The notes beneath the pieces are model-generated. The model was not told the origin of the DNA. It saw nothing but the letters and a program-made list of their open reading frames with translations, and ran no database searches. Shown one piece after another: positions 1-64,000 of a DNA stretch of 64,000 nucleotides. The stretch is from Glaucostegus cemiculus (taxonomy: Eukaryota): assembly GCA_976551045.1 (NCBI GenBank), contig CDPCPM010000076.1, positions 31,310,001 through 31,374,000 of the forward strand, in the 5' to 3' direction. How positions within the stretch are numbered: the stretch's first letter is position 1; the number at the start of each line of letters is the position of its first letter. The position numbers and the translations under genes are program-made.

Positions 1-694
1 ATTCTGAAATATGTAGTTGCATAAATTTTAGCTGCATAAGCTGATTCTGTAAGCTTTCAAACTCTTTTTCAAGAACTTCCCACTTTGCACCTCCAGCTCA
101 ATGAGACAATAGGCTGGATCTTACTGGTAATTCCAAGTTCCAAATAGAACTGCCAGTGTTTAGCTGTTTAAAGGGTTGAAAGTCCAGGATTTCCGGGCAT
201 CATCAAATTTGTGGGACCCAGATCTTCTGGGATTCCACTGTAATTACACTTATGTATTGCCTCAGATCTGAGACCCCATTGAAATCAGTGGGGATTGAAA
301 GGCTAAGGAATAGGAGGTGTATAGGAAGGCAAGTTCTTTTTATTTGAAATTATCTTGGTTTGCTTTAATATATTAAAATAAAAAGTATGTTTTGTATCCT
401 ATGTTAGCTTTTTTAAGAATTTGCTATTTTCTTTTGAATTATTTAGTTCAGTTTTACTAGTATTTTAAAAACTATTAATCAATGCTCACAGTGCTTCAGA
501 GTGCTGCTGGAAGCCTTGCTGCCCAACAGACCACACCACAGGGGACTGGGAAGGTTTGGGTCAACAGGAGAAGCCTCCCACAGAGTGTGGGAAGCCCATG
601 GGTGGCAACTCAGGCAGAGGGAATCAGGCCAGCAAGATCTGTCCCATTAAATTTCCCCGGGTTTCCTCACCTCAGTCATTTGCCTTTCTAAAAT

Positions 695-1223
695 TTGGAG
701 ACACAAAATTTTCTGCAGATGCTGGAAACTGAAGCAATACGCAAAGAGTGCTGGAGGAACTCAGCAGTCAAGCAGCATCCATGGAGGGAAATAAACAGTC
801 AATGTTTCGGGCCAAAACACTTCATCAGGACTGGAAGGGAAGAGGGCAGAAGCTTGAATAAGAAGGTGGGAGGAGGGGGAGGAGCATACACTGGCAGGAG
901 ATAGGTGAATTCAGGTGAGGGGAGAAGGTAGGTGGGTGGGGGAGGGGGAGAAGATGTAATAAGCTGATAGGTAGAAGAAGCAAAGGGCTGAAGAAGGAAT
1001 CTGGTAGCAGAGGGCAGTGGATCATGGAATAAAGGATGAGGGAGCAGAGGAGAGGAGATGGGCAGGTCATCAAGGTGGGGGAAGGGAGCCATAGGAATAA
1101 GGGAAGACAGAGGAATGGAGGAGGGGGGGAGAAAAAGAAGGCTGGGGTTACCGGAAGTTAGAGAAATCAATGTTGAGGCCACAGGTTGGCCTCTTCCTTT
1201 GATGTGCCTTCATTTAACACTTA
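695..1223 (-). mobile_element. Penelope-like element 3' fragment (ORF C-terminus, purine/pyrimidine-biased UTR, pLTR with hammerhead motif)
   Basis: The minus strand at 1188-1148 reads QPVASTLISL/GLNIDFSNFR-stop, a PLE C-terminus. The typical elasmobranch pLTR (ctgcagatgctgga...gctggaggaactcagc...gcagcatc) is at 713-835. Direct repeat cctttctaaaat at 683-694 and 1224-1235 is a probable TSD. Confidence 0.8.
796..833 (-). ncRNA. Minimal type I hammerhead ribozyme motif (partly decayed) in a PLE pLTR
   Basis: The minus strand reads CAGUC-CUGAUGA-A-GUGUUUUGGCCC-GAAA-CA-UU-GACUG. Stem I (CAGUC/GACUG) and the core boxes CUGAUGA and GAAA are intact. Stem II is imperfect, and stem III is ACAU, probably CpG decay of palindromic ACGU. 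Confidence 0.6.
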
Positions 1224-2719
1224 CCTTTCTAAAATATTTTGTCCACTACTCCCAAGTTTACCACAACCAATAGAACTTGCATAGCTGAACTGTTGCAGAA
1301 CTCCTAAATTCCCCTCACCTCATAAACTTGCTTTAAGTCAGGATTCCACAGACACATTAGAAAACTGCAAGTAGCTTTCGTGAATAAAACTATCAAATCA
1401 GTAGCAGCTGATGATGGACCTTGGTGGAACAATGCTCATTTTGGCTGTAAAGTGAACTGACTCTGCCTAAAATCATTATCTTCCATATGATGTGGGAAGG
1501 AAAGTTTCATTTTAACAGGAAAGTGAAAATCAAGTCCATATGTCACAGTAAAATAATCTAACACAGTTTCATGCTGACTATGTGAAGAAATCACAATTTG
1601 TATAATCAGCTCAGGTGATTACTTACTTGCTCTGTCTAATAGCAAACGACAACAAAATGTGTAAATACTTCACTGAAGTTCCCTAATCTCTTCCAAAAAT
1701 GTCCATGTAACTTCTGAAGAACATCAATTTGAGTGCTGCAATATAATATTTATATGCTCACAAATAAACATGACATGGTGCTGATACTGCAGTCGTCTTT
1801 TGACTACTTGTACTTACATAATTATGAGCATATGTCAACACTGAGATTGATTGTTGACAGCTCAAACAATCTGATTTTTAAAGTGCACTCTTGCTCTTTC
1901 AAAACCAATCCACCTTGTTTAAAAATGTACAATGTGGTGATGTATATGTTGCTGAGTTATCATGTAACCATATCCAGTGTCACAGTGCAGCAAAATTATG
2001 AGATGGGCTATTTGACCTAACCCGATGTACTATCTAGAGAAATACAGCAGAATCTTGACGCACTTTTAATTGGTTCAGAAATAACTCTTGAATCCTTTCC
2101 ATGTCTTGATAATTCTTAAAGTGAAGACCTCCCTGACATTGTTCCTGAAATTTCTTTCCATCACTTCTAAGCATTAATCCCTTCTACTGTCACTAGTTTT
2201 TTTTGTGGTAATGTTCATGATTTAGTTACAGTTTTCCATATAATTTCAGTCATCTCCTTGGGCTTGGCCAAGTTAATTATTGAGGAAATCAAAATGTATT
2301 TATTGCAAGAATCTTTTGGATGTTATGGATTCTCAGAAGGCTTTTAGTAAGTTGCCTGAAAAGTGAATCAGGTATTCAATTCTACTGTTAATCCAGATAT
2401 CTTGGGTTTAGGACTGTTGGCTAAATTACTCAAAATCTATTATATGTAACACTACCAGAGTTAAATTTGATAGCCCTTTAAAAAGGGATGACATGCCAGT
2501 GGACAGTGAACCTATGCCAACTTTATGCTGCCTTATGAGTTCAGCATCTCGTCAGCTCTACCCATAATGTGGGCCCTCTGGTATATCCAGCCAGAATACT
2601 AGTATCATGAGTGCCAAGCACCCATTCAAAGATGGCCTCTTGCTATGTACAGCCCAGAAAGGAATGTGCATTTTGGTTGGAGCAAGTGATGGCAGGTATT
2701 CCAACAATGAACCTGACTT

Positions 2720-3849
2720 GGGTAATTGAGAGAATCGGAAAACAAGGATTTCCAACACTGCACTGGATGCATTGGTGGGGGGGGATGGGGTTGAGGGAGG
2801 GGCAGGCACATGTTTTGGTGAGGAGGAGTTAGAAAGGAAAAATGTATCCTTCGGGGAGCAGGAGGTCCTGTAGACATGTGCAGCAGTGGGATCAGGTAAT
2901 CCTGAAGAGAAAATGCGCAACACAAACCCTGAAGATCTGGAAGTAGTGCTGCACAAAGTTCAGTGACATTGTACACATAATCAAGATGAGTGAATGTATT
3001 TCAAATGGGACAAACCCTTAGTTTCACCAGCAGCTTCAGCCACTGTCTCAGGCATTGCGTCGTTGTCACACACCATCAACATTCACACACTTCAGCTCCA
3101 CACACACTGAGCACTGCTGGTAGTCTGCGTCCCACAGCCAGATATTCACAAATGTTACAGTGGCCAAATCGCACAAAACTCCCTGATATGCAGCCATCTT
3201 ATTGCAGAACAAGTGGAAAAAGTGGGAGTGGATGAGGACAGATGGATCTATATGTCCCAGTTCACATGGTGTTGGCATTATTGTGATGACTGTTGCTAAG
3301 GAGATAATTGAAAATGACAATCTACCAGTTCTTGCTTCCTATTTTTCTTTCAGCACACAATCACTTTAATTCACAAGCTGCAAATTGTGTAAGTATATAC
3401 CTCTCACTTTCTCTCAAACTTTGCACCATAAGTTCACTCTTGAGCCTTTTTCCCTTTCAGATACCTAAGAATTCAACTTGGCCAGGCAATTGAAGCAAAG
3501 AGGAAGGCAGTGATGATGCAGACAAATTATTAGTTAATTCCATATTAACAGTTACCGGCTCAGATGTTGGCACTGCAGGTAGCTTACAGATTAAGTCAGA
3601 GGTGGTGTGTGATCTGCACACAATGAAATACTAGTCACAAGTAGCCCAGGACCAAGGCAGAGGGCAGAGACAGGCCAGTTGTCAGCTCACAGAGGATGAG
3701 GCCCTGAGCATGTTCTGTTGCACTGAGAATGAGTGGGATCAGAGAGTAGGATTAGACCGATGTGATGTCCTGTATGCCCCTTGGTGCACATAGTCCTCAG
3801 CCATGGTGCCAACAACCTGAGGTATCATGGGAGCCATCAGTTAGCTGTT
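2720..3849 (+). pseudogene. Decayed Harbinger-type Myb/SANT-like DNA-binding gene relic (three exon-like segments)
   Basis: Frame-shifted translations RISNTALDALV...MYPSGSRRSCRHVQQWDQV...IWK*CCTKFSDIVHIIK resemble the Myb_DNA-bind_5-type N-terminus. Acceptor-like cttattgcag (~3207) and tccctttcag (~3460) precede segments homologous to the relic at 44870-46140. Confidence 0.55.
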
Positions 3850-4330
3850 AGAGAAACAAAGGATTTCAGATGCTGGAATCCAGACAAAAAAAAAACATGA
3901 TGATGTTGGAGGAACTCAGCAGGCCACGCAGTATCTGTGGAGAAAAGCAGGCGGTCAACATTACGAGTCAGAACTCTTCTTCAAGACTGAAGATAGGAAA
4001 AGGGGAAGCCCAATATATAGGAGGGAAAAGCAGAGCAGTGATAGCTGGACAAAAGAGGGGAGGTGGGGTGGTTACAAGCTGGTGATTCGTAGATGCAGGT
4101 AAGAGATCGTGATAGGCTGGTGCGGGAGAAGGAGGGAAGAGCAGATCCACCGGGGGATGGGTCAAAGGTGAGGAGAGAAAGGGAAAAAAAGGTAGAAAGA
4201 AAAGATAGGCTAGGAAAGGGAAGAAGAGAAAAAGCGCAGTGGGGGTGGGGGACGTGGAGAAGAGGGGGTGGGTGGGAACTACTTAAAAGGGGAGCTTCCC
4301 TGGCCTGCTGAGTTCTTCCAGCATGTTTTT
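3850..4330 (-). mobile_element. Penelope-like 3' fragment with short inverted pLTR copy and a perfect 15-bp TSD
   Basis: pLTR at 3860-3990. Its reverse complement (ctggcctgctgagttcttccagcat) is at ~4300-4325. catcagttagctgtt occurs at both 3835-3849 and 4331-4345. Confidence 0.85.
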
Positions 4331-4614
4331 CATCAGTTAGCTGTTGTTGGTTAGAGCAGATAGTTCCCCAGAGTTACCAGCAGCTGTGTCCACTAAACCT
4401 GTCACCTTATACTGGAAGACTCAGATAAGTGTGTCACTGAGTGCTGTTCAGGTGATGAAGCCACGTTTGAGGAATGCATGAATGGTGTGAGATGTGTGTT
4501 TGTGACCTGCAGCAGGACTCTGTTCTTGAGTGTGTGGGGGACCATTCAAATGCTTGGAATGAGTGGTCATTGTTGAAGGTTGTTGGGAGATGGGAGGGAG
4601 ATGTGGTGAACTGA

Positions 4615-4812
4615 GCATATCTGAGGCACCTGAAGATGCATTCACTCAGTCTGACGAGCTTGGGTGATCGTTCACCCTGTGGCATCGTCTATGCCCTTAC
4701 ATCTTGACCTCCAGTGTTGTCTCCGTGCTGCCTTCTGGTCTTTGTACATACAGGTTATCCTTCCTACTTTTCACCTCCACCACCAAGACCTCTAGCACAA
4801 CATCAGAAAGAC
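4615..4812 (-). pseudogene. Second Harbinger Myb/SANT exon-1 relic, opposite orientation
   Basis: The minus strand reads LSDVVLEVLVVEVKSRKDNLYVQRPEG, then ...tgagtgaatgcatcttca, which parallels tgagtgaatgtatttca at ~2988. Confidence 0.5.
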
Positions 4813-5651
4813 TTTGAACTTGTTCATTCTTTACCAGGTCAGATACACTTACTGCACAATGGTCAACCATTATTCAAGACACATTGCTGCCATTCTCGTA
4901 GCACAGCAGGCTGAATTTAAGAGGTGTAGTTCAGCACCTCATGACATCGAGTCACCTGCTGTTGGGTCCTGCCAGTTTACAAGTGGTTTGCACGAGCTGG
5001 AACAGAAAAGAGAGCCAGGAAGCATAAAGTTGGCATGCTGCTTGCATTATAAACCACAGGCAAGGGTTCATTGCCAATATTTGCAACTGTTTTTGAGGAT
5101 ATGAAATTTAACTCCTCCACCTCTACCTGGAAGACTGATGCATTGGTAATGGCATGACATGCATACCAGCCATGATTTATTTCAAAGACCAAACTGTCAA
5201 GTCTCTTTTCACTCCCAAACTTCATAATTTATTCATCTGTTTCTTCCTAAGTGAGGTAGTCCTCCCAAAGATTTATCAACTTCACGATAAGAATTGAGGG
5301 AGGAGCACATAACTATCTGATCTCCTGTATCTCTTGGTGACCTTCAATGAAGAAGTTGGAAAGGTACTTATTGAAAGGTCTCCTCACAAATCCAGGACCT
5401 CCATCACTGGTCACAATTAAAAAAGTAGTTTTGCAAATTCTTTCATTTTAATTTTGTCCTTATCCATCCTGTAAGGAAATAATACACAACTGTGCTTGCA
5501 TGCATCCTTTTAACCACACATCTAATGAAGATCACTTTCTTTTACAGGAGTATTTTATCCTTCTTTACAAATGCACTGTTTAGCTCTTTACTCCTGATCT
5601 GGAGAGCACAGAGAGAGTGAGAGAGCGACAGAGAGAGCAAACTTTACCTTC

Positions 5652-6192
5652 ACAAAAAGCAAACTGTTGGAGGAATTCAGCAGGTCAGGCACATCTGTGG
5701 AGGCAGTGGGATGGTCAACATTTAGGGTCAAGACCCTGTATCAGGAGCTGTCCCAATGAAGGTTCTCAACTCAACGCTGACCATCCCTCTGCCTCCACAG
5801 ATGCTGCTCGATCTGCTGTTTCTCCAATGGTTTGTTTTTTACTCCAGATTCCAGCATCTGCAGCCTTGTGCGTTTCCAAGTCTTTTGTTCCTCTCTCTAA
5901 CCACTTAGCCACTCTCCCTCCAGTTCTGATGTCATTCCCACTCTCCTCCCTCCCTCATCTGCCTATCACCCCCCTCACCTGTATCCACCAATCAGCTACC
6001 ACCTCTTGCTCCACCATTTCCCTCCACCTTTTAATACAGACTATCTCCCCTCTTTCTTTCCAGCCCAGATGAAGGGTCTCCACCAGAAATGTCAACTGTC
6101 CATTACCCTCCATTGCTGCTGCCTGACCCACTGAGTTCCTCCAGAGCCTTTGTGCGTTGCTCCAGATTTCCAGCATCTGCAGTCTCTTATGC
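5652..6192. mobile_element. PLE-derived fold-back pLTR pair plus an additional + strand pLTR
   Basis: 5655-5745 and 5755-5845 are inverted pLTR copies. A pyrimidine-rich UTR follows, then a pLTR with a decayed hammerhead (cagcccagatgaagggtctccaccagaaatgtcaactg, 6061-6098). Confidence 0.75.
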
Positions 6193-8447
6193 TCCATTCT
6201 TCCTCCATGCTGTGCTCAGACTGAAAGCTCAGCTTCACCATGACCAAATTGCTTTTGAAGCTCATTCTGGGAAGGAATTCAAGACTTGTGGAAACCTTTG
6301 GCCTCATTGGCCTACAGAGTAAAACAACAATGTGCATTAGAAGGGAGCATGGAAAAACAGGAAGGATTGCACCTAGAAACACAAGAGACACAAGAACTAT
6401 TTTCATGCCATTGGTTTGCTTCTTGGAATACTGTAATTAATCCTCTTTCAATCCTCCTCTACTCTGCTTTAATTCATCTCTTTCCAACACTACTCACACT
6501 ATATGATGAAACAGGTTCATTTTACAGACTCTGACAAGATATGGTGCAATTAATCACTGAAGCATGAGTACACGAGACATGAAGAAATCAAGTTTAAAAA
6601 TAAAAACAAGATTTATAGGGCATCAATTTCCAGAAAATAATAGTGATATGCTTGCTGCTCATGACACATCAATGTGTTGCACATTGATATTTGTGCCCAA
6701 GGCTGAATAATCCTTTTGAGAGCACAATGTTTCTCCATTGCTTTCAAACTAGGTTAGTGTTGATCATAACACAGCATCTTATCTCATACAGAAAGTGAAC
6801 AAGTTTCTCCACCTCCGAGTACATAATTACTTAAAACAAAACATGATACCTGGTCCTTAAAACCAATTAGCTTTAAAATGCTCGATCTTAATTGGATATG
6901 AAGGGTGTTTCCTTGTTCTGATTATATTCCAATGATGAAATGTGAGTTGCAATAAAGAGTCACAATTTGCTATTAATGAATATTCTTTACTCAAAACCCA
7001 CTGCCTGTCCAGTAGTAGCAGTTCTCTGTAGCAGAGTGCATCCAATTATACTGACAACTTGCAGAAGCGTGGAATTGGATTAGTCTTGAATGCTCAGATT
7101 TACACATTGTTGTGCTGTTCATGATTGGACAGTGTTGACTGCTTCTTCCATTCTTTTACTAACAGTATGAAGTAGAAAGATGTGGAAAGTTGGCAGTTAT
7201 TTTGTTAGAGAATTAAGTCATGTAGCAGAAGCAAATTGCAAAGGGAGTAAGAGTACTGGCCATTCTGCCCTGTCCCATACAGCATGCATGAACTGACTGC
7301 ACCATGAAGGAGGCTAAACAAACAGATTAAAATAAAGCAAATTAGAGGCAAGTATCTGAAAATCTTGATCTGACCCTCTCAATCAATCAAAGCTAGTTCA
7401 GACCATTCTACTCCTGATTAATCAGTGCATGTGTCATTTCTAACATTTACAAGGTTGATTGTTAATAATAATTTGAATGGGGGTTCTTGAAATGGAAAAA
7501 GAAAAGATTTTCTTGCTTTTTTTAATGAGTAATTGTGTATTTTTGACATTTTTTAAATTTAAAAAATAAAATGAGAATAGTTTAAGGAAAAGTTTCAAAG
7601 TTATTATGTTGAAGGCTAAAGGGTTTGATTGGCTCTTGTTGCAGCATTTCATGAAATCATAGCAAAAATCACCTGGCTAGCATTTGATTATATTCAGTCC
7701 CAAGCTAGACCCAAGTGACCGGTGTGAAAACCAATGTCTTGGTTGTTTATCTGGTCTCATGATCCAATTCATGGCTGATTAACAAAAAAACTGAGTAGAG
7801 CAGTGTGTTTTCTTTCTGCCAAAGAAACAATGTTGAGTGAAGATGGTTTGGTTATGAGGTGGCAACATCATGGGTGTAACCCTGAAGACTTCACTTGTTT
7901 ATTACTTTTTGCCAAATTGGAATTCTGCTATTGAATGGTAACAGTCAATGCAATGCTATAGAAAGAGTACTTTGGTTTCTTAACTTAAAACTTAAAAAGA
8001 CAAACAATTTTGGTTGGTATTGATTGCAGTATAATTTTTGATCAATTTATTTCAAAGTAACAATATAGTTGATACATTTGAAGAAGATTTGAGCTTATAA
8101 AAATCAATCTTTCAAGCTGTAAAGTGATATTTGCCACTCCAGATTTGTAGCAATTTCACTTTGTTATTTCTGAAATTTCTTACCAGTGTCTGATTAAAAT
8201 AGGCAATTGCAGTTGGCAGTTCTTAATTTATTTGGTACTTGTCACATGACCTTTTATCTATTCATAAAGAAATTGTCACAAACATTGAACTAGAAATTCT
8301 AAATTGTTAACATTGAATTGCACTGGTTTTATTGCAAATTTAAAATGTGAGAAACTATAACTAGTCCTTAGACTTTACTTCAATGAAAGATGACAAGAAG
8401 GTAACTGAACATTCAGCTTCCTCTGGTGTTGCAGAGCTGTTTTCCCC

Positions 8448-8466
8448 TGGGCCCTCTAGTGGCTGT
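8448..8466 (-). promoter_or_regulatory. Candidate CTCF binding site
   Basis: The minus strand reads CAGCCACTAGAGGGCCCA, matching the CCASYAGRKGGC core. This is a motif match only. Confidence 0.4.
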
Positions 8467-9354
8467 TAAGATTATCCAGTTGATAATAGGAATGATACTT
8501 CTCGAAGAACCAAAATATTACATTCTTTCCAGACTTCATTTCATATGAATACATATCCTGAGTTTCTTATAAATATTGAAAAATAAGCAAGTGTTGAAAT
8601 GGTTTGAGGTTTGAATGAGCACCCTCTGTATTCCTAAAGCATGATTATTTATTAGAAATCAAGTGGATACTAAAATTCTTGTTTCACATTGATGAAACGA
8701 ACATATCTCATCGTTATCTGACATTGCCAGTACAACTGAGAAGTCAAATTACCATTCAGCTCTTGAGCATCTTAAAATATTTAGTTGTGATCCTTCCGAT
8801 GGGGAAATCACACCATTTTGTATTACAAGTCAGCCCTGGTTTAAAGGCACATCTTCAGTTCTCATGATTTTCCAGTAGCTGACTGAACTTTCTATTTAAT
8901 CCTCTTGAAATGTTTTTAGAAAGCAGCTGTTTGTGTGCGAAGAGCCTGGAGCTACATTCATGGGTAAAGGTGCTGTTGCATGTGGGGAGTTTTGATCTTT
9001 ATTTTCTTCAGGCAAACCATACAGAGTGAGTCATATTGATGTTACATAGTACTACATAATATTTTTCCACAGTGACACTCCAGACAGACAGATACTGCCA
9101 GACATTTGTGCTCCACACAAGCCTTCTCTCACTTCTCTTCACCTAATCCCCACTGATAGATCCTTCTCAGCCTTTCCCTATCATATCCCTACACAAGTGC
9201 ACCAATGCCAGTCTCCTCAACCACTCGAGGTACTGAGTTACACTTTATAAACATTCTTCAGGAAAGGGTTTTACAGGTTTTAGACACCCAGAGATGAGTA
9301 CTAAGGTTAGGTTTGAGGAATCCTGTCAACATCCAATTTAAATTACAAATCATT

Positions 9355-10500
9355 TTAGAACCATAGAACAATACAGCACAATACAGGCCCTTCGGCCCAC
9401 CATGTTGTGCCGAACTTTAAACCACGCATAAGACTATCTAACCTCTTCCTCCCATATATCCCCTTATTTTAAATTCCTCCATATGCTTATCTAACAATCT
9501 CTTGAACTCGACCAACGTATCAGCCTCCACCACCACCTCAGGCAGCGCAATCCATGCACCAACCACGCTCTGGGTGAAAAACCTCCCTCTGACATCTCCC
9601 TTGAACTTCCCATCCGTTACCTGAAAGCCTCTTGTTTTGAGCATTGGTGCCCTGGGAAGGAGGTGCTGGCTGTCTACTCTATCTAGTCCTCTTAATATTT
9701 TGTATACCTCTATCATGTCTCCCCTCATCCTCCTTCTCTCCAATGAGTAAAGCCCTAGCTCCCTTAGTCTGTCCTCATATTCCATACTCTCTAATCCAGG
9801 CAACATCCTGGTAAATCTCCTCTACACCCTTTCCAATGCCTCCATATCCTTCCCATAATGAGGCGACCAGAACTGAACACAGTACTCTAAGTGTGGTCTA
9901 AACAGAGTTTTGTAAAGCTGCATCATTACTTCGCGACTCTTAAAATCGATCCCACGACTTATGAAAGCTGACATCCCATACTCTTTCTTAACTACCCTAT
10001 CCACCTATGAGGCAACTTTCAGGGATCTGTGGATATGAGCCTCCAGATCTCTCTGCTCCTCTACACTGCCCAGAATCCTGCCATTTACCTTGTACTCTGC
10101 CCTTGAATTTGTCCTTCCAAAGTGTACCACCTCACACTTCTCCAGACTGAACTCCATCTGCCACTTATCAGCCCAGCTCTGCGTCCTATCAATATCCCTC
10201 TGTAAGCTTCAACAGTCCTCCACACTATCCACAACACCTCTGATCTTTGTGTCATCTGCAAACTTGCTAACCCACCCTTCCACCCCCTTATCTAAGTCAT
10301 TAATAAATATCATAAAAAGTAGAGGTCCCAGAACCAATCCCTGTGGGACACCACTAGTCACAGCCCTCCAATCTGAATGCACTCCCTCCACCACAACCCT
10401 TTGCTTTCTACAGGCAAGCCAATTCTGAATCCACATGGCCAAGCCTCCCTGGATCCCTTGGCCTCTGACCTTCTGAAGAAGCCTACCATGTGGAACCTTG
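9355..10500 (-). mobile_element. CR1 (HER1-type) LINE, 5'-truncated, frameshifted RT
   Basis: Minus-strand ORFs contain [20 protein letters not shown]...KFADDTK, RPHLEYCVQFWSP and RRRMRGDMIEVYKI. The 3' end is ggccgaagggcctgtattgtgctgtattgttctatggttcta. Confidence 0.95.
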
Positions 10501-10504
10501 TAAC

Positions 10505-12035
10505 AGGTGGGCTAATTTCAAATAACATTCAGGAACTAGTGGAGTCATTGGTTGATTTTTTTTCAAAATGCACTAAATTTTTGGAGGGTGTCAGAAGATT
10601 GAAAAACAGCCAATGTGACTCCCTTGTTCGAAAAGGGAGGAAGACAGAAGCCAGTTAGTTTAACATCTATTGTTGATAAGATTCTGGTGTAAATAATCAA
10701 AGAGGAAAACTAAATATAATCAAACCTAGTCAATGTGGTTTTATGTTTAACAAATTTGAGGATTGGACAGGGAGTGTTGATAAAGGGGTATTTGTAGATG
10801 AAGTGTATTTAGATTTCCAAAATGTTTTTGCCAGTGTGACTCATCAGAGGCTTGTACATAAATTAACAGCCCAATTATTGAAGGAGCTGTGTTGGCATGG
10901 AGTGAAAACTGGCTGTCAGAAATCACAGAGTTAGTAATTTTCAAGCTTGAAGAATGTAAGAAAAGGCGTACCCAAGGGATCAGTTCTTGGCCCTTAATTG
11001 TTTACTATTTACATTAATGACCTGAAAAATAGAACAAAATATGTTTCCATGTTTGTCAATGATATGAAAATAGTTGGAAGGTTATATTGTGATGAGGATA
11101 TTGTGATTCTACAGCTGGATATAGATAGATTGAGCGATTGGGTGAAAATTTAATAAATGGTGTTTAATGTAGGGATGTGTGAGGTCATGAACTTCGTCAG
11201 AGGAATCAAAAGTCGGATTATTATCTAAATGGAGAGAGATTGCAAATGAGTGGAGTTTGGAGAGAAATAAGTGTTCTCGTTTATGTATCATAAAAGGTTA
11301 GCAGGCAGGTCAAACTTACAGTTAAAAAGGCATACTACAATTTGTCCTTTATTACCAAGGGCTTGCAGTTTAAGAATAGGGAGGTTTTGTTACAGCTGTA
11401 CAGGGTGATGGTTAGGTCACATTTGGAATACTGTACAGACCTATGGTTTCCTTGCCTAATAAAGGAAATAGCATTGGAGACAGTTCAAAAGAGATTCACT
11501 GTGCTAAGTCCTAGGAGGAGATGGTTGTCCTATTAAGAGAGGCTTGAGAGTTTGGGTTTGTATTCCTTGGAGTTTCGAAGAAGGAGGGGTAAACCTTATT
11601 CGAGCATACAAGATCTTTGATAGGGTGGAGAAGTTTTCACTGGCGGGAGTCTCAAACATTTATGAAAAAAGGGACTGGTCATTTAAAACTGAGGTGCATT
11701 GAAGCTTCTTCTCTCACAGGATAGTAAATCTCTGGAATTCTCTGCCTGGGGATGGATGAAGCCAGATCATTAGATATATGCAAGATGGAGATAGATAAAT
11801 ATTTGAAAGATTTAAGGGCTGAGCATTATGGAGAATTGGCACAGAAGAGTTGTTGAGGCCAGCATAGATTAACTGTGATCATAGAACATTTTGAATATAG
11901 GATAGCACAGCACAGTACAGGCCCTTCGGCCCACAATGTTGTGCTGACATAGCTATTCCCTCCTACCTACAGCTATTGAATGGCAGGGCAGGATTGAGGG
12001 GCCTGGTGTTCCTACTCCTGCTCCTATTCTCTAGT
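10505..12035 (+). mobile_element. Older CR1 LINE, decayed RT and 3' UTR
   Basis: Fragments VYLDFQNVF, EVLLQLYRVMVRSHLEYC and ALETVQKRFT. CR1 3' end tattgaatggcagggcagg...cctactcctgctcctatt. Confidence 0.9.
11881..11972 (-). mobile_element. Short CR1 3'-end fragment nested in the older CR1
   Basis: cagcacagtacaggcccttcggcccacaatgttgtgc is the same 3' end as at 9370-9410 and interrupts the host 3' UTR. Confidence 0.75.
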
Positions 12036-12149
12036 GTTCCTGTCTTGTGAGGCTAATGCATGTGGTGTTACCCATGGAATTCAGCTTCAATGTTGCAAGA
12101 ACCTTCATAAGCTCACGCAAGGTCAAGGTGCAAAGCGAGGAACACCAAG

Positions 12150-13760
12150 TCCACTTGCACATCTACACTCCCAAGTCTGCTCTGGCCACCAGACTTCTGA
12201 TAATTATTCCCAAGAATTAACATTCTGCCGAAAGGGGAAACTGAAGGTGGTGGTATTCCATCGCACTTTTCCAGCCTTTTCCTTCAGGTAAACGAGATCA
12301 CAAATTTGAGAGGTGTTGTCAGAGTAGATTGCATGAGTAACTGCAGTGCATCTTATACATGGTACACTCTGGCCATATTAGTGAAGGCAATGAATGTTCA
12401 GGGCGATGGATGAGATGTGAATCATGCAGGCTGTCTTGTCCCAGACAGTGGCTTCTTACGTGCAGGAGCTGCATTCAACTGGCAAGCAGAAACAATTCCA
12501 TCATGCTCTCGACTTGTGACTCAGAGATGGAGCGACAGCTTTGGGATATCAGAATATGAGCCACTCATCACAGGATACCAGCCTCTGATATAATTTCTTT
12601 ATTATTGTCACATGTAGTGAGAGAGTGAAAAACGTTGTTTTGCATGCTATCCATACAGATCATGTCAAAACACAAGTACAGCTTCTAGCCATGGTATCTA
12701 CATGGCTGCTCCAATCGAGTCTCTGGTCAGTGATGACACCCAAAATGTTGATGGTTTAGGACCCACCAATGAAAATCTGTTGAATATAAACAGTCAGGGA
12801 TTAGATTTCCTCTTGTTGGAGATTGTCATTGTCCAGCAATTTGCCATTTATCAATCCAATCCTGAATGTTATCTAGGTCTTGCTGAATGTAGGCATGGTC
12901 CAGTTCATTCACTGAGGATCTGTGAATAAAATTGAATATTCATAGTTCCGAGTAAATTAATCAATCCACAGCTACATACTACAAGATCCAGACAACATTC
13001 AGGAGTGGATTGATAGATCATGCAATCATCAGCAAACATCCCCACCTCTGACCTGATTACAGAAGTATGACCACTGATGAAGCAGCTGAAGGTGGTTCGA
13101 TCAAAGGCATTGCCTCAAGAAATTCCTGTAGCAATGTCCTGGGGTTGGGATGATTGCACTCCAACAACCACAACTATCTTCCTTTGAATGAGATGAGGAT
13201 CCAAATGTTGGTGTGTTTTCCTCTAGACTTTTCCACTGACCTCTGTTTTACCACGTGTACTTCATGCTACACTCAGTCATATGCTGCCTTGATGTCATGG
13301 ATTGTCAAATTCCCCTCTCCTCTCTTGAAATCAGTTCTTTGGTCCTTGTTTCAATTAATGCTGTCACGATGTCCCTGTCAAGACGTCAGGGAGAAACCTG
13401 CATAGGGCATGAGTGAGCAGGTTATTGACAAAGCTTTCCACTAATTTTCTGATGACTAAGAATTGACTGACTGCGTAGTAATTAGCCAGAGCGGATTTGT
13501 TCTGTATTTTGTGAATAAGACAAAATTGGACAATTTTCCACATTTTTAGTGAGATTTCAGTGTTATAACTTTACTGGAACAACTTGGCTAGAGTTACAGC
13601 TATTTTTGGAATTTAGGTCTTCAGTACTACAGCCAGAATGTTGTGTAGCTCAGCTGTTGTTGTTGTGTCAAAGTGTTCTCAGTCATTTTTTGATATCACA
13701 TGGAATTAATCAACTGTCTGAAGGCTTGCTAATCCATTTCAGTGAACAGTTAAGAGTCAA
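12150..13760 (-). mobile_element. Ancient, heavily decayed CR1-like LINE (with a small Rex-type 3' fragment at ~12595-12680)
   Basis: The minus strand near 13020-13130 gives TTFSCFISG...IRSEVGMFADD, the RT palm motif. The rest is degenerate. Confidence 0.65.
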
Positions 13761-13842
13761 CACATTGCCATGGGTTTGGAGTCACATATAGGTCAGATCA
13801 GGTTACAGTAGCAGACTTCTTCCCATGAAGGACATTACTGCA

Positions 13843-14805
13843 GGCATGGTAGTGTAGTGGTTAGTGTAATGCTATTACAGCGCCGGCAACCTGGGTTCAA
13901 TTCCTGCTGCTTGGAGTTTCCAGCTTCCTGCTGGAGTTTGTACATTCTCCCTGTGTCTGCATGGATTTCAGTATCAGAATCATTTTTATTTTCACTACTA
14001 TATACACATTCAGTATGCATAGGAGCGAAATACCGTACTCCACAGGTCAAGGTGCTCGTCACATTAAAAAAAAACAATTAGAGACACAAAGACAGAAAGA
14101 CATTAAAAACATTGGAACCACAAAATTAAGTAACGACTCGAATAAACAATCTTAAAGTGAGTGTGCTGAGGCAGCAGACAATCTATATTTAAAGTGCTAG
14201 TACATTTCTGTATGCCTGGCATCCTTTGGTGTTGGCGGGAGGGATGGAGGGATAACGGAGTTCATGGTTCTGATAGCTTGTGGGAAGAAGCTATTGCACA
14301 GTCTGGTAGTCCTTGCCCGAATGCACTGGAGCCTTCTTCCAGATGTCAAGAGTGTAAAGAGGTGGTAGGAGGGGTGAGAAGGGTCCGACATTATGTTTGT
14401 GACCTTTCTGACTCATTGGTCCTTATATATATCTGCAATAGAGGGTAGAGAGTCACCTATGATCTTCTCTGCCACTCTCACTATTCTCTGAAGGGACTTC
14501 CGTCCAGCAGCTGAGCAGCTCCCATACCAGATGGTGATGCAGTGTGTCAGGATGCTCTCAATGGTCCCTCTATAAAAAATTTTCATAATAGAAGGATGGG
14601 AGTTCTCTTTCCTCAGTCTCCGGGTGCTCCAGTTTCCTCCCACATTCCAAAGAAGTAAGGGTTAGGAAATTGTAGGGATGCTATGTTGGCGCCTGAAGCA
14701 CGGTGACACTTGTGGGCTGCCCCCAGAACACTCTACACAACAGATGTACTTCACTGTGTGTTTCAATGTACATGTGACTAATAACAATATCTTTTCTTAT
14801 CTTAT
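13843..14805 (+). mobile_element. tRNA-derived SINE (V-SINE-like core, Rex-like 3' tail), split by a Rex1 insertion
   Basis: A box tagtgtagtgg and B box ggttcaattcc. The core resumes at 14618 (ctccgggtgctccagtttcctccc). Tail atgtacatgtgactaataac...atcttttcttatctt. Flanking ttactg repeats at 13835-13840 and 14806-14811. Confidence 0.85.
13968..14621 (-). mobile_element. Rex1/Babar-type LINE 3' fragment nested in the SINE
   Basis: ORFs FYRGTIESILTHCITIWYGSCS and DPSHPSYHLFTLLTSGRRL...NSFFPQAIR, with an (ATTCTG)-like tail at 13968-13982. Same family as 53200-54523. Confidence 0.92.
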
Positions 14806-16944
14806 TTACTGAACCAGTCAAGTTTTCTTGACAATTTGACAGTTTGGTCAACATTATCAAGACACATTTTATGTTGGATTCCAGATTATTCACTGAATTT
14901 AAACCCCACAGCTGCTATGGTAGGATTTGAACTGTTGGTTCAGGTCCCTGAGTTACTAATTTAGTAACCAAACTACCGAGCCACCATGTTACTATTAAAT
15001 AGGCATGCACAGTGGAATGGCAAATCATATTTCCAATTAAGCATATACTGAGACTCGGAGTCCACCTTTTAGGAGCACCCAAGCAATAGCTGCCCTTGAT
15101 TTCTACTGCTGCAAGTGGAAGTGTTAACTCACTGCTGCCACTTATTTGTTGGAAGGTGTACACCGTAAGGTCTGCTTCAGTGTTGGATTCAGAAAGATGT
15201 AAGGTGGTTAATGAGGATAGCAGATGCTGAATGAGATCAAGATTATTTCAGTGCCTGTGGAGCTTCTATTATAGAAATGAGTGAAGAGTGTTTGCCAATG
15301 TTCTTGGAGTATTCATGGAGTGTATCCATGATGTGTATTCAGTCATAAACTGCATACCGTGCCACTTGGCAGTTATCAGTCAGCAGTAGCTGGAAGGGCT
15401 TGGGTTGGTAGTGATATCTCCCTCCAAAACAAAAAGGTCCAGGCACGAGTGTACAGCTGTACTTTGACTACAGAAAGAAGCAGATTGCTGCCATCACTAT
15501 CTTTGAAAAAGCACTGCGTCCAAATGCATTACCCTTTAGAAAAGTGGAGTTGGAACACTTCTCATGGGAGATTTGGGAAAAGGCCCTCTTGGTCACAACA
15601 ATTCTCCATTTCTGGCAAGGAGCCATTGCTCTCTGGCCCTCTATCCCTGCTCCTGTTCATTGTGGAGACCAGAACCAAAACCAGGCTATCAGTTCTCAAC
15701 ACGTAGAAGCCTTCATCTCAAAAGTGCATAGAACACGACTAAACTTTTGCATCTCCTAGTTCTATATAGTTGACTTCAACAAGCTGTTCCTCAACTTTAT
15801 CAACAACCCTGAAAGTTTGCAGGTATGGGGATTGTTCCTACTGTTCAAACCTGACTTCATGTGTATGATTCATAATGCATGCTGATTGGACCTTTATTAA
15901 CAATGTTGAGAGGAATGTTGTGCAACAATTGTTGTCACCCTTGGTGCTCTTGTTGCTTCAGCCATGTGTATGCCACACATACTGCGAAACTCAATTGAAT
16001 CTTTCATTATATGCGAGGTTGAGAAAAGTTATTGATCAAAAATAGCAATCTGTACAATCATCCTTATGAAGTACAGATTTTCACAATTGAATTTTGAGGC
16101 CATTAAGTCTAAGGATACTCCAAAATGATATTCTTCCCAAGATGATGTTTATAAAAGGTTTAAAACATTCCATAGTGCACGTGTGCAGAACTTAATATAT
16201 CACTTACCTTCGCTCTGCAGTCACTAGTAAAAATTAGGTTTGCTGGTTGCCCACTGTAATGGCCTGGTTTTGATTATTGCAATCTAAAGAGCAATTTCAG
16301 TGCAGTTGGAAGTCTCAATCTAAAAACATCTTGATTGCTCATCATGTTAAAAATTTAAAAAAATAATGCAACTCTTTAACATGTCCTAATTGTGATAGGA
16401 TAAATACCCCACATAGTGTAGCATAAATTATATACATGTGTGTAGTAATGAAGTTGCAATACCCATGGCTTTGCGTACAATCTTTGCCAGGGATCAAAAT
16501 TATTATTACAGCTTTTATAACTTTAGATCAAGCACTGTCTGGTTCAGACAATGGAGAAAAAAACAGAATGTGAAGAAATGCAGAATTCAAGAATGGGATT
16601 ATTTAAAGTTATCGCATGCTTTAGGAAGATAGATATTGTACATATTGGGCCAGAAGATCCAGTTTACCAACCAGTAGCCACTTCTGGTACTTCTTCATGG
16701 TCTGCAAGTTGACTAGAGTAGGAGTGTCACTTGTTACTCTCCTAACCTGAACCAGCTGCCCACCAGCTAGTGAGGCTGGTCTCTTGCCACACTACTAGGG
16801 GGCAAGGAACCTCCCAGCAGGCAGCTTCTGGTTCAGCGATACAGGATCTCCTGAAAATTTCTGGAGCACCAGGACTGTTGAGTGGTGGGAGACGTCAGAA
16901 TGAGTGAGACTCTAGAAAAGAGCAGATCCTCTAGCTCATTCTGA

Positions 16945-17472
16945 GTGGATTAGGGAGAGTTGGTATGTCATCAAAGACTCTTGCAAATTTCTACATCTGT
17001 ATGGTGGAGAGCATTCAGACTGGTTGCATCACCACCTGGTATAGAGGCTCCTATATACAGGATCGAAAGAGGTTTCAGAGGGTTGTAGACTCAGCCAGCT
17101 CCATCATGGGCACAACCCTCCCTGCCTTCAAAGACATCTTCAAGAGGCAGTGCCTCAAGAAGGCGGCATCCAACATTAAGGACTCTCACCACCTGGGCCA
17201 TGCCCTCTTCACGTTACTACCATCGGGGAGGAGGTACAGAAGCCTGAAGACCTATACTCAATGTTTCAGGTACAGATTCTTCCCCTCCACCAAGAAATTT
17301 CTGAATGGTCCATGAACCCATGAACACTACCTCCTTATTCCTCTTTTACACTATTTATTTTTTTTAACTTATAGTAATTTTTGTGTCTTTATGTCTTGCA
17401 CTAGACTGCTGCCACAAAACAACAGATTTTATGTCATATGTCAGTGATAATAAACCTGATTTTGATTCTGAT
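16945..17472 (+). mobile_element. Rex1/Babar-type LINE 3' fragment
   Basis: ORF 16965-17315 has LANFYICMVESIQTGCITTWY...LFTLLPSGRRYRSL. Tail aataaacctgattttgattctga. Confidence 0.9.
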
Positions 17473-20400
17473 GGTTAGGGAAATTATACTATTTTCCCCA
17501 ACTCACTTTGATCAGCAGAATGTAAAGTGTTAACCTACCTACCAATGATTTGTCTATCTGTATCTTTTTCTCTGCTTTTGCCCCCTAATTGTGTTACCAT
17601 ACAGGGTCGTACTCCTTTCTCAATTTTCTGAATTACTGGTTACTTCAGTCTCTTCAGGCACACTTTTTAAATCCTGGTGCTGCAGTTCCTTGGAATCCCA
17701 CGAGCCTCCAATAAAATTTTGGAAATAAAGTCATAGCAAATGTAAACAGCACTCCAAAAACTACTCCCCTGCGTATCAATCTGCACCATTGCTTTATCAA
17801 AGGATGTTCCAGCATCAGTTCCTCTTAAGTGCCTTCAAAAAGAATTGATGTGTTCAATATCAGCAGCAATGTGGCAACGAATTCCAAATTCTAATCATTC
17901 TTTTTCTAAAGAGACTTCTTAAAACTTTTTCATTTCAATTCTTACCATGATTACTGTGCATTCATTGTCTCCCATTAGTATGCCATTGAACTGTGGAAAC
18001 AATCCATTATGTTTGCCCAATTGAACATTTTCATAACCCTGAAGCCCTCTCAGATAAACACAGAATTTTCAGTTTCAATGAGAAAAAGGGTCCCAATTTT
18101 TGAGAATTCTATTTATAATAAATGTCCTGAATTTTCAGATGGTCTTGCATCTTTTCCATTATCTTTATAATCTTTGCTCTAGCACAGTTTTCAAAGCTAC
18201 ACAATATGCCTGGTTGGAGGTTTACATTCTGTGATTCTAACTGCACAATTCTAAATTTTATCAAGTGTCACTTATAGTAACAAGTATATTCAGAATCATC
18301 TTACAACTTGCAGGTTTAAAATCTCATCTGTATTTTTACCTTCAAATTGCACTTCTACAATGAACTGTCCTTTCTTTGCCTGCATTTTTTCACTTTGTGC
18401 ACTGTCTGTTTTGATGGTGCATTTAATTTGTGGTGCTCTTCACTCTTCTTAGATTCAGGGCATTTATATGTCTGTAACAAATCAAACCAACTCCATCTTC
18501 AGCCTCTCCTGTGTAAAGGCACACAGAATGAGAGATTTACACCACCGAGCCCATTCCAACCAAATTTCTACCAAAACCTGGGAGCATTCTGTCCTTCAGT
18601 TGGAGAATAATGAGCTTCATAGGTCATAAATAAGAAGGACAGAAAGTTCCAAGACTCAATTATCTGCATCGGCTCAAGAGATCCAACGTACAAGCAGTAG
18701 ACTTCACTTGAAAACCCTGTTTTTGGAGGCTATACCTTTTAGGGAAGGTGTCATCAGCATATGCAAGGGATGATCACATGACTTCCAAGCACCAATGACA
18801 CCAGTACAATGTGGAATTAGCTGGAGGACAAAACTAACAAATTCTGCTGGGACTTTCATAGGTTTGTCAAAATTTAACCAAGCAGCACACATTGCAACAA
18901 TTACTCCCAAGTGGGAAACCAGCGGGCAGAGGCTCAGGCATTCCAGCCCATTGATTAGGAATATTTGACTCAGTGAGTAATTCCATTGGAGAAACTTATG
19001 ACACGGTTAGACCTTTTAAAGAAGGTCATTTGAAATATGAGTTGCAATACAACTGCTCTGAGTGAAGTATCTCAGTCAAGTATACTGCCCTGCATAATGG
19101 AAGCTCCCAGAGGGAAACATGGCAAACTGCCATCAAAGTTATTAGCTGTCATACAAATACTTTGAAGAACTCAAGAGATGGATAGCTCAATCTTGGTGAA
19201 TAGAAAATTCATCTTAGCCATCGTATGTGACATTCATTTCAAGCTGTACCTGACGCACCTGAAATATTAGTCTACAAATTGATCAGAGAGATCTGCACTA
19301 ACAAAACTCCTATACACTGCACCTGAGAATGGATGTTAACAAAAAAGCCTTATAATTCAGTCCCTAGGCCCAAGGTTGCTCTTATTACATGATTGGAGCA
19401 ATTCCCTTTTGGTGTGATTAAAAACAGTGCAGTTCCATCTTATTAAATTCAATCTGAAGTGGCATTGCTGCAGTGCCTTTATTTCTTCAATTGTCTGAAC
19501 TGTTCAATTGCATTATCAAAGTGATAGAGATGATATTAAAGATTTTGGTTACTAACACTAACCACTTTTCTGCCAACTGATCATATGGTTGTGCGATCGA
19601 AATTAATCAGGATGCTAATCACATTCCTGAACCCTTCTGCAACTTGTGTCTTTAGCAACATTTTTATTGTGTTAGCCTCATGCTAACCAGTTGTGTCATG
19701 TTTGCTGATTAGAACAATATTTACATAATGTTCAGGTCACTGAGAATGAATTTAACATAAACGTTGGTTCAAGATCAAAGAGATTGTGGGATGACAGCTC
19801 AGGCACCTGAAGTTTTTAATTGCACAGGGTTTGGCTGGCCAGTCAAAACTAAGCAGAAGCACTCAGTTGAGGGTGCTCCATCCTCGTGAGTTAGAGAGAA
19901 ACAACAATCACAGCAATGTCCAGTCGAAGACACAAGACTGATGGCACAAATGGATGGCACGTCTAATTATACAAAATGTTGGACATCCCAAATAATAGTT
20001 TTGATTTCTTTTGGATTCCAGCTTTAAGGCTCATTCATTTAAATGCTTTTTGTGAATCAAATGCCACATTAGACTTGCATGAGAGACCCACACTGCTGCC
20101 AGTCTGGAGCTTGCCTGATAATGGTACCCTAATGACAGGCCACACTGTTTCTCTACTTTTCTTCAGCATGTCCACTTGGGAGAAACCCCCCCTTATACTT
20201 CCCACCTGCTTTCCAGCATTGGTTGTTCTGGGCAGTGCATCTGGTGGTGTTCCAGTGTCAACAAATAGGCTTGGATCAGGTTAAATGGGCAAGTTAAAAA
20301 TAGCCCAAATCCTGTGTGAAATTGAGTTAGCATGGTTTACACTGAGACAAAAAGAACATGAAGAGTTCACCTGGAGGAGGATTTTCACAGTGGACACACT

Positions 20401-22140
20401 GCCCGTAACCCAGAAAAATGCAAGCCCTTTAACTTAAAGCAAAAGATGCCTCAACTCTCCAGTAAAGGCCGTCTTCATTGTTTCATCATTGGGCTCATAA
20501 ATATCGAAACCATGAACTTAGTTTGTTAGTAACTTGATTTTTACACAAGTAACATAAAAAAAAAGCACTTCACTTTATTGGCTTCCCTACAATGGCTACA
20601 GTCTCCATGCATGTATCATACACACATGCAGAGGATATGGGTCAAAAAATTGTAAATGAACAATTGGCATACAACAGTGATTGTGTTGTGCTATGTAATA
20701 TAATTTCTCAGTCACTGTGTTTTCAGACTGTAATAGATTGATGGAATTGACAGCTTCAAATCTCCCATGTGTGCTCTGAACAAACAATAAAACCTCAGTT
20801 GCCCATTTTAGATTTGAAGAGATAATGAAGACAGAAGACTCAGTATCCTTCTATTAAATATTAGTCTCTTATGATTATACATGTTCATACTGAGCCTGTA
20901 AATCCTTCTAATTTCAAAACAACCAGTTCTATCACATTGTAGATTTGATGCAAGTAAGAATACATAGCTTTCATTCATAAAATACATTTATCCTGGGGTA
21001 GATCTTGCTCATGATCATCCCTGGGTAAAATCCCATCCAATCAGAAACCAGATCAATCTTCTCTGGTTGTAAAGGATGATAGTGTACCTGTTGTTTTCCC
21101 CAAGGCCACATGCACACCTGCAGATGTCATCAGGTGAATAGTGCCCATTTCTTCAATTTCTGACATAAAATGGAACTTAAAGGTGCAGACAATGAACTTT
21201 GTTTATCAAAAAGCAAATTTCACAGCAGATTGGCAAAGAGTGGTAAATTAAAGAGCCCTCAGCGTGACATGTTTAACTCACAGCCTCTGTCACTCATTTT
21301 TCCTTGTTCAATTTGTATGCAGAAGCATCATTATAAATTCCCTTGATGGTCACATTATTTCAATGTTATGTACCTCAATGCAGGATGCTGTAATGTCTGC
21401 TAGATTGATCAGCCCTTACCTCACAGCGGCCTGGTGTCTCTTGGGAGGTTGTGCACCCAGTTTGGAACTCACAAATCCCCCCACTCACACATTTTCCCTC
21501 ACCTTCCTAGCAGCTTTTCTGCAGCTTGCCTGTGGTAGTATGGGAAGTTCATTAAGGTCTGACTGCCTTCCTATTGGGTCAATGACAAGGTAGTTGCAAC
21601 GTCTTCCAGTGGCTGTCATCATGTGTGATGTCATGATGTGCCATCATGGTAAAGCTTTACTGCATGATTTTGGATGTTAGCAGCCTAACAATATTTTTAA
21701 CAATCCCTGTTCACAATTTCCAGATTATTTTTGCGTTACTTAATTGGATTACATGAAGCACATGCGAAGCACACTAAAAAAAGACTGAACTCACCAAGTC
21801 CAAATCCATATAGTAATAGGTTCTTAAACTAAATTCAGGTTTGACTGTACGTTATCCTATTCTTCACCATCATAAATCTATGCCTTCCATTCCATTCTCA
21901 AAAGATTCCATTTAAACAAATGAGTGGAGTCACACACAAGTTAAAGTCAAAGCCTAAATTTCCCTCCCCAATCTGAAAGGTAAATCCAAAGTCATGCCTA
22001 ACATTCAACCATCTTATCAACATCAGGTCACACAAAAGTATTCAGTTAACCTCTATACAATACTGATAAAAGTAAGATGGCAAAAAGCAACACAAACAAT
22101 TAGAGTCCAAGGAATGCATTGTTAACTCTGTATTTTCTTA

Positions 22141-22475
22141 TGATAGAGTCATAGAGTGACACAGTATGGAAACTGGCCCTTTGGCCCAACTTGTCCATGT
22201 CAACCAAGATCCCCATCGAAATGTGACCCATTTCCCTCCAAACCTTTCCTGTCCAATTACCTTTAAAATGCTAGTAAAGTACCTGCTTCTACCAATTCCT
22301 ATGGCAGCTCATTTCATATACTGACCAAACGCTGGGTGAAAAAGTTGCCCCATAGGTTCCATTTAAATCTCTGCCCTCTCACTTTACACCTATGCTCTCT
22401 GATTCTTGATTCCCCAACTCTCAAAAAAAGACTGCGCACACTGATCTATCTATGACCTTCATAATTTTAAATACA
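22141..22475 (-). mobile_element. CR1 3' fragment
   Basis: Tail atagagtcatagag, 3' stem ggccctttggccc, and ctgggtgaaaaagttgccc (FFTQRV region). Confidence 0.8.
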
Positions 22476-22493
22476 AATCAAAGATTTTCTTTG

Positions 22494-22917
22494 ATCAGAA
22501 TCAGAATCAGTTTTATTGTCACTACTATATACACATTCAGTATGCGTAGGAGCAAAATACCATACTCCACAGGTCAAGGTGCTCGTCACCTTAAAAAAAG
22601 AAACAAACACTGAGAGATACAAAGACAGAGAGACACTAAAAACATTAGAACCACAAAATTAAATAGCACAACTTAAATAAATAATCTTAAAGTGAGTGTA
22701 CTGGCAGCGGACATTTAAAGTTTCTGTGTTTCTGTACGCCTAGCATCCTTTAGTGTTGGCGGGAGTGATGGAGGGATGAAGGAGTTCTCAGTTCTGATAG
22801 CTTGTGGGAAGAAGCTATTGCACAGTCTAGTTGTCCTTGCCCTGATGCACTGGAGCCTTCTTCCAGACAGCAAGAGTGTGAAGAGATGGTAGGAGGGGTG
22901 AGAAGGGTCCAACATTA
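22494..22917 (-). mobile_element. Rex1/Babar-type LINE 3' fragment
   Basis: ORF 22715-22915 has DPSHPSYHLFTLLLSGRRLQCIRARTTRLCNSFFPQAIR, with a (gaatca)n tail at 22494-22510. Nearly identical to the copy at 13968. Confidence 0.92.
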
Positions 22918-23065
22918 TATTTAATCTTACTTGCTAATATTTTTTCAGACCTTCTCTTTGCTTTCTTAATTTCCCTCTTAACTTTATTCATACTTCTTCT
23001 GTACTCTTCCAAATTTCCTGCTGTTTTAAGTTCTCGGTGTCTGATATAACTTTCCCTTTGATGAT
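22918..23065 (-). mobile_element. Internal CR1 ORF2 linker fragment abutting the Rex 5' junction
   Basis: Reads RELKTAGNLEEYRRSMNKVKREIKKAKRRSEKILASKIK, homologous to the ETFKNLQKETKKVIRKEKRNYEMKLAENIQ segment of the 46436 ORF. Confidence 0.65.
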
Positions 23066-23169
23066 TTATCCCATCCCCGACATATCTTGTCATGCAATAG
23101 CTCTGGATTTTGCAGTCCCACCCTTCTTCTTGACTTATTATTCCCTCATGCGATATGAGTGCCATTGAC

Positions 23170-24360
23170 AAGTCTGGCATTTGTTATCCATCTCAAGTTC
23201 CTGAACCACTGCTGTCCATCCAGTGCAGGCACTTCCACAGTGTTATTGGGTAGGGTGACGGTTGTAGGGTTGTAGGGATTCAAAGGGATGATCGGACTCT
23301 CTCTTGTTGAAAATGGTTATTGCCGAGTAATTTTTTGCTATACCTGTTATTTTTCACTCATCAGCCCAAGCTTGATTGTTGAATGCAGGCACGAATTCCT
23401 TTGTTATCTGAGGATTTTGTTACTGGAGCTGAACATTGTGTAATCATCACAGAATATTCCCACTTCTGGCATAATGATACAGAGCAAATGAAGATGATTA
23501 GACCTTGAACACTACCTGATGCTCTGGGGCTGAGTTAATTAGTTTCCGAAAACCACCACTTTTTCTCTGTGTGCTGGGTTTGATTCCTGCCAGTGGAAAG
23601 TTTTCCTTTCAATTTGCATAATATCAGATTTTCTGAATTTTCTGGATAGGACCCTCAGTTAAAAATTGCCTGAATGTCCGGCATAATCACTCTCACCTCA
23701 CCTTGGAAATCAACTCTCTTGTCCAAGGTTGTAATGAGGTCAAGTGGAACAACTCAGCTTGTCATCAATGCATGACTTCTTTCATTACCTTTCTGAAGAT
23801 TAAGAGGGGAATGATGGAATAGTAACTGGCACAAAAAGATACATCTTGCTTTTTGACGACAAGATTGATGTGGGTAAATGTTCATAATGTCAAGCAATAA
23901 CAGTGCTGTAGTTGTACTGAAACACACTAGCTAGAGACACACAAGAATTTGTTTGACATCAGAACCTTTCTGGTTCCAGTGTGCTCAGTCATTTCCTGAT
24001 ATTACATGGAGTGAATCAAACTAGCTAGAAGAATGCTTCAATGATGGTGGAGACTTCAGGTAGTGGCTGGGAGATAGAATTTTCACACAGGAAATCAGCC
24101 TAACATTAGTTGAAGACATTCCAGTCTTGGATTTTGCACTCATTTTGTGTTCTGCCATCATGGAGGATGATATTGTATTTGAAGCCTCCACTTCCCATTA
24201 GATATTGAAGTCTCTTCCTGGCTTCTGTTCATTAATGGTGCTCAACATAGAGGGAAAATGATGAATGTTCATCAGCAGGAGATGCCCACATTTGATCAGA
24301 TCCCATGAGGCTTTTTGGAGCTAAGCGCTCTCAGCACCAATCCCTCCCAATTATGGGACT
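23170..24360 (-). mobile_element. Ancient decayed CR1-like LINE (same old family as 12150-13760)
   Basis: Collinear degenerate similarity to 12700-13750, e.g. ctcttgttgaaaatggttattgcc vs ctcttgttggagattgtcattgtc, and catggagtgaatcaaact vs catggaattaatcaact. Confidence 0.6.
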
Positions 24361-25257
24361 GTCAACCCTCAGAGCTACAAATAGGGGTAGTCTTCAGTTT
24401 TTAATATGATGTACTGATGCTTTAAAAATCCATTTAGAGAAACAGAGGATATTGAGCTGGTCTCATTAAGGCTTATTTTTTTAAATACTCCCTAAATTGC
24501 AATCAAATGAAGAAATGGATGAATTTCTTTCCTCCTATGCAATTAAATTTCACTCAATCCTGCAGAAGGAGGCACAACCATTTCTATGGGTGTAGATTAG
24601 ACAAGAGGTTTACTGGAGAGATGCAAACTATCAAATCACATAGGTATTTGGAATTATGGCATGTACTTCACAAAGTTTTGTTAAATTCTCTTGATAACAC
24701 AATATTTTAATGTGTCGAGTGAAGCTTATCTCAAAAATCATGGCTTAATACATCTTGTGCATGTGGAATGCATTGATGCTACCAAAATCTCTGATTTCAG
24801 CTCCCCGAAAAACATCCCCTCCCCCCACGTAATCATATTCCTAAACCATCCAGACCACATCCAACTCAGCCACAATCCAAGAACTAATTGATTGCTTCCC
24901 CTTGCTCAACTGTTATTACACTGGCAAAGAGAAGGTCTTTCTTCACAAGGTTTGTGAAATGGAAGACAACATTCTAAATCTCTATACATAAACGAGTACG
25001 TTTTTCCTGACATAGAATAGTTTCTTCTCCCTTTGTCTGTGCTCTTCATTGGAGCAAAAGTGGAGGAAACTTCACAACAGTCCAACATTGTGAAAGAAAT
25101 TGGATTTGATGCAGTGCACAGCAAATGGTGATTGGTGTCAACATAAGACTACTCCAAATTGTTTATGTAGCTCCTGCTGCAAGTAGAATGATTCAGTCCA
25201 AGCTTTCTAAAGTGTTAACTCTAGTTGCACAAAGTACTAGATGTCACAAGGCAACTT

Positions 25258-25940
25258 AAATTGGTAAATTATTGTCACGTGCACTGAGGTACAGTGAAAA
25301 CCTTGTCCTTCATACCACTCATACATATCAATTCATTACAATAGTGCATTGAGGTAGTACAAACCAAAACACTAACAGAGTGCAGAATAAAGTGTTACAG
25401 TTACCGAGAAAGTGCAGTGCAGGCAGACAGTAAGGTGCAAGGTCATAAGGAGGTAGATTGTGAGGTCAAGAGTCCATTTTATCGTACCAGGGAACTGTTC
25501 AATAGTCTTATAACAGCAGGATGGATGTTGTCCTTGAACCTGGTGGTATGTGCTTTCAGGCTTTTGTATCTTCTGCCTGATCAGAGGGGGAGAACAAAAG
25601 AGAATTCCTGGGTGGGTGGGGTCTTTGACTATGCTGGCTGCTTTACCAAGGCAGCAATGTATAGACAAAGTCCATGGTTAGTTGCTGGTTTCCGTAATGT
25701 GTTGAGCTGTGTCCACAACTCTCTGCAGTTTCTTGTGGTCACAGGCAGAGCAGTTGCCATACCAAGCTGTGATGCTTCTGGATAGGATGCTTCCTATAGT
25801 GCATCAATAAAAATTGGTGAGGGTCAAAGGGGTCATGCCAAATTTCTTTAGCCTTCTGAGGAAGGAGAGGCGCTGGTGAGCTTTCTTAGCCATGGGATCT
25901 ATGTGGTCAGACCAGGACAGGATATTGTTGACTTGCACTG
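25258..25940 (-). mobile_element. Rex1/Babar-type LINE 3' fragment
   Basis: AKKAHQRLSFLRRLKKFGM...LTNFY and CLGKAASIVKDPTHPG. Similar to 63090-63922. Confidence 0.9.
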
Positions 25941-27184
25941 AATATTTGCAACAATTCATATTGAAACTTGTAGTAATATTCAGATTTGTTGAATTTGAAT
26001 GTGTTTTAATATTGTTTCTTTTGTGCATCCTGTTCAGCGTAGGCTCTTAATTCATCAAGTACCAAATTCAACAAATATGAACATGAACCATTTTGTAGCT
26101 GTGTTTCTGTCACTGTTTTATTGCATCTGCTTGCATTTGATGTATCATGCTCTGTGCCATCATTGCAATCTGTCAATCTCTCTTTGCAATTCCTGCCAAA
26201 TACAATACCATGAATTAAGGGAAGAAAGAGAACTGGCCAGAGTCTGCAAGAAAAAGGAGAACACACACCAACTTCAAGCAAACTGAACTAATTCTTCTTT
26301 TCCCAACACAAACTCTGCTTGAAACTAAAGATTCAATTCTTTCAGCCAATTATGCTTTACCCAGGACACTATTCTTGATGTGGCATCTCGTCCTCTGAGC
26401 ATTTAAAAGTGACACTTTGGAAAGATTGGATTGGATCGCCCTTGCTGTTCTTTTCCTATTACTCATTCCATTCAAGACATTTAGATCAAATCTCAACCCA
26501 GATCAGAGGACAGCCTGTTCTGATCAATCAGAATTAAGCAATCCCTTTGACAATAGAAAGTTGGCAAGTTGTTTTCTTCTCTTTCCTTCTCCTCCACCTT
26601 CTAAACTTGAGCTATTCTTGGATAACAGAACATCAAAATTGTTTGCAATTTAACTGGTGGCAGGCTATTTTTGCATTGCATCAGGCTCAATGCTAACCAC
26701 CCCAAGCTGGCAGAGGCCTGGTAAGGAAATCACTTAAAATGACACCAGCCACATTCCCAACTCTGATCTTGTTTGCCCTTCAGCATTTCTCAATATTAAC
26801 CAGCACTTCTGAGCAGACATACAAAGTGGAGTCCAGTTTCAAATATGCATGTCCAATCCGATGATATCAGCAGGCTCATCTGTAATACCAGCCAGAAACC
26901 AAAGTGAGGGGGAGAGTGTGGTTGGGAGTGGGTTTTGAATGTCAGCAAAGGAGGACATGTACGCTGGCTGGACTGTGCTCAAGCTGTCTGCGCCTCTCAT
27001 TCAGTCTTGCACAAGGCTGTTCCTTCTGTCCCATCTGTCCCCACTATTTAATTTTAATTAAATCTAATTCATAAAAACGCAGTGTTACATTTTGGTAGAA
27101 AGAATAAAAAGAAGCAATATAACTAGAAGACATAACTTTAAAAGAGAAGGAAGAAGAGCAAGACCTGTATCTGTACATAGTTCA

Positions 27185-28030
27185 TTGAAATTTGTGTGAC
27201 TGGTTGAAAAAGTGGTTGAAAGGGCACTTGGGCTTGAAAAATAGATGTATAGAGTACAAGAGCAAGGAAGCCACAAAGAATCCTCATAAAACATGGGCTT
27301 GGTCACAAATGGAATATTGGGTCTATTCTTTTAGAAAGTGTCAAGACTTTAGAGAGGTTGCAGAATAGATTTACTGAAATTGTTCCAGGGGTAAGGGACT
27401 TTAGTCATGTGGATAGACTGGAAAAGTTGTTCTCCTTGGAACAGGAGAAGTTGCAAGGGGAAATGATGGAACTACTTAAATCATGAAGTGTACTGACACA
27501 ATAGTCAGAGAGAAAATGTTCCCAATGGCGAAGCTTTGAAAAGCCAGGGGACATAAAATGAAGTTAAAAACAAAACATAACAAAACTGTAGATGATGGAA
27601 ATCTGAAGTGGTATCAGAAAATGCTGAAAAATATTCAACAGGTCAGGTCGCATCTATGGAAAGAAAAACAAAACCAACGAAGGGTCTTCGACCTGAAACA
27701 TTAGCTGTGTTTCTCTTCCCACGGATGCAGCCTGACCTATGAAGTATTTCCAGCATTATTATATAAAATAAAGGTAATTAGAAAAAGAACTAAAAGAGAT
27801 ATATGTGAGAAAAACATTTCTGTACAGCAAGCTGTTAAGAGTCTTGAGTGTACTGGCAGGAATAATAGTGGAGGCAGATTCACTTGCAACAATCAAAAGT
27901 GAGCTGATGAGCACATGAAAGAGTGTGCAGGACCAAGGGGAGAGGTTGGAAGAGTAGGTTTCTTGAATTGCTCACACATGGAACTGGCCCATAATTAGTG
28001 TTACTGCGCTGTAACCATTCTGTAATCTTT
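27185..28030 (+). mobile_element. Old CR1 3' region interrupted by a PLE fold-back unit
   Basis: Degenerate LERLQNRFT...GVRDFSHVDRLEKL motifs and a CR1-type 3' end (gctgtaaccattctgtaatc). Confidence 0.7.
27568..27762. mobile_element. PLE pLTR-derived palindromic (fold-back) unit with imperfect 15-bp TSD
   Basis: Arms aatgctgaaaaatattcaacaggtcaggtcgcatctatggaaaga and tcttcccacggatgcagcctgacctatgaagtatttccagcatt. Flanks ataaaatgaagttaa (27553-27567) and ataaaataaaggtaa (27763-27777). Confidence 0.75.
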
Positions 28031-29654
28031 TCTTCACCATCCTTTACATCCTGTACCGTCATGGTCACTGCCTCCATCAATCACTGCCCAACTCCCAGCA
28101 GCAAATGTGGGAGACCTACTGACCTTGCACACTGGTCAAATATCAAGCAGGACACTTAATAGCTTTTAACAGATGAGGTCCTTCCTCTGGGATCAGCAGG
28201 TTCTCAGTGGCCATGGCCTTCCTGAACACTTTGCCTACACTCTCTCTGCTTCCCTTTTAGTGTCAGGTCCAATGTCAAACTGGTGTTGAAAGTTAATCAA
28301 GGTATTCACACTGTTTATTAACCTCCAAACATTTGAAAAACCCTTGGAAGTACAATGGCGATTTGTGAGAAAGTGTTAGCTCAAGCATACTGTCCAGTTG
28401 AACATTCTGAAGTATTACAGTCCCTGCAGTTCGACAATTAGAGTTTGTATGCAGTATTAACCCTGTACTGAAAAGCACATTCTGTCCACCTGTTATTATT
28501 TCAATAATAGGTGGACACTATTGAATTAACTAATCACAAGCTAACCAGTAACCAGCAAGATTTAACAAAACCAATTTTGTTAAATATATTCCAAACATCA
28601 GAAATAATTTCACTAAATATTTGAGAATATGCTTCTGGCACACAGGTTATTTCTGCAAACCAAAAATGTGGGCTGTATGCAAAAGCAGATTGGCAATGTT
28701 TGCATTCTAATGTCACAGGAATTTCATCACAATAAATATATATCATCATACAGAGCCTAAATAATCCATTTGGGGAAGGCCAAGAATTATCAGATCATTT
28801 TCTTCTCCTGTTTCTTGGCTTTGTGCAGAAATAAGTTTATTCTTTAAGATCTAAAATACCTCGATGGGAAAGAGATTGCATCCGTATTCTGATTCATTGA
28901 ATTTCCAATACCAGGTAGTGTTCAACCATTCAAATAAGCACAGAAAAAAGCCTTGCAATAGGATTCCTCTCTGGAGATTTTGCAGCACTGGGGGGCAGAA
29001 AAAAGCAATGGATTTTTTATGCACGGGTTGTTAAGAAAGGTGAAGATGGTATGCTTTTTTTGTTCCAGGTTGTGAATGCATAAGATGAAAGCGAGTGTTC
29101 TTAAATAAACATGCTCAGGGAAAAAAATGCAACAGCTGCACAAGTTGAAATAAATAAAACATATTGAGGAGAGAGAAAAGAAGGACAAGAGGTGTCTCAA
29201 CCCAATTTTCATCTTGCTTTCCTATCCCAGGGGGATTTCAGAGCTTCCCTAAAAGCTTTTAAATCTTCACACAAATCGCTGGGGATCTTCCAGCTATGAG
29301 TTCCTGAGATGATTTGATGGTAAAAACAGCCTGTATTTTTGCAGTGTTTTAAAAGTTCGCATATAGTTTCAGAATATTTGCATGGCATTGGATTACCTCC
29401 ACTTATCCTGTAGCAATTTAGGTATCTAAAGTATAACAAAGTACATTGAATGAGCATAGTGGGGAGGCTGCCAAAATTTGGGCAATATAAAGCAGATTGA
29501 TACATATCCCACAAATAATCCTTCAAACATCCTAAACAAGTGAAAGGATAATTGAATAAGACAAGAGGGGAAATGAGGGAAAAAATGAAAATGTCACCTG
29601 ATGGATTTAATAATTTTTAAACAATTTAGCATAGTTTTAGTAAGGTGATGAAAT

Positions 29655-29948
29655 GCATCCATCAGTAAGGGCCCTCACCATCTGGGACATGCCATCTTTG
29701 CTTTACTACCATCGGGAAGGAGGTACAGGAGCCTGAAGACCCATACCTAACATTTTAGGAACAGCTTCTTCCCCTCCACCATCAGATTTCTAAACAGTCC
29801 ATGAACCCAAGAATACTACCTCGTTATTCCTCTTTTGCACTATTTATTTGTTTTGTAACTTATAATAGTTTTTGTGCCTTGCACTATACTGCTGCCACAA
29901 AACAACAAATTTCACGACATTTGTTGGTGATAATAAACCTGATTCTGA
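29655..29948 (+). mobile_element. Rex1/Babar-type LINE 3' fragment
   Basis: ttactaccatcgggaaggaggtacaggagcctgaagacc (LLPSGRRYRSLKT) and tail aataaacctgattctga. Same family as 16945-17472. Confidence 0.88.
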
Positions 29949-30599
29949 AATTTATGTTATAACCAGATACATTCAGTAGCAATTTACTATCATTGCCCTC
30001 TTCAGAACTATCGTGCATCTTATAAATATTCAAACTCTATTCCTTTGATATTGAGACATGTATTTCACAGTTTTTTTTCTCGACTTTGCAAAACCAAAAC
30101 TTGTACATAGTCTTTTGGAACAAAGACAACGACAAGCAAGCTCGCAGGTCATTGAATGTTAAGAATAGGGGGTTGGACTCTCTTTTGTTTGAGGTGTTCT
30201 CTTGGCATAAATGTTACTTGACCTTTATTAACTATGCCTGATTGATATGTAGGTATTGCTGTATGCAGACATAAGCTCTTCATTTTCTGAGGAGGTGTAA
30301 ATGTAATTGAATATTGTGAAATAATCAGCAAGAAAGGATTGTACATATGCAATGAGGGACTTTGTCACAGGCTTATCATCATTCCTAGAGGTTCAATGGA
30401 CTTAAGTGTAAACTGATCACTCCATTGAGAACTGCTGGTGAGGTCCTCTCTTTCTGTCAACTTGTCCCTGATCTCTGGTTCTGTGCACTACAGAAAGGAG
30501 GTCAGAGATGAGCTGAAGATCAGATGTCAGCACACCTGACCTCCTGCTCTACTGCCAGGATATAGCACACATCATATCCACTACAAGGCAACAGATTTC

Positions 30600-31295
30600 C
30601 ACAAACAATATGATGTCTCACCCCTCTTCCTGCAAAGGCTCCATTCTATTCTCCCAATTCCTTCAACTCCATCATATTAGTTCTGATGACAAGACTTTCT
30701 ACAACAGTGCTTTTGAGGTGTTTCCTTTTCTCCTTAACTGGCTTCCCCACGACTATAGTTGACAAGGCTGTCAGTCACCTCTGTTCTATTTCCTGCACTT
30801 CTGTTGTTAACTGTCTCCTCCCACTCAGAGCAAGAACAGGGTTTCATTTGACCACACCCTCCATCCCACCAGCTTTCACATTCAACAGATCATCCTCTAT
30901 AACTTCCATGACCTTCAACAAGACTCCACCAGCTGACTGTCCTCTAGCACATCAATCCTCTTCCAGCATTTGAAAAGATTAATTCCTTCCATGACTCCCT
31001 GTTCCACTCTTCCTTTTCGACCAACACCAATTCCCATTCTCACTGTGCCTTGGTGCAACCACAAACTTTGCAACACCTGCCTTTCCACCTATTCCCTTCC
31101 CACCATCCAACACAAATGTCAGAATCAGAATCAGTTTTTATTGTCACTACTATGCAGTCTTCATTCGTTCTTGGAACATGCTGCATTCTAAATTTTCCCA
31201 GTCTGATCAAAGGATATTGACCTAAAATACCAACTCTTTTTCCCCCAACATAAGTGCTATCTGAATTGCTGGGTATATCAAGCATTTTCTGGTCT
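30600..31295 (+). mobile_element. Decayed Penelope-like element fragment with a tiny nested Rex 3' tail (31119-31155)
   Basis: Degenerate PLE motifs (GFPTTIVDKA, CNHKLCNTC...SLPTIQ) and a decayed pLTR at 31195-31290. tcagaatcagaatcagtttttattgtcactacta matches the Rex tail. Confidence 0.65.
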
Positions 31296-32289
31296 TAGAA
31301 CTAACATCCTAGGCTAAGAGGTTGGGTACATTTCACATCCAGCCCTATAGCTTTACTCCAACTAGCACCATCCAGCCACTTGAATGAGATTGCCCACCTT
31401 GATTGCAAAGGTATGTGCATGCGAGTGATTTGTCTTTACTTTCAGTTTTCTTAATGTTGTACATTGATTTCTATCACTCAAATATGTTTCTAAAATAAAT
31501 TTATTATTTCATTTTTATTTGCTTGAATTATTGTTTAATTAATTACAATACATATTATTCAAATCCTTTTGACCTGCTTTTAAATGTCTCTGATCAAATA
31601 CATTTCAAAGCAGTTCAGAAGTTTTTATCAAAAGGCTGTCTGAATGGTTCAGATCCAGGTCCAGGGGGATCTGTCACCTGAAGCCCGGATGCTATTCACT
31701 GTCGGAGCCACTTCAGAAGACCAGCACAGCAACAGAACTTGCTGGAAAATTGGATGCAGACAGCTACAAAATGTAAGTGTAGCTGAAGAAATAGCTTGGC
31801 CAGCAAGCATGAGACACAGGCCAAAGGAGTACAATCCAAGCCATGCTCAACTAAATTATTTTCTTTCACAGAGCACAGTTCATTTGTGCAGAACTGTATC
31901 AATACCTTATGAGTACATATTAAAATGGGTAATTGGTAATGCAGATATCTTTTAAAAACTGAACTGTAATTGCAAAATGGATGATTCAAAATTATCTCCT
32001 TTTTTAAAAAAAGCTCAGCATGGAAATGTGGACCTGAAAGGAATAAAAATGCGATCACTGGCACTGAAACAAAAACAGAAAATGCCAGAAATTAACAGCA
32101 AATCAGTCACCAATCTACACTGGGAAAACATGGTGAATAGTCTTTTGCATGTGTAGAATTCATCAGAATTATAGGCTGACAAACAAAAAGACATTTAGAT
32201 TACTTTATCCATCTCGTATTTTTAGTATTGGAATATCCATCAGATTATAGCAGAAGGTATAACACTCAGATCACAATAATCAGAGAGAG

Positions 32290-32418
32290 ACAGACACAAG
32301 AGACTGCAGCTGCTGGAATCTGGAGCAACAAACAATCTGCTGGAGGAACTCAGCGGGTCGAGCAGCATCTGGGGGAGGAAAGGATTTGTCGACATTTGGG
32401 TTTGAAACCTTGTATCTA
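32290..32418 (-). mobile_element. Solo PLE pLTR fragment
   Basis: cacaagagactgcagctgctggaatctggagcaac...gctggaggaactcagcgggtcgagcagcatc. Confidence 0.8.
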
Positions 32419-33626
32419 TATAATCAAACATTTCATTGGACAAAATTTTCTGGAAAATTACTTGTTATATTTTAGGTTTTCAGAATTTTATATTTCTGTC
32501 TTCAGAATTTAAGCACAGAATGTTCAAACATTTAGTCCATTCAGATTCACACCATGTTTTTCTCCGCATGAACTTGTATTCTCATTCCATTTTCTTGTAT
32601 ACTTACATTGCTGCAAATATATCTAATTTTTACCCAACTATCCAAGTCCCTTAACAAGCAATTTATTTGTTCAGTTTTTTAGGTGTGCGGCTGTAAGATG
32701 TCATCTGTGTCAAAAAACTTATTCTATCCTTTTATTATTCATTTTTCTTTCATCGTTGCTGGGTGATTGACCAGTGGAAGTATCAGAATAAACCTTTTTT
32801 GTGAAAATTCATGGCTTTATAACTCTCTATCAGGTCAACCCTGAGTCTGAACAGCTCCGGTAAAATAAGCCAAATTTCTCTTTTTATTATCGTTTTCCCT
32901 GATCTGTTCTGTGAAGGCTTGGGTTCATTTGAACTCCACGCTGACTTTGATAGCACCTTTTTCAAAGGATTTATGTCCTTGGCACTCCTGAGATTGCAGC
33001 AATCGATTGCCACTTGGCAGCTGCCAACGGAACATTGCAAATTCTTTTGGAGTTTGAAATCTTCTGCTGGAACATTTGGCTCATAAATACAGTGGCTTCA
33101 TGCTACTTGTAGTTTCTTGTCCCTTGTTAGTGCCAGAAATGGTGCAGACATTCACCCACATGGCTCCGACCTAATTTACAGCGCAAAATAAATGATCCTC
33201 ACCCCCAAGATTTGGGCCAAGGCAGACTAACAGATGAGCGTCTCACCTAGCCCCACTCCAGAGGGGCCACTTAAAATTTCAGGCCCATGAACTCAAGAGA
33301 TCTAGCAGCATGACAAACTGTCCTGTAGTTTACTGGCTTCTTCCCTCATTTTTTTAAAATAAGGAATTCACCCTTCAATCTTCTCTTAAATATGATCAAA
33401 ACTGTAAAATTATTCTGTTAAATGAGGAAAATTGTGCTTCATGGTCGCATCGCAAGATATTACAATTATTACATATATACCTATCTCACTGTCACATTGG
33501 TTCATTGTTAGGAATTAGTTCGTCAAACATGCTGCTTTGTTCAGGTACTTTTCACTTAAGGTCAGGATGTTGGTTAAATCAAATTACGTATTTTGATTTT
33601 CTCTGCACCAAAGCACATCAGATTTA

Positions 33627-33980
33627 TAGAAACAGAGCATGGAAACAAGCCCTTTGGCCCACCAAGTCCATGCTGACCATTAACCACCCATTTACACCAA
33701 TCCTCTGTGAATCTTGTTTTTCATTCTTCCCACATTCTGAACAGCTACCTCAGATTCTACCACTCACCTACACACAAAGGGCAACTTCCAGTGTCCAATT
33801 AACCTACAAACCTACATTTGTTTGGGATGTAGGAGGAAACCAAAAGCACCAGGAGGAAACCCACATGATCACAGGGAGAACGTGCAAATTCCACACAGCC
33901 AGTACCCAAGGTTGGGATTGAATCCTGATCACTGATACTGCAAGGCAGCAGCTCTACTAGTTGCACAAATGCGTCGCCCC
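33627..33980 (-). mobile_element. HE1-like V-SINE with CR1-derived 3' tail
   Basis: tRNA-like head at the right end (B box ggattgaatcc on +), core gaggaaacc...gcaccaggaggaaacccac...cacagggagaacgtgcaaa, and CR1-type tail ccctttggccc...atagaaac. Confidence 0.8.
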
Positions 33981-34457
33981 AAGTTGTCAAACTAAGACAT
34001 TACTCATATAATTTGAAAATCTACAATAAAGCATTTAAACATAAAATATAAATTACATTGCCAAATATAGATAACCGTACAACAGTTACAAGAAGCACCA
34101 GTCAAAATTAGGAAACTGAGGGAAGAAGAGCTCAGGAAGAACCTTCATTGCCAGCAGTTACCCAACTGTAGAATGTTAGACCAGAAGCATATTTATATGC
34201 AGATATGAAAGATACTTCAGGACATATTGGGTTAAAAGAGATGGAAGCAGTGAAAGACAGATGTATGGGATTCATTAGCAAAATAGATGCTTTCTGAATC
34301 AATGACCTTCACTCTTCATCAAAATTCTGATGCCTCAATGCATTTGTTTTAACTTTTATATAATCTGTCATATTAAGAGAAAATTGTGCAGCTATGTATT
34401 TGTATTATCTGTGTTACCGAACACAGGAATAGCCTGTAAATTTAGCTGCAGTGGAAA

Positions 34458-34875
34458 TCAAGCTCAAGGTTATTGTCATGGGCATACATACCCAGGGTAT
34501 AAATGCCATGAAAATTGCTTTTTGCAGCAGCAGCACAGTATATTACAAACATGACAGGCATAAGTTACATAAACTTAAATTAACCTAAATTGTACTTAAC
34601 TTACATGACAAAATAAACAAAAATAGACATAAAGGCATTAGTGTAAGTTGAGGGAAATATAGTCCGAGCTAGAATTAGAGCTTTTCAGGTCAGTTCAAGA
34701 ACCCGATGGCAGTGGGGAAGAAGCTGTTGTTGAACCTTGAGGTGTGTGTCTTCCGGCTCCTGTACCTCCTGCCTAATGACAGCAACGAGAAGACGGCATG
34801 GCCCAGATGGTGGGGGTCCTCAATGATGGATATTGCCTTCCTGAGACATCATCACTTGTAGGTGTCCTCGATGGC
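34458..34875 (-). mobile_element. Rex1/Babar-type LINE 3' fragment
   Basis: gggaagaagctgttgttgaaccttgaggtgtgtgtcttccggctcctgtacctcctgcc is the reverse complement of GRRYRSRKTHTSRFNNSFFP. Tail region ttattgtcatg. Confidence 0.85.
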
Positions 34876-36023
34876 GCACTGGAACTGCAATGCCCTAGGC
34901 TAACCCAAATCATCTGAAACTCGAGCATGGAACTTATTAACATGATCGTAGCCTCCAGCTGATGCAAACCCTGGTACTGATTAACTGGTGCTGACTGAGT
35001 CACACTTGCACCTCACAAAGGGTAGGACCCCATTTCCCCCAATCATGAGAGGACGTCACGGTGCAGCTTTGAAACACGATGCGGTGTGGCAGACCACACA
35101 CCACAGTTTTCAGGTCCTGTTCTTGACTGTTGTTGGAAAGGTGGAGAAAGAGGTCCTTCATACCCAAGGGGCCCAGGAAGTCATTGAGATCAGTTTTGGA
35201 AGGATATAACTGAAGTGGTCAAGATCAGACTGATATATCAAGGATGTGTGTGAGGTATCTTCAAAAAATATTTGGTTTCAAACACATGTTCAGTTAGTGA
35301 GTCCATCGACATTTCTCATCTGCCAACATCTGGCCACCTCACCTATACAATTCTTGATGCTATACATCCATACTCCCCTGCCAATGCTGTTTCCAGACCA
35401 CACCTGTTTACTCCAGAGCCACCCCAGCCAGACCCCACAGCCACCCCCTCACATCACCACATTGCTACTACATCAGCAGTCTGTCAGCCAAGAGGGATCA
35501 TCAGTGGGCTGATGCCAGCAGATGTCACTGGACCTCTCCCGGGTGCTGCCGGCTACTTTCCCATCCATTGCACCATGGTTCATGCTCCATGTCAGGCACT
35601 GTCTCAGCAGGCAGACATGGATGATGAAACTCATACTTTCCCCCAGTGCTTCATCCATCTAAGGAAAAGAGTATTTGAAGAACAGGATCTCAAATCCAAT
35701 GCCAGGTTCATGACCAACCAAGCAGCAATGATGCCTGCCCTCCTGTGTGCTGCGGAGCCAAGAGCAACTGACAGCTCCACACGCCTGAACCCAGATTCCC
35801 AAAATACGCATTTAACTCTAAGTTCCATCATGGCAAGTGAATTGCAGGAGAACAGAGAATACCCTTTGGAAGCCTGCTTGAAAAAAATGTAAAATGCTCA
35901 CTGATCTGTAAAAAGGGAGAAAGGGTATCTGGGAATGGAATTCTAGACTCTGACAGAGGCCGTTGGGGACCATGCACAAATCAGCAATATCCAAAACTAC
36001 CTGACCACCCATGCCATCAAATA

Positions 36024-36234
36024 CAGGTTGTCCCCAGGTTATGACAAGGCTCTGTTCCTGTGAACTGCTCATGACCTGATCCGTTCACAAGCGGGATATG
36101 TGGCCACGAACTAAGTTCCCATGTGGCAAAAGATGCCTTCAGCCCCACAAAATCCAACCCGCTAGTCTCCAAAACACCTGCTCATATCTATGGGCTGTAC
36201 AAAAGTTGGGGGTTCATAAGCTGAGGTGGTCCTG
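36024..36234. mobile_element. Possible Tigger/Tc1-mariner-type MITE
   Basis: Imperfect terminal inverted repeats: (ta)caggttgtccccaggttatgac vs the reverse complement of gttcataagctgaggtggtcctg. TA flank on the left only. Confidence 0.4.
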
Positions 36235-36764
36235 TCCCAACTATCCCACCTGTGGGAGAGCCTGCAGATCCCATAGAATTGAAGCAGAAGCCAGTCATCC
36301 TTGACTTTGTGGTCCAGCCTGAGAAAGAGATTCACATCCAATGACAATCTCAATCAATCATGACTCTTAGCCAACATTGAAGTGCCCTGCCAAACCTTCA
36401 GGCATGAGGCACGAGGCACTGCTCCACAAACACTAGCATATCATTGTTACACAGACAACAGGCCACTCAACCATGGCAGGTAGCTCACATTGCAACAGGT
36501 TCAAGAACACTCTTCCCTCTTCTTTCGGGAAGTGGCAGCACACAGCTACTGGCACCAGAACCAAACCAGTAGCGGTCATTACAATGTGCACAGGATGAAT
36601 GAGTTGCTTGCTATTATCGGGACAATGGCCCCAGAGCCCACAACCAACTGCAGTGCAGCAATCATAGAAGATTATGGTCAGCTCATACTACTTTTCCTTT
36701 TCACATTCTGTTTCCCCTCATCCACAATCTCTTTTGTTTCATATTTTATATATTTCCCCTTTGA

Positions 36765-37052
36765 TATAGAAGGAGGTCATGTTGTCCATCGCTTCACTCG
36801 TGTCAATCCCAGTCCCTACTTATTTCCCTGCAATCTACTCATTCACATGTGCATTAACTTTACCCCAATTCTCCTATCATCAACCTACAGTAGAAGGAAT
36901 TTACAGTTGCCAATTAACCTTATAAATGGTACATCTTTGGGATATGGGAAGGAACTGGGGCACCTGGGGAAAACCCCCATAAGGTCATGCAAACTCCGCA
37001 CAGTTATCATCGGAGGTCAGGACCGAACCTTGGTTCCTGGAGCTGTGAGGAT
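36765..37052 (-). mobile_element. Decayed HE1-like SINE
   Basis: ccaattaacct...tctttgggatatgggaaggaactggggcacctggggaaaaccc...gcaaactccgcacag parallels 33790-33950. Confidence 0.7.
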
Positions 37053-39599
37053 TTGTGAGATGCAAACAGTTTCAGCACACATCTCTAACTTGCTCCCTTA
37101 TCATTAGTTCTGGTGAAGCCACAAATTTCAATGAACTATGCACATATACAGATTTTGGTGTTCTTCTTTCTCTTTTAAAATTGTGCCTTCTAGTTATATT
37201 GTCTCTTTTTATTCTTTCTACCAAAATGTAACACTGCATTTTTATGAATTAAATTTAATGAATTCTCACCTGCCCAGGACGTAGTTGCTGACCAAGAAGA
37301 AACTGAGGAAGATGCTCTTAATTCAATCTACCACAGATGGCCACCACCTCAGATAGTGACACTTCACTAACAGTATAAGGACCTTGGTCAATAGATATGT
37401 TTTGAAAGCAGAATCTGCATGCAATGCATAGTCTGGCACTGGAGGCCTACAACCAAGCCCAGGGGAAAAGGAGACTTATAATACCAGCTCCTGCAGGTTG
37501 TGGTCATGCCTGATCTCTGTGTCAAATGAGAACTCGGATGAGACAACCAATAGATTAAGAATTTTCTATTAAGATGCTTACGAGCTCGGGGCCTTGCAAG
37601 ATTTGTCCAAAATCCTACATGAAATACTATGAAGCATGATGGACTTCAGCTCCGACTTTGCAGAGGGCTTTGTGTGGAACTTGAAGTCCATCATGTCAAC
37701 ACTTGCAGGCCCAAACACTGATGGCCCATGCATCAGCTTCCATTGTAGCACAGGCAGATGTAAGACCACCCAATGCTGCCATGCATGAATATAATGCCTC
37801 TGTTCAAAAAGAAGGTCCAGAGTGTCAGAGTCACAACACATTTCTGGAATTACTGAGACACTGCCCAGTGGAGGTGGCAGCTCCTGTTTAGAGAATAAAT
37901 TGGCTGGCTCATTCTTGCTCAGAAAGACAGTATTCATCCCAAGTGAGTGTGTCTATCACCTCTAGTTCATCATACTCTAGCCTGATCAGACTAGACCACT
38001 GGTGGTTGGGGTTTGTTGATGGGGTTCAAAGCTCTTCTCCCAGTATAGCTCAAGGTCATCTTTCACAGCCATCTGCAACCTCCTTCAGAAGAAGGGAGCA
38101 GCTTCTCATCAACTTCACCACAGCCACTGGGAGAGCATTAAACAGTATTAGAAATGGAAAACAAACTCCAAGGATTTGCACAAATGTGATTTGTCAACAT
38201 TAGCATAGTCTCTGTTTGCCTGCATATGAAAATATGATTCAGCATGTTGAGATGATTGGCTTTGAGTTCATCAGCTATGATCTAATGGAATGATGGAGCA
38301 AGCTGAAAGAACCGCATGACCTTCTTCTGGTTCTACCTCTTATGTTCTTAATTATAATTTGAACTCAAGCAGTTACATTGATGATTAGCCAGAGGGGGAC
38401 AATTGCAAGTCAACTGTTGTTGTGGGGTTTGTGATTCATCTTTATTTTTATTCATTTGTGGAGTATAGAATTCCTTTCAACATTTAATGATCAACCCTAA
38501 ATGTCCTTGAGATGATTGTGAAGAAGCAGGTACTTAACATGCTGAAGGAACTCCTGTAGTACAGTTAGTGGGTTGTTCTATGACTACAAACTATTACCTA
38601 TTGAGAAACAGTTATAATATCCAAATCAGGTGGTGTACAGTTTGGAGTCCCACTGTAAGGAAAAGAGTACCCATGCAAGTGCTAGCCTTGCCCAGCTACA
38701 TGGTAGGGATGCAAGCACTGTCAAGGAAAGCTCAACAAGTTATCCTCTTTGTAGCTGTTATGAACTGTCTGCTCTCTGCAAGATTAATGGAGCTACTGAC
38801 TTCCCCCTGCCCCTTCCTTTAACCCTATAATATTTTTCTTTTAGACATTGGTTCAATTTCCTTCTGAAACCACAACTGAATTTGCCTCCACCTCTTTTAT
38901 CAGCCAATGCATTCCAGAAGCCAACCAATTGTTTAGCAATAAATCTCTTTTCTCACCTCTTCTTCATGAAGAGCTTTGTGTTGTCTTGTTAATACTGTCT
39001 ATTCTCCCTTGGATTTAAGATTAGGTTCTCAAAGTCCTGATCAAGTTTCCATGCAGCCCTTTTCACATCACCAGACATAAAATATTTCATGAACCAACAG
39101 AATCGAACATTGTTACATACTGGTATGTTTTTTTTTAATTTGTATTAAACTGCCTTTATATATTGCTAAGTTGGCTTAGTTTGACTATTACATCTGAAAA
39201 ATGGTTTTAATCACAAAATATAAAAATATTTAATCCATCACCTTCAAATAACCGGATTTTAAATCAATGACATAATTTCTAAAAACTGAAATCTATTGCT
39301 ATATGCCTACTTGTGAACTTGCACCTAAAATGAAGATTAGTTTTAAGAGATGCCTTGAAGTTACACCAGCAGGCATGATCAAAACAAACTCACCTTGATG
39401 GGTAATTCAAACTAGGGCCTGCAGACAGTTTTGTGAGCACAGCCAAATTCCATAGTTTCCCAAGAAATGGAGATGCAATTTGCACCAAGCACAATTTGCA
39501 TCTGATATTATTATCCATTTTTTGGGGTAATTGTGAACTAATCACACCAAAGTAAATGGCAAAACCTGGTAGAAACCTTTCCTCAAAAATCAAATAATA

Positions 39600-39752
39600 C
39601 AGAACAATACTATGAATACTCAACAAGTCAGGCAGCAGAGAGAGAGAGGAAAACAGAGATTATTAATCTGAAACACTAACTATGCTGCTCTCTGCACAAA
39701 CACTGCCTGATGTGTTAGGTACTTCCAATATTTTCTGCTTTTAATTCAGAAA
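39600..39752. mobile_element. Decayed PLE fold-back unit
   Basis: aatactcaacaagtcaggcagcagagagagag ... ctctctgcacaaacactgcctgatgtgttaggtactt. Confidence 0.5.
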
Positions 39753-41469
39753 ATTAACAGAATGTATTGTGGAATAATGAGCAAATAAATGAGCAAGTCT
39801 TTATCTCCCACTCGTGAAAGTTATAGAATAGCTGCAATATATGTAATATTGCAAAATGACAGAGAACAAAAGGAATAGATTTGCTCCATTATACCCATGT
39901 CAGAAATATAACACGTGTAAAAAATATAATTTTCATTGCACAAGACATATAGTGTAGTACAGAATATAGTAATCTGAACCAAGAAATATATAAAATTATA
40001 CTGATTATTTAATTAGAAGTACATTAGGAACAAACAGTTCAGAAATACATCTCAGGTGTAATAGCCAACTCCCTCTGAGGGCATGGGTCAGTGAGTACTT
40101 GACTGGCCAGATTTGTCATGCTCACTCTGATTTTTTTTAGACTCATATAACCAATCCACAGGCTAGCTCTTAAAGCAGTGATGACTGACCAGTTAATGAA
40201 ATGTGTCTGATCCAAGTAAGTGTACAATCTGTCTGAATTGCCACTGAAGTCATAATGGCACTGCCTCTCCCTTTCTTTCTTGTTTGATGTGGAATGTATT
40301 CATGTTATCAGCATTGTTATGCTCTTGAACAGTTGCCAAGAAATATTATGAGAAGTTATTTCATGCTTAAATATTTCCAGGTCACTCCTTTGATACCAGA
40401 TTTTAGGTAATGTATTTCACAGATTGGAGCTTTTCCTGTTGTTTTTAAGTTCAACAGAAAAGGAATACACACACTGCAAACCAAGCATTTTACAGCAGAT
40501 GCTTTGAGAGCTTTGTAATTGGTCTAACGATGAGGTCTGTAGACTACCAAACAAACTTTAATACCTTGAATGGAATGGCACATGTATCAATGCCATGCTG
40601 AAGTTCAGATTAGAACCTTTTCTTACTGGCCTATAAGCTGGTGTGTTTCTAATTACACATGGTGAAACGCAGCACTCAATCAACCAGAGCTTAGAATCTC
40701 ATCTCAAATCGCAAGTGTCTTAAAGATAAATGACTGCCTGTTAATAATTCAGTGCTGCAGCATACTGATAATTAAAATGGTGTTATAGGCGTATTGCCTT
40801 TCAGTACTTCAAATGAGTGAATGTAAGCATATGTAGGGTATAGCCTTTATTGAAAAAAGACACTGCCTACGCAAAGTCTGCTGAAGTAGTCAGGTTTTTC
40901 ATTGGCATAATTAAAAAATAAAACTATTGACTATCAGAAATAAGGTATTCTCTTTTTATTGCAGTTATTTATTTTATGCACTCTCCAATCACCGTTTCAA
41001 ATGCCATGAGTTACTGATGATTATATTCCAGTGTACAAAGTACCAACCCCCTGCCCTGGCAACAAGCATGCTCTGCCCGGAAACAATGTAAGTAGCACAA
41101 TGTCAGGAATGCAATATTCAGCTGGTCTTTGCTTCATTTGGTTTCCTTCACTTGTGCTAATGACAAGAATTGCTGAGTTATTCCACAGTAATGATATGCA
41201 TATTCTCTCCCTAACCATTTCAGTTGTTCCACACTGTGATGACTACTCAATTCACTCTGATTCTAAATAATTATATGAATAAAATCAACATTTTTTTTCC
41301 TCAAACTATGGTGATCCAACTGTATTCTTCAGCCTAGGTATTTTCATACCACTCACCTTTGTTATCCTATCTTTCTTTCCTATTGTGTCTATACCCATCA
41401 TGGGCTGACACTTCCAACAATGTCATCTTAGTTGACCTAATCACCCAGTGGAATAGAAAAACAGACAAA

Positions 41470-41838
41470 CATGCATTTATATAGCACATTTCACATCCTT
41501 ATCAGGAAATCCCAAAGCTTTTCAGCAAATGAAATACTTTTGAAGCATCGCAACATAATGGTGACACACTGATCTGCTTTAGTAAACATTGACCAATCCA
41601 TCAGGAATCAGTCCTCTGCTTTTCCTCAACAGAATGTCATTTTATATCAGATCGAGAAGGCAAACTAAGCCTCAGTTTAACTTGTCTGAAACACGGCAGC
41701 CCTGACAGTGCAGGATACCTTTAGCAGTGTGCCATAGAATCAGCCTACAGTTGTGTTATTAGGGTGTCTTGAGTGGGACAAACAACAATCTTTTGATCTG
41801 GAGGCAAGAAGTCTTATCAACTGAGCCACAACTGACAC
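41470..41838 (-). mobile_element. SacSINE1-like Deu-SINE (tRNA head, Deu domain, 3' tail), decayed
   Basis: Tail atgcatttatatagcacatttcaca, Deu-domain-like gcctcagtttaacttgtctgaaacacggcagccctgacagtgcagga, and head tcaactgagccacaactgaca. Confidence 0.7.
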
Positions 41839-43099
41839 CATCATTCTCACTGCAGTCCAGAGAGACCATTTCCAGTTCTTGATACATACAAGCTTCCTTC
41901 AGAAACTCAGTCTTGACATTCTCTATATGTTGTCTATGCAAGGATTAGTAGGACTTCCTGGAGTCTGAGGCACCCTTAAGCGGTCATCCACCGTTGTCTT
42001 CTACAAGGTATCTATCATAATGTACAGAGAACAAAACAGAACAGATGACTACTAGGAAGACTGTAAAGTAAAGCACAATCACAAGACCAGGTTTCCTGTA
42101 CGAGTTCTCAGGAGCTGTTTCAAATTGTGAGAGGGGTCCTTGGTTGGAAGAACTCAAATGTGTGCAATCCTGCCAAAGGCTATGTCACCCTGTACTGTTC
42201 TCATCATGTCCAGTCTTTTTGGTGCACTACCATTTCTAGGATGAGGACATCTGAAAGGCTTCACCTATGCTTGCTTAAATTCACTTTATAGGTGTAGATC
42301 AGTGAATTATTTCTTGTTGCATACAAGTAGAAAGATTTTTAGTTTTTATGCCATGGTCACATTTTAAGCAAAGTCCCTTCCCAAAACTTAGTAAAGCAAC
42401 TAAGAACTCACCCAGGCAACTTGGTCTCCTGTTTCCATCAGATCTTCATAAGAGACTAGATTGACCAGCCTGGGATGATCTTCCTTCTGGCTTAGTATCC
42501 AGTTTTCTATGAGAGAGGTGCTGATAATAATGATTTGGTTGGGAATTTTCATATTCTTTGATTGAACTTTGATCCAAAATCTAAATTACCCATTTTAAGG
42601 CACTTACTAACTCAGAGATGAAAATCAGGATTACTGTAGCTTTATTTGGTATGCAGATTATAATTAAAATTATTTCCCATGAGTCAGAGTCAATGTGAAA
42701 TTATGTGAACTATTTTATATTACTATTTTCTTCAGTATTAGATGTTTATGCAGGTTAGATTCAGCTAATTATGTGGATGATTGACTGAAATAACTCTGTA
42801 GAAACATTTGGGTCTTTTCAGCACATGTTAATTTAGCATCGAGATCTTAAAAAACCTAAAGGCAAAGTAGATGTCAGGTAAATTGATCTTCTTTGTTGTT
42901 TTTTCCCCCACTTGTATTTCATCCTGAATATCAGACTGTCTGCTCTCTAGATTCTGTTTGCACCTTTAAGTCAGCCAGCATAGGTGTGTCTTCCTGCAGA
43001 GAGACTCCTTTTGTTGTCTTGTTCAGGGCCATGGTGTTCATTGTTTGGTCAGTGTACAGACACATGTCTGTGTGAACATCCACATCAACCACAATACTG

Positions 43100-43264
43100 A
43101 GGAGACACAAGAGACTGCAGATGCCGGAACTGGAAGCAAACAGCAAAGTGCTGGAGGAACTCAATGGGTCATGCAGCATCTATGGAGCGAAATGGACAAT
43201 CAACATTCATTTCCCTCCACAGATGCTGCCTGACCCATCGAGTTCCTCCAGTATTTTGTTTGTT
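43100..43264. mobile_element. PLE pLTR-derived palindromic unit with imperfect 13-bp TSD
   Basis: ctggaggaactcaatgggtcatgcagcatctatggagcgaaatg pairs with catttccctccacagatgctgcctgacccatcgagttcctccag. Flanks aaccacaatactg (43087-43099) and agccacaaaactg (43265-43277). Confidence 0.85.
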
Positions 43265-43689
43265 AGCCACAAAACTGGTATGTGCATTGCCACCTTTGAA
43301 GTTACCGCCCAGAAATTACACTGTTCTGCTACTTTAATACCACTGTTATATAATTAGAGTTCAAGGCGACAGCAAACTTTGTCTCTTAAACTTTCTTGAT
43401 CTGAATATGCATTCAGCACCAGAAAGGATTTCTACACTATTATGTTTTAAAGGAATCATCAACAACTTGTAGCTTAGTTGCCGATTGATTTCTGCTAGGT
43501 GTAGCAACATCTCTATGAGGATTTTTTTTTGTTTTTTATTTCTACAGTGAGTGCACGCCAAGCAGTGAAGCAATTTGTCTTAACTCTACAAGGCCTCTCC
43601 AAACACAATTGCTGCCAGACATGGTGCATCAACTGCTGTTTTCCTCAGAGTGAAGAGAAAATCATGAAAAGCAGCAGATTGGGCATGAT

Positions 43690-44640
43690 GCTGGAAGAGG
43701 AAGGAGCAGGGGAAGAGGGTCTCAGCAGAAGCTTCCTTCCATTAAGTGTGCTCTGGGATTGATGCACTGACATAAATATCAGCAATGCATCTGCACTGCT
43801 GTAAGGACATCCTCACTGAAATATGTCATGTCCTGTAGCCAACACTGCGATCTCAGAACAGGACAAGGACTGCATTGTCAATATCACAAACCATTAACTT
43901 TCATATGTCAACGTCCTTCCAGACTGGAGTTTGAAACATTTCCAGAATCTAATAATGCATCACCTACTGCATTATAAGACTAAAGATGCTCTTGATTCAA
44001 AAGAAGGCAAAGTACATTTCTTTTTCTCTCATCCAAGACCATCAGGCAGAGAGAGTGCATGTCTTCACAAGGGTTTTGTGTGGAGCAGGGTTCCAACAAC
44101 TGCAGACGAGTGGCTTTGCAGACATTAAATTTCAGTTCAGGTGGCCCACTCATTCAGTGTTCAGCTGGTGTGTGACCAGACACAACAGTTCTCATGAACT
44201 TATTTCAAAGTACTTTTGACTGAAGCACAAGACCAAGTTGAATTCTTAGTTGCTGCTCCAAGCTCTGGAAGGAACCTGGCTGTATGCCTGGTATCTTCAA
44301 AGCAATCACGATGGCTTAATACTGAAACACTTCGCTATGCGACATGTACTTGAACCACAACACACCAAAGGGTGGCAACTGGGCAACAAGGGCTGTCTGC
44401 AAACCATATGGCTCTTGGCTCCCATCTCCAATGCACATGAATAAACAAGCCATACTGCCAATCAAAATGTGACAGAGTACACTTTTCGTAGCTGGCTAAG
44501 CAGCCCTGAAGTAGCTTTCTTTTACTTAGTACAGCTGGTGTCAAAGTTAGTGATCATCCCTGAATCCTGCACATCCTCACCATCGTGAGTGTATGACACC
44601 GGCTATACCATGAGCAGAACAGCAGAAGGAGGACGAGACA
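43690..44640 (+). pseudogene. Harbinger (HARBI1-like, DDE_Tnp_4) transposase pseudogene
   Basis: Collinear motifs ILTEICHVL*PTLRSQNRTRTAL, INFHMSTSFQTG, YISFSLIQDHQAER, HSFSVQLVCDQ (44147-44179), YLQSNHDGLIL and GWQLGNKGCLQTIWLLAP. Stops and frameshifts are present, GDKGY reads GNKGC, and the GAIDCTH motif is not seen. Confidence 0.85.
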
Positions 44641-44869
44641 ATGAGGAGGCAACCTGCCAGCCCCATTCTGACTATGATACAAAATCAAATCTCACATCCA
44701 CCGACAATTCCAGACCTTACTGACCCTCTGGTGCCGAACACCGCAAAGTTTGTTTGGTACAATACAAAAATAAAAGAAAACACCATAATAAACACTCTAA
44801 ATGAAATTTATAAATCAAAGACATATTAACTTAAACATAAAACTAATCAGCTTCATACAATCCCATAGT

Positions 44870-46140
44870 ACCTGCTCTCCACATGTCTGTCTGTGCTACC
44901 CAGTGACGAGTTGACAGCTTTGCTGAAGACTGCTGGAGAGGATTGTAGATTGATGTTACACTGAGCCAAGCCACCCACCACACTCTAAGAATGACACCTC
45001 GAAGCTCCGGTAACCTGCTGCAGGCAGGTTGCTAGGCTGATGTAAAACTACTGTGCTCTTTGGTGCTACACTTTGTTTCACAGTCTGAGTTTTCATGGTA
45101 GAAGTCTGAGCTTCCAGAGCAGCAGGCGAATGTTGAATGGCATCTGTTTGTGCTGGGTAGAAGCTGAGGAATCAAGGGAGAGCCGATCAGTACTGTAAGG
45201 TGGCACATCGCTGTAAAAGATCACTGTGAGCTCTTGAATCACAGTACAAGGACTGCAGTCCTGCTCCTGTTTCTATTTCTTGTATTCTGATGTCATTATG
45301 TTCCCAGATGTTGGCTTCAGATGGGAAACAGTGATTGGATCTCCAAATTATCACCTTGTCCATGCTGAAAATGCCCAAGCAAGGTCGGCACTGGACTTTA
45401 CCACACCTTTTCACTTTGCATACAGACCTTCTGGGCAGGTTTGACAGTGTACACCAAACCCATCAGCCTGATGAAGTTCACATCATCCCTTTCGAAGCAG
45501 ACCTGTGATTTGAGCTTGTCTTCCAGCACTTAGTCCCTCTGTTGATCTTATAGAAAAATAGGGGACTAGGTGGGAGGGAAGGGTTAGACAGATCATAGAG
45601 CAGGATAAAATGTCGGCACAACACTGTAGGCCGAAGGGCCTGTATTGTGCTGTAGTATTCTATGTTCTATGTTCTATCCCCTACACAGTCTCCAAGCCAT
45701 ATGCCCAGTGTCTCAGGATACAGATCCCACTTTGCAGTTAAATTACAAACACTGCCAATCTCTGAGATGGTGAACAAGAGTATTAAATCTTTTAATTGTA
45801 CTTCTACACTTGACTAATCAGATTACTGCTGTTCAAAAGGAGAAAGACACTGGGGTATGATTGTGAAATGGCCAATGCACTATCTGCAGACTGCAGATCT
45901 GAAGAGGAAAGAAGTGGAAGTGAACTGTAAGTACTAAGGCTGGGCATGAGAACACCATATAATCTATACCATTGTTGGCCTCAGTCCTGAAGCCAGACAC
46001 AGTCTCAGGAATGGCCACTGGCAACACAGCAGACAGCATTTCCTCCATAGGAGGAGCAAGAAGATGCAGCCCTGCCTTTCTACCAACAGTCAGCAGCTGC
46101 TACCGATAATTATTCACCACCTTGTCCTACAAGAGAGAGG
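44870..46140 (-). pseudogene. Harbinger Myb/SANT accessory gene relic, convergent with the transposase
   Basis: Exon 46126-45970 has intact AG/GT borders and reads DKVVNNYR*QLLTVGRKAGLHLLAPPMEEMLSAVLPVAIPETVSG. The next acceptor is ctttcctcttcag at ~45899. Confidence 0.65.
45553..45676 (+). mobile_element. CR1 3'-end fragment
   Basis: ggccgaagggcctgtattgtgctgtagtattctatgttctatgttctat tail. Confidence 0.85.
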
Positions 46141-46435
46141 AAAATGTGTCGGTGAATCTTGTACATGTGCTTGTTTCTACATGTTGAACGAGCTAGGGCT
46201 TTTCTCTTTAGAGAGAAGGAAGATGGTTACTTGATAGATATCTCTATTTGTCACATGTACATCGAAACGCGAAGTGAAATACATCTTTTTGCGTAGTGTT
46301 CTGGGGGCAGCCCGCAAGTGTCGCCGCGTTTTCGGCACCAACATAGCATGCCCACAGCTTCCTAACCTGTACGTCTTTGGAATGTGGGAGGAAACCGGAG
46401 CACCTGAAGGAAACTCACACAGACATGGAGAGAAC

Positions 46436-48352
46436 ATGAAAGCTAAAATAAGAGCAAAAGGGAGGGCATATAAGGTAGCAAGAAAAAGCGGAAAAACAGA
46501 AGACTGGGAAACTTTTAAGAACCTACAGAAAGAAACTAAGAAGGTTATTAGAAAAGAAAAGAGAAATTACGAAATGAAATTGGCAGAAAACATTCAAAAG
46601 GATACTAAGAGTTTTTTTAAATATATAAGAAGCAGAAGAGAGACGCGGGTTGATATAGGACCGATAGAAAATGAGGCGGGAGAGATTATTATGGGTGATA
46701 AAGAGATGGCGGAGGTGCTAAATCAGTATTTTGCGTCGGTCTTCACGGTAGAAGATATTAACAATATACCGGTTAGTCAAGGGTCTCGAGGGACGGAATT
46801 AAAGACAGTTAAGGTTACGAGAGAGAAAGTGTTGGGGAAGCTAAATGGGTTAAAGACTGATAAGTCTCCGGGACCGGATGAGATACATCCCCGTGTACTG
46901 AAGGAAGTAGCTCTAGAAATAGTGGAGGCATTAGTGATAATTTTTCAGGAATTGATAGACGCTGGAGAGGTGCCGGAGGACTGGAGGGTCGCGAATGTAG
47001 TTCCATTGTATAAGAAAGGTGGGAGACAACACAGAGGAAATTACAGACCTATCAGTCTTACATCTGTGGTGGGGAAGATACTAGAATCGATCCTCAAGGA
47101 TGAGGTGATGGGATACATGGAGGTGCAAGGCAAGATAGGTCCTAGTCAACATGGATTCATGAAGGGAAGATCCTGCCTGACCAATTTATTGGAGTTTTTT
47201 GAAGAAATCTCAGGCAGGGTGGACAAGGGAGAGGCCGTAGATGTAGTGTATTTAGACTTTCAGAAGGCATTCGACAAGGTGCCGCACAAAAGACTAATTA
47301 GTAAGATGAGAGATCACGGAATAACTGGCAGGATAACAGAATGGGTGGAGAGTTGGCTGGATGGCAGGAAGCAGAGGGTGGGAATAAAAGGATCGTGTTC
47401 TGGTTGGCTGCCGGTTACTAGTGGTGTTCCGCAGGGGTCGGTGTTGGGGCCCCTTCTTTTTACCTTATATATTAATGATTTAGACGAAGGAGTCAATGGG
47501 TTTGTGGCCAAGTTTGCAGATGACACTAAGATTGGGGGAGGAGTGGAGAGTATTGAGGAGACAGGAAAGTTACAGAGAGACTTGGATATTCTAGGAGAAT
47601 GGGCGAAGAAATGGCAGATGAGGTTCAACGTGGAAAAATGTGCAGTTGTACACTTCGGAAGTAGAAATGGAAGGGCAGACTATTATCTAGAAGGAGATAA
47701 AATTGGAAGCACAGAAGTACAAAGGGACTTAGGGGTGCTCGTACAGGATAACCTAAAGGTTAACCGCCAGGTTGGATCGGCAGTAAGGAAAGCGAATGCT
47801 ATGTTGGCATTTATTTCGAGGGGTATAGTATATAAAAGCAAGGAAGTGTTGATGAGGCTATACGGGGCACTGGTGAGGCCTCACTTGGAGTACTGTGTGC
47901 AGTTTTGGGCCCCATACCTTAGGAAGGATGTGCTGATGTTGGAGAGGGTTCAGAGGAGATTTACTAGGATGATTCCTGGGATGAAAAAGTTTACATATGA
48001 CGAGCGACTGTCGTCACTTGGACTGTACTCGTTGGAGTACAGAAGAATGAGAGGGGACCTAATAGAAACGTACAGGATGTTGAAAGGAATGGACCAAGTG
48101 AATGTGGTCAAGCTGTTTCCCTTGGTGGGGGAATCCAGGACTAGAGGACACAAACTTAGAATTAGAAGAAGCAGGTTCAAAACAGAGATAAGGAGGAATT
48201 TCTTTAGCCAGAGGGTGGTGAACCTGTGGAACTCCTTACCACAGAAAGCAGTGGAAGCCAGATCATTGGGGATATTCAAGAAGGAAATTGATAGATATCT
48301 AATTGGTCAAGGTATCAAGGGATATGGAGATAAGGCAGGGATTTGGACTTAG
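46436..48352 (+). CDS. CR1 ORF2 fragment: intact reverse transcriptase and C-terminal domain, no endonuclease (638 aa from the junction ATG)
   Basis: KSPGPDEIHPRVLKE, NYRPISLTS, YLDFQKAFDKV, GVPQGSVLGP, KFADDTK and RPHLEYCVQFW lie in one stop-free frame. The 54 codons upstream in the track ORF (46274) are antisense SINE. Expression is not shown. Confidence 0.85.
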   Translation: MKAKIRAKGRAYKVARKSGKTEDWETFKNLQKETKKVIRKEKRNYEMKLAENIQKDTKSFFKYIRSRRETRVDIGPIENEAGEIIMGDKEMAEVLNQYFASVFTVEDINNIPVSQGSRGTELKTVKVTREKVLGKLNGLKTDKSPGPDEIHPRVLKEVALEIVEALVIIFQELIDAGEVPEDWRVANVVPLYKKGGRQHRGNYRPISLTSVVGKILESILKDEVMGYMEVQGKIGPSQHGFMKGRSCLTNLLEFFEEISGRVDKGEAVDVVYLDFQKAFDKVPHKRLISKMRDHGITGRITEWVESWLDGRKQRVGIKGSCSGWLPVTSGVPQGSVLGPLLFTLYINDLDEGVNGFVAKFADDTKIGGGVESIEETGKLQRDLDILGEWAKKWQMRFNVEKCAVVHFGSRNGRADYYLEGDKIGSTEVQRDLGVLVQDNLKVNRQVGSAVRKANAMLAFISRGIVYKSKEVLMRLYGALVRPHLEYCVQFWAPYLRKDVLMLERVQRRFTRMIPGMKKFTYDERLSSLGLYSLEYRRMRGDLIETYRMLKGMDQVNVVKLFPLVGESRTRGHKLRIRRSRFKTEIRRNFFSQRVVNLWNSLPQKAVEARSLGIFKKEIDRYLIGQGIKGYGDKAGIWT

Positions 48353-48471
48353 AATAGTAGGGTGTTGTTGTTTTTTTTTCCACCCTCCCTTCCCTTTGGA
48401 GCAGACTCGATGGGCCGACTGGCCTGCTTCTGCTCCATTATCTTGTGATCTTGTGATCTTGTGATCTTGTG
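46438..48471 (+). mobile_element. Young 5'-truncated CR1 LINE
   Basis: Uninterrupted ORF2 C-terminal portion, 3' UTR with gggccgactggcctgcttctgctcc, (ATCTTGTG)x4 tail at 48440-48471, and many retained CpGs. Confidence 0.97.
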
Positions 48472-48565
48472 AATATACAAGCTCCTGACAGACAGTGGCT
48501 GGATTTGAACCTGGGTCACTGGCACTGTAAAGTGTTATGCTAACCACTACACTACCACACCTGCC

Positions 48566-48928
48566 CGAGGTGTACAAGATGATAAGAAGCATAGATCACT
48601 TGGACAGGCAGAGACTTTTCCCAGGGCCACAATGGCTAATACGAGGGGACATAATTTTAAGGTGACTAGAGGCAGATATAAGGGGGATGTCAGGGGTAAG
48701 ATTTTTTATACAGAGGGTGGTGAGTGCATGGAACACACTGCCATCAGAGGTTGTGGGGGCGGATACATTAGAGACATTTAAGAGACTCTTAGAGAGACAC
48801 ATGAAAGATAGAGAAATGGGGAGCTATGTGGGAGGGAAGGATTAGATAGATCTTAGAGCAGGATAAAATGATGGCACAGCATTGTGGGCCGAAGGGCCTG
48901 TACTGTGCTGTAATGTTTTATGTTCTGT
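48566..48928 (+). mobile_element. CR1 3' fragment
   Basis: EVYKMIRSID...TRGHNFKV...FFIQRVVSAWNTLP and 3' end gggccgaagggcctgtactgtgctgtaatg. Confidence 0.9.
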
Positions 48929-48994
48929 GGTTGAACAGCTGCCACCATGTGCAAGCTGTGTGACTTAAATCTGAGTCCAGACCCACAACAATAT

Positions 48995-49160
48995 AATCAA
49001 AACAGAAAGTGCTGGATCTACGCAGCTGGTCATGCAGCATCTGCAAAAAAGAAACAGTTAACGTCTCAGGTCGAAGATTTTTGTCAATACCTGAGAATCA
49101 AAGTGTTTCTGGTGAACAGATCTAACATTTTCTGTTTTTATTTCAAATACCTGGCATTTC
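48995..49160. mobile_element. Decayed PLE fold-back unit
   Basis: aaaacagaaagtgctgga...gcagcatctg...gttaacgtctcaggtcgaag ... acattttctgtttttatttcaaatacc. Confidence 0.5.
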
Positions 49161-50559
49161 CTTTCTCATTCTCAGCTACAGCAACATTGTTCACTATCAA
49201 CTACCCACTGAACCAGTACTGCAGGCAAGAGCAGTTAAAGGTGAGCAAAAAGTACTAAATTTGCCAGCAACTCTGCATCTGAATAATATAAAAACTGTTT
49301 TTTTAATGTTTCTATGGAATCCTACTCTTTCTTGAGTAATGGATATCAAACCTCCCACTCTGTGTTGCATGATCACATTCAGGTTATTACACAAAGAAAA
49401 AATATCATCACACAGATCCTATCCTCACCATGTTTAACTCTCATGCTTTCTTGAAGCTCAGAGAGAAGGAAGTATACGTCTTAATCCAATAAGTACATTA
49501 ATATAAGAATCAAATCCATGTGTTTCAGATGCATTTAATGTGTTATACATGTGAGAAAATGCTAGACAAAGTGTAAAGGATGTAGGTGCAAGATTGCAAT
49601 CTTTTGCAAACATGTCTAATCAAATTCAGAGCCAACGTCATATAAATAAATGAAATATAACATTATACAATTCTGTACAAAATGAAATGATGTTGTACAC
49701 TGTTGACTTTAATACATTGACCTTTTTCAAAACTGTTCAATAACTTTTTCAGACAGCTATTCTGTTGCTGCAGGATTGTCATTGCCTTGAAAGATGGCGG
49801 AATGCCAAACAGAGCATTACAACACACTGGTGTTTCCTAAGAGATATGCTTATAAAAGCTGTACAGAATTCTGAACATTTATCTGCCTGTGAGAGCAGAC
49901 TCAAAATACAGCTCGAGATAGTTAACAGTATAGGCTAATTTAATATTGTGAATACACTTTTAACTGTTCCATTCTTAGTTGTGGGTTTAATCAGGAAATA
50001 ACTGTATTCTTATTGATAACATAAATGTGTAATCTTCAGCTAATTGTAATTCAATATGTGTTCAGTGAACATACCTGCTCAGCAAAACAATGAGTGGATG
50101 TTTTACCTTTCGTCTATTGCTGTGGGAGGTGTATGATGATTGCCTTTCCTCTTGACAACCACCATAACCTATTATTGCAATATCGGTACACGAGTTTTGA
50201 ATTAAACTTTTACCCTCATCAAATTAACTGCTTTCATTTTATTGGAATGTATAAATGGAGATTAACCAACATATGTGGGCAAAAGGTTATGCAATAAATT
50301 GCAATCAAATGTCAATATGACAAAGATCATCGTGACTTTGAAAAAGAAAAAAATAAAGTCATCCAACCTGGACAATCTCTGAATTAAAGAGACAAACCTG
50401 CAGTTATATTGAAGCTGTATTTACATCAGTTGTTTAGCATTGAATTATTGCCAATTTGTTTGGAATAAAATTTCTCCTCTCCTTTCTGAAGTCATTGATT
50501 CCTTGTTGGGTGCAGCAAACATCAGTCACACTCAGTGGCTGGAAGTCATTATTCACATT

Positions 50560-51110
50560 TGAGCCTCAGCATGGAATGTTGTCTGACTGTTGAAATTCGA
50601 GTGGCATCACATTCGAACCAGGCCCAGTTCTCTCTGGACATCCATACAAGTGCAATCAATGTCAAACTTCACCAGAGCTCTCAATACCTCTCCACTATCT
50701 ACAAGGCTCATGTGAGGAGAATGATGGATTACTCACCTCACTGCAACAATAATCAAGAGCCTCAACACTGTCCAGAGCAAAGCAGTTCACTTGATTGGTG
50801 CCCTTGCCAATGAATTCAATATGTCCTTCCTCCAATAGCATTATTGTCTTCAGTCTACAGGGGCACACTGTGGCAACTTGTTATTCACACTGAACAGCAC
50901 TGTCTCCTCTGTAACCAAGGTACCATCCAGGTAACTTGCCCATTTTTACTTGTCATTCCTTCATTTTGCAAGGACAAAACCTCAAAAATCGCATCATAAC
51001 AATCCTGAAAGCACCCTCAGCATGAGGACTCCAACAGTTCAAGCAGTAAGATCATAGGAGTGCATTGAGTTAGTTCAGACCAAATGCAGTGACCTTCAGT
51101 CCATGTATGA
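50560..51110 (+). mobile_element. Ancient CR1-like LINE 3' region
   Basis: LSTIYKAHVRRMMDYSP motif in ORF 50535-50813, with a degenerate 3' end. Confidence 0.55.
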
Positions 51111-51127
51111 AGACATCCCTGGTTTGC

Positions 51128-51260
51128 ATGAACCATAGAACCACAGAACAATACAGCGCAAAACAGGGCCTTCGGCCCACCTAGTTGTGCTGTCCTTCAA
51201 ACCTCACACGATCTAACTCTTTCCTCCCACATATCCCACTATTCCACATTCCTCCATGGA
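51128..51260 (-). mobile_element. CR1 3'-end fragment
   Basis: gaaccatagaaccacagaacaatacagc...ggccttcggcccac, as at 9356-9480. Confidence 0.85.
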
Positions 51261-51743
51261 ATCAGCTTTTCATGTGACAGGAGCAGAGGATTTTTTTTTT
51301 ACAATTTATTAATTACAATTTTCAGAATGCAGAATTTATTTAGATGGAATATGTGATTGTTATTCAGCCTATATTATAAACATGTACAATGCACAGATGT
51401 GTGTAACATGTGGAACTTCTTAGGTTAGGGATTGATTTTTTTAAAAAAAAGTATCATGCTATTCAAAAAAAAGCTGTTATAACTACCCACAACTGTATCA
51501 CTTACATTTCGTATGACTTTTGAGAACATATTTTTCAATCAACTGTTACCAAAACAAAATTAGCAAAAGCACTTCATTGTGCTGAGAAGGTCTATTACTC
51601 CTGACTAAGCCTGGAATAAATTAAATCAAAGTGGGGATTGAGACTGTCGTCAAAATGAATGCAAATTCCACACTTCTGGGATAAGGGAAATGTGATTGTC
51701 AACGTCAGTTAAATAGTGATTACTGACAAAATGATAAGCTTAT

Positions 51744-51779
51744 CCGCAGTTCTGGGAGAATTGCACCAGGGGGCAGTGC
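51744..51779 (+). promoter_or_regulatory. Candidate CTCF site with upstream (U) motif
   Basis: Core TTGCACCAGGGGGCAGTG, preceded by CGCAGTTC at about the spacing expected for the upstream TGCAG motif. It lies in non-repetitive DNA. This is a motif match only. Confidence 0.5.
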
Positions 51780-53199
51780 AGGTACAAAAACTGGTTGAGC
51801 CAACTTGCAGGGACCAAAACCACAAGAGAGCAGTGTACCATCAAAATCAGTTATATATTCCAGAACAAAATCAATTACTCATTAAATTGTATTGGCCAAA
51901 CCTCATCCCATAACACTCTGAAGGGAATCCTTACTGTGGCCCTTTCATTTGCAAACACAGCTTATAACAAGTCCTTTCAAGGAATTCAATAAGTATGATT
52001 TTTTAGTTGATTGGTAAATTCATCATAACCAACAATCAATGTACTTATTTTACTAAACAGTTAATAAAAAAGATTCCTGAATTAAATTTGCAATCCACAT
52101 TTGTCGGTCAGTAATCACTATGTGTTGTTTAATAGCTTTAATTTTTTTAAAATCTGATAGGGTCATGTAGGTAGTCATTGATTTCATGTTGTGCTTTCCC
52201 TGAATGACAGAATCTGCCAAACCTAAAGATTTTGCTGTCAGTGGATGCGTATTTTGTACACCATTGTAAACTCATGTCAGTTCTGTGCACTAGGTTGACT
52301 GGGGCTAAGAGCCTGCTCAGGGATGTTGCATTGTCAAATAGTGTTTATGTTATTCTTTATAGCGATTTTCTTATTATTTTGTCATATTAGATGACTTCAT
52401 TGAAGAACTGGAAACGCTGAGAAGAAATAAAACAGAAACCATTGTAAATACTTCACAGGCCAAGCAGAGAGAAAGAGACAGAGTGAATTTCCTCTGATAC
52501 CATGGGACCATTCAGATCACTCCTCCTTCTTGAATTGTCATTCCTTCATTGTTGCAGGGACAAAGCCCTGAAAATCCCATCATAACAATATCGTGGAAGC
52601 ACCCTCAGCATGAGACGCAGTGTTTGATCAATGAATGCTTATCAGAACTAAGAATACTTAGAGGTAAAGCACGTTTCAGGATGCAGAGAAAGGGGTTAGA
52701 GTAAATAGCAAAAGAGTGCTGATAGTGGTGGTGATGGTAAGAGGAAAATAACTATCTTAAGTCAGCAGAGGAATGTGGAATGAATACTAAAAGTCTGAAA
52801 TCAAATTGCCAGAAACACCGATTACCTGACTGTTGAACTGAATGTTGGATGCAGTACCATCTCCTCCACACTGTGGAGACCAAGCCACAGCCAGTTTTTC
52901 ACCTCTCTCTGGTCTCTCTATCTTAGTTTCCTGCATGTTGTGATAAAGGTCAATACAAGCTCAGAAACTCATCCGCCAACCAGGTATATTCACAGTCCTT
53001 CAGACTTAACACTCTGACTGCCCGACATGTATTTCCAGCATTTCCTATTTTTATTTCAGATTCCCAGCAACTGCAGTATTTTGCTTTTGTAACACAAGAA
53101 TATCAACAAGCGTTATCATTGAGAACATGACTCTTTTCGATATTTATTTATGAACGAGGCTTAGGTACACAGTGCATTGTTTCAAAAGCTGTAGGATCC

Positions 53200-54523
53200 T
53201 CTGCCATGCACTCTGCACTATATCACTTAGAGAAGAAGGATTCATACTGCCGACTGCTATTCATCGACTTCAGCTCCGCTTTCAATACCATCATCCCGCA
53301 ACAGCTAATCAGGAAGTTGAGCACTCTGGGCATTAACTCTCCTCTCTGCAACTGGATACTGGATTTTCTAACTTGCAGGCCGCAGTCAGTCAAAATTGGT
53401 GAAAACACCTCAGGCACCATCACACTGAGCACTGGCTCCCCACAGGGTTGTGTGCTCAGTCTGCTCCTGTTCACCTTGTTGACTCACGACTGTGAGGCCA
53501 GATCCAGCTCCAACCGCATTGTTAAATTTGCCGATGACACGACAGTGGTGGGTCTTGTCACGAATGACGATGAGAGGAGGTGAAACAACTAGCCGTGTGG
53601 TGCTATGACAACAACCTCCCCTTGAATGTGGATAAAACCAAGGAGATGATAGTGGATTTTAGGAGGGGTCACCGTGTGCACGCCCCACTGACCATCAACG
53701 GGTCTGCTGTGGAACAAGTACGCAGCACCAAGTTCCTGGGGGTGCACATCACTGACGACCTGACCTGGTCCACTAACATTACAGCCCTCACGAAGAAAGC
53801 TCAGAAACGCCTCTACTTCCTGCGGAGACTGAGGAAAGCGTACCCCCATCCCTCCGTCATGAAAACCTTCTATAGGGGGACCATTGAGAGCATCCTAACT
53901 CAATGTATCACTGTTTGGTTTGGAAGCTGCTCAGCTGCTGGGCGGAAGTCCCTCCAGAAGATAGTTAGGGCTGCAGAGTGGATCATAGGTGTCTCGCTTC
54001 CTTCCCTCGCAGACATATACAAAGACCGTTGTGTGAGGAAGACCAAAAGCATAATGGCCGACCCTTCTCACCCCTCCTACCACCTCTTTACAATTTTGCC
54101 ATCAGGGAGGAGGCTTAAACGTATCAGGGCAAGAACGACCAGGCTGAACAATAGCTTCTTTCCGCAAGCCATCAGAACTGCAAACTCTCTCATTCCTCCA
54201 TCTTCCTTTGTTAACACTAAGAGATGCTAGGTGCACAGAAATGCACCAGCACTTTAAATGCCCGACACCAGCCCGTTCACTTTAAGAACTATTTATTTAT
54301 TTATCAGCCATTTTTAATTTAATCTGAGTACTAATTTAATTTTAACTTCCGTAGTTTTTAATGTTTAATGTTTTTTAATGTTTATTCTGTCAAGTGTGTA
54401 TGTGTGTCTCTGTTGGTTGTTATTTTATGGGACGAGCACCTGAGGAGGACGGTATCTCGCTCCTATGCATACTATGTATGTATATGGTTGTGACAATAAA
54501 ACTGATTCTGATTCTGATTCTGA
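53200..54523 (+). mobile_element. Rex1/Babar-type LINE, 5'-truncated, RT with one frameshift
   Basis: [33 protein letters not shown], frameshift at ~53580, then KKAQKRLYFLRRL and LPSGRRL...NSFFPQAIR. Tail aataaaac(tgattc)x3. Confidence 0.95.
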
Positions 54524-54589
54524 TATAAAACTCAGAACTGTGAAAGCTGCAGAAAGACTGTGAAATAGAGGGATAAATGAAAGTTGAAA

Positions 54590-55325
54590 TTTAATCCAAG
54601 AGATGTAAAAAAAAATATGTGTTGGTAAAAAGAATGATGAGAAGCCATATAACCTAAATCGTAAAACTTTGATGGGGATTGGGAATGAAGCAACCTTGAG
54701 GTGCATGACCACAAAATTATGAAGGTGCAGGTTTTAGTAAGCAGTAAAACGATATTCAGAATCCTTACCTGAATAACTACAAAAACAAGGAAATAATCTT
54801 TGTAAAACAGCTTGGGTATTGTGTTCATTTTTGAGTGCCACCTTTAAGGAAGGATGCAGTAAAAAAAAGAAGGTAGAATAATGGTTGAAGGACTTTGGAA
54901 ATGTGGAGAGACTGGAGGAGCTGGTGTCGTTCTCTGCAAATTGGAGAAGGTCAAAAGGAGATTTGGTGAAGCTCTTCAAAGTTATGAATGGTGCCGAGTA
55001 ACTGTTTCCAATAGCAACTAGGCAGCAATCGGAGCGCAGATTTAAGGTGATTTACAAAAGAACCAAAGGTAGCATGCAGAAATATCTTCTTATGAAGGGA
55101 GCTGTTGTTGTCTCTAAAGCAGAGCCTAAAATGAATCTGGAGGCAGATTCAGGAGTAATGTTTCAAAAAGAATTTGACAAATATTTGAAAGCTATAAAAT
55201 TACAGGCTTCTGAGGAAAGAATAGTAAACTGGAATTAACTGGAATTCTCGATCAAAGAGCAGGAACTGATGTGGGAGGCTGAACACTTGTGCCGTATCAT
55301 CCTCTAGTTCCATCAATTCCTATGT
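54590..55325 (+). mobile_element. Old decayed CR1 3' region
   Basis: gagtgccacctttaaggaaggatg, gagactggaggagctggtgtcgttctc...gaaggtcaaaaggagatttggtgaagctcttcaaagttatgaatgg (RSKGDLVKLFKVM). Confidence 0.7.
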
Positions 55326-56277
55326 GATCTCACAAATAAGAGCTTTACAGACTTTGATGAACAACGTTGACTTATGGGCTCTAGAATTCTCCACATCCTG
55401 TATATTTTTACTCCTTGACCACAAGTGAGGCAAATAAATTAATGTACTTCTCTTCTTTTATCTACAGAAACTCTCACGCACTGCAATGCATACCAGACAA
55501 AGTATAGTGGATTGGGATAATCTCCAAGGCTTATTCGGTTGCTATTTTTGAAAAGACCTTTGAGAGTGGAACAAATTTACTTGCCAAGAAATATTCCTTT
55601 TCTCTGTGTGAAGTATTTGATTGCTGTTCAGTGCCTATCTGTGAGGATAAAGTTGACAGTTAAGGCTCAGAACCTGAACAACTGTGAGTACAAAATAGTA
55701 TCCATGCCATTTGGCAGAGAGGCTCAGTGTTAAAATCATGAAGTTAAGGGGAGGATCCATGTTGGCAGATCTCCTGCTGTGATGTGCTATCTTCAATCTT
55801 TCCATTAGCTTTTTAGACAATCTAATGCTCTAGTGCGTGAAATGTGAGAAAGCACATTATAATATGGAAATTGATTTAAATTATCTCCCTGGTGAATTCC
55901 TAATCTTCTCATTCACAACACATGCTGCACTTAGCCTGCCTATATAAAATAAGCAATAAAGGCCGGTTTTAATTGCTGGGGTTTTCATTATTGCAAACCA
56001 AATGCTTAAACTGCCCGTTTTATTGAGTGTTGCACTCTAATTTACTTTTTTTTTGGAGAGGGTCTCTTCTGTTTGCAGCAACAGTGGTTTTCTTCCACCC
56101 AGACTGCTATTTTTACAGATGTTGACGTCTGCCTCCAAGTATCTGAGAACAGCTAGTGTCACAGGTTCCACCTTACCAGGGAGGCGTTGGATTGAGTCAG
56201 GCCATCTGCTTGTCAGCCCTGCTTCCAAGAACAGTTCTCCTGCATCTAAGACAGAAACAACTGTGTTTTCAATGTCT

Positions 56278-56655
56278 TACTCCAGGGACCTGAGCACATA
56301 ATCTAGACTAATATTTATTTGCAGTGCAAAGTAAGTGGTTCAACATTAGAGGAGCAATCGTTTGGATGAGATGTTAAACTCAGGCTCTGTTTGCTCTCAC
56401 ATGTGTACTAAAAGATCCAAAGGCATCATTTGAAGGAAAGCAGGAGGGTCTCTCCGGTGAGCTGCCCATCACTTATCCCTCAAATAACCAAGATGATTTG
56501 CTCATTTATTTTATTGCTCTTTGTGGGATCTTGTTGTGTGAAACTTGCTTGCTGTGCTTTCTACATTACACCCACGACTACACTTCAAAAGAATGTTATT
56601 AGCTGTAAAGTGCATTGGGACATTCTGAGGTCATGAAGGATGTTATAGAAGCTGT
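56278..56655 (+). mobile_element. SacSINE1-like Deu-SINE (Deu domain and 3' tail)
   Basis: gagcacataatctag...ggatgagatgttaaactcaggc...taaaagatcc...ttatccctcaa...tttgtgggatcttg...gactacacttcaaaag...gctgtaaagtgcattgggacattctgaggtcatgaagg. Confidence 0.8.
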
Positions 56656-58026
56656 TCACTTTTAATGGCTGTGACTGTGGCTGCAGTACTGAACTTTCAA
56701 GCCTTGGCTGCTTCCAAGGAATGTAGACAATATCCATCAATCTGAAGTGCACAGATTCATCAAGCAGGTGTCTGATACATTACAGACCAGTGCAGGTTCT
56801 GTCATCATTTCTCCATGTAAGACCAGCACCAGAATGAGAGGAATACTGCAATTCTTCCTCATGGTAGGATTATCCAAAGTCCTGAGCATTATTGATGACT
56901 CTCAGACACAATGCCAAAGCAATGATTAAACACTGGAGTTACTACTCTATCAATGTCAACAAGTCGGTGGCCACCGGCATAAGATGATGCTGGTAAATGC
57001 CCACATCCCATGCAGTAGTAATGATTCCTTTGTTTTATTTCAGCACTCTGGAGCAGTGTTATTTGAAGGAGAATAAAAATGTGCTCCGGGAAATTAAGAC
57101 CGCTTCCTTCCTTAATTCATTACAGCCACTCAAAAGCTAGGACCACCAAATTAAAGCAAATATAGTTAAGCAACAGTAATTATCAGAAAACCTTATGACG
57201 AGGCAGATTTAAACTACATCACAGAATGGACTATTTTTGGCACTTGTGTGCAAAATGACAACCACACATAAGCACAAATCAATATATCACACCTTAAAAT
57301 GAGTTGTTCATGAAGAGTGCTTTGGAGAATTGTTGAGAAATTTGACTAATTTGACGCTCTTTTGTTCACTTCTTTTTGTTCCCTTTACTCTTTCCCTTTG
57401 GTTCATGCTTCCTATCCCTTCTTTAACTCTTTTCAAGTTGTGGCCTTCTTTCTCTTTATTCTGCAATGTGAATATAGAACAACAGACAGGAAAAGGACAC
57501 CCCCACTTGGTCTATGCAGCCTGTAACACAGTGTATATATTGTGTATCACAATATATAGACTCTGCCCAAAATCCTGTGATCTCTTGAGAAAGGCAAAAA
57601 AACAAGTAAAACTGTTGGCCAATTTGTGAGAAGTCTGGGAAATTCTCTCCTACTTGCATGATCAAACCTAATCTAAAAGATTCTGGTACGGACAAGAAGA
57701 ATGCCATTCTGAATACAATACATACCATGAAAAATGAATGGTGGATTTGTATTAAGCAAATGGCCTGGCTATCTGCACTAATCTGAATGATCTCTGACAC
57801 AATGCTGGATGCAGGTCCTAAACTGTATTTCTGCATTGCTGAGTCAAAGATAGGTTAAGTTATCGAGGTTGCTTTTCATGACCCCTATTTAGCAAAACAT
57901 TACTATTCATTCAGGGTTCCAGGCATTTTTTACTTTGTGAGTCCTACGCATAAATGAATCATGGAAGATGTCAGGTTTGTTCTCAACTGCAAGCCATTGC
58001 ATACTTAAATAACTTCTCACATAATG

Positions 58027-58145
58027 GCCAGGGTATAGAGGTATTGTGGTGCAGCAGAACCTGTGAGACTATTCCTTGTGAAAGAACGGAGAGCCATAGT
58101 CAGAAGGAATACAGTTAATGTAGGAACCAATGATATGCCTAAGAA
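58027..58145 (+). mobile_element. CR1 ORF1 SGNH-esterase relic
   Basis: gccagggtatagagg (ARV...) and gttaatgtaggaaccaatgatatg (VNVGTNDM, the GTND block). Confidence 0.45.
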
Positions 58146-59000
58146 CCAGCCTTCAAACTAATTCAGAATGAGAACAGAAAATTCTGGAATCACTGAAAAG
58201 ATCAAGTAGTATCAGGCAAAGAGGAGCAAAGTAGGCAATTTAGGCTGAAGAGCCTTTGTCAGAATTGAGAGTAAAAGAGAAGACAAGCGAGATTGAAGTT
58301 GCAGAGAAGGTAGGGAGGGGTGGATAAGAGAAAGGAAATATCTCTGATAGTGATGCCAGGATTGCCATGAGGGAAAGTTGAAGAGGACAACTGGTTGATG
58401 GGTGAATGGAGAGATGGGGGGGCGGTGGCTGAGGGGGTTAGGGACAGAGAATACGAAGAAAGGAACTTACCCAGTAGTGAAATGCAGTAGGACATGCTTG
58501 TTAGGTCAGGTTGTGCTGAGAGAGAAAGTCTGAGTCAATGACATAGATCAATGACATGGCCGTTCTGACACAGACAGAGAAAGAAAGTTACCTGAAGTTG
58601 TAGAATTTGATATCAAGTACGGAGGGCTGCCATTGTAGCAGTACAGGGAACAACAGATAGATGGGTCATTGGGAGTGGGAAGGAGAATTAATGAGGCAGG
58701 CAACAAGAACCATCTGTGGAAAATGAAACAGAGCTAACAATCGAGGTCAGAGAGCCTTCGTCAGGGCTAGAAAGGAGGAAAAATTTTATATATATATAAA
58801 ATTGCAGGGAGTGTGGGGAGGGGTGGATAGGATAAAAGGAATCTCTCTGATAGAGATTCTGCAAGGTCACTCCTGCAGAATGAACACAGATGCTCTACAA
58901 AGCTGTCACCCAATCTGCCTTTGGTTTCTCCAGCGTACAGAAGACCACACTGTGAGCACTGAATGCTGTAAATTAGAGTAGAAGTAGTGCATGTGAATCA

Positions 59001-59907
59001 GAATCAATTTATTGTCACTTTCACGTATACATGAAGGTGAGATATCGTTTCTCTACAGGCCAATGTGCAAAAGACATCAAAGACAACAAACATCAAAACA
59101 TTAACAGCCCCCAGCCTCACCCCGCACCGACGACAACCTCCAACCCCCGCAGTCCCACAACCTCAGGGCCCACAGTCCATCAACAACCTCCGGCCCGCAG
59201 TCCGACCGTCCGACCACCTCCGGCCCCGCAGTCCGACCACGACCACCTCCAGCTCCTTCGCCTCCGGCCTCGCAGTCCGACCACCTCCGGCTCCTTCGCC
59301 TCCGGCCTCGCAGTCCGACAACCTCCGGCCCCGCAGGCCAACGACCTCCGGCTCCGCAGTCTGACGACCTCCAGCCCCGAATTCCGGCTCCGCAGTCCGA
59401 CGACCTCCAGCCCCGAATTCCGGCTCCGCAGTCCGACGACCTCCAGCCCCGCAGACCGGCTCCGCAGTCCGACGACCTCCAGCCCCGCAGACCGGCTCCG
59501 CAGTCCGACAACCTCCAGCCCCGAATTCCAGCTCCGCAGTCCGACGACCTCCAGCCCCGCAGACCGGCTCCGCAGTCCGACGACCTCCAGCCCCGCAGGC
59601 CGACCACCGGACCTCCAGCCCGAGCAGCCCCCTCATCGCCCGCATCCCGACGCCACCACGAGGCTCCAGGGCCTTCGACACGCTGCCGCCTCCGATGAGC
59701 TCCGACGAGCCATCGGAGCCGTCAGTACAGACAACGTCTCCATAAAAACGAACCCAAGCACACAAACATCAGAAACAAAGAACACACACACAAAAAAAAG
59801 CAAAAAAACCACTAAAAGACTAACAAAAAAACACAAGCACTACAGACCTGTGAGAGGCCGCTGCAACTGTGTGCGCCGCCATCTAAAAAATAAATAAATA
59901 AATAAAT
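59001..59907 (-). mobile_element. Composite non-autonomous retroelement: (TTTA)n, YY1-motif 5' end, GC-rich VNTR, Rex1-type 3' end, (ATTCTG) tail
   Basis: The minus strand starts (ttta)n-ttttt-AGATGGCGGCGCAC and ends cctgtagagaaacgatatctc...gtgacaataaattgattctgattc, matching the Rex 3' end at 54440-54520. The host PLE rejoins across aatca (58996-59000 / 59908-59912). Confidence 0.75.
59349..59600. repeat. 36-bp CpG-rich minisatellite, 7 units, with related degenerate units at 59140-59348
   Basis: Unit cggctccgcagtccgacgacctccagccccg(aattc|cagac). Variant order E,E,A,A,E,A,A'. Confidence 0.95.
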
Positions 59908-60362
59908 AATCACTGCTTCACTTGGAAGTACGTGGATGGTGGGTAGGGAAGAATGAAAAAGACAGGCGTGACATCTCCTACAGTTGTATGGGAAAGGGCC
60001 ATAAGACTGGCAGTGGTAAGTGGGGACAGAAAATTGGACCATGGAGTCATGAAGGGAGTACTTTGTTTTTGAAACGCTCAGAAGGCGAATATGGGTCTGA
60101 CAGTGGAATCTTGTCGAAGCTGATAGAAATTGTAAAGAATGATCAGCTGAAGAGGTGGAAAGTAAGGACCAAGGGAATCTGATCCTTATTCTGGCTGGGA
60201 GGAGAAAGGGTGAGGGAAGAGGTGCAAAAAATAGATGAGATGCAGTCAAGGGATCTGTCAACCATGGTACAGGGGGAAGCCGTGTTCAGGAAGGAAGGCA
60301 CGTCAGATACACCTTAAAACCAACAGTCATTTTAAAGTAGAAGTGTTTTGCACCATTGTATT

Positions 60363-60690
60363 TGGGCAGCAGCGTGCACAGCTGGTAGAACTACCGTCTC
60401 ACAATCCCAGTGAGCTGGGTTCAATCCTGTCAATGTGGAGTTTGTTGACTGTGTGAAGTTTGCATATTCACCTAGGGACCACATGGGTTACTTCCTGGTA
60501 CTCTAGTTTCCTCCTGCATCCCAATGATGCACTGATTGGTAGAATAATTGGCAACTGTAAAATTGACCCTAGGTGTAAGTGAGTGATAAACTTTGGGTGG
60601 AATTGATGGAAATGTAGAGAAAATGAAATGGGTACTTGAACTTGATGGGCCCATTTTCACATTGTGCGACTCTGAACTACAAACTCCCTC
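60363..60690 (+). mobile_element. Decayed HE1-like SINE
   Basis: Head cagctggtagaact...ctgggttcaatcc, core gtttcctcctgcatccc, and aattggcaactgtaaaattgacccta. Confidence 0.7.
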
Positions 60691-60744
60691 TGACTGAATC
60701 TTATGCATTAGACCACAGGAGTTCCCAGATGACTACCCTCTCAC

Positions 60745-61985
60745 AGAAACATAGAAAACCTACAGCACGATGCAAGCGCTTCGGCCCACAAAGCTGTGCC
60801 GAACATATCCCTACCTTAGAAATTACTAGCCTTACCCATATCCCTCTATTTTTCTCAGCTCCATGTACCTATCCAAAAGTCTTTTAAAAGACCCTATCGT
60901 ATCTGCCCCCACCACCGTTGCCGGCAACCCACTCCATGCACTCACCACTCTGAGTAAAAAACGTACCCCTGACAACTCCCCTATACCTACTCCCCAGCAC
61001 CTTAAACCTATGTCCTCTTGTGGCAACCATTTCAGCCCTGGGAAAAAAGCCTCTGACGATCTACACGATCAATGCCTCTCATCATCTTGTACACCTCGGT
61101 CAGGTCCCCCCTCATCCTCCATTGCTCCAAGAAGAAAAAGCCGAGTTCCCTCAACCTGTTTTCATAGGCGTGTTCCCCAATCCAGGCAGCATCCTTGTAG
61201 ATCTCTTCTGCACCCTTTCTATGGCTTCCACATCCTTCCTGTAATGAGGTGACCAGAACTAGGCACAGTACTCCAAGTGGGATCTGACCAGGGTCCTATA
61301 TAGCTGCAACATTACCTCTCGGCTCCTAAATTCAATTCCACGATTCATGAAGGACAATACACCATATGCCTTCTTAACCACAGAGTCAACCTGCACAGTC
61401 GCTTTGAGCGTCCTATGGACTCGGACCCCAAGATCCCTCAGATCCTCCACACTACCAAGAGCTCTATCATTAATACCATGCTCTACCATATTTGACCTAC
61501 TAAAATGAACCACTTCACACTTATCTGGGTTGAACTCCATCTGCCACTTCTCAGCCCAGTTTTGCATCCTATCTATGTCCCTCTGTAACCTCTGACAGCC
61601 CTCCATACTCTCCACAAAACCTCCAACCTTTGTGCCATCCACAAACTTACTAACCCATCCCTCCACTTCCTTATCCAGGTCGTTTATAAAAATCACAAAG
61701 AGTAAGGGTCCCAGAACAGATCCCTGAGGTACACCACTGGTACCGACCTCCATGCAGAATATGACCCTTCAATAGCCACTCTTTGCCTTCTGCGGGCCAG
61801 CCAGTCCTGGATCCTAGCTTCCTTACTTTTTCAATAAGCCTTGTATGGGGTACCTTATCAAATGCCTTGCAGAAATCCATATACACTACATCTACTGCTT
61901 TCCATCAATTGACATGTTTAGTCACATCCTCAAAAAAGTCAATCAGGCTCGTAAGGCAGGACCTGCCTTTGACAAAGCTGTGCTG
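60745..61985 (-). mobile_element. CR1 LINE, 5'-truncated, with internal deletions
   Basis: YMDFCKAFDKVPH, GVPQGSVLGPLLFVIFINDL, KFVDGTK and RSHLEYCA. Tail acagaaacatagaaaacc. Confidence 0.95.
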
Positions 61986-63089
61986 ACAATGCTCTCACCA
62001 AAAATGGTCATGGTCACATTTGATGGACTGTCAATCACCTGTCACGCATTATCATTGCCCAAAGTATTTTTTTGGAGGTTCTTCTAACTGATCTGTGCCA
62101 TGTATTTATTGTGCTGAACTGAGACCTGTTAGATATACTGCTCTGGACTCGGAGCTGCTTTTCAATCATGAGATCCTTATCCTTCACCATATCTCATAGC
62201 TTAAGGAGCAGAATAGCTTGAAGAAAATTGAAGGAAGGAAAAAGCTAGTTCATTTTTGATGGACATTTCCTCTCTCTGGAGAAAGCTATTTATCAAAGGA
62301 ATACTTGTACACGTCTCAGCCGCAATTTTTGGGAATCAACTGGACACCTATTACTCATGCCATTACTTATCCATTACAGTGTGAATATTTGAAAATTGTA
62401 CTAAATAACACTGAGGAATTGTGCACCTGAATAATGTTATTGCCTGTTTCCTGGCATATGATCCTGCCATCCATCTCCAGCAAGTATCTGTATTGTTGCC
62501 AAGATGGTTGTAAAATAATTGTATCATGTTGCCAGTCATGAAAACACTTCTAAAATCTAAAACCCAAACCTAATTTTTAAGTGGTTAAATTGTTTGTTCT
62601 GTAACTTTTCAAAAGGATGAATTTTCCCCATTTTTGTTTTACTCTGCTCTGAAGTATAAAAATGATAATGAGTGCAGAAGTCATTTGCCAAGCTCATGGT
62701 CATTTGAGGAATGCAGATGGTGACTATTGGCAACTGTAAAATTGCCCTCAGGTGTAAAGTGAGTGGTAAATTCTGGCTGAAATTGATGGAAATGTGGAGA
62801 GAATGAAATGGGGACTTGGACTTGAACTTGGCTTGTTTTCATGCTATGTGACACTGAACTACAAATGCCCTTTGCCTGAACCTTATACACAAGACTATGA
62901 GAGTTCCCAGATGACTACTGTTTGCTGGAAAGTGTTTGTCTAGAAACCATCTCTCCCGTTCTGAATTATAGAAGTAAGACTAATGGCTGCAGTTTGGGTA
63001 ATTGCTTTTTCTCTCAACTTTCAACTATTTTGCTTTGACTATTTTACATGCATTATTTTTGACTCTGCCCCTCCAAAGATCTTTGCAAT

Positions 63090-63922
63090 GGTATTGGTAT
63101 ATTATTGTTACTTGTACTGAGGTACAGTGTAAAGCTTGTCTTACAAACTGATCATACAGGCCAATTCATTTCACAGTGCAGTTACATTGAGTCATTACAG
63201 GGTGCATTGATGTAGTACAGGTAAAAACAATAACAGTACAGAGTAAAGTGTCATAGCTACAGAGAAAGTGCAGTGCAATAAGGTGCAAGGTCACAACAAG
63301 GTAGATTGTGAGGCCATACTCCATCTCATTGTACAAGGGAACTGTTCAATAGTCTTATCACAGTGGGGGTAGAAGCTGTCCTTAAGTCTGTGGTACATGC
63401 CCTCAGTCACCTTTATCTTCTACCCAATGGAAGAGGAGAGAAGAGAGAATGTCCCGGGTGGGTGGGGTCTTTGATTATGCTGGCTGCTTCACCAAGACAG
63501 CGAGAGGTAAAGACAGAGTACAAGGAGGGGAGGCTGGTGTCCATAATGCACTGGGCTGTGTCCACAACTCTCTTCACTTCTTGCAGTCCTGGGCAGTGCA
63601 GTTGCTGTACCAAGCCATGATACAACCAGATTGGATGCTTTCTACAGTGCATCTGTAAAAGTTGGTGAGAGTCAAAGAGGACAAACCAAGTTTCTTTAGC
63701 CTCCTGAGGAAGTAGAGGCGCTGGTGAGCTTTCTGGTCCATGGCTTCTATGCAATTTGACCAGCAGGGGCTGTTGGTGATGTTCACTCCCAGGAACTTGA
63801 AGCTTTCAACCCTCTACCTCAGCACCATGTTGTAGACAGGTGCATGTACACCACCCCCCTTCCTGAAGTCAATGACCAGCTCTTTTGTTTTGTTGACATT
63901 GAGGGCAAGGTTGTTGTCAATG
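63090..63922 (-). mobile_element. Rex1/Babar-type LINE 3' portion
   Basis: KAHQRLYFLRRLKKLG, NFYRCTVESIQSGCIMAWY and IIKDPTHPGHSLFSPLPLGRR. Tail ggtattggtatattattgt. Confidence 0.92.
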
Positions 63923-64000
63923 TATGCATCTGTCCAAACACTCCAACTTGCTTCCTCTTTGCCTTCCTTCGAAACAAAAAAAATCATGACTATAGAAGTG

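Follow-up and report, generated by a model that had tools for sequence, protein, structure and literature searches.

Bipartite non-autonomous LINEs, which retain only the 5' and 3' ends of an autonomous LINE, were defined in work (PMC5786205) that, in the portions available, gives ORF-less ones as reported only from RTE, Ingi, Vingi and R2 as of 2018; the examples there are RTESINE1/2, WALLSI3 and Bov-A (RTE), RIME (Ingi), NARTc, derivatives of Vingi-1_EE and the R2 SIDEs, and the string 'rex' occurs 0 times in that text. Persaeus, a SIDE derived from CR1/Zenon in Lepidoptera, has a central region without homology to its parent, and transcription by Pol II with mobilisation in trans has been proposed for it (PMC6740152; 'tandem' occurs 0 times in the available text). 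The SVA, LAVA, PVA and FVA elements are hominoid-specific and L1-driven and, according to the available parts of PMC4432496, carry a head of CT-hexamer/Alu-like type together with 3' parts of unrelated origin; expansion of their VNTR is attributed there to microhomology, and the VNTR is reported to help LAVA mobilisation. SINEs with tRNA or 5S heads (Hpa I, SlmI, OS-SINE1, SINE2-5_NV) are paired with RSg-1 or Rex1 LINEs (available passages of PMC3747384). Rays are among the vertebrates richest in Rex1, and horizontal transfer of Rex1 between rays and teleosts has been described (PMC13343379, in excerpt). In the literature searched, where subscription papers and Repbase Reports were thinly covered, no Rex1-derived SIDE and no non-primate VNTR composite was found, nor does such an element occur in the main-text passages available from PMC7245038, PMC6274825 and a manta preprint (10.64898/2026.10.27.761883); the element described here may nevertheless already be catalogued in Repbase or Dfam.

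This element is a 907-bp insert at 59001-59907, on the minus strand, of the window, by which we mean the whole 64,000-nt stretch of Glaucostegus cemiculus contig CDPCPM010000076.1 that was analysed. Read along the minus strand it comprises a 23-nt (ATTT)4-AT6 run, the AGATGGCGGCGC motif, a T-rich leader, a 127-nt GC-rich spacer, a tandem array and a 3' end of about 100 nt. It is flanked by a 5-bp target-site duplication, AATCA on the plus strand and TGATT on the minus, the 5' copy at 59908-59912 and the 3' copy at 58996-59000, the latter forming, together with the next base, one tail unit (microhomology). The host is a decayed Penelope-like element, with an upstream half at 59913-60300 (minus strand; similar to 30724-31109) and a downstream half with a GIY-YIG-like motif at 58767-58995 (minus strand); the frame of the upstream half reaches the duplication, and the downstream half is in phase once the insert and one copy of the duplication are discounted. 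The 907-bp insert is a real, well-formed insertion, and the original prediction of a roughly 0.9-kb minus-strand insertion of this layout, cleanly splitting a Penelope-like element with AATCA on both sides, was exact at 59001-59907. Assignment of the downstream half to GIY-YIG is best treated as a lead: its 76 residues adjoin eukaryotic GIY-YIG clusters in the ESM Atlas (score 0.94; family on 21-22% of members), and Pfam gave no match for this half. A second Penelope-like remnant contains a Rex1 tail of about 35 nt (31119-31155, minus strand), some 10 nt from the site equivalent to the 907-bp insertion point and in opposite orientation (flank match 61%, E 0.002), possibly a hot spot or chance.

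The 5' end of the element, as compared with published sequences, is that of an ordinary Rex1 LINE. Behind the 23-nt run (59885-59907, minus strand), a Rex1 5' terminus occupies 59823-59884 (minus strand) and consists of AGATGGCGGCGC, which starts at 59884, an 8-nt spacer, GCAGCGGC and, about 15 nt on, a second shared block; within it lie a YY1-like core and the ATG that is the predicted ORF start in some fish Rex1, and it is followed by a T-rich leader (59744-59822, minus strand) as in Rex1 5' UTRs. Comparison by eye with LeuEri_Rex1-8 of the little skate gives 26/26 identical nucleotides from the ATG and places the second common block about 15 nt downstream, so that, as in a SIDE, the 5' end comes from the 5' terminus of an autonomous LINE; IctPun_Rex1-2 differs once in the first 28 nt. 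In the part of PMC13343379 Supp. Table 2 available, where comparisons cover the first 400 nt of each consensus, all 16 of the rows carrying agatggcggcg are Rex1 and all carry it at the consensus start, and 11 of these 16, counted by eye, have the motif-8 nt-GCWGCGGC spacing of the element. Fish and snake Rex1 elements begin in the same way in the available part of a sea-snake supplement (PMC7846101), in which the bare 5' motif also opens a Proto2 element; it is therefore the spaced, two-part motif that points to Rex1. The two-part pattern built from the Rex1 rows matches the window once, at 59857-59884, and matched 0/100 shuffles.

For five cyprinid Rex1 proteins the predicted start is the ATG within the 5' motif, giving MAARAHAAAS or near variants; from the same ATG the element reads MAAHTVAAAS, with a stop after 20 codons. 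In cyprinid Rex1 the YY1-like motif may thus also serve as the start codon, a few bases in from the terminus. Published Rex1 starts are mostly CCAAGATGG, where the element has a T run, and because this run replaces CCAAGATGG the YY1 core of the element is imperfect with respect to what we take to be the YY1 consensus. Words made of a T run plus AGATGG occur 0 times in the available portions of two Rex1 supplements (PMC13343379, PMC7846101). The (ATTT)n run may have arisen by slippage or untemplated addition, as a transduced flank, or as part of the master element. The Rex1 copy at 54 kb has in its 3' UTR a 15-nt TATT-repeat run (54290-54304, plus strand) identical to part of this 5' run, which is likely a chance match of simple repeats. 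The YY1-type motif and T-rich leader of the original description do not form a module in their own right: both belong to what is, on these alignments, the standard 5' UTR of autonomous Rex1 LINEs.

The other extremity is also of Rex1 type. The 3' end (59001-59103, minus strand) contains a T-rich stretch, a hairpin (59040-59015), AATAAA (59013-59008) and one TGATTC tail unit, the same architecture as published fish Rex1 ends. Aligned with five Rex1 tails of the window, its last 105 nt scored 46, 60, 56, 51 and 31, values reached by 0/1000 shuffles for each of the first four and by 13/1000 for the fifth (score 31). The best alignment partner among same-type tails, the 14-kb Rex1, gives 70 identities, 22 mismatches and 16 gap columns (0/1000 shuffles). 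With AATAAA and tail removed, the 14-kb and 22-kb copies stay at 0/1000 shuffles and the 54-kb copy at 16/1000. As in SIDEs, then, the 3' end, like the 5' end, goes back to the corresponding terminus of a Rex1-clade LINE. Homology to the Rex1 LINE at 54440-54523, as originally proposed, holds as regards the type of tail; this particular copy is, however, the weakest of three same-type matches (46 versus 60 and 56). The 14-, 22- and 54-kb tails agree among themselves at 100/121, 99/117 and 116/125 aligned bases and the element at 70/92 at best, and from this closer mutual similarity we infer that the driver belongs to a Rex1 subfamily other than those in the window.

The 54-kb copy itself, a relative of the driver and not the driver, is a 5'-truncated LINE (53131-54523, plus strand) encoding RVT_1 and ALKBH8_N/DUF1891; it was called Rex1 on account of this domain pair, which we take to be a mark of Rex1, and of a tail like published Rex1 ends. 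Its relatives are 51-75% identical, the named ones all from teleosts. Two distinct Rex1 subfamilies are present in the window, their copies 5'-truncated, one at 13968-14622, 22495-22924, 31119-31155 and 53131-54523 and a second at 16956-17474, 25260-25941, 29652-29949, 34678-34875 and 63093-63921; six 3' ends found from the tail pattern all close with AATAAA and ATTCTG-type repeats, and that of the element represents a third type. Short target duplications were sought at the other six Rex1 pieces of the window, whose 5' boundaries are approximate, and no convincing case was found. The 14-kb piece (13840-14792) appears nested in a short repeat, its flanks matching 48498-48564 and 46236-46404.

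The predicted 3' stem-loop does form, at 59040-59015, and 2 of the 3 same-type Rex1 tails in the window fold a hairpin at the same position; it is nonetheless not unusually stable (z -0.65; 49/200 shuffles fold as well), and its stability was accordingly set aside as proof of function. The predicted hexamer-type tail is likewise present, but as a single TGATTC unit followed by the target, itself TGATTC. This identity of tail unit and target would fit priming by tail-target pairing.

No coding remnant of the parent was found between the two ends. A profile of 12 named fish Rex1 proteins detected 16 stretches in the window, none of them in the element; the best tblastn match to a Rex1 ORF start in the spacer had an E value of 0.2; and neither Pfam nor the Rex1 profile detected reverse transcriptase or endonuclease coding in the element, again as in a SIDE. 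Autonomous Rex1/Babar elements of about 3.2 kb carry an APE-RT ORF with a DUF1891 C-terminus, which is absent from the 0.9-kb element, whereas near-identity over the first 26-28 nt, the T-rich leader and the 3' architecture are common to both (LeuEri_Rex1-8, -9 and -2 and IctPun_Rex1-2, in the available portion of PMC13343379). Searches for an RNA-gene head gave no tRNA (ARAGORN) and no Rfam match in the window and, by pattern search, no A/B boxes in the element. The earlier statement that reverse transcriptase and tRNA A/B boxes are missing is borne out by all of these searches. Absence of a small-RNA head or Pol III promoter is a further feature of SIDEs, and sets the element apart from classical SINEs with their tRNA, 5S or 7SL heads. 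The SINEs paired with Rex1 or with RSg-1 (presumably itself of the Rex1 clade) are, like the element, non-autonomous with a common 3' end; their tRNA or 5S heads and Pol III promoters are absent from it. No more than 140 nt from the 5' motif there are five T runs of at least 4 nt (4-8 nt); since such runs would be expected to stop Pol III and no Pol III head is present, transcription by Pol III is argued against. The element is probably transcribed by Pol II, as had been proposed, from a putative internal promoter of the Rex1 type.

Since both ends are Rex1 and no coding remnant is found, the element is better described as a bipartite SIDE than as a composite whose parts have unrelated origins. 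The rival picture is an SVA-like element made by joining an independent head, not from Rex, and a VNTR to the tail of a Rex1, or else a SINE of Pol III type bearing such a tail. In its favour, the 5' simple-repeat run and the GC-rich VNTR with ordered variants resemble SVA, the 127-nt spacer and the array could be foreign, and tRNA- and 5S-headed SINEs do pair with RSg-1 or Rex1 LINEs (PMC3747384, passages available). We regard it as highly improbable: the head is Rex1 itself, which largely refutes that part of the proposal, there is neither a tRNA, 5S or 7SL head nor a poly(A) tail, and at most the centre is foreign, as in Persaeus. We also rejected the opposite orientation, in which (TAAA)n would be a poly(A)-like tail on the plus strand, because both Rex1 ends run along the minus strand. 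What we consider probable is that the element is a Rex1-derived bipartite SIDE that has lost its ORF, with a GC-rich VNTR between the kept ends, and a member of a propagating family.

The predicted CpG-rich array of 36-bp units was recovered by TRF (period 36, 7.1 copies, 93% matches, score 414, 59347-59602), which also extends it through degenerate 23/38-bp units to about 59146. It follows the GC/CpG-rich spacer (59617-59743, minus strand, 127 nt), in which the CpG observed/expected ratio (o/e) is 1.12 and no Rex1 ORF start is recognisable; immediately before the array, the sense strand of the spacer shows one G3-type quadruplex-like pattern (about 59648-59619, minus strand). The array is built of modules of 10 and 13 nt, one of each making a 23-nt core. 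Its young block (59350-59616, minus strand) consists of a 28-nt lead unit, six 36-bp units and one bare core, each 36-mer being a 23-nt core plus a second 13-mer in one of two variants, in the order A B A A B B. The older block (59104-59349, minus strand) has units of 23, 23, 15, 23, 15, 29 and 30 nt, the 15-, 29- and 30-nt units thus coming after the 36-mers, and passes into CpG-decayed degenerate units. In form, a GC-rich central VNTR of 30-50-bp units in ordered variants is what the element has in common with the SVA group, an analogy of form only. About 50% of the array is G on the sense strand.

All three sense frames are open across the 36-bp block, and a 306-codon stop-free antisense frame (58977-59897, plus strand) spans the whole element; the latter gave 0 matches among 8000 candidates of 168-536 aa in a word-indexed protein search and is probably an effect of composition. 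A protein-coding array was considered and rejected: the long open frames follow from base composition, no stretch passed for the Pfam DIKK1 C-subdomain, and DUF6184 stayed below threshold.

The composition and the age structure of the array bear on how the element came about. Over the whole element the o/e ratio reaches 1.12, whereas that of the window is 0.23. No other Takai-Jones island exists in the 64 kb, and of the 6 Gardiner-Garden islands the element is one. Within the element, spacer, young block and middle block all lie at 1.09-1.12, and the ratio drops to 0.68 over the final 88 nt (59104-59191), so that by this measure the array ages from 5' to 3'. Because the six 36-mers are nearly identical, the last expansion is recent. 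Among the seven youngest units, all private substitutions (3/3) are transitions at CpG sites, which suggests that the array is methylated; over ten cores, 5 of 12 substitutions are CpG transitions, with CpG sites making up 7 of 23 columns. The array thus looks methylated, and the proposal that the element deposits CpG islands is weakened, appearing to hold for base composition only.

CpGs remain intact in the 5' motif, the spacer and the young array, next to an array end that has decayed. This suggests an array that grew old in previous copies before being moved, the 907-bp copy being recent and the array older than the copy. This layered ageing favours, though indirectly, a propagating family with serial retrotransposition over a one-off deletion. 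It also bears on a further reading, in which a short Rex1 derivative was inserted with little array and its VNTR grew only later, in place, into a minisatellite specific to this locus. The six near-identical 36-mers, whose last expansion was recent and may have been local, would suit such growth in place; a long stay at one methylated locus should, however, have eroded the degenerate units and the adjacent spacer alike, whereas their o/e ratios are 0.68 and 1.12. We hold this reading to be improbable.

A more serious competitor, though in our estimate still rather unlikely, is that an autonomous batoid Rex1 subfamily carries the array in its 5' region and that this copy lost its ORF, through a template jump in reverse transcription or a post-insertion deletion, with no non-autonomous family involved. 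The element is single-copy in the window, and all its sense frames are open through the 36-bp block. According to the available part of the PMC13343379 supplement, moreover, LeuEri_Rex1-7, -1 and -15, PriPec_Rex1-1 and ScyCan_Rex1-2 and -3 have GC-rich repeats or duplications behind the leader, LeuEri_Rex1-7 being 4191 nt long as against about 3200, and the accessible text of the same paper mentions that some elements lacking ORF1 have repeat subunits close to the 5' UTR. These GC-rich tandem or low-complexity repeats of elasmobranch Rex1 sit between leader and endonuclease in the sequences available, the duplications in LeuEri_Rex1-1 and -15 and PriPec_Rex1-1 being shorter. The longest of the published repeats (LeuEri_Rex1-7, ScyCan_Rex1-2 and -3) are, however, C-rich on the sense strand, in the portion of the supplement available, whereas the array is G-rich. 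None of three array words (tcggactgcg, ggaggtcgtc and ctgcggggct) is present in the first 400 nt of the consensus rows of the PMC13343379 table, as far as it is available; in the available part of the sea-snake supplement (PMC7846101) two are likewise absent, and the third turns up 5 times, each time within unrelated RT coding sequence. Comparison with Rex1 5' UTRs, which had been suggested at the outset, thus matches the head and, within those 400 nt, finds no array word, yet some elasmobranch Rex1 do have GC-rich repeats. The 23-, 29- and 38-nt units would, furthermore, break a reading frame, and the retained 3' part of about 100 nt is of the size of a SINE tail, as against a 3' UTR of about 290 nt in the 54-kb copy.

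If the element is indeed a bipartite SIDE of a propagating family, its cycle may be pictured as follows. Pol II would transcribe it from an internal promoter in the Rex1 5' end, and the endonuclease/reverse transcriptase of an intact Rex1 of another subfamily would bind the 3' hairpin-AATAAA-tail, by analogy with stringent-type LINE/SINE pairs. Target-primed reverse transcription would then take place with the TGATTC tail unit pairing with an identical genomic hexamer, leaving the 5-bp duplication. The array would grow at the DNA level from the 10- and 13-nt modules by slippage or microhomology, be carried along in each round and become methylated after insertion.

In this design the element resembles the bipartite LINEs of PMC5786205 in retaining only the 5' and 3' ends of an autonomous LINE; unlike them it has a Rex1 parent, and no VNTR core is mentioned in the portions of that paper available. 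The closest match in design is Persaeus (PMC6740152, text available in part), likewise made of LINE 5' and 3' ends, without an ORF or a Pol III head and with a non-homologous centre. The Rex1 parent, the cartilaginous-fish host, a hexamer-repeat tail in place of poly(A) and a 0.5-kb GC-rich VNTR centre distinguish the element from it, and Persaeus is a multi-copy family, whereas the Rex1-derived element is known from one copy.

The original description of the element as an independent SVA analogue stands in part. As in the SVA group, to judge from the available parts of PMC4432496, it is non-coding, with a GC-rich VNTR of ordered unit variants and a simple repeat at the 5' tip; mobilisation by a LINE in trans and transcription by Pol II are further likenesses that for this element are only probable. 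In place of the CT-hexamer and Alu-like 5' domain of SVA it has (ATTT)n and a Rex1 terminus, with no Rfam match; in place of L1 mobilisation, a poly(A) tail and restriction to hominoids it has a Rex1-type hexamer tail and a batoid-like host; and at its ends it is not a composite, since SVA takes its 5' and 3' domains from unrelated parents, whereas both ends here are Rex1. The description of a Rex1-tailed, VNTR-carrying, non-autonomous retro-insertion is upheld by a 3' similarity above that of shuffles and by the lack of an ORF. A far-reaching form of this idea we put forward tentatively, as possible but doubtful: rays would harbour a high-copy, still active Rex1-derived SIDE family with a VNTR, captured or self-made, that differs in length from copy to copy, which would make it a convergent counterpart of SVA outside the primates.

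Were such a high-copy family to exist, CpG-dense minisatellites would be spread through the genome. With a family, Rex1 would join the few LINE clades known to give rise to bipartite parasites without an ORF (RTE, Ingi, Vingi, R2: PMC5786205; CR1/Zenon: PMC6740152). It would be a second independent system with a VNTR inside a LINE-mobilised RNA, raising the question of whether the VNTR aids mobilisation; it would also supply a genome whose o/e ratio is near 0.23 with CpG-dense patches and with polymorphic minisatellites at dispersed sites. The element also brackets the minimal Rex1 cis-elements, its retained 5' part measuring about 62 nt and its 3' part about 100 nt. A single deleted copy, by contrast, would be ordinary LINE debris.

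Self-BLAST found no second copy in the 64-kb window. Protein searches for further copies covered 2 of the 6 frames; phmmer with a 201-aa sense frame returned 41 matches, and the 11 of these that were examined are all unrelated low-complexity repeats. In GTDB, a prokaryotic collection where emptiness is expected, the Rex1 protein gave 62 pattern matches with 0 confirmed and the 5' motif 0 matches, and in plasmid collections, where the same expectation applies, one search gave two short GC-rich chance matches and another none. No host exon was found by Pfam in the 150 scanned of 352 non-repeat ORFs of at least 48 aa; one of the 150 gave a borderline Defensin_3 match (43996-44172, plus strand, E 0.0026), taken as chance. 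The window also contains an apparently young CR1-type LINE (46238-48352, plus strand) with a 704-codon stop-free frame, RVT_1 and an o/e ratio of 0.62; this frame makes a batoid host likely, its identity among the best 120 of 7730 matches being 82% with a Pristis pectinata protein, 70% with Mobula birostris, 64% with Chiloscyllium punctatum and no more than 54% with proteins of birds and turtles.
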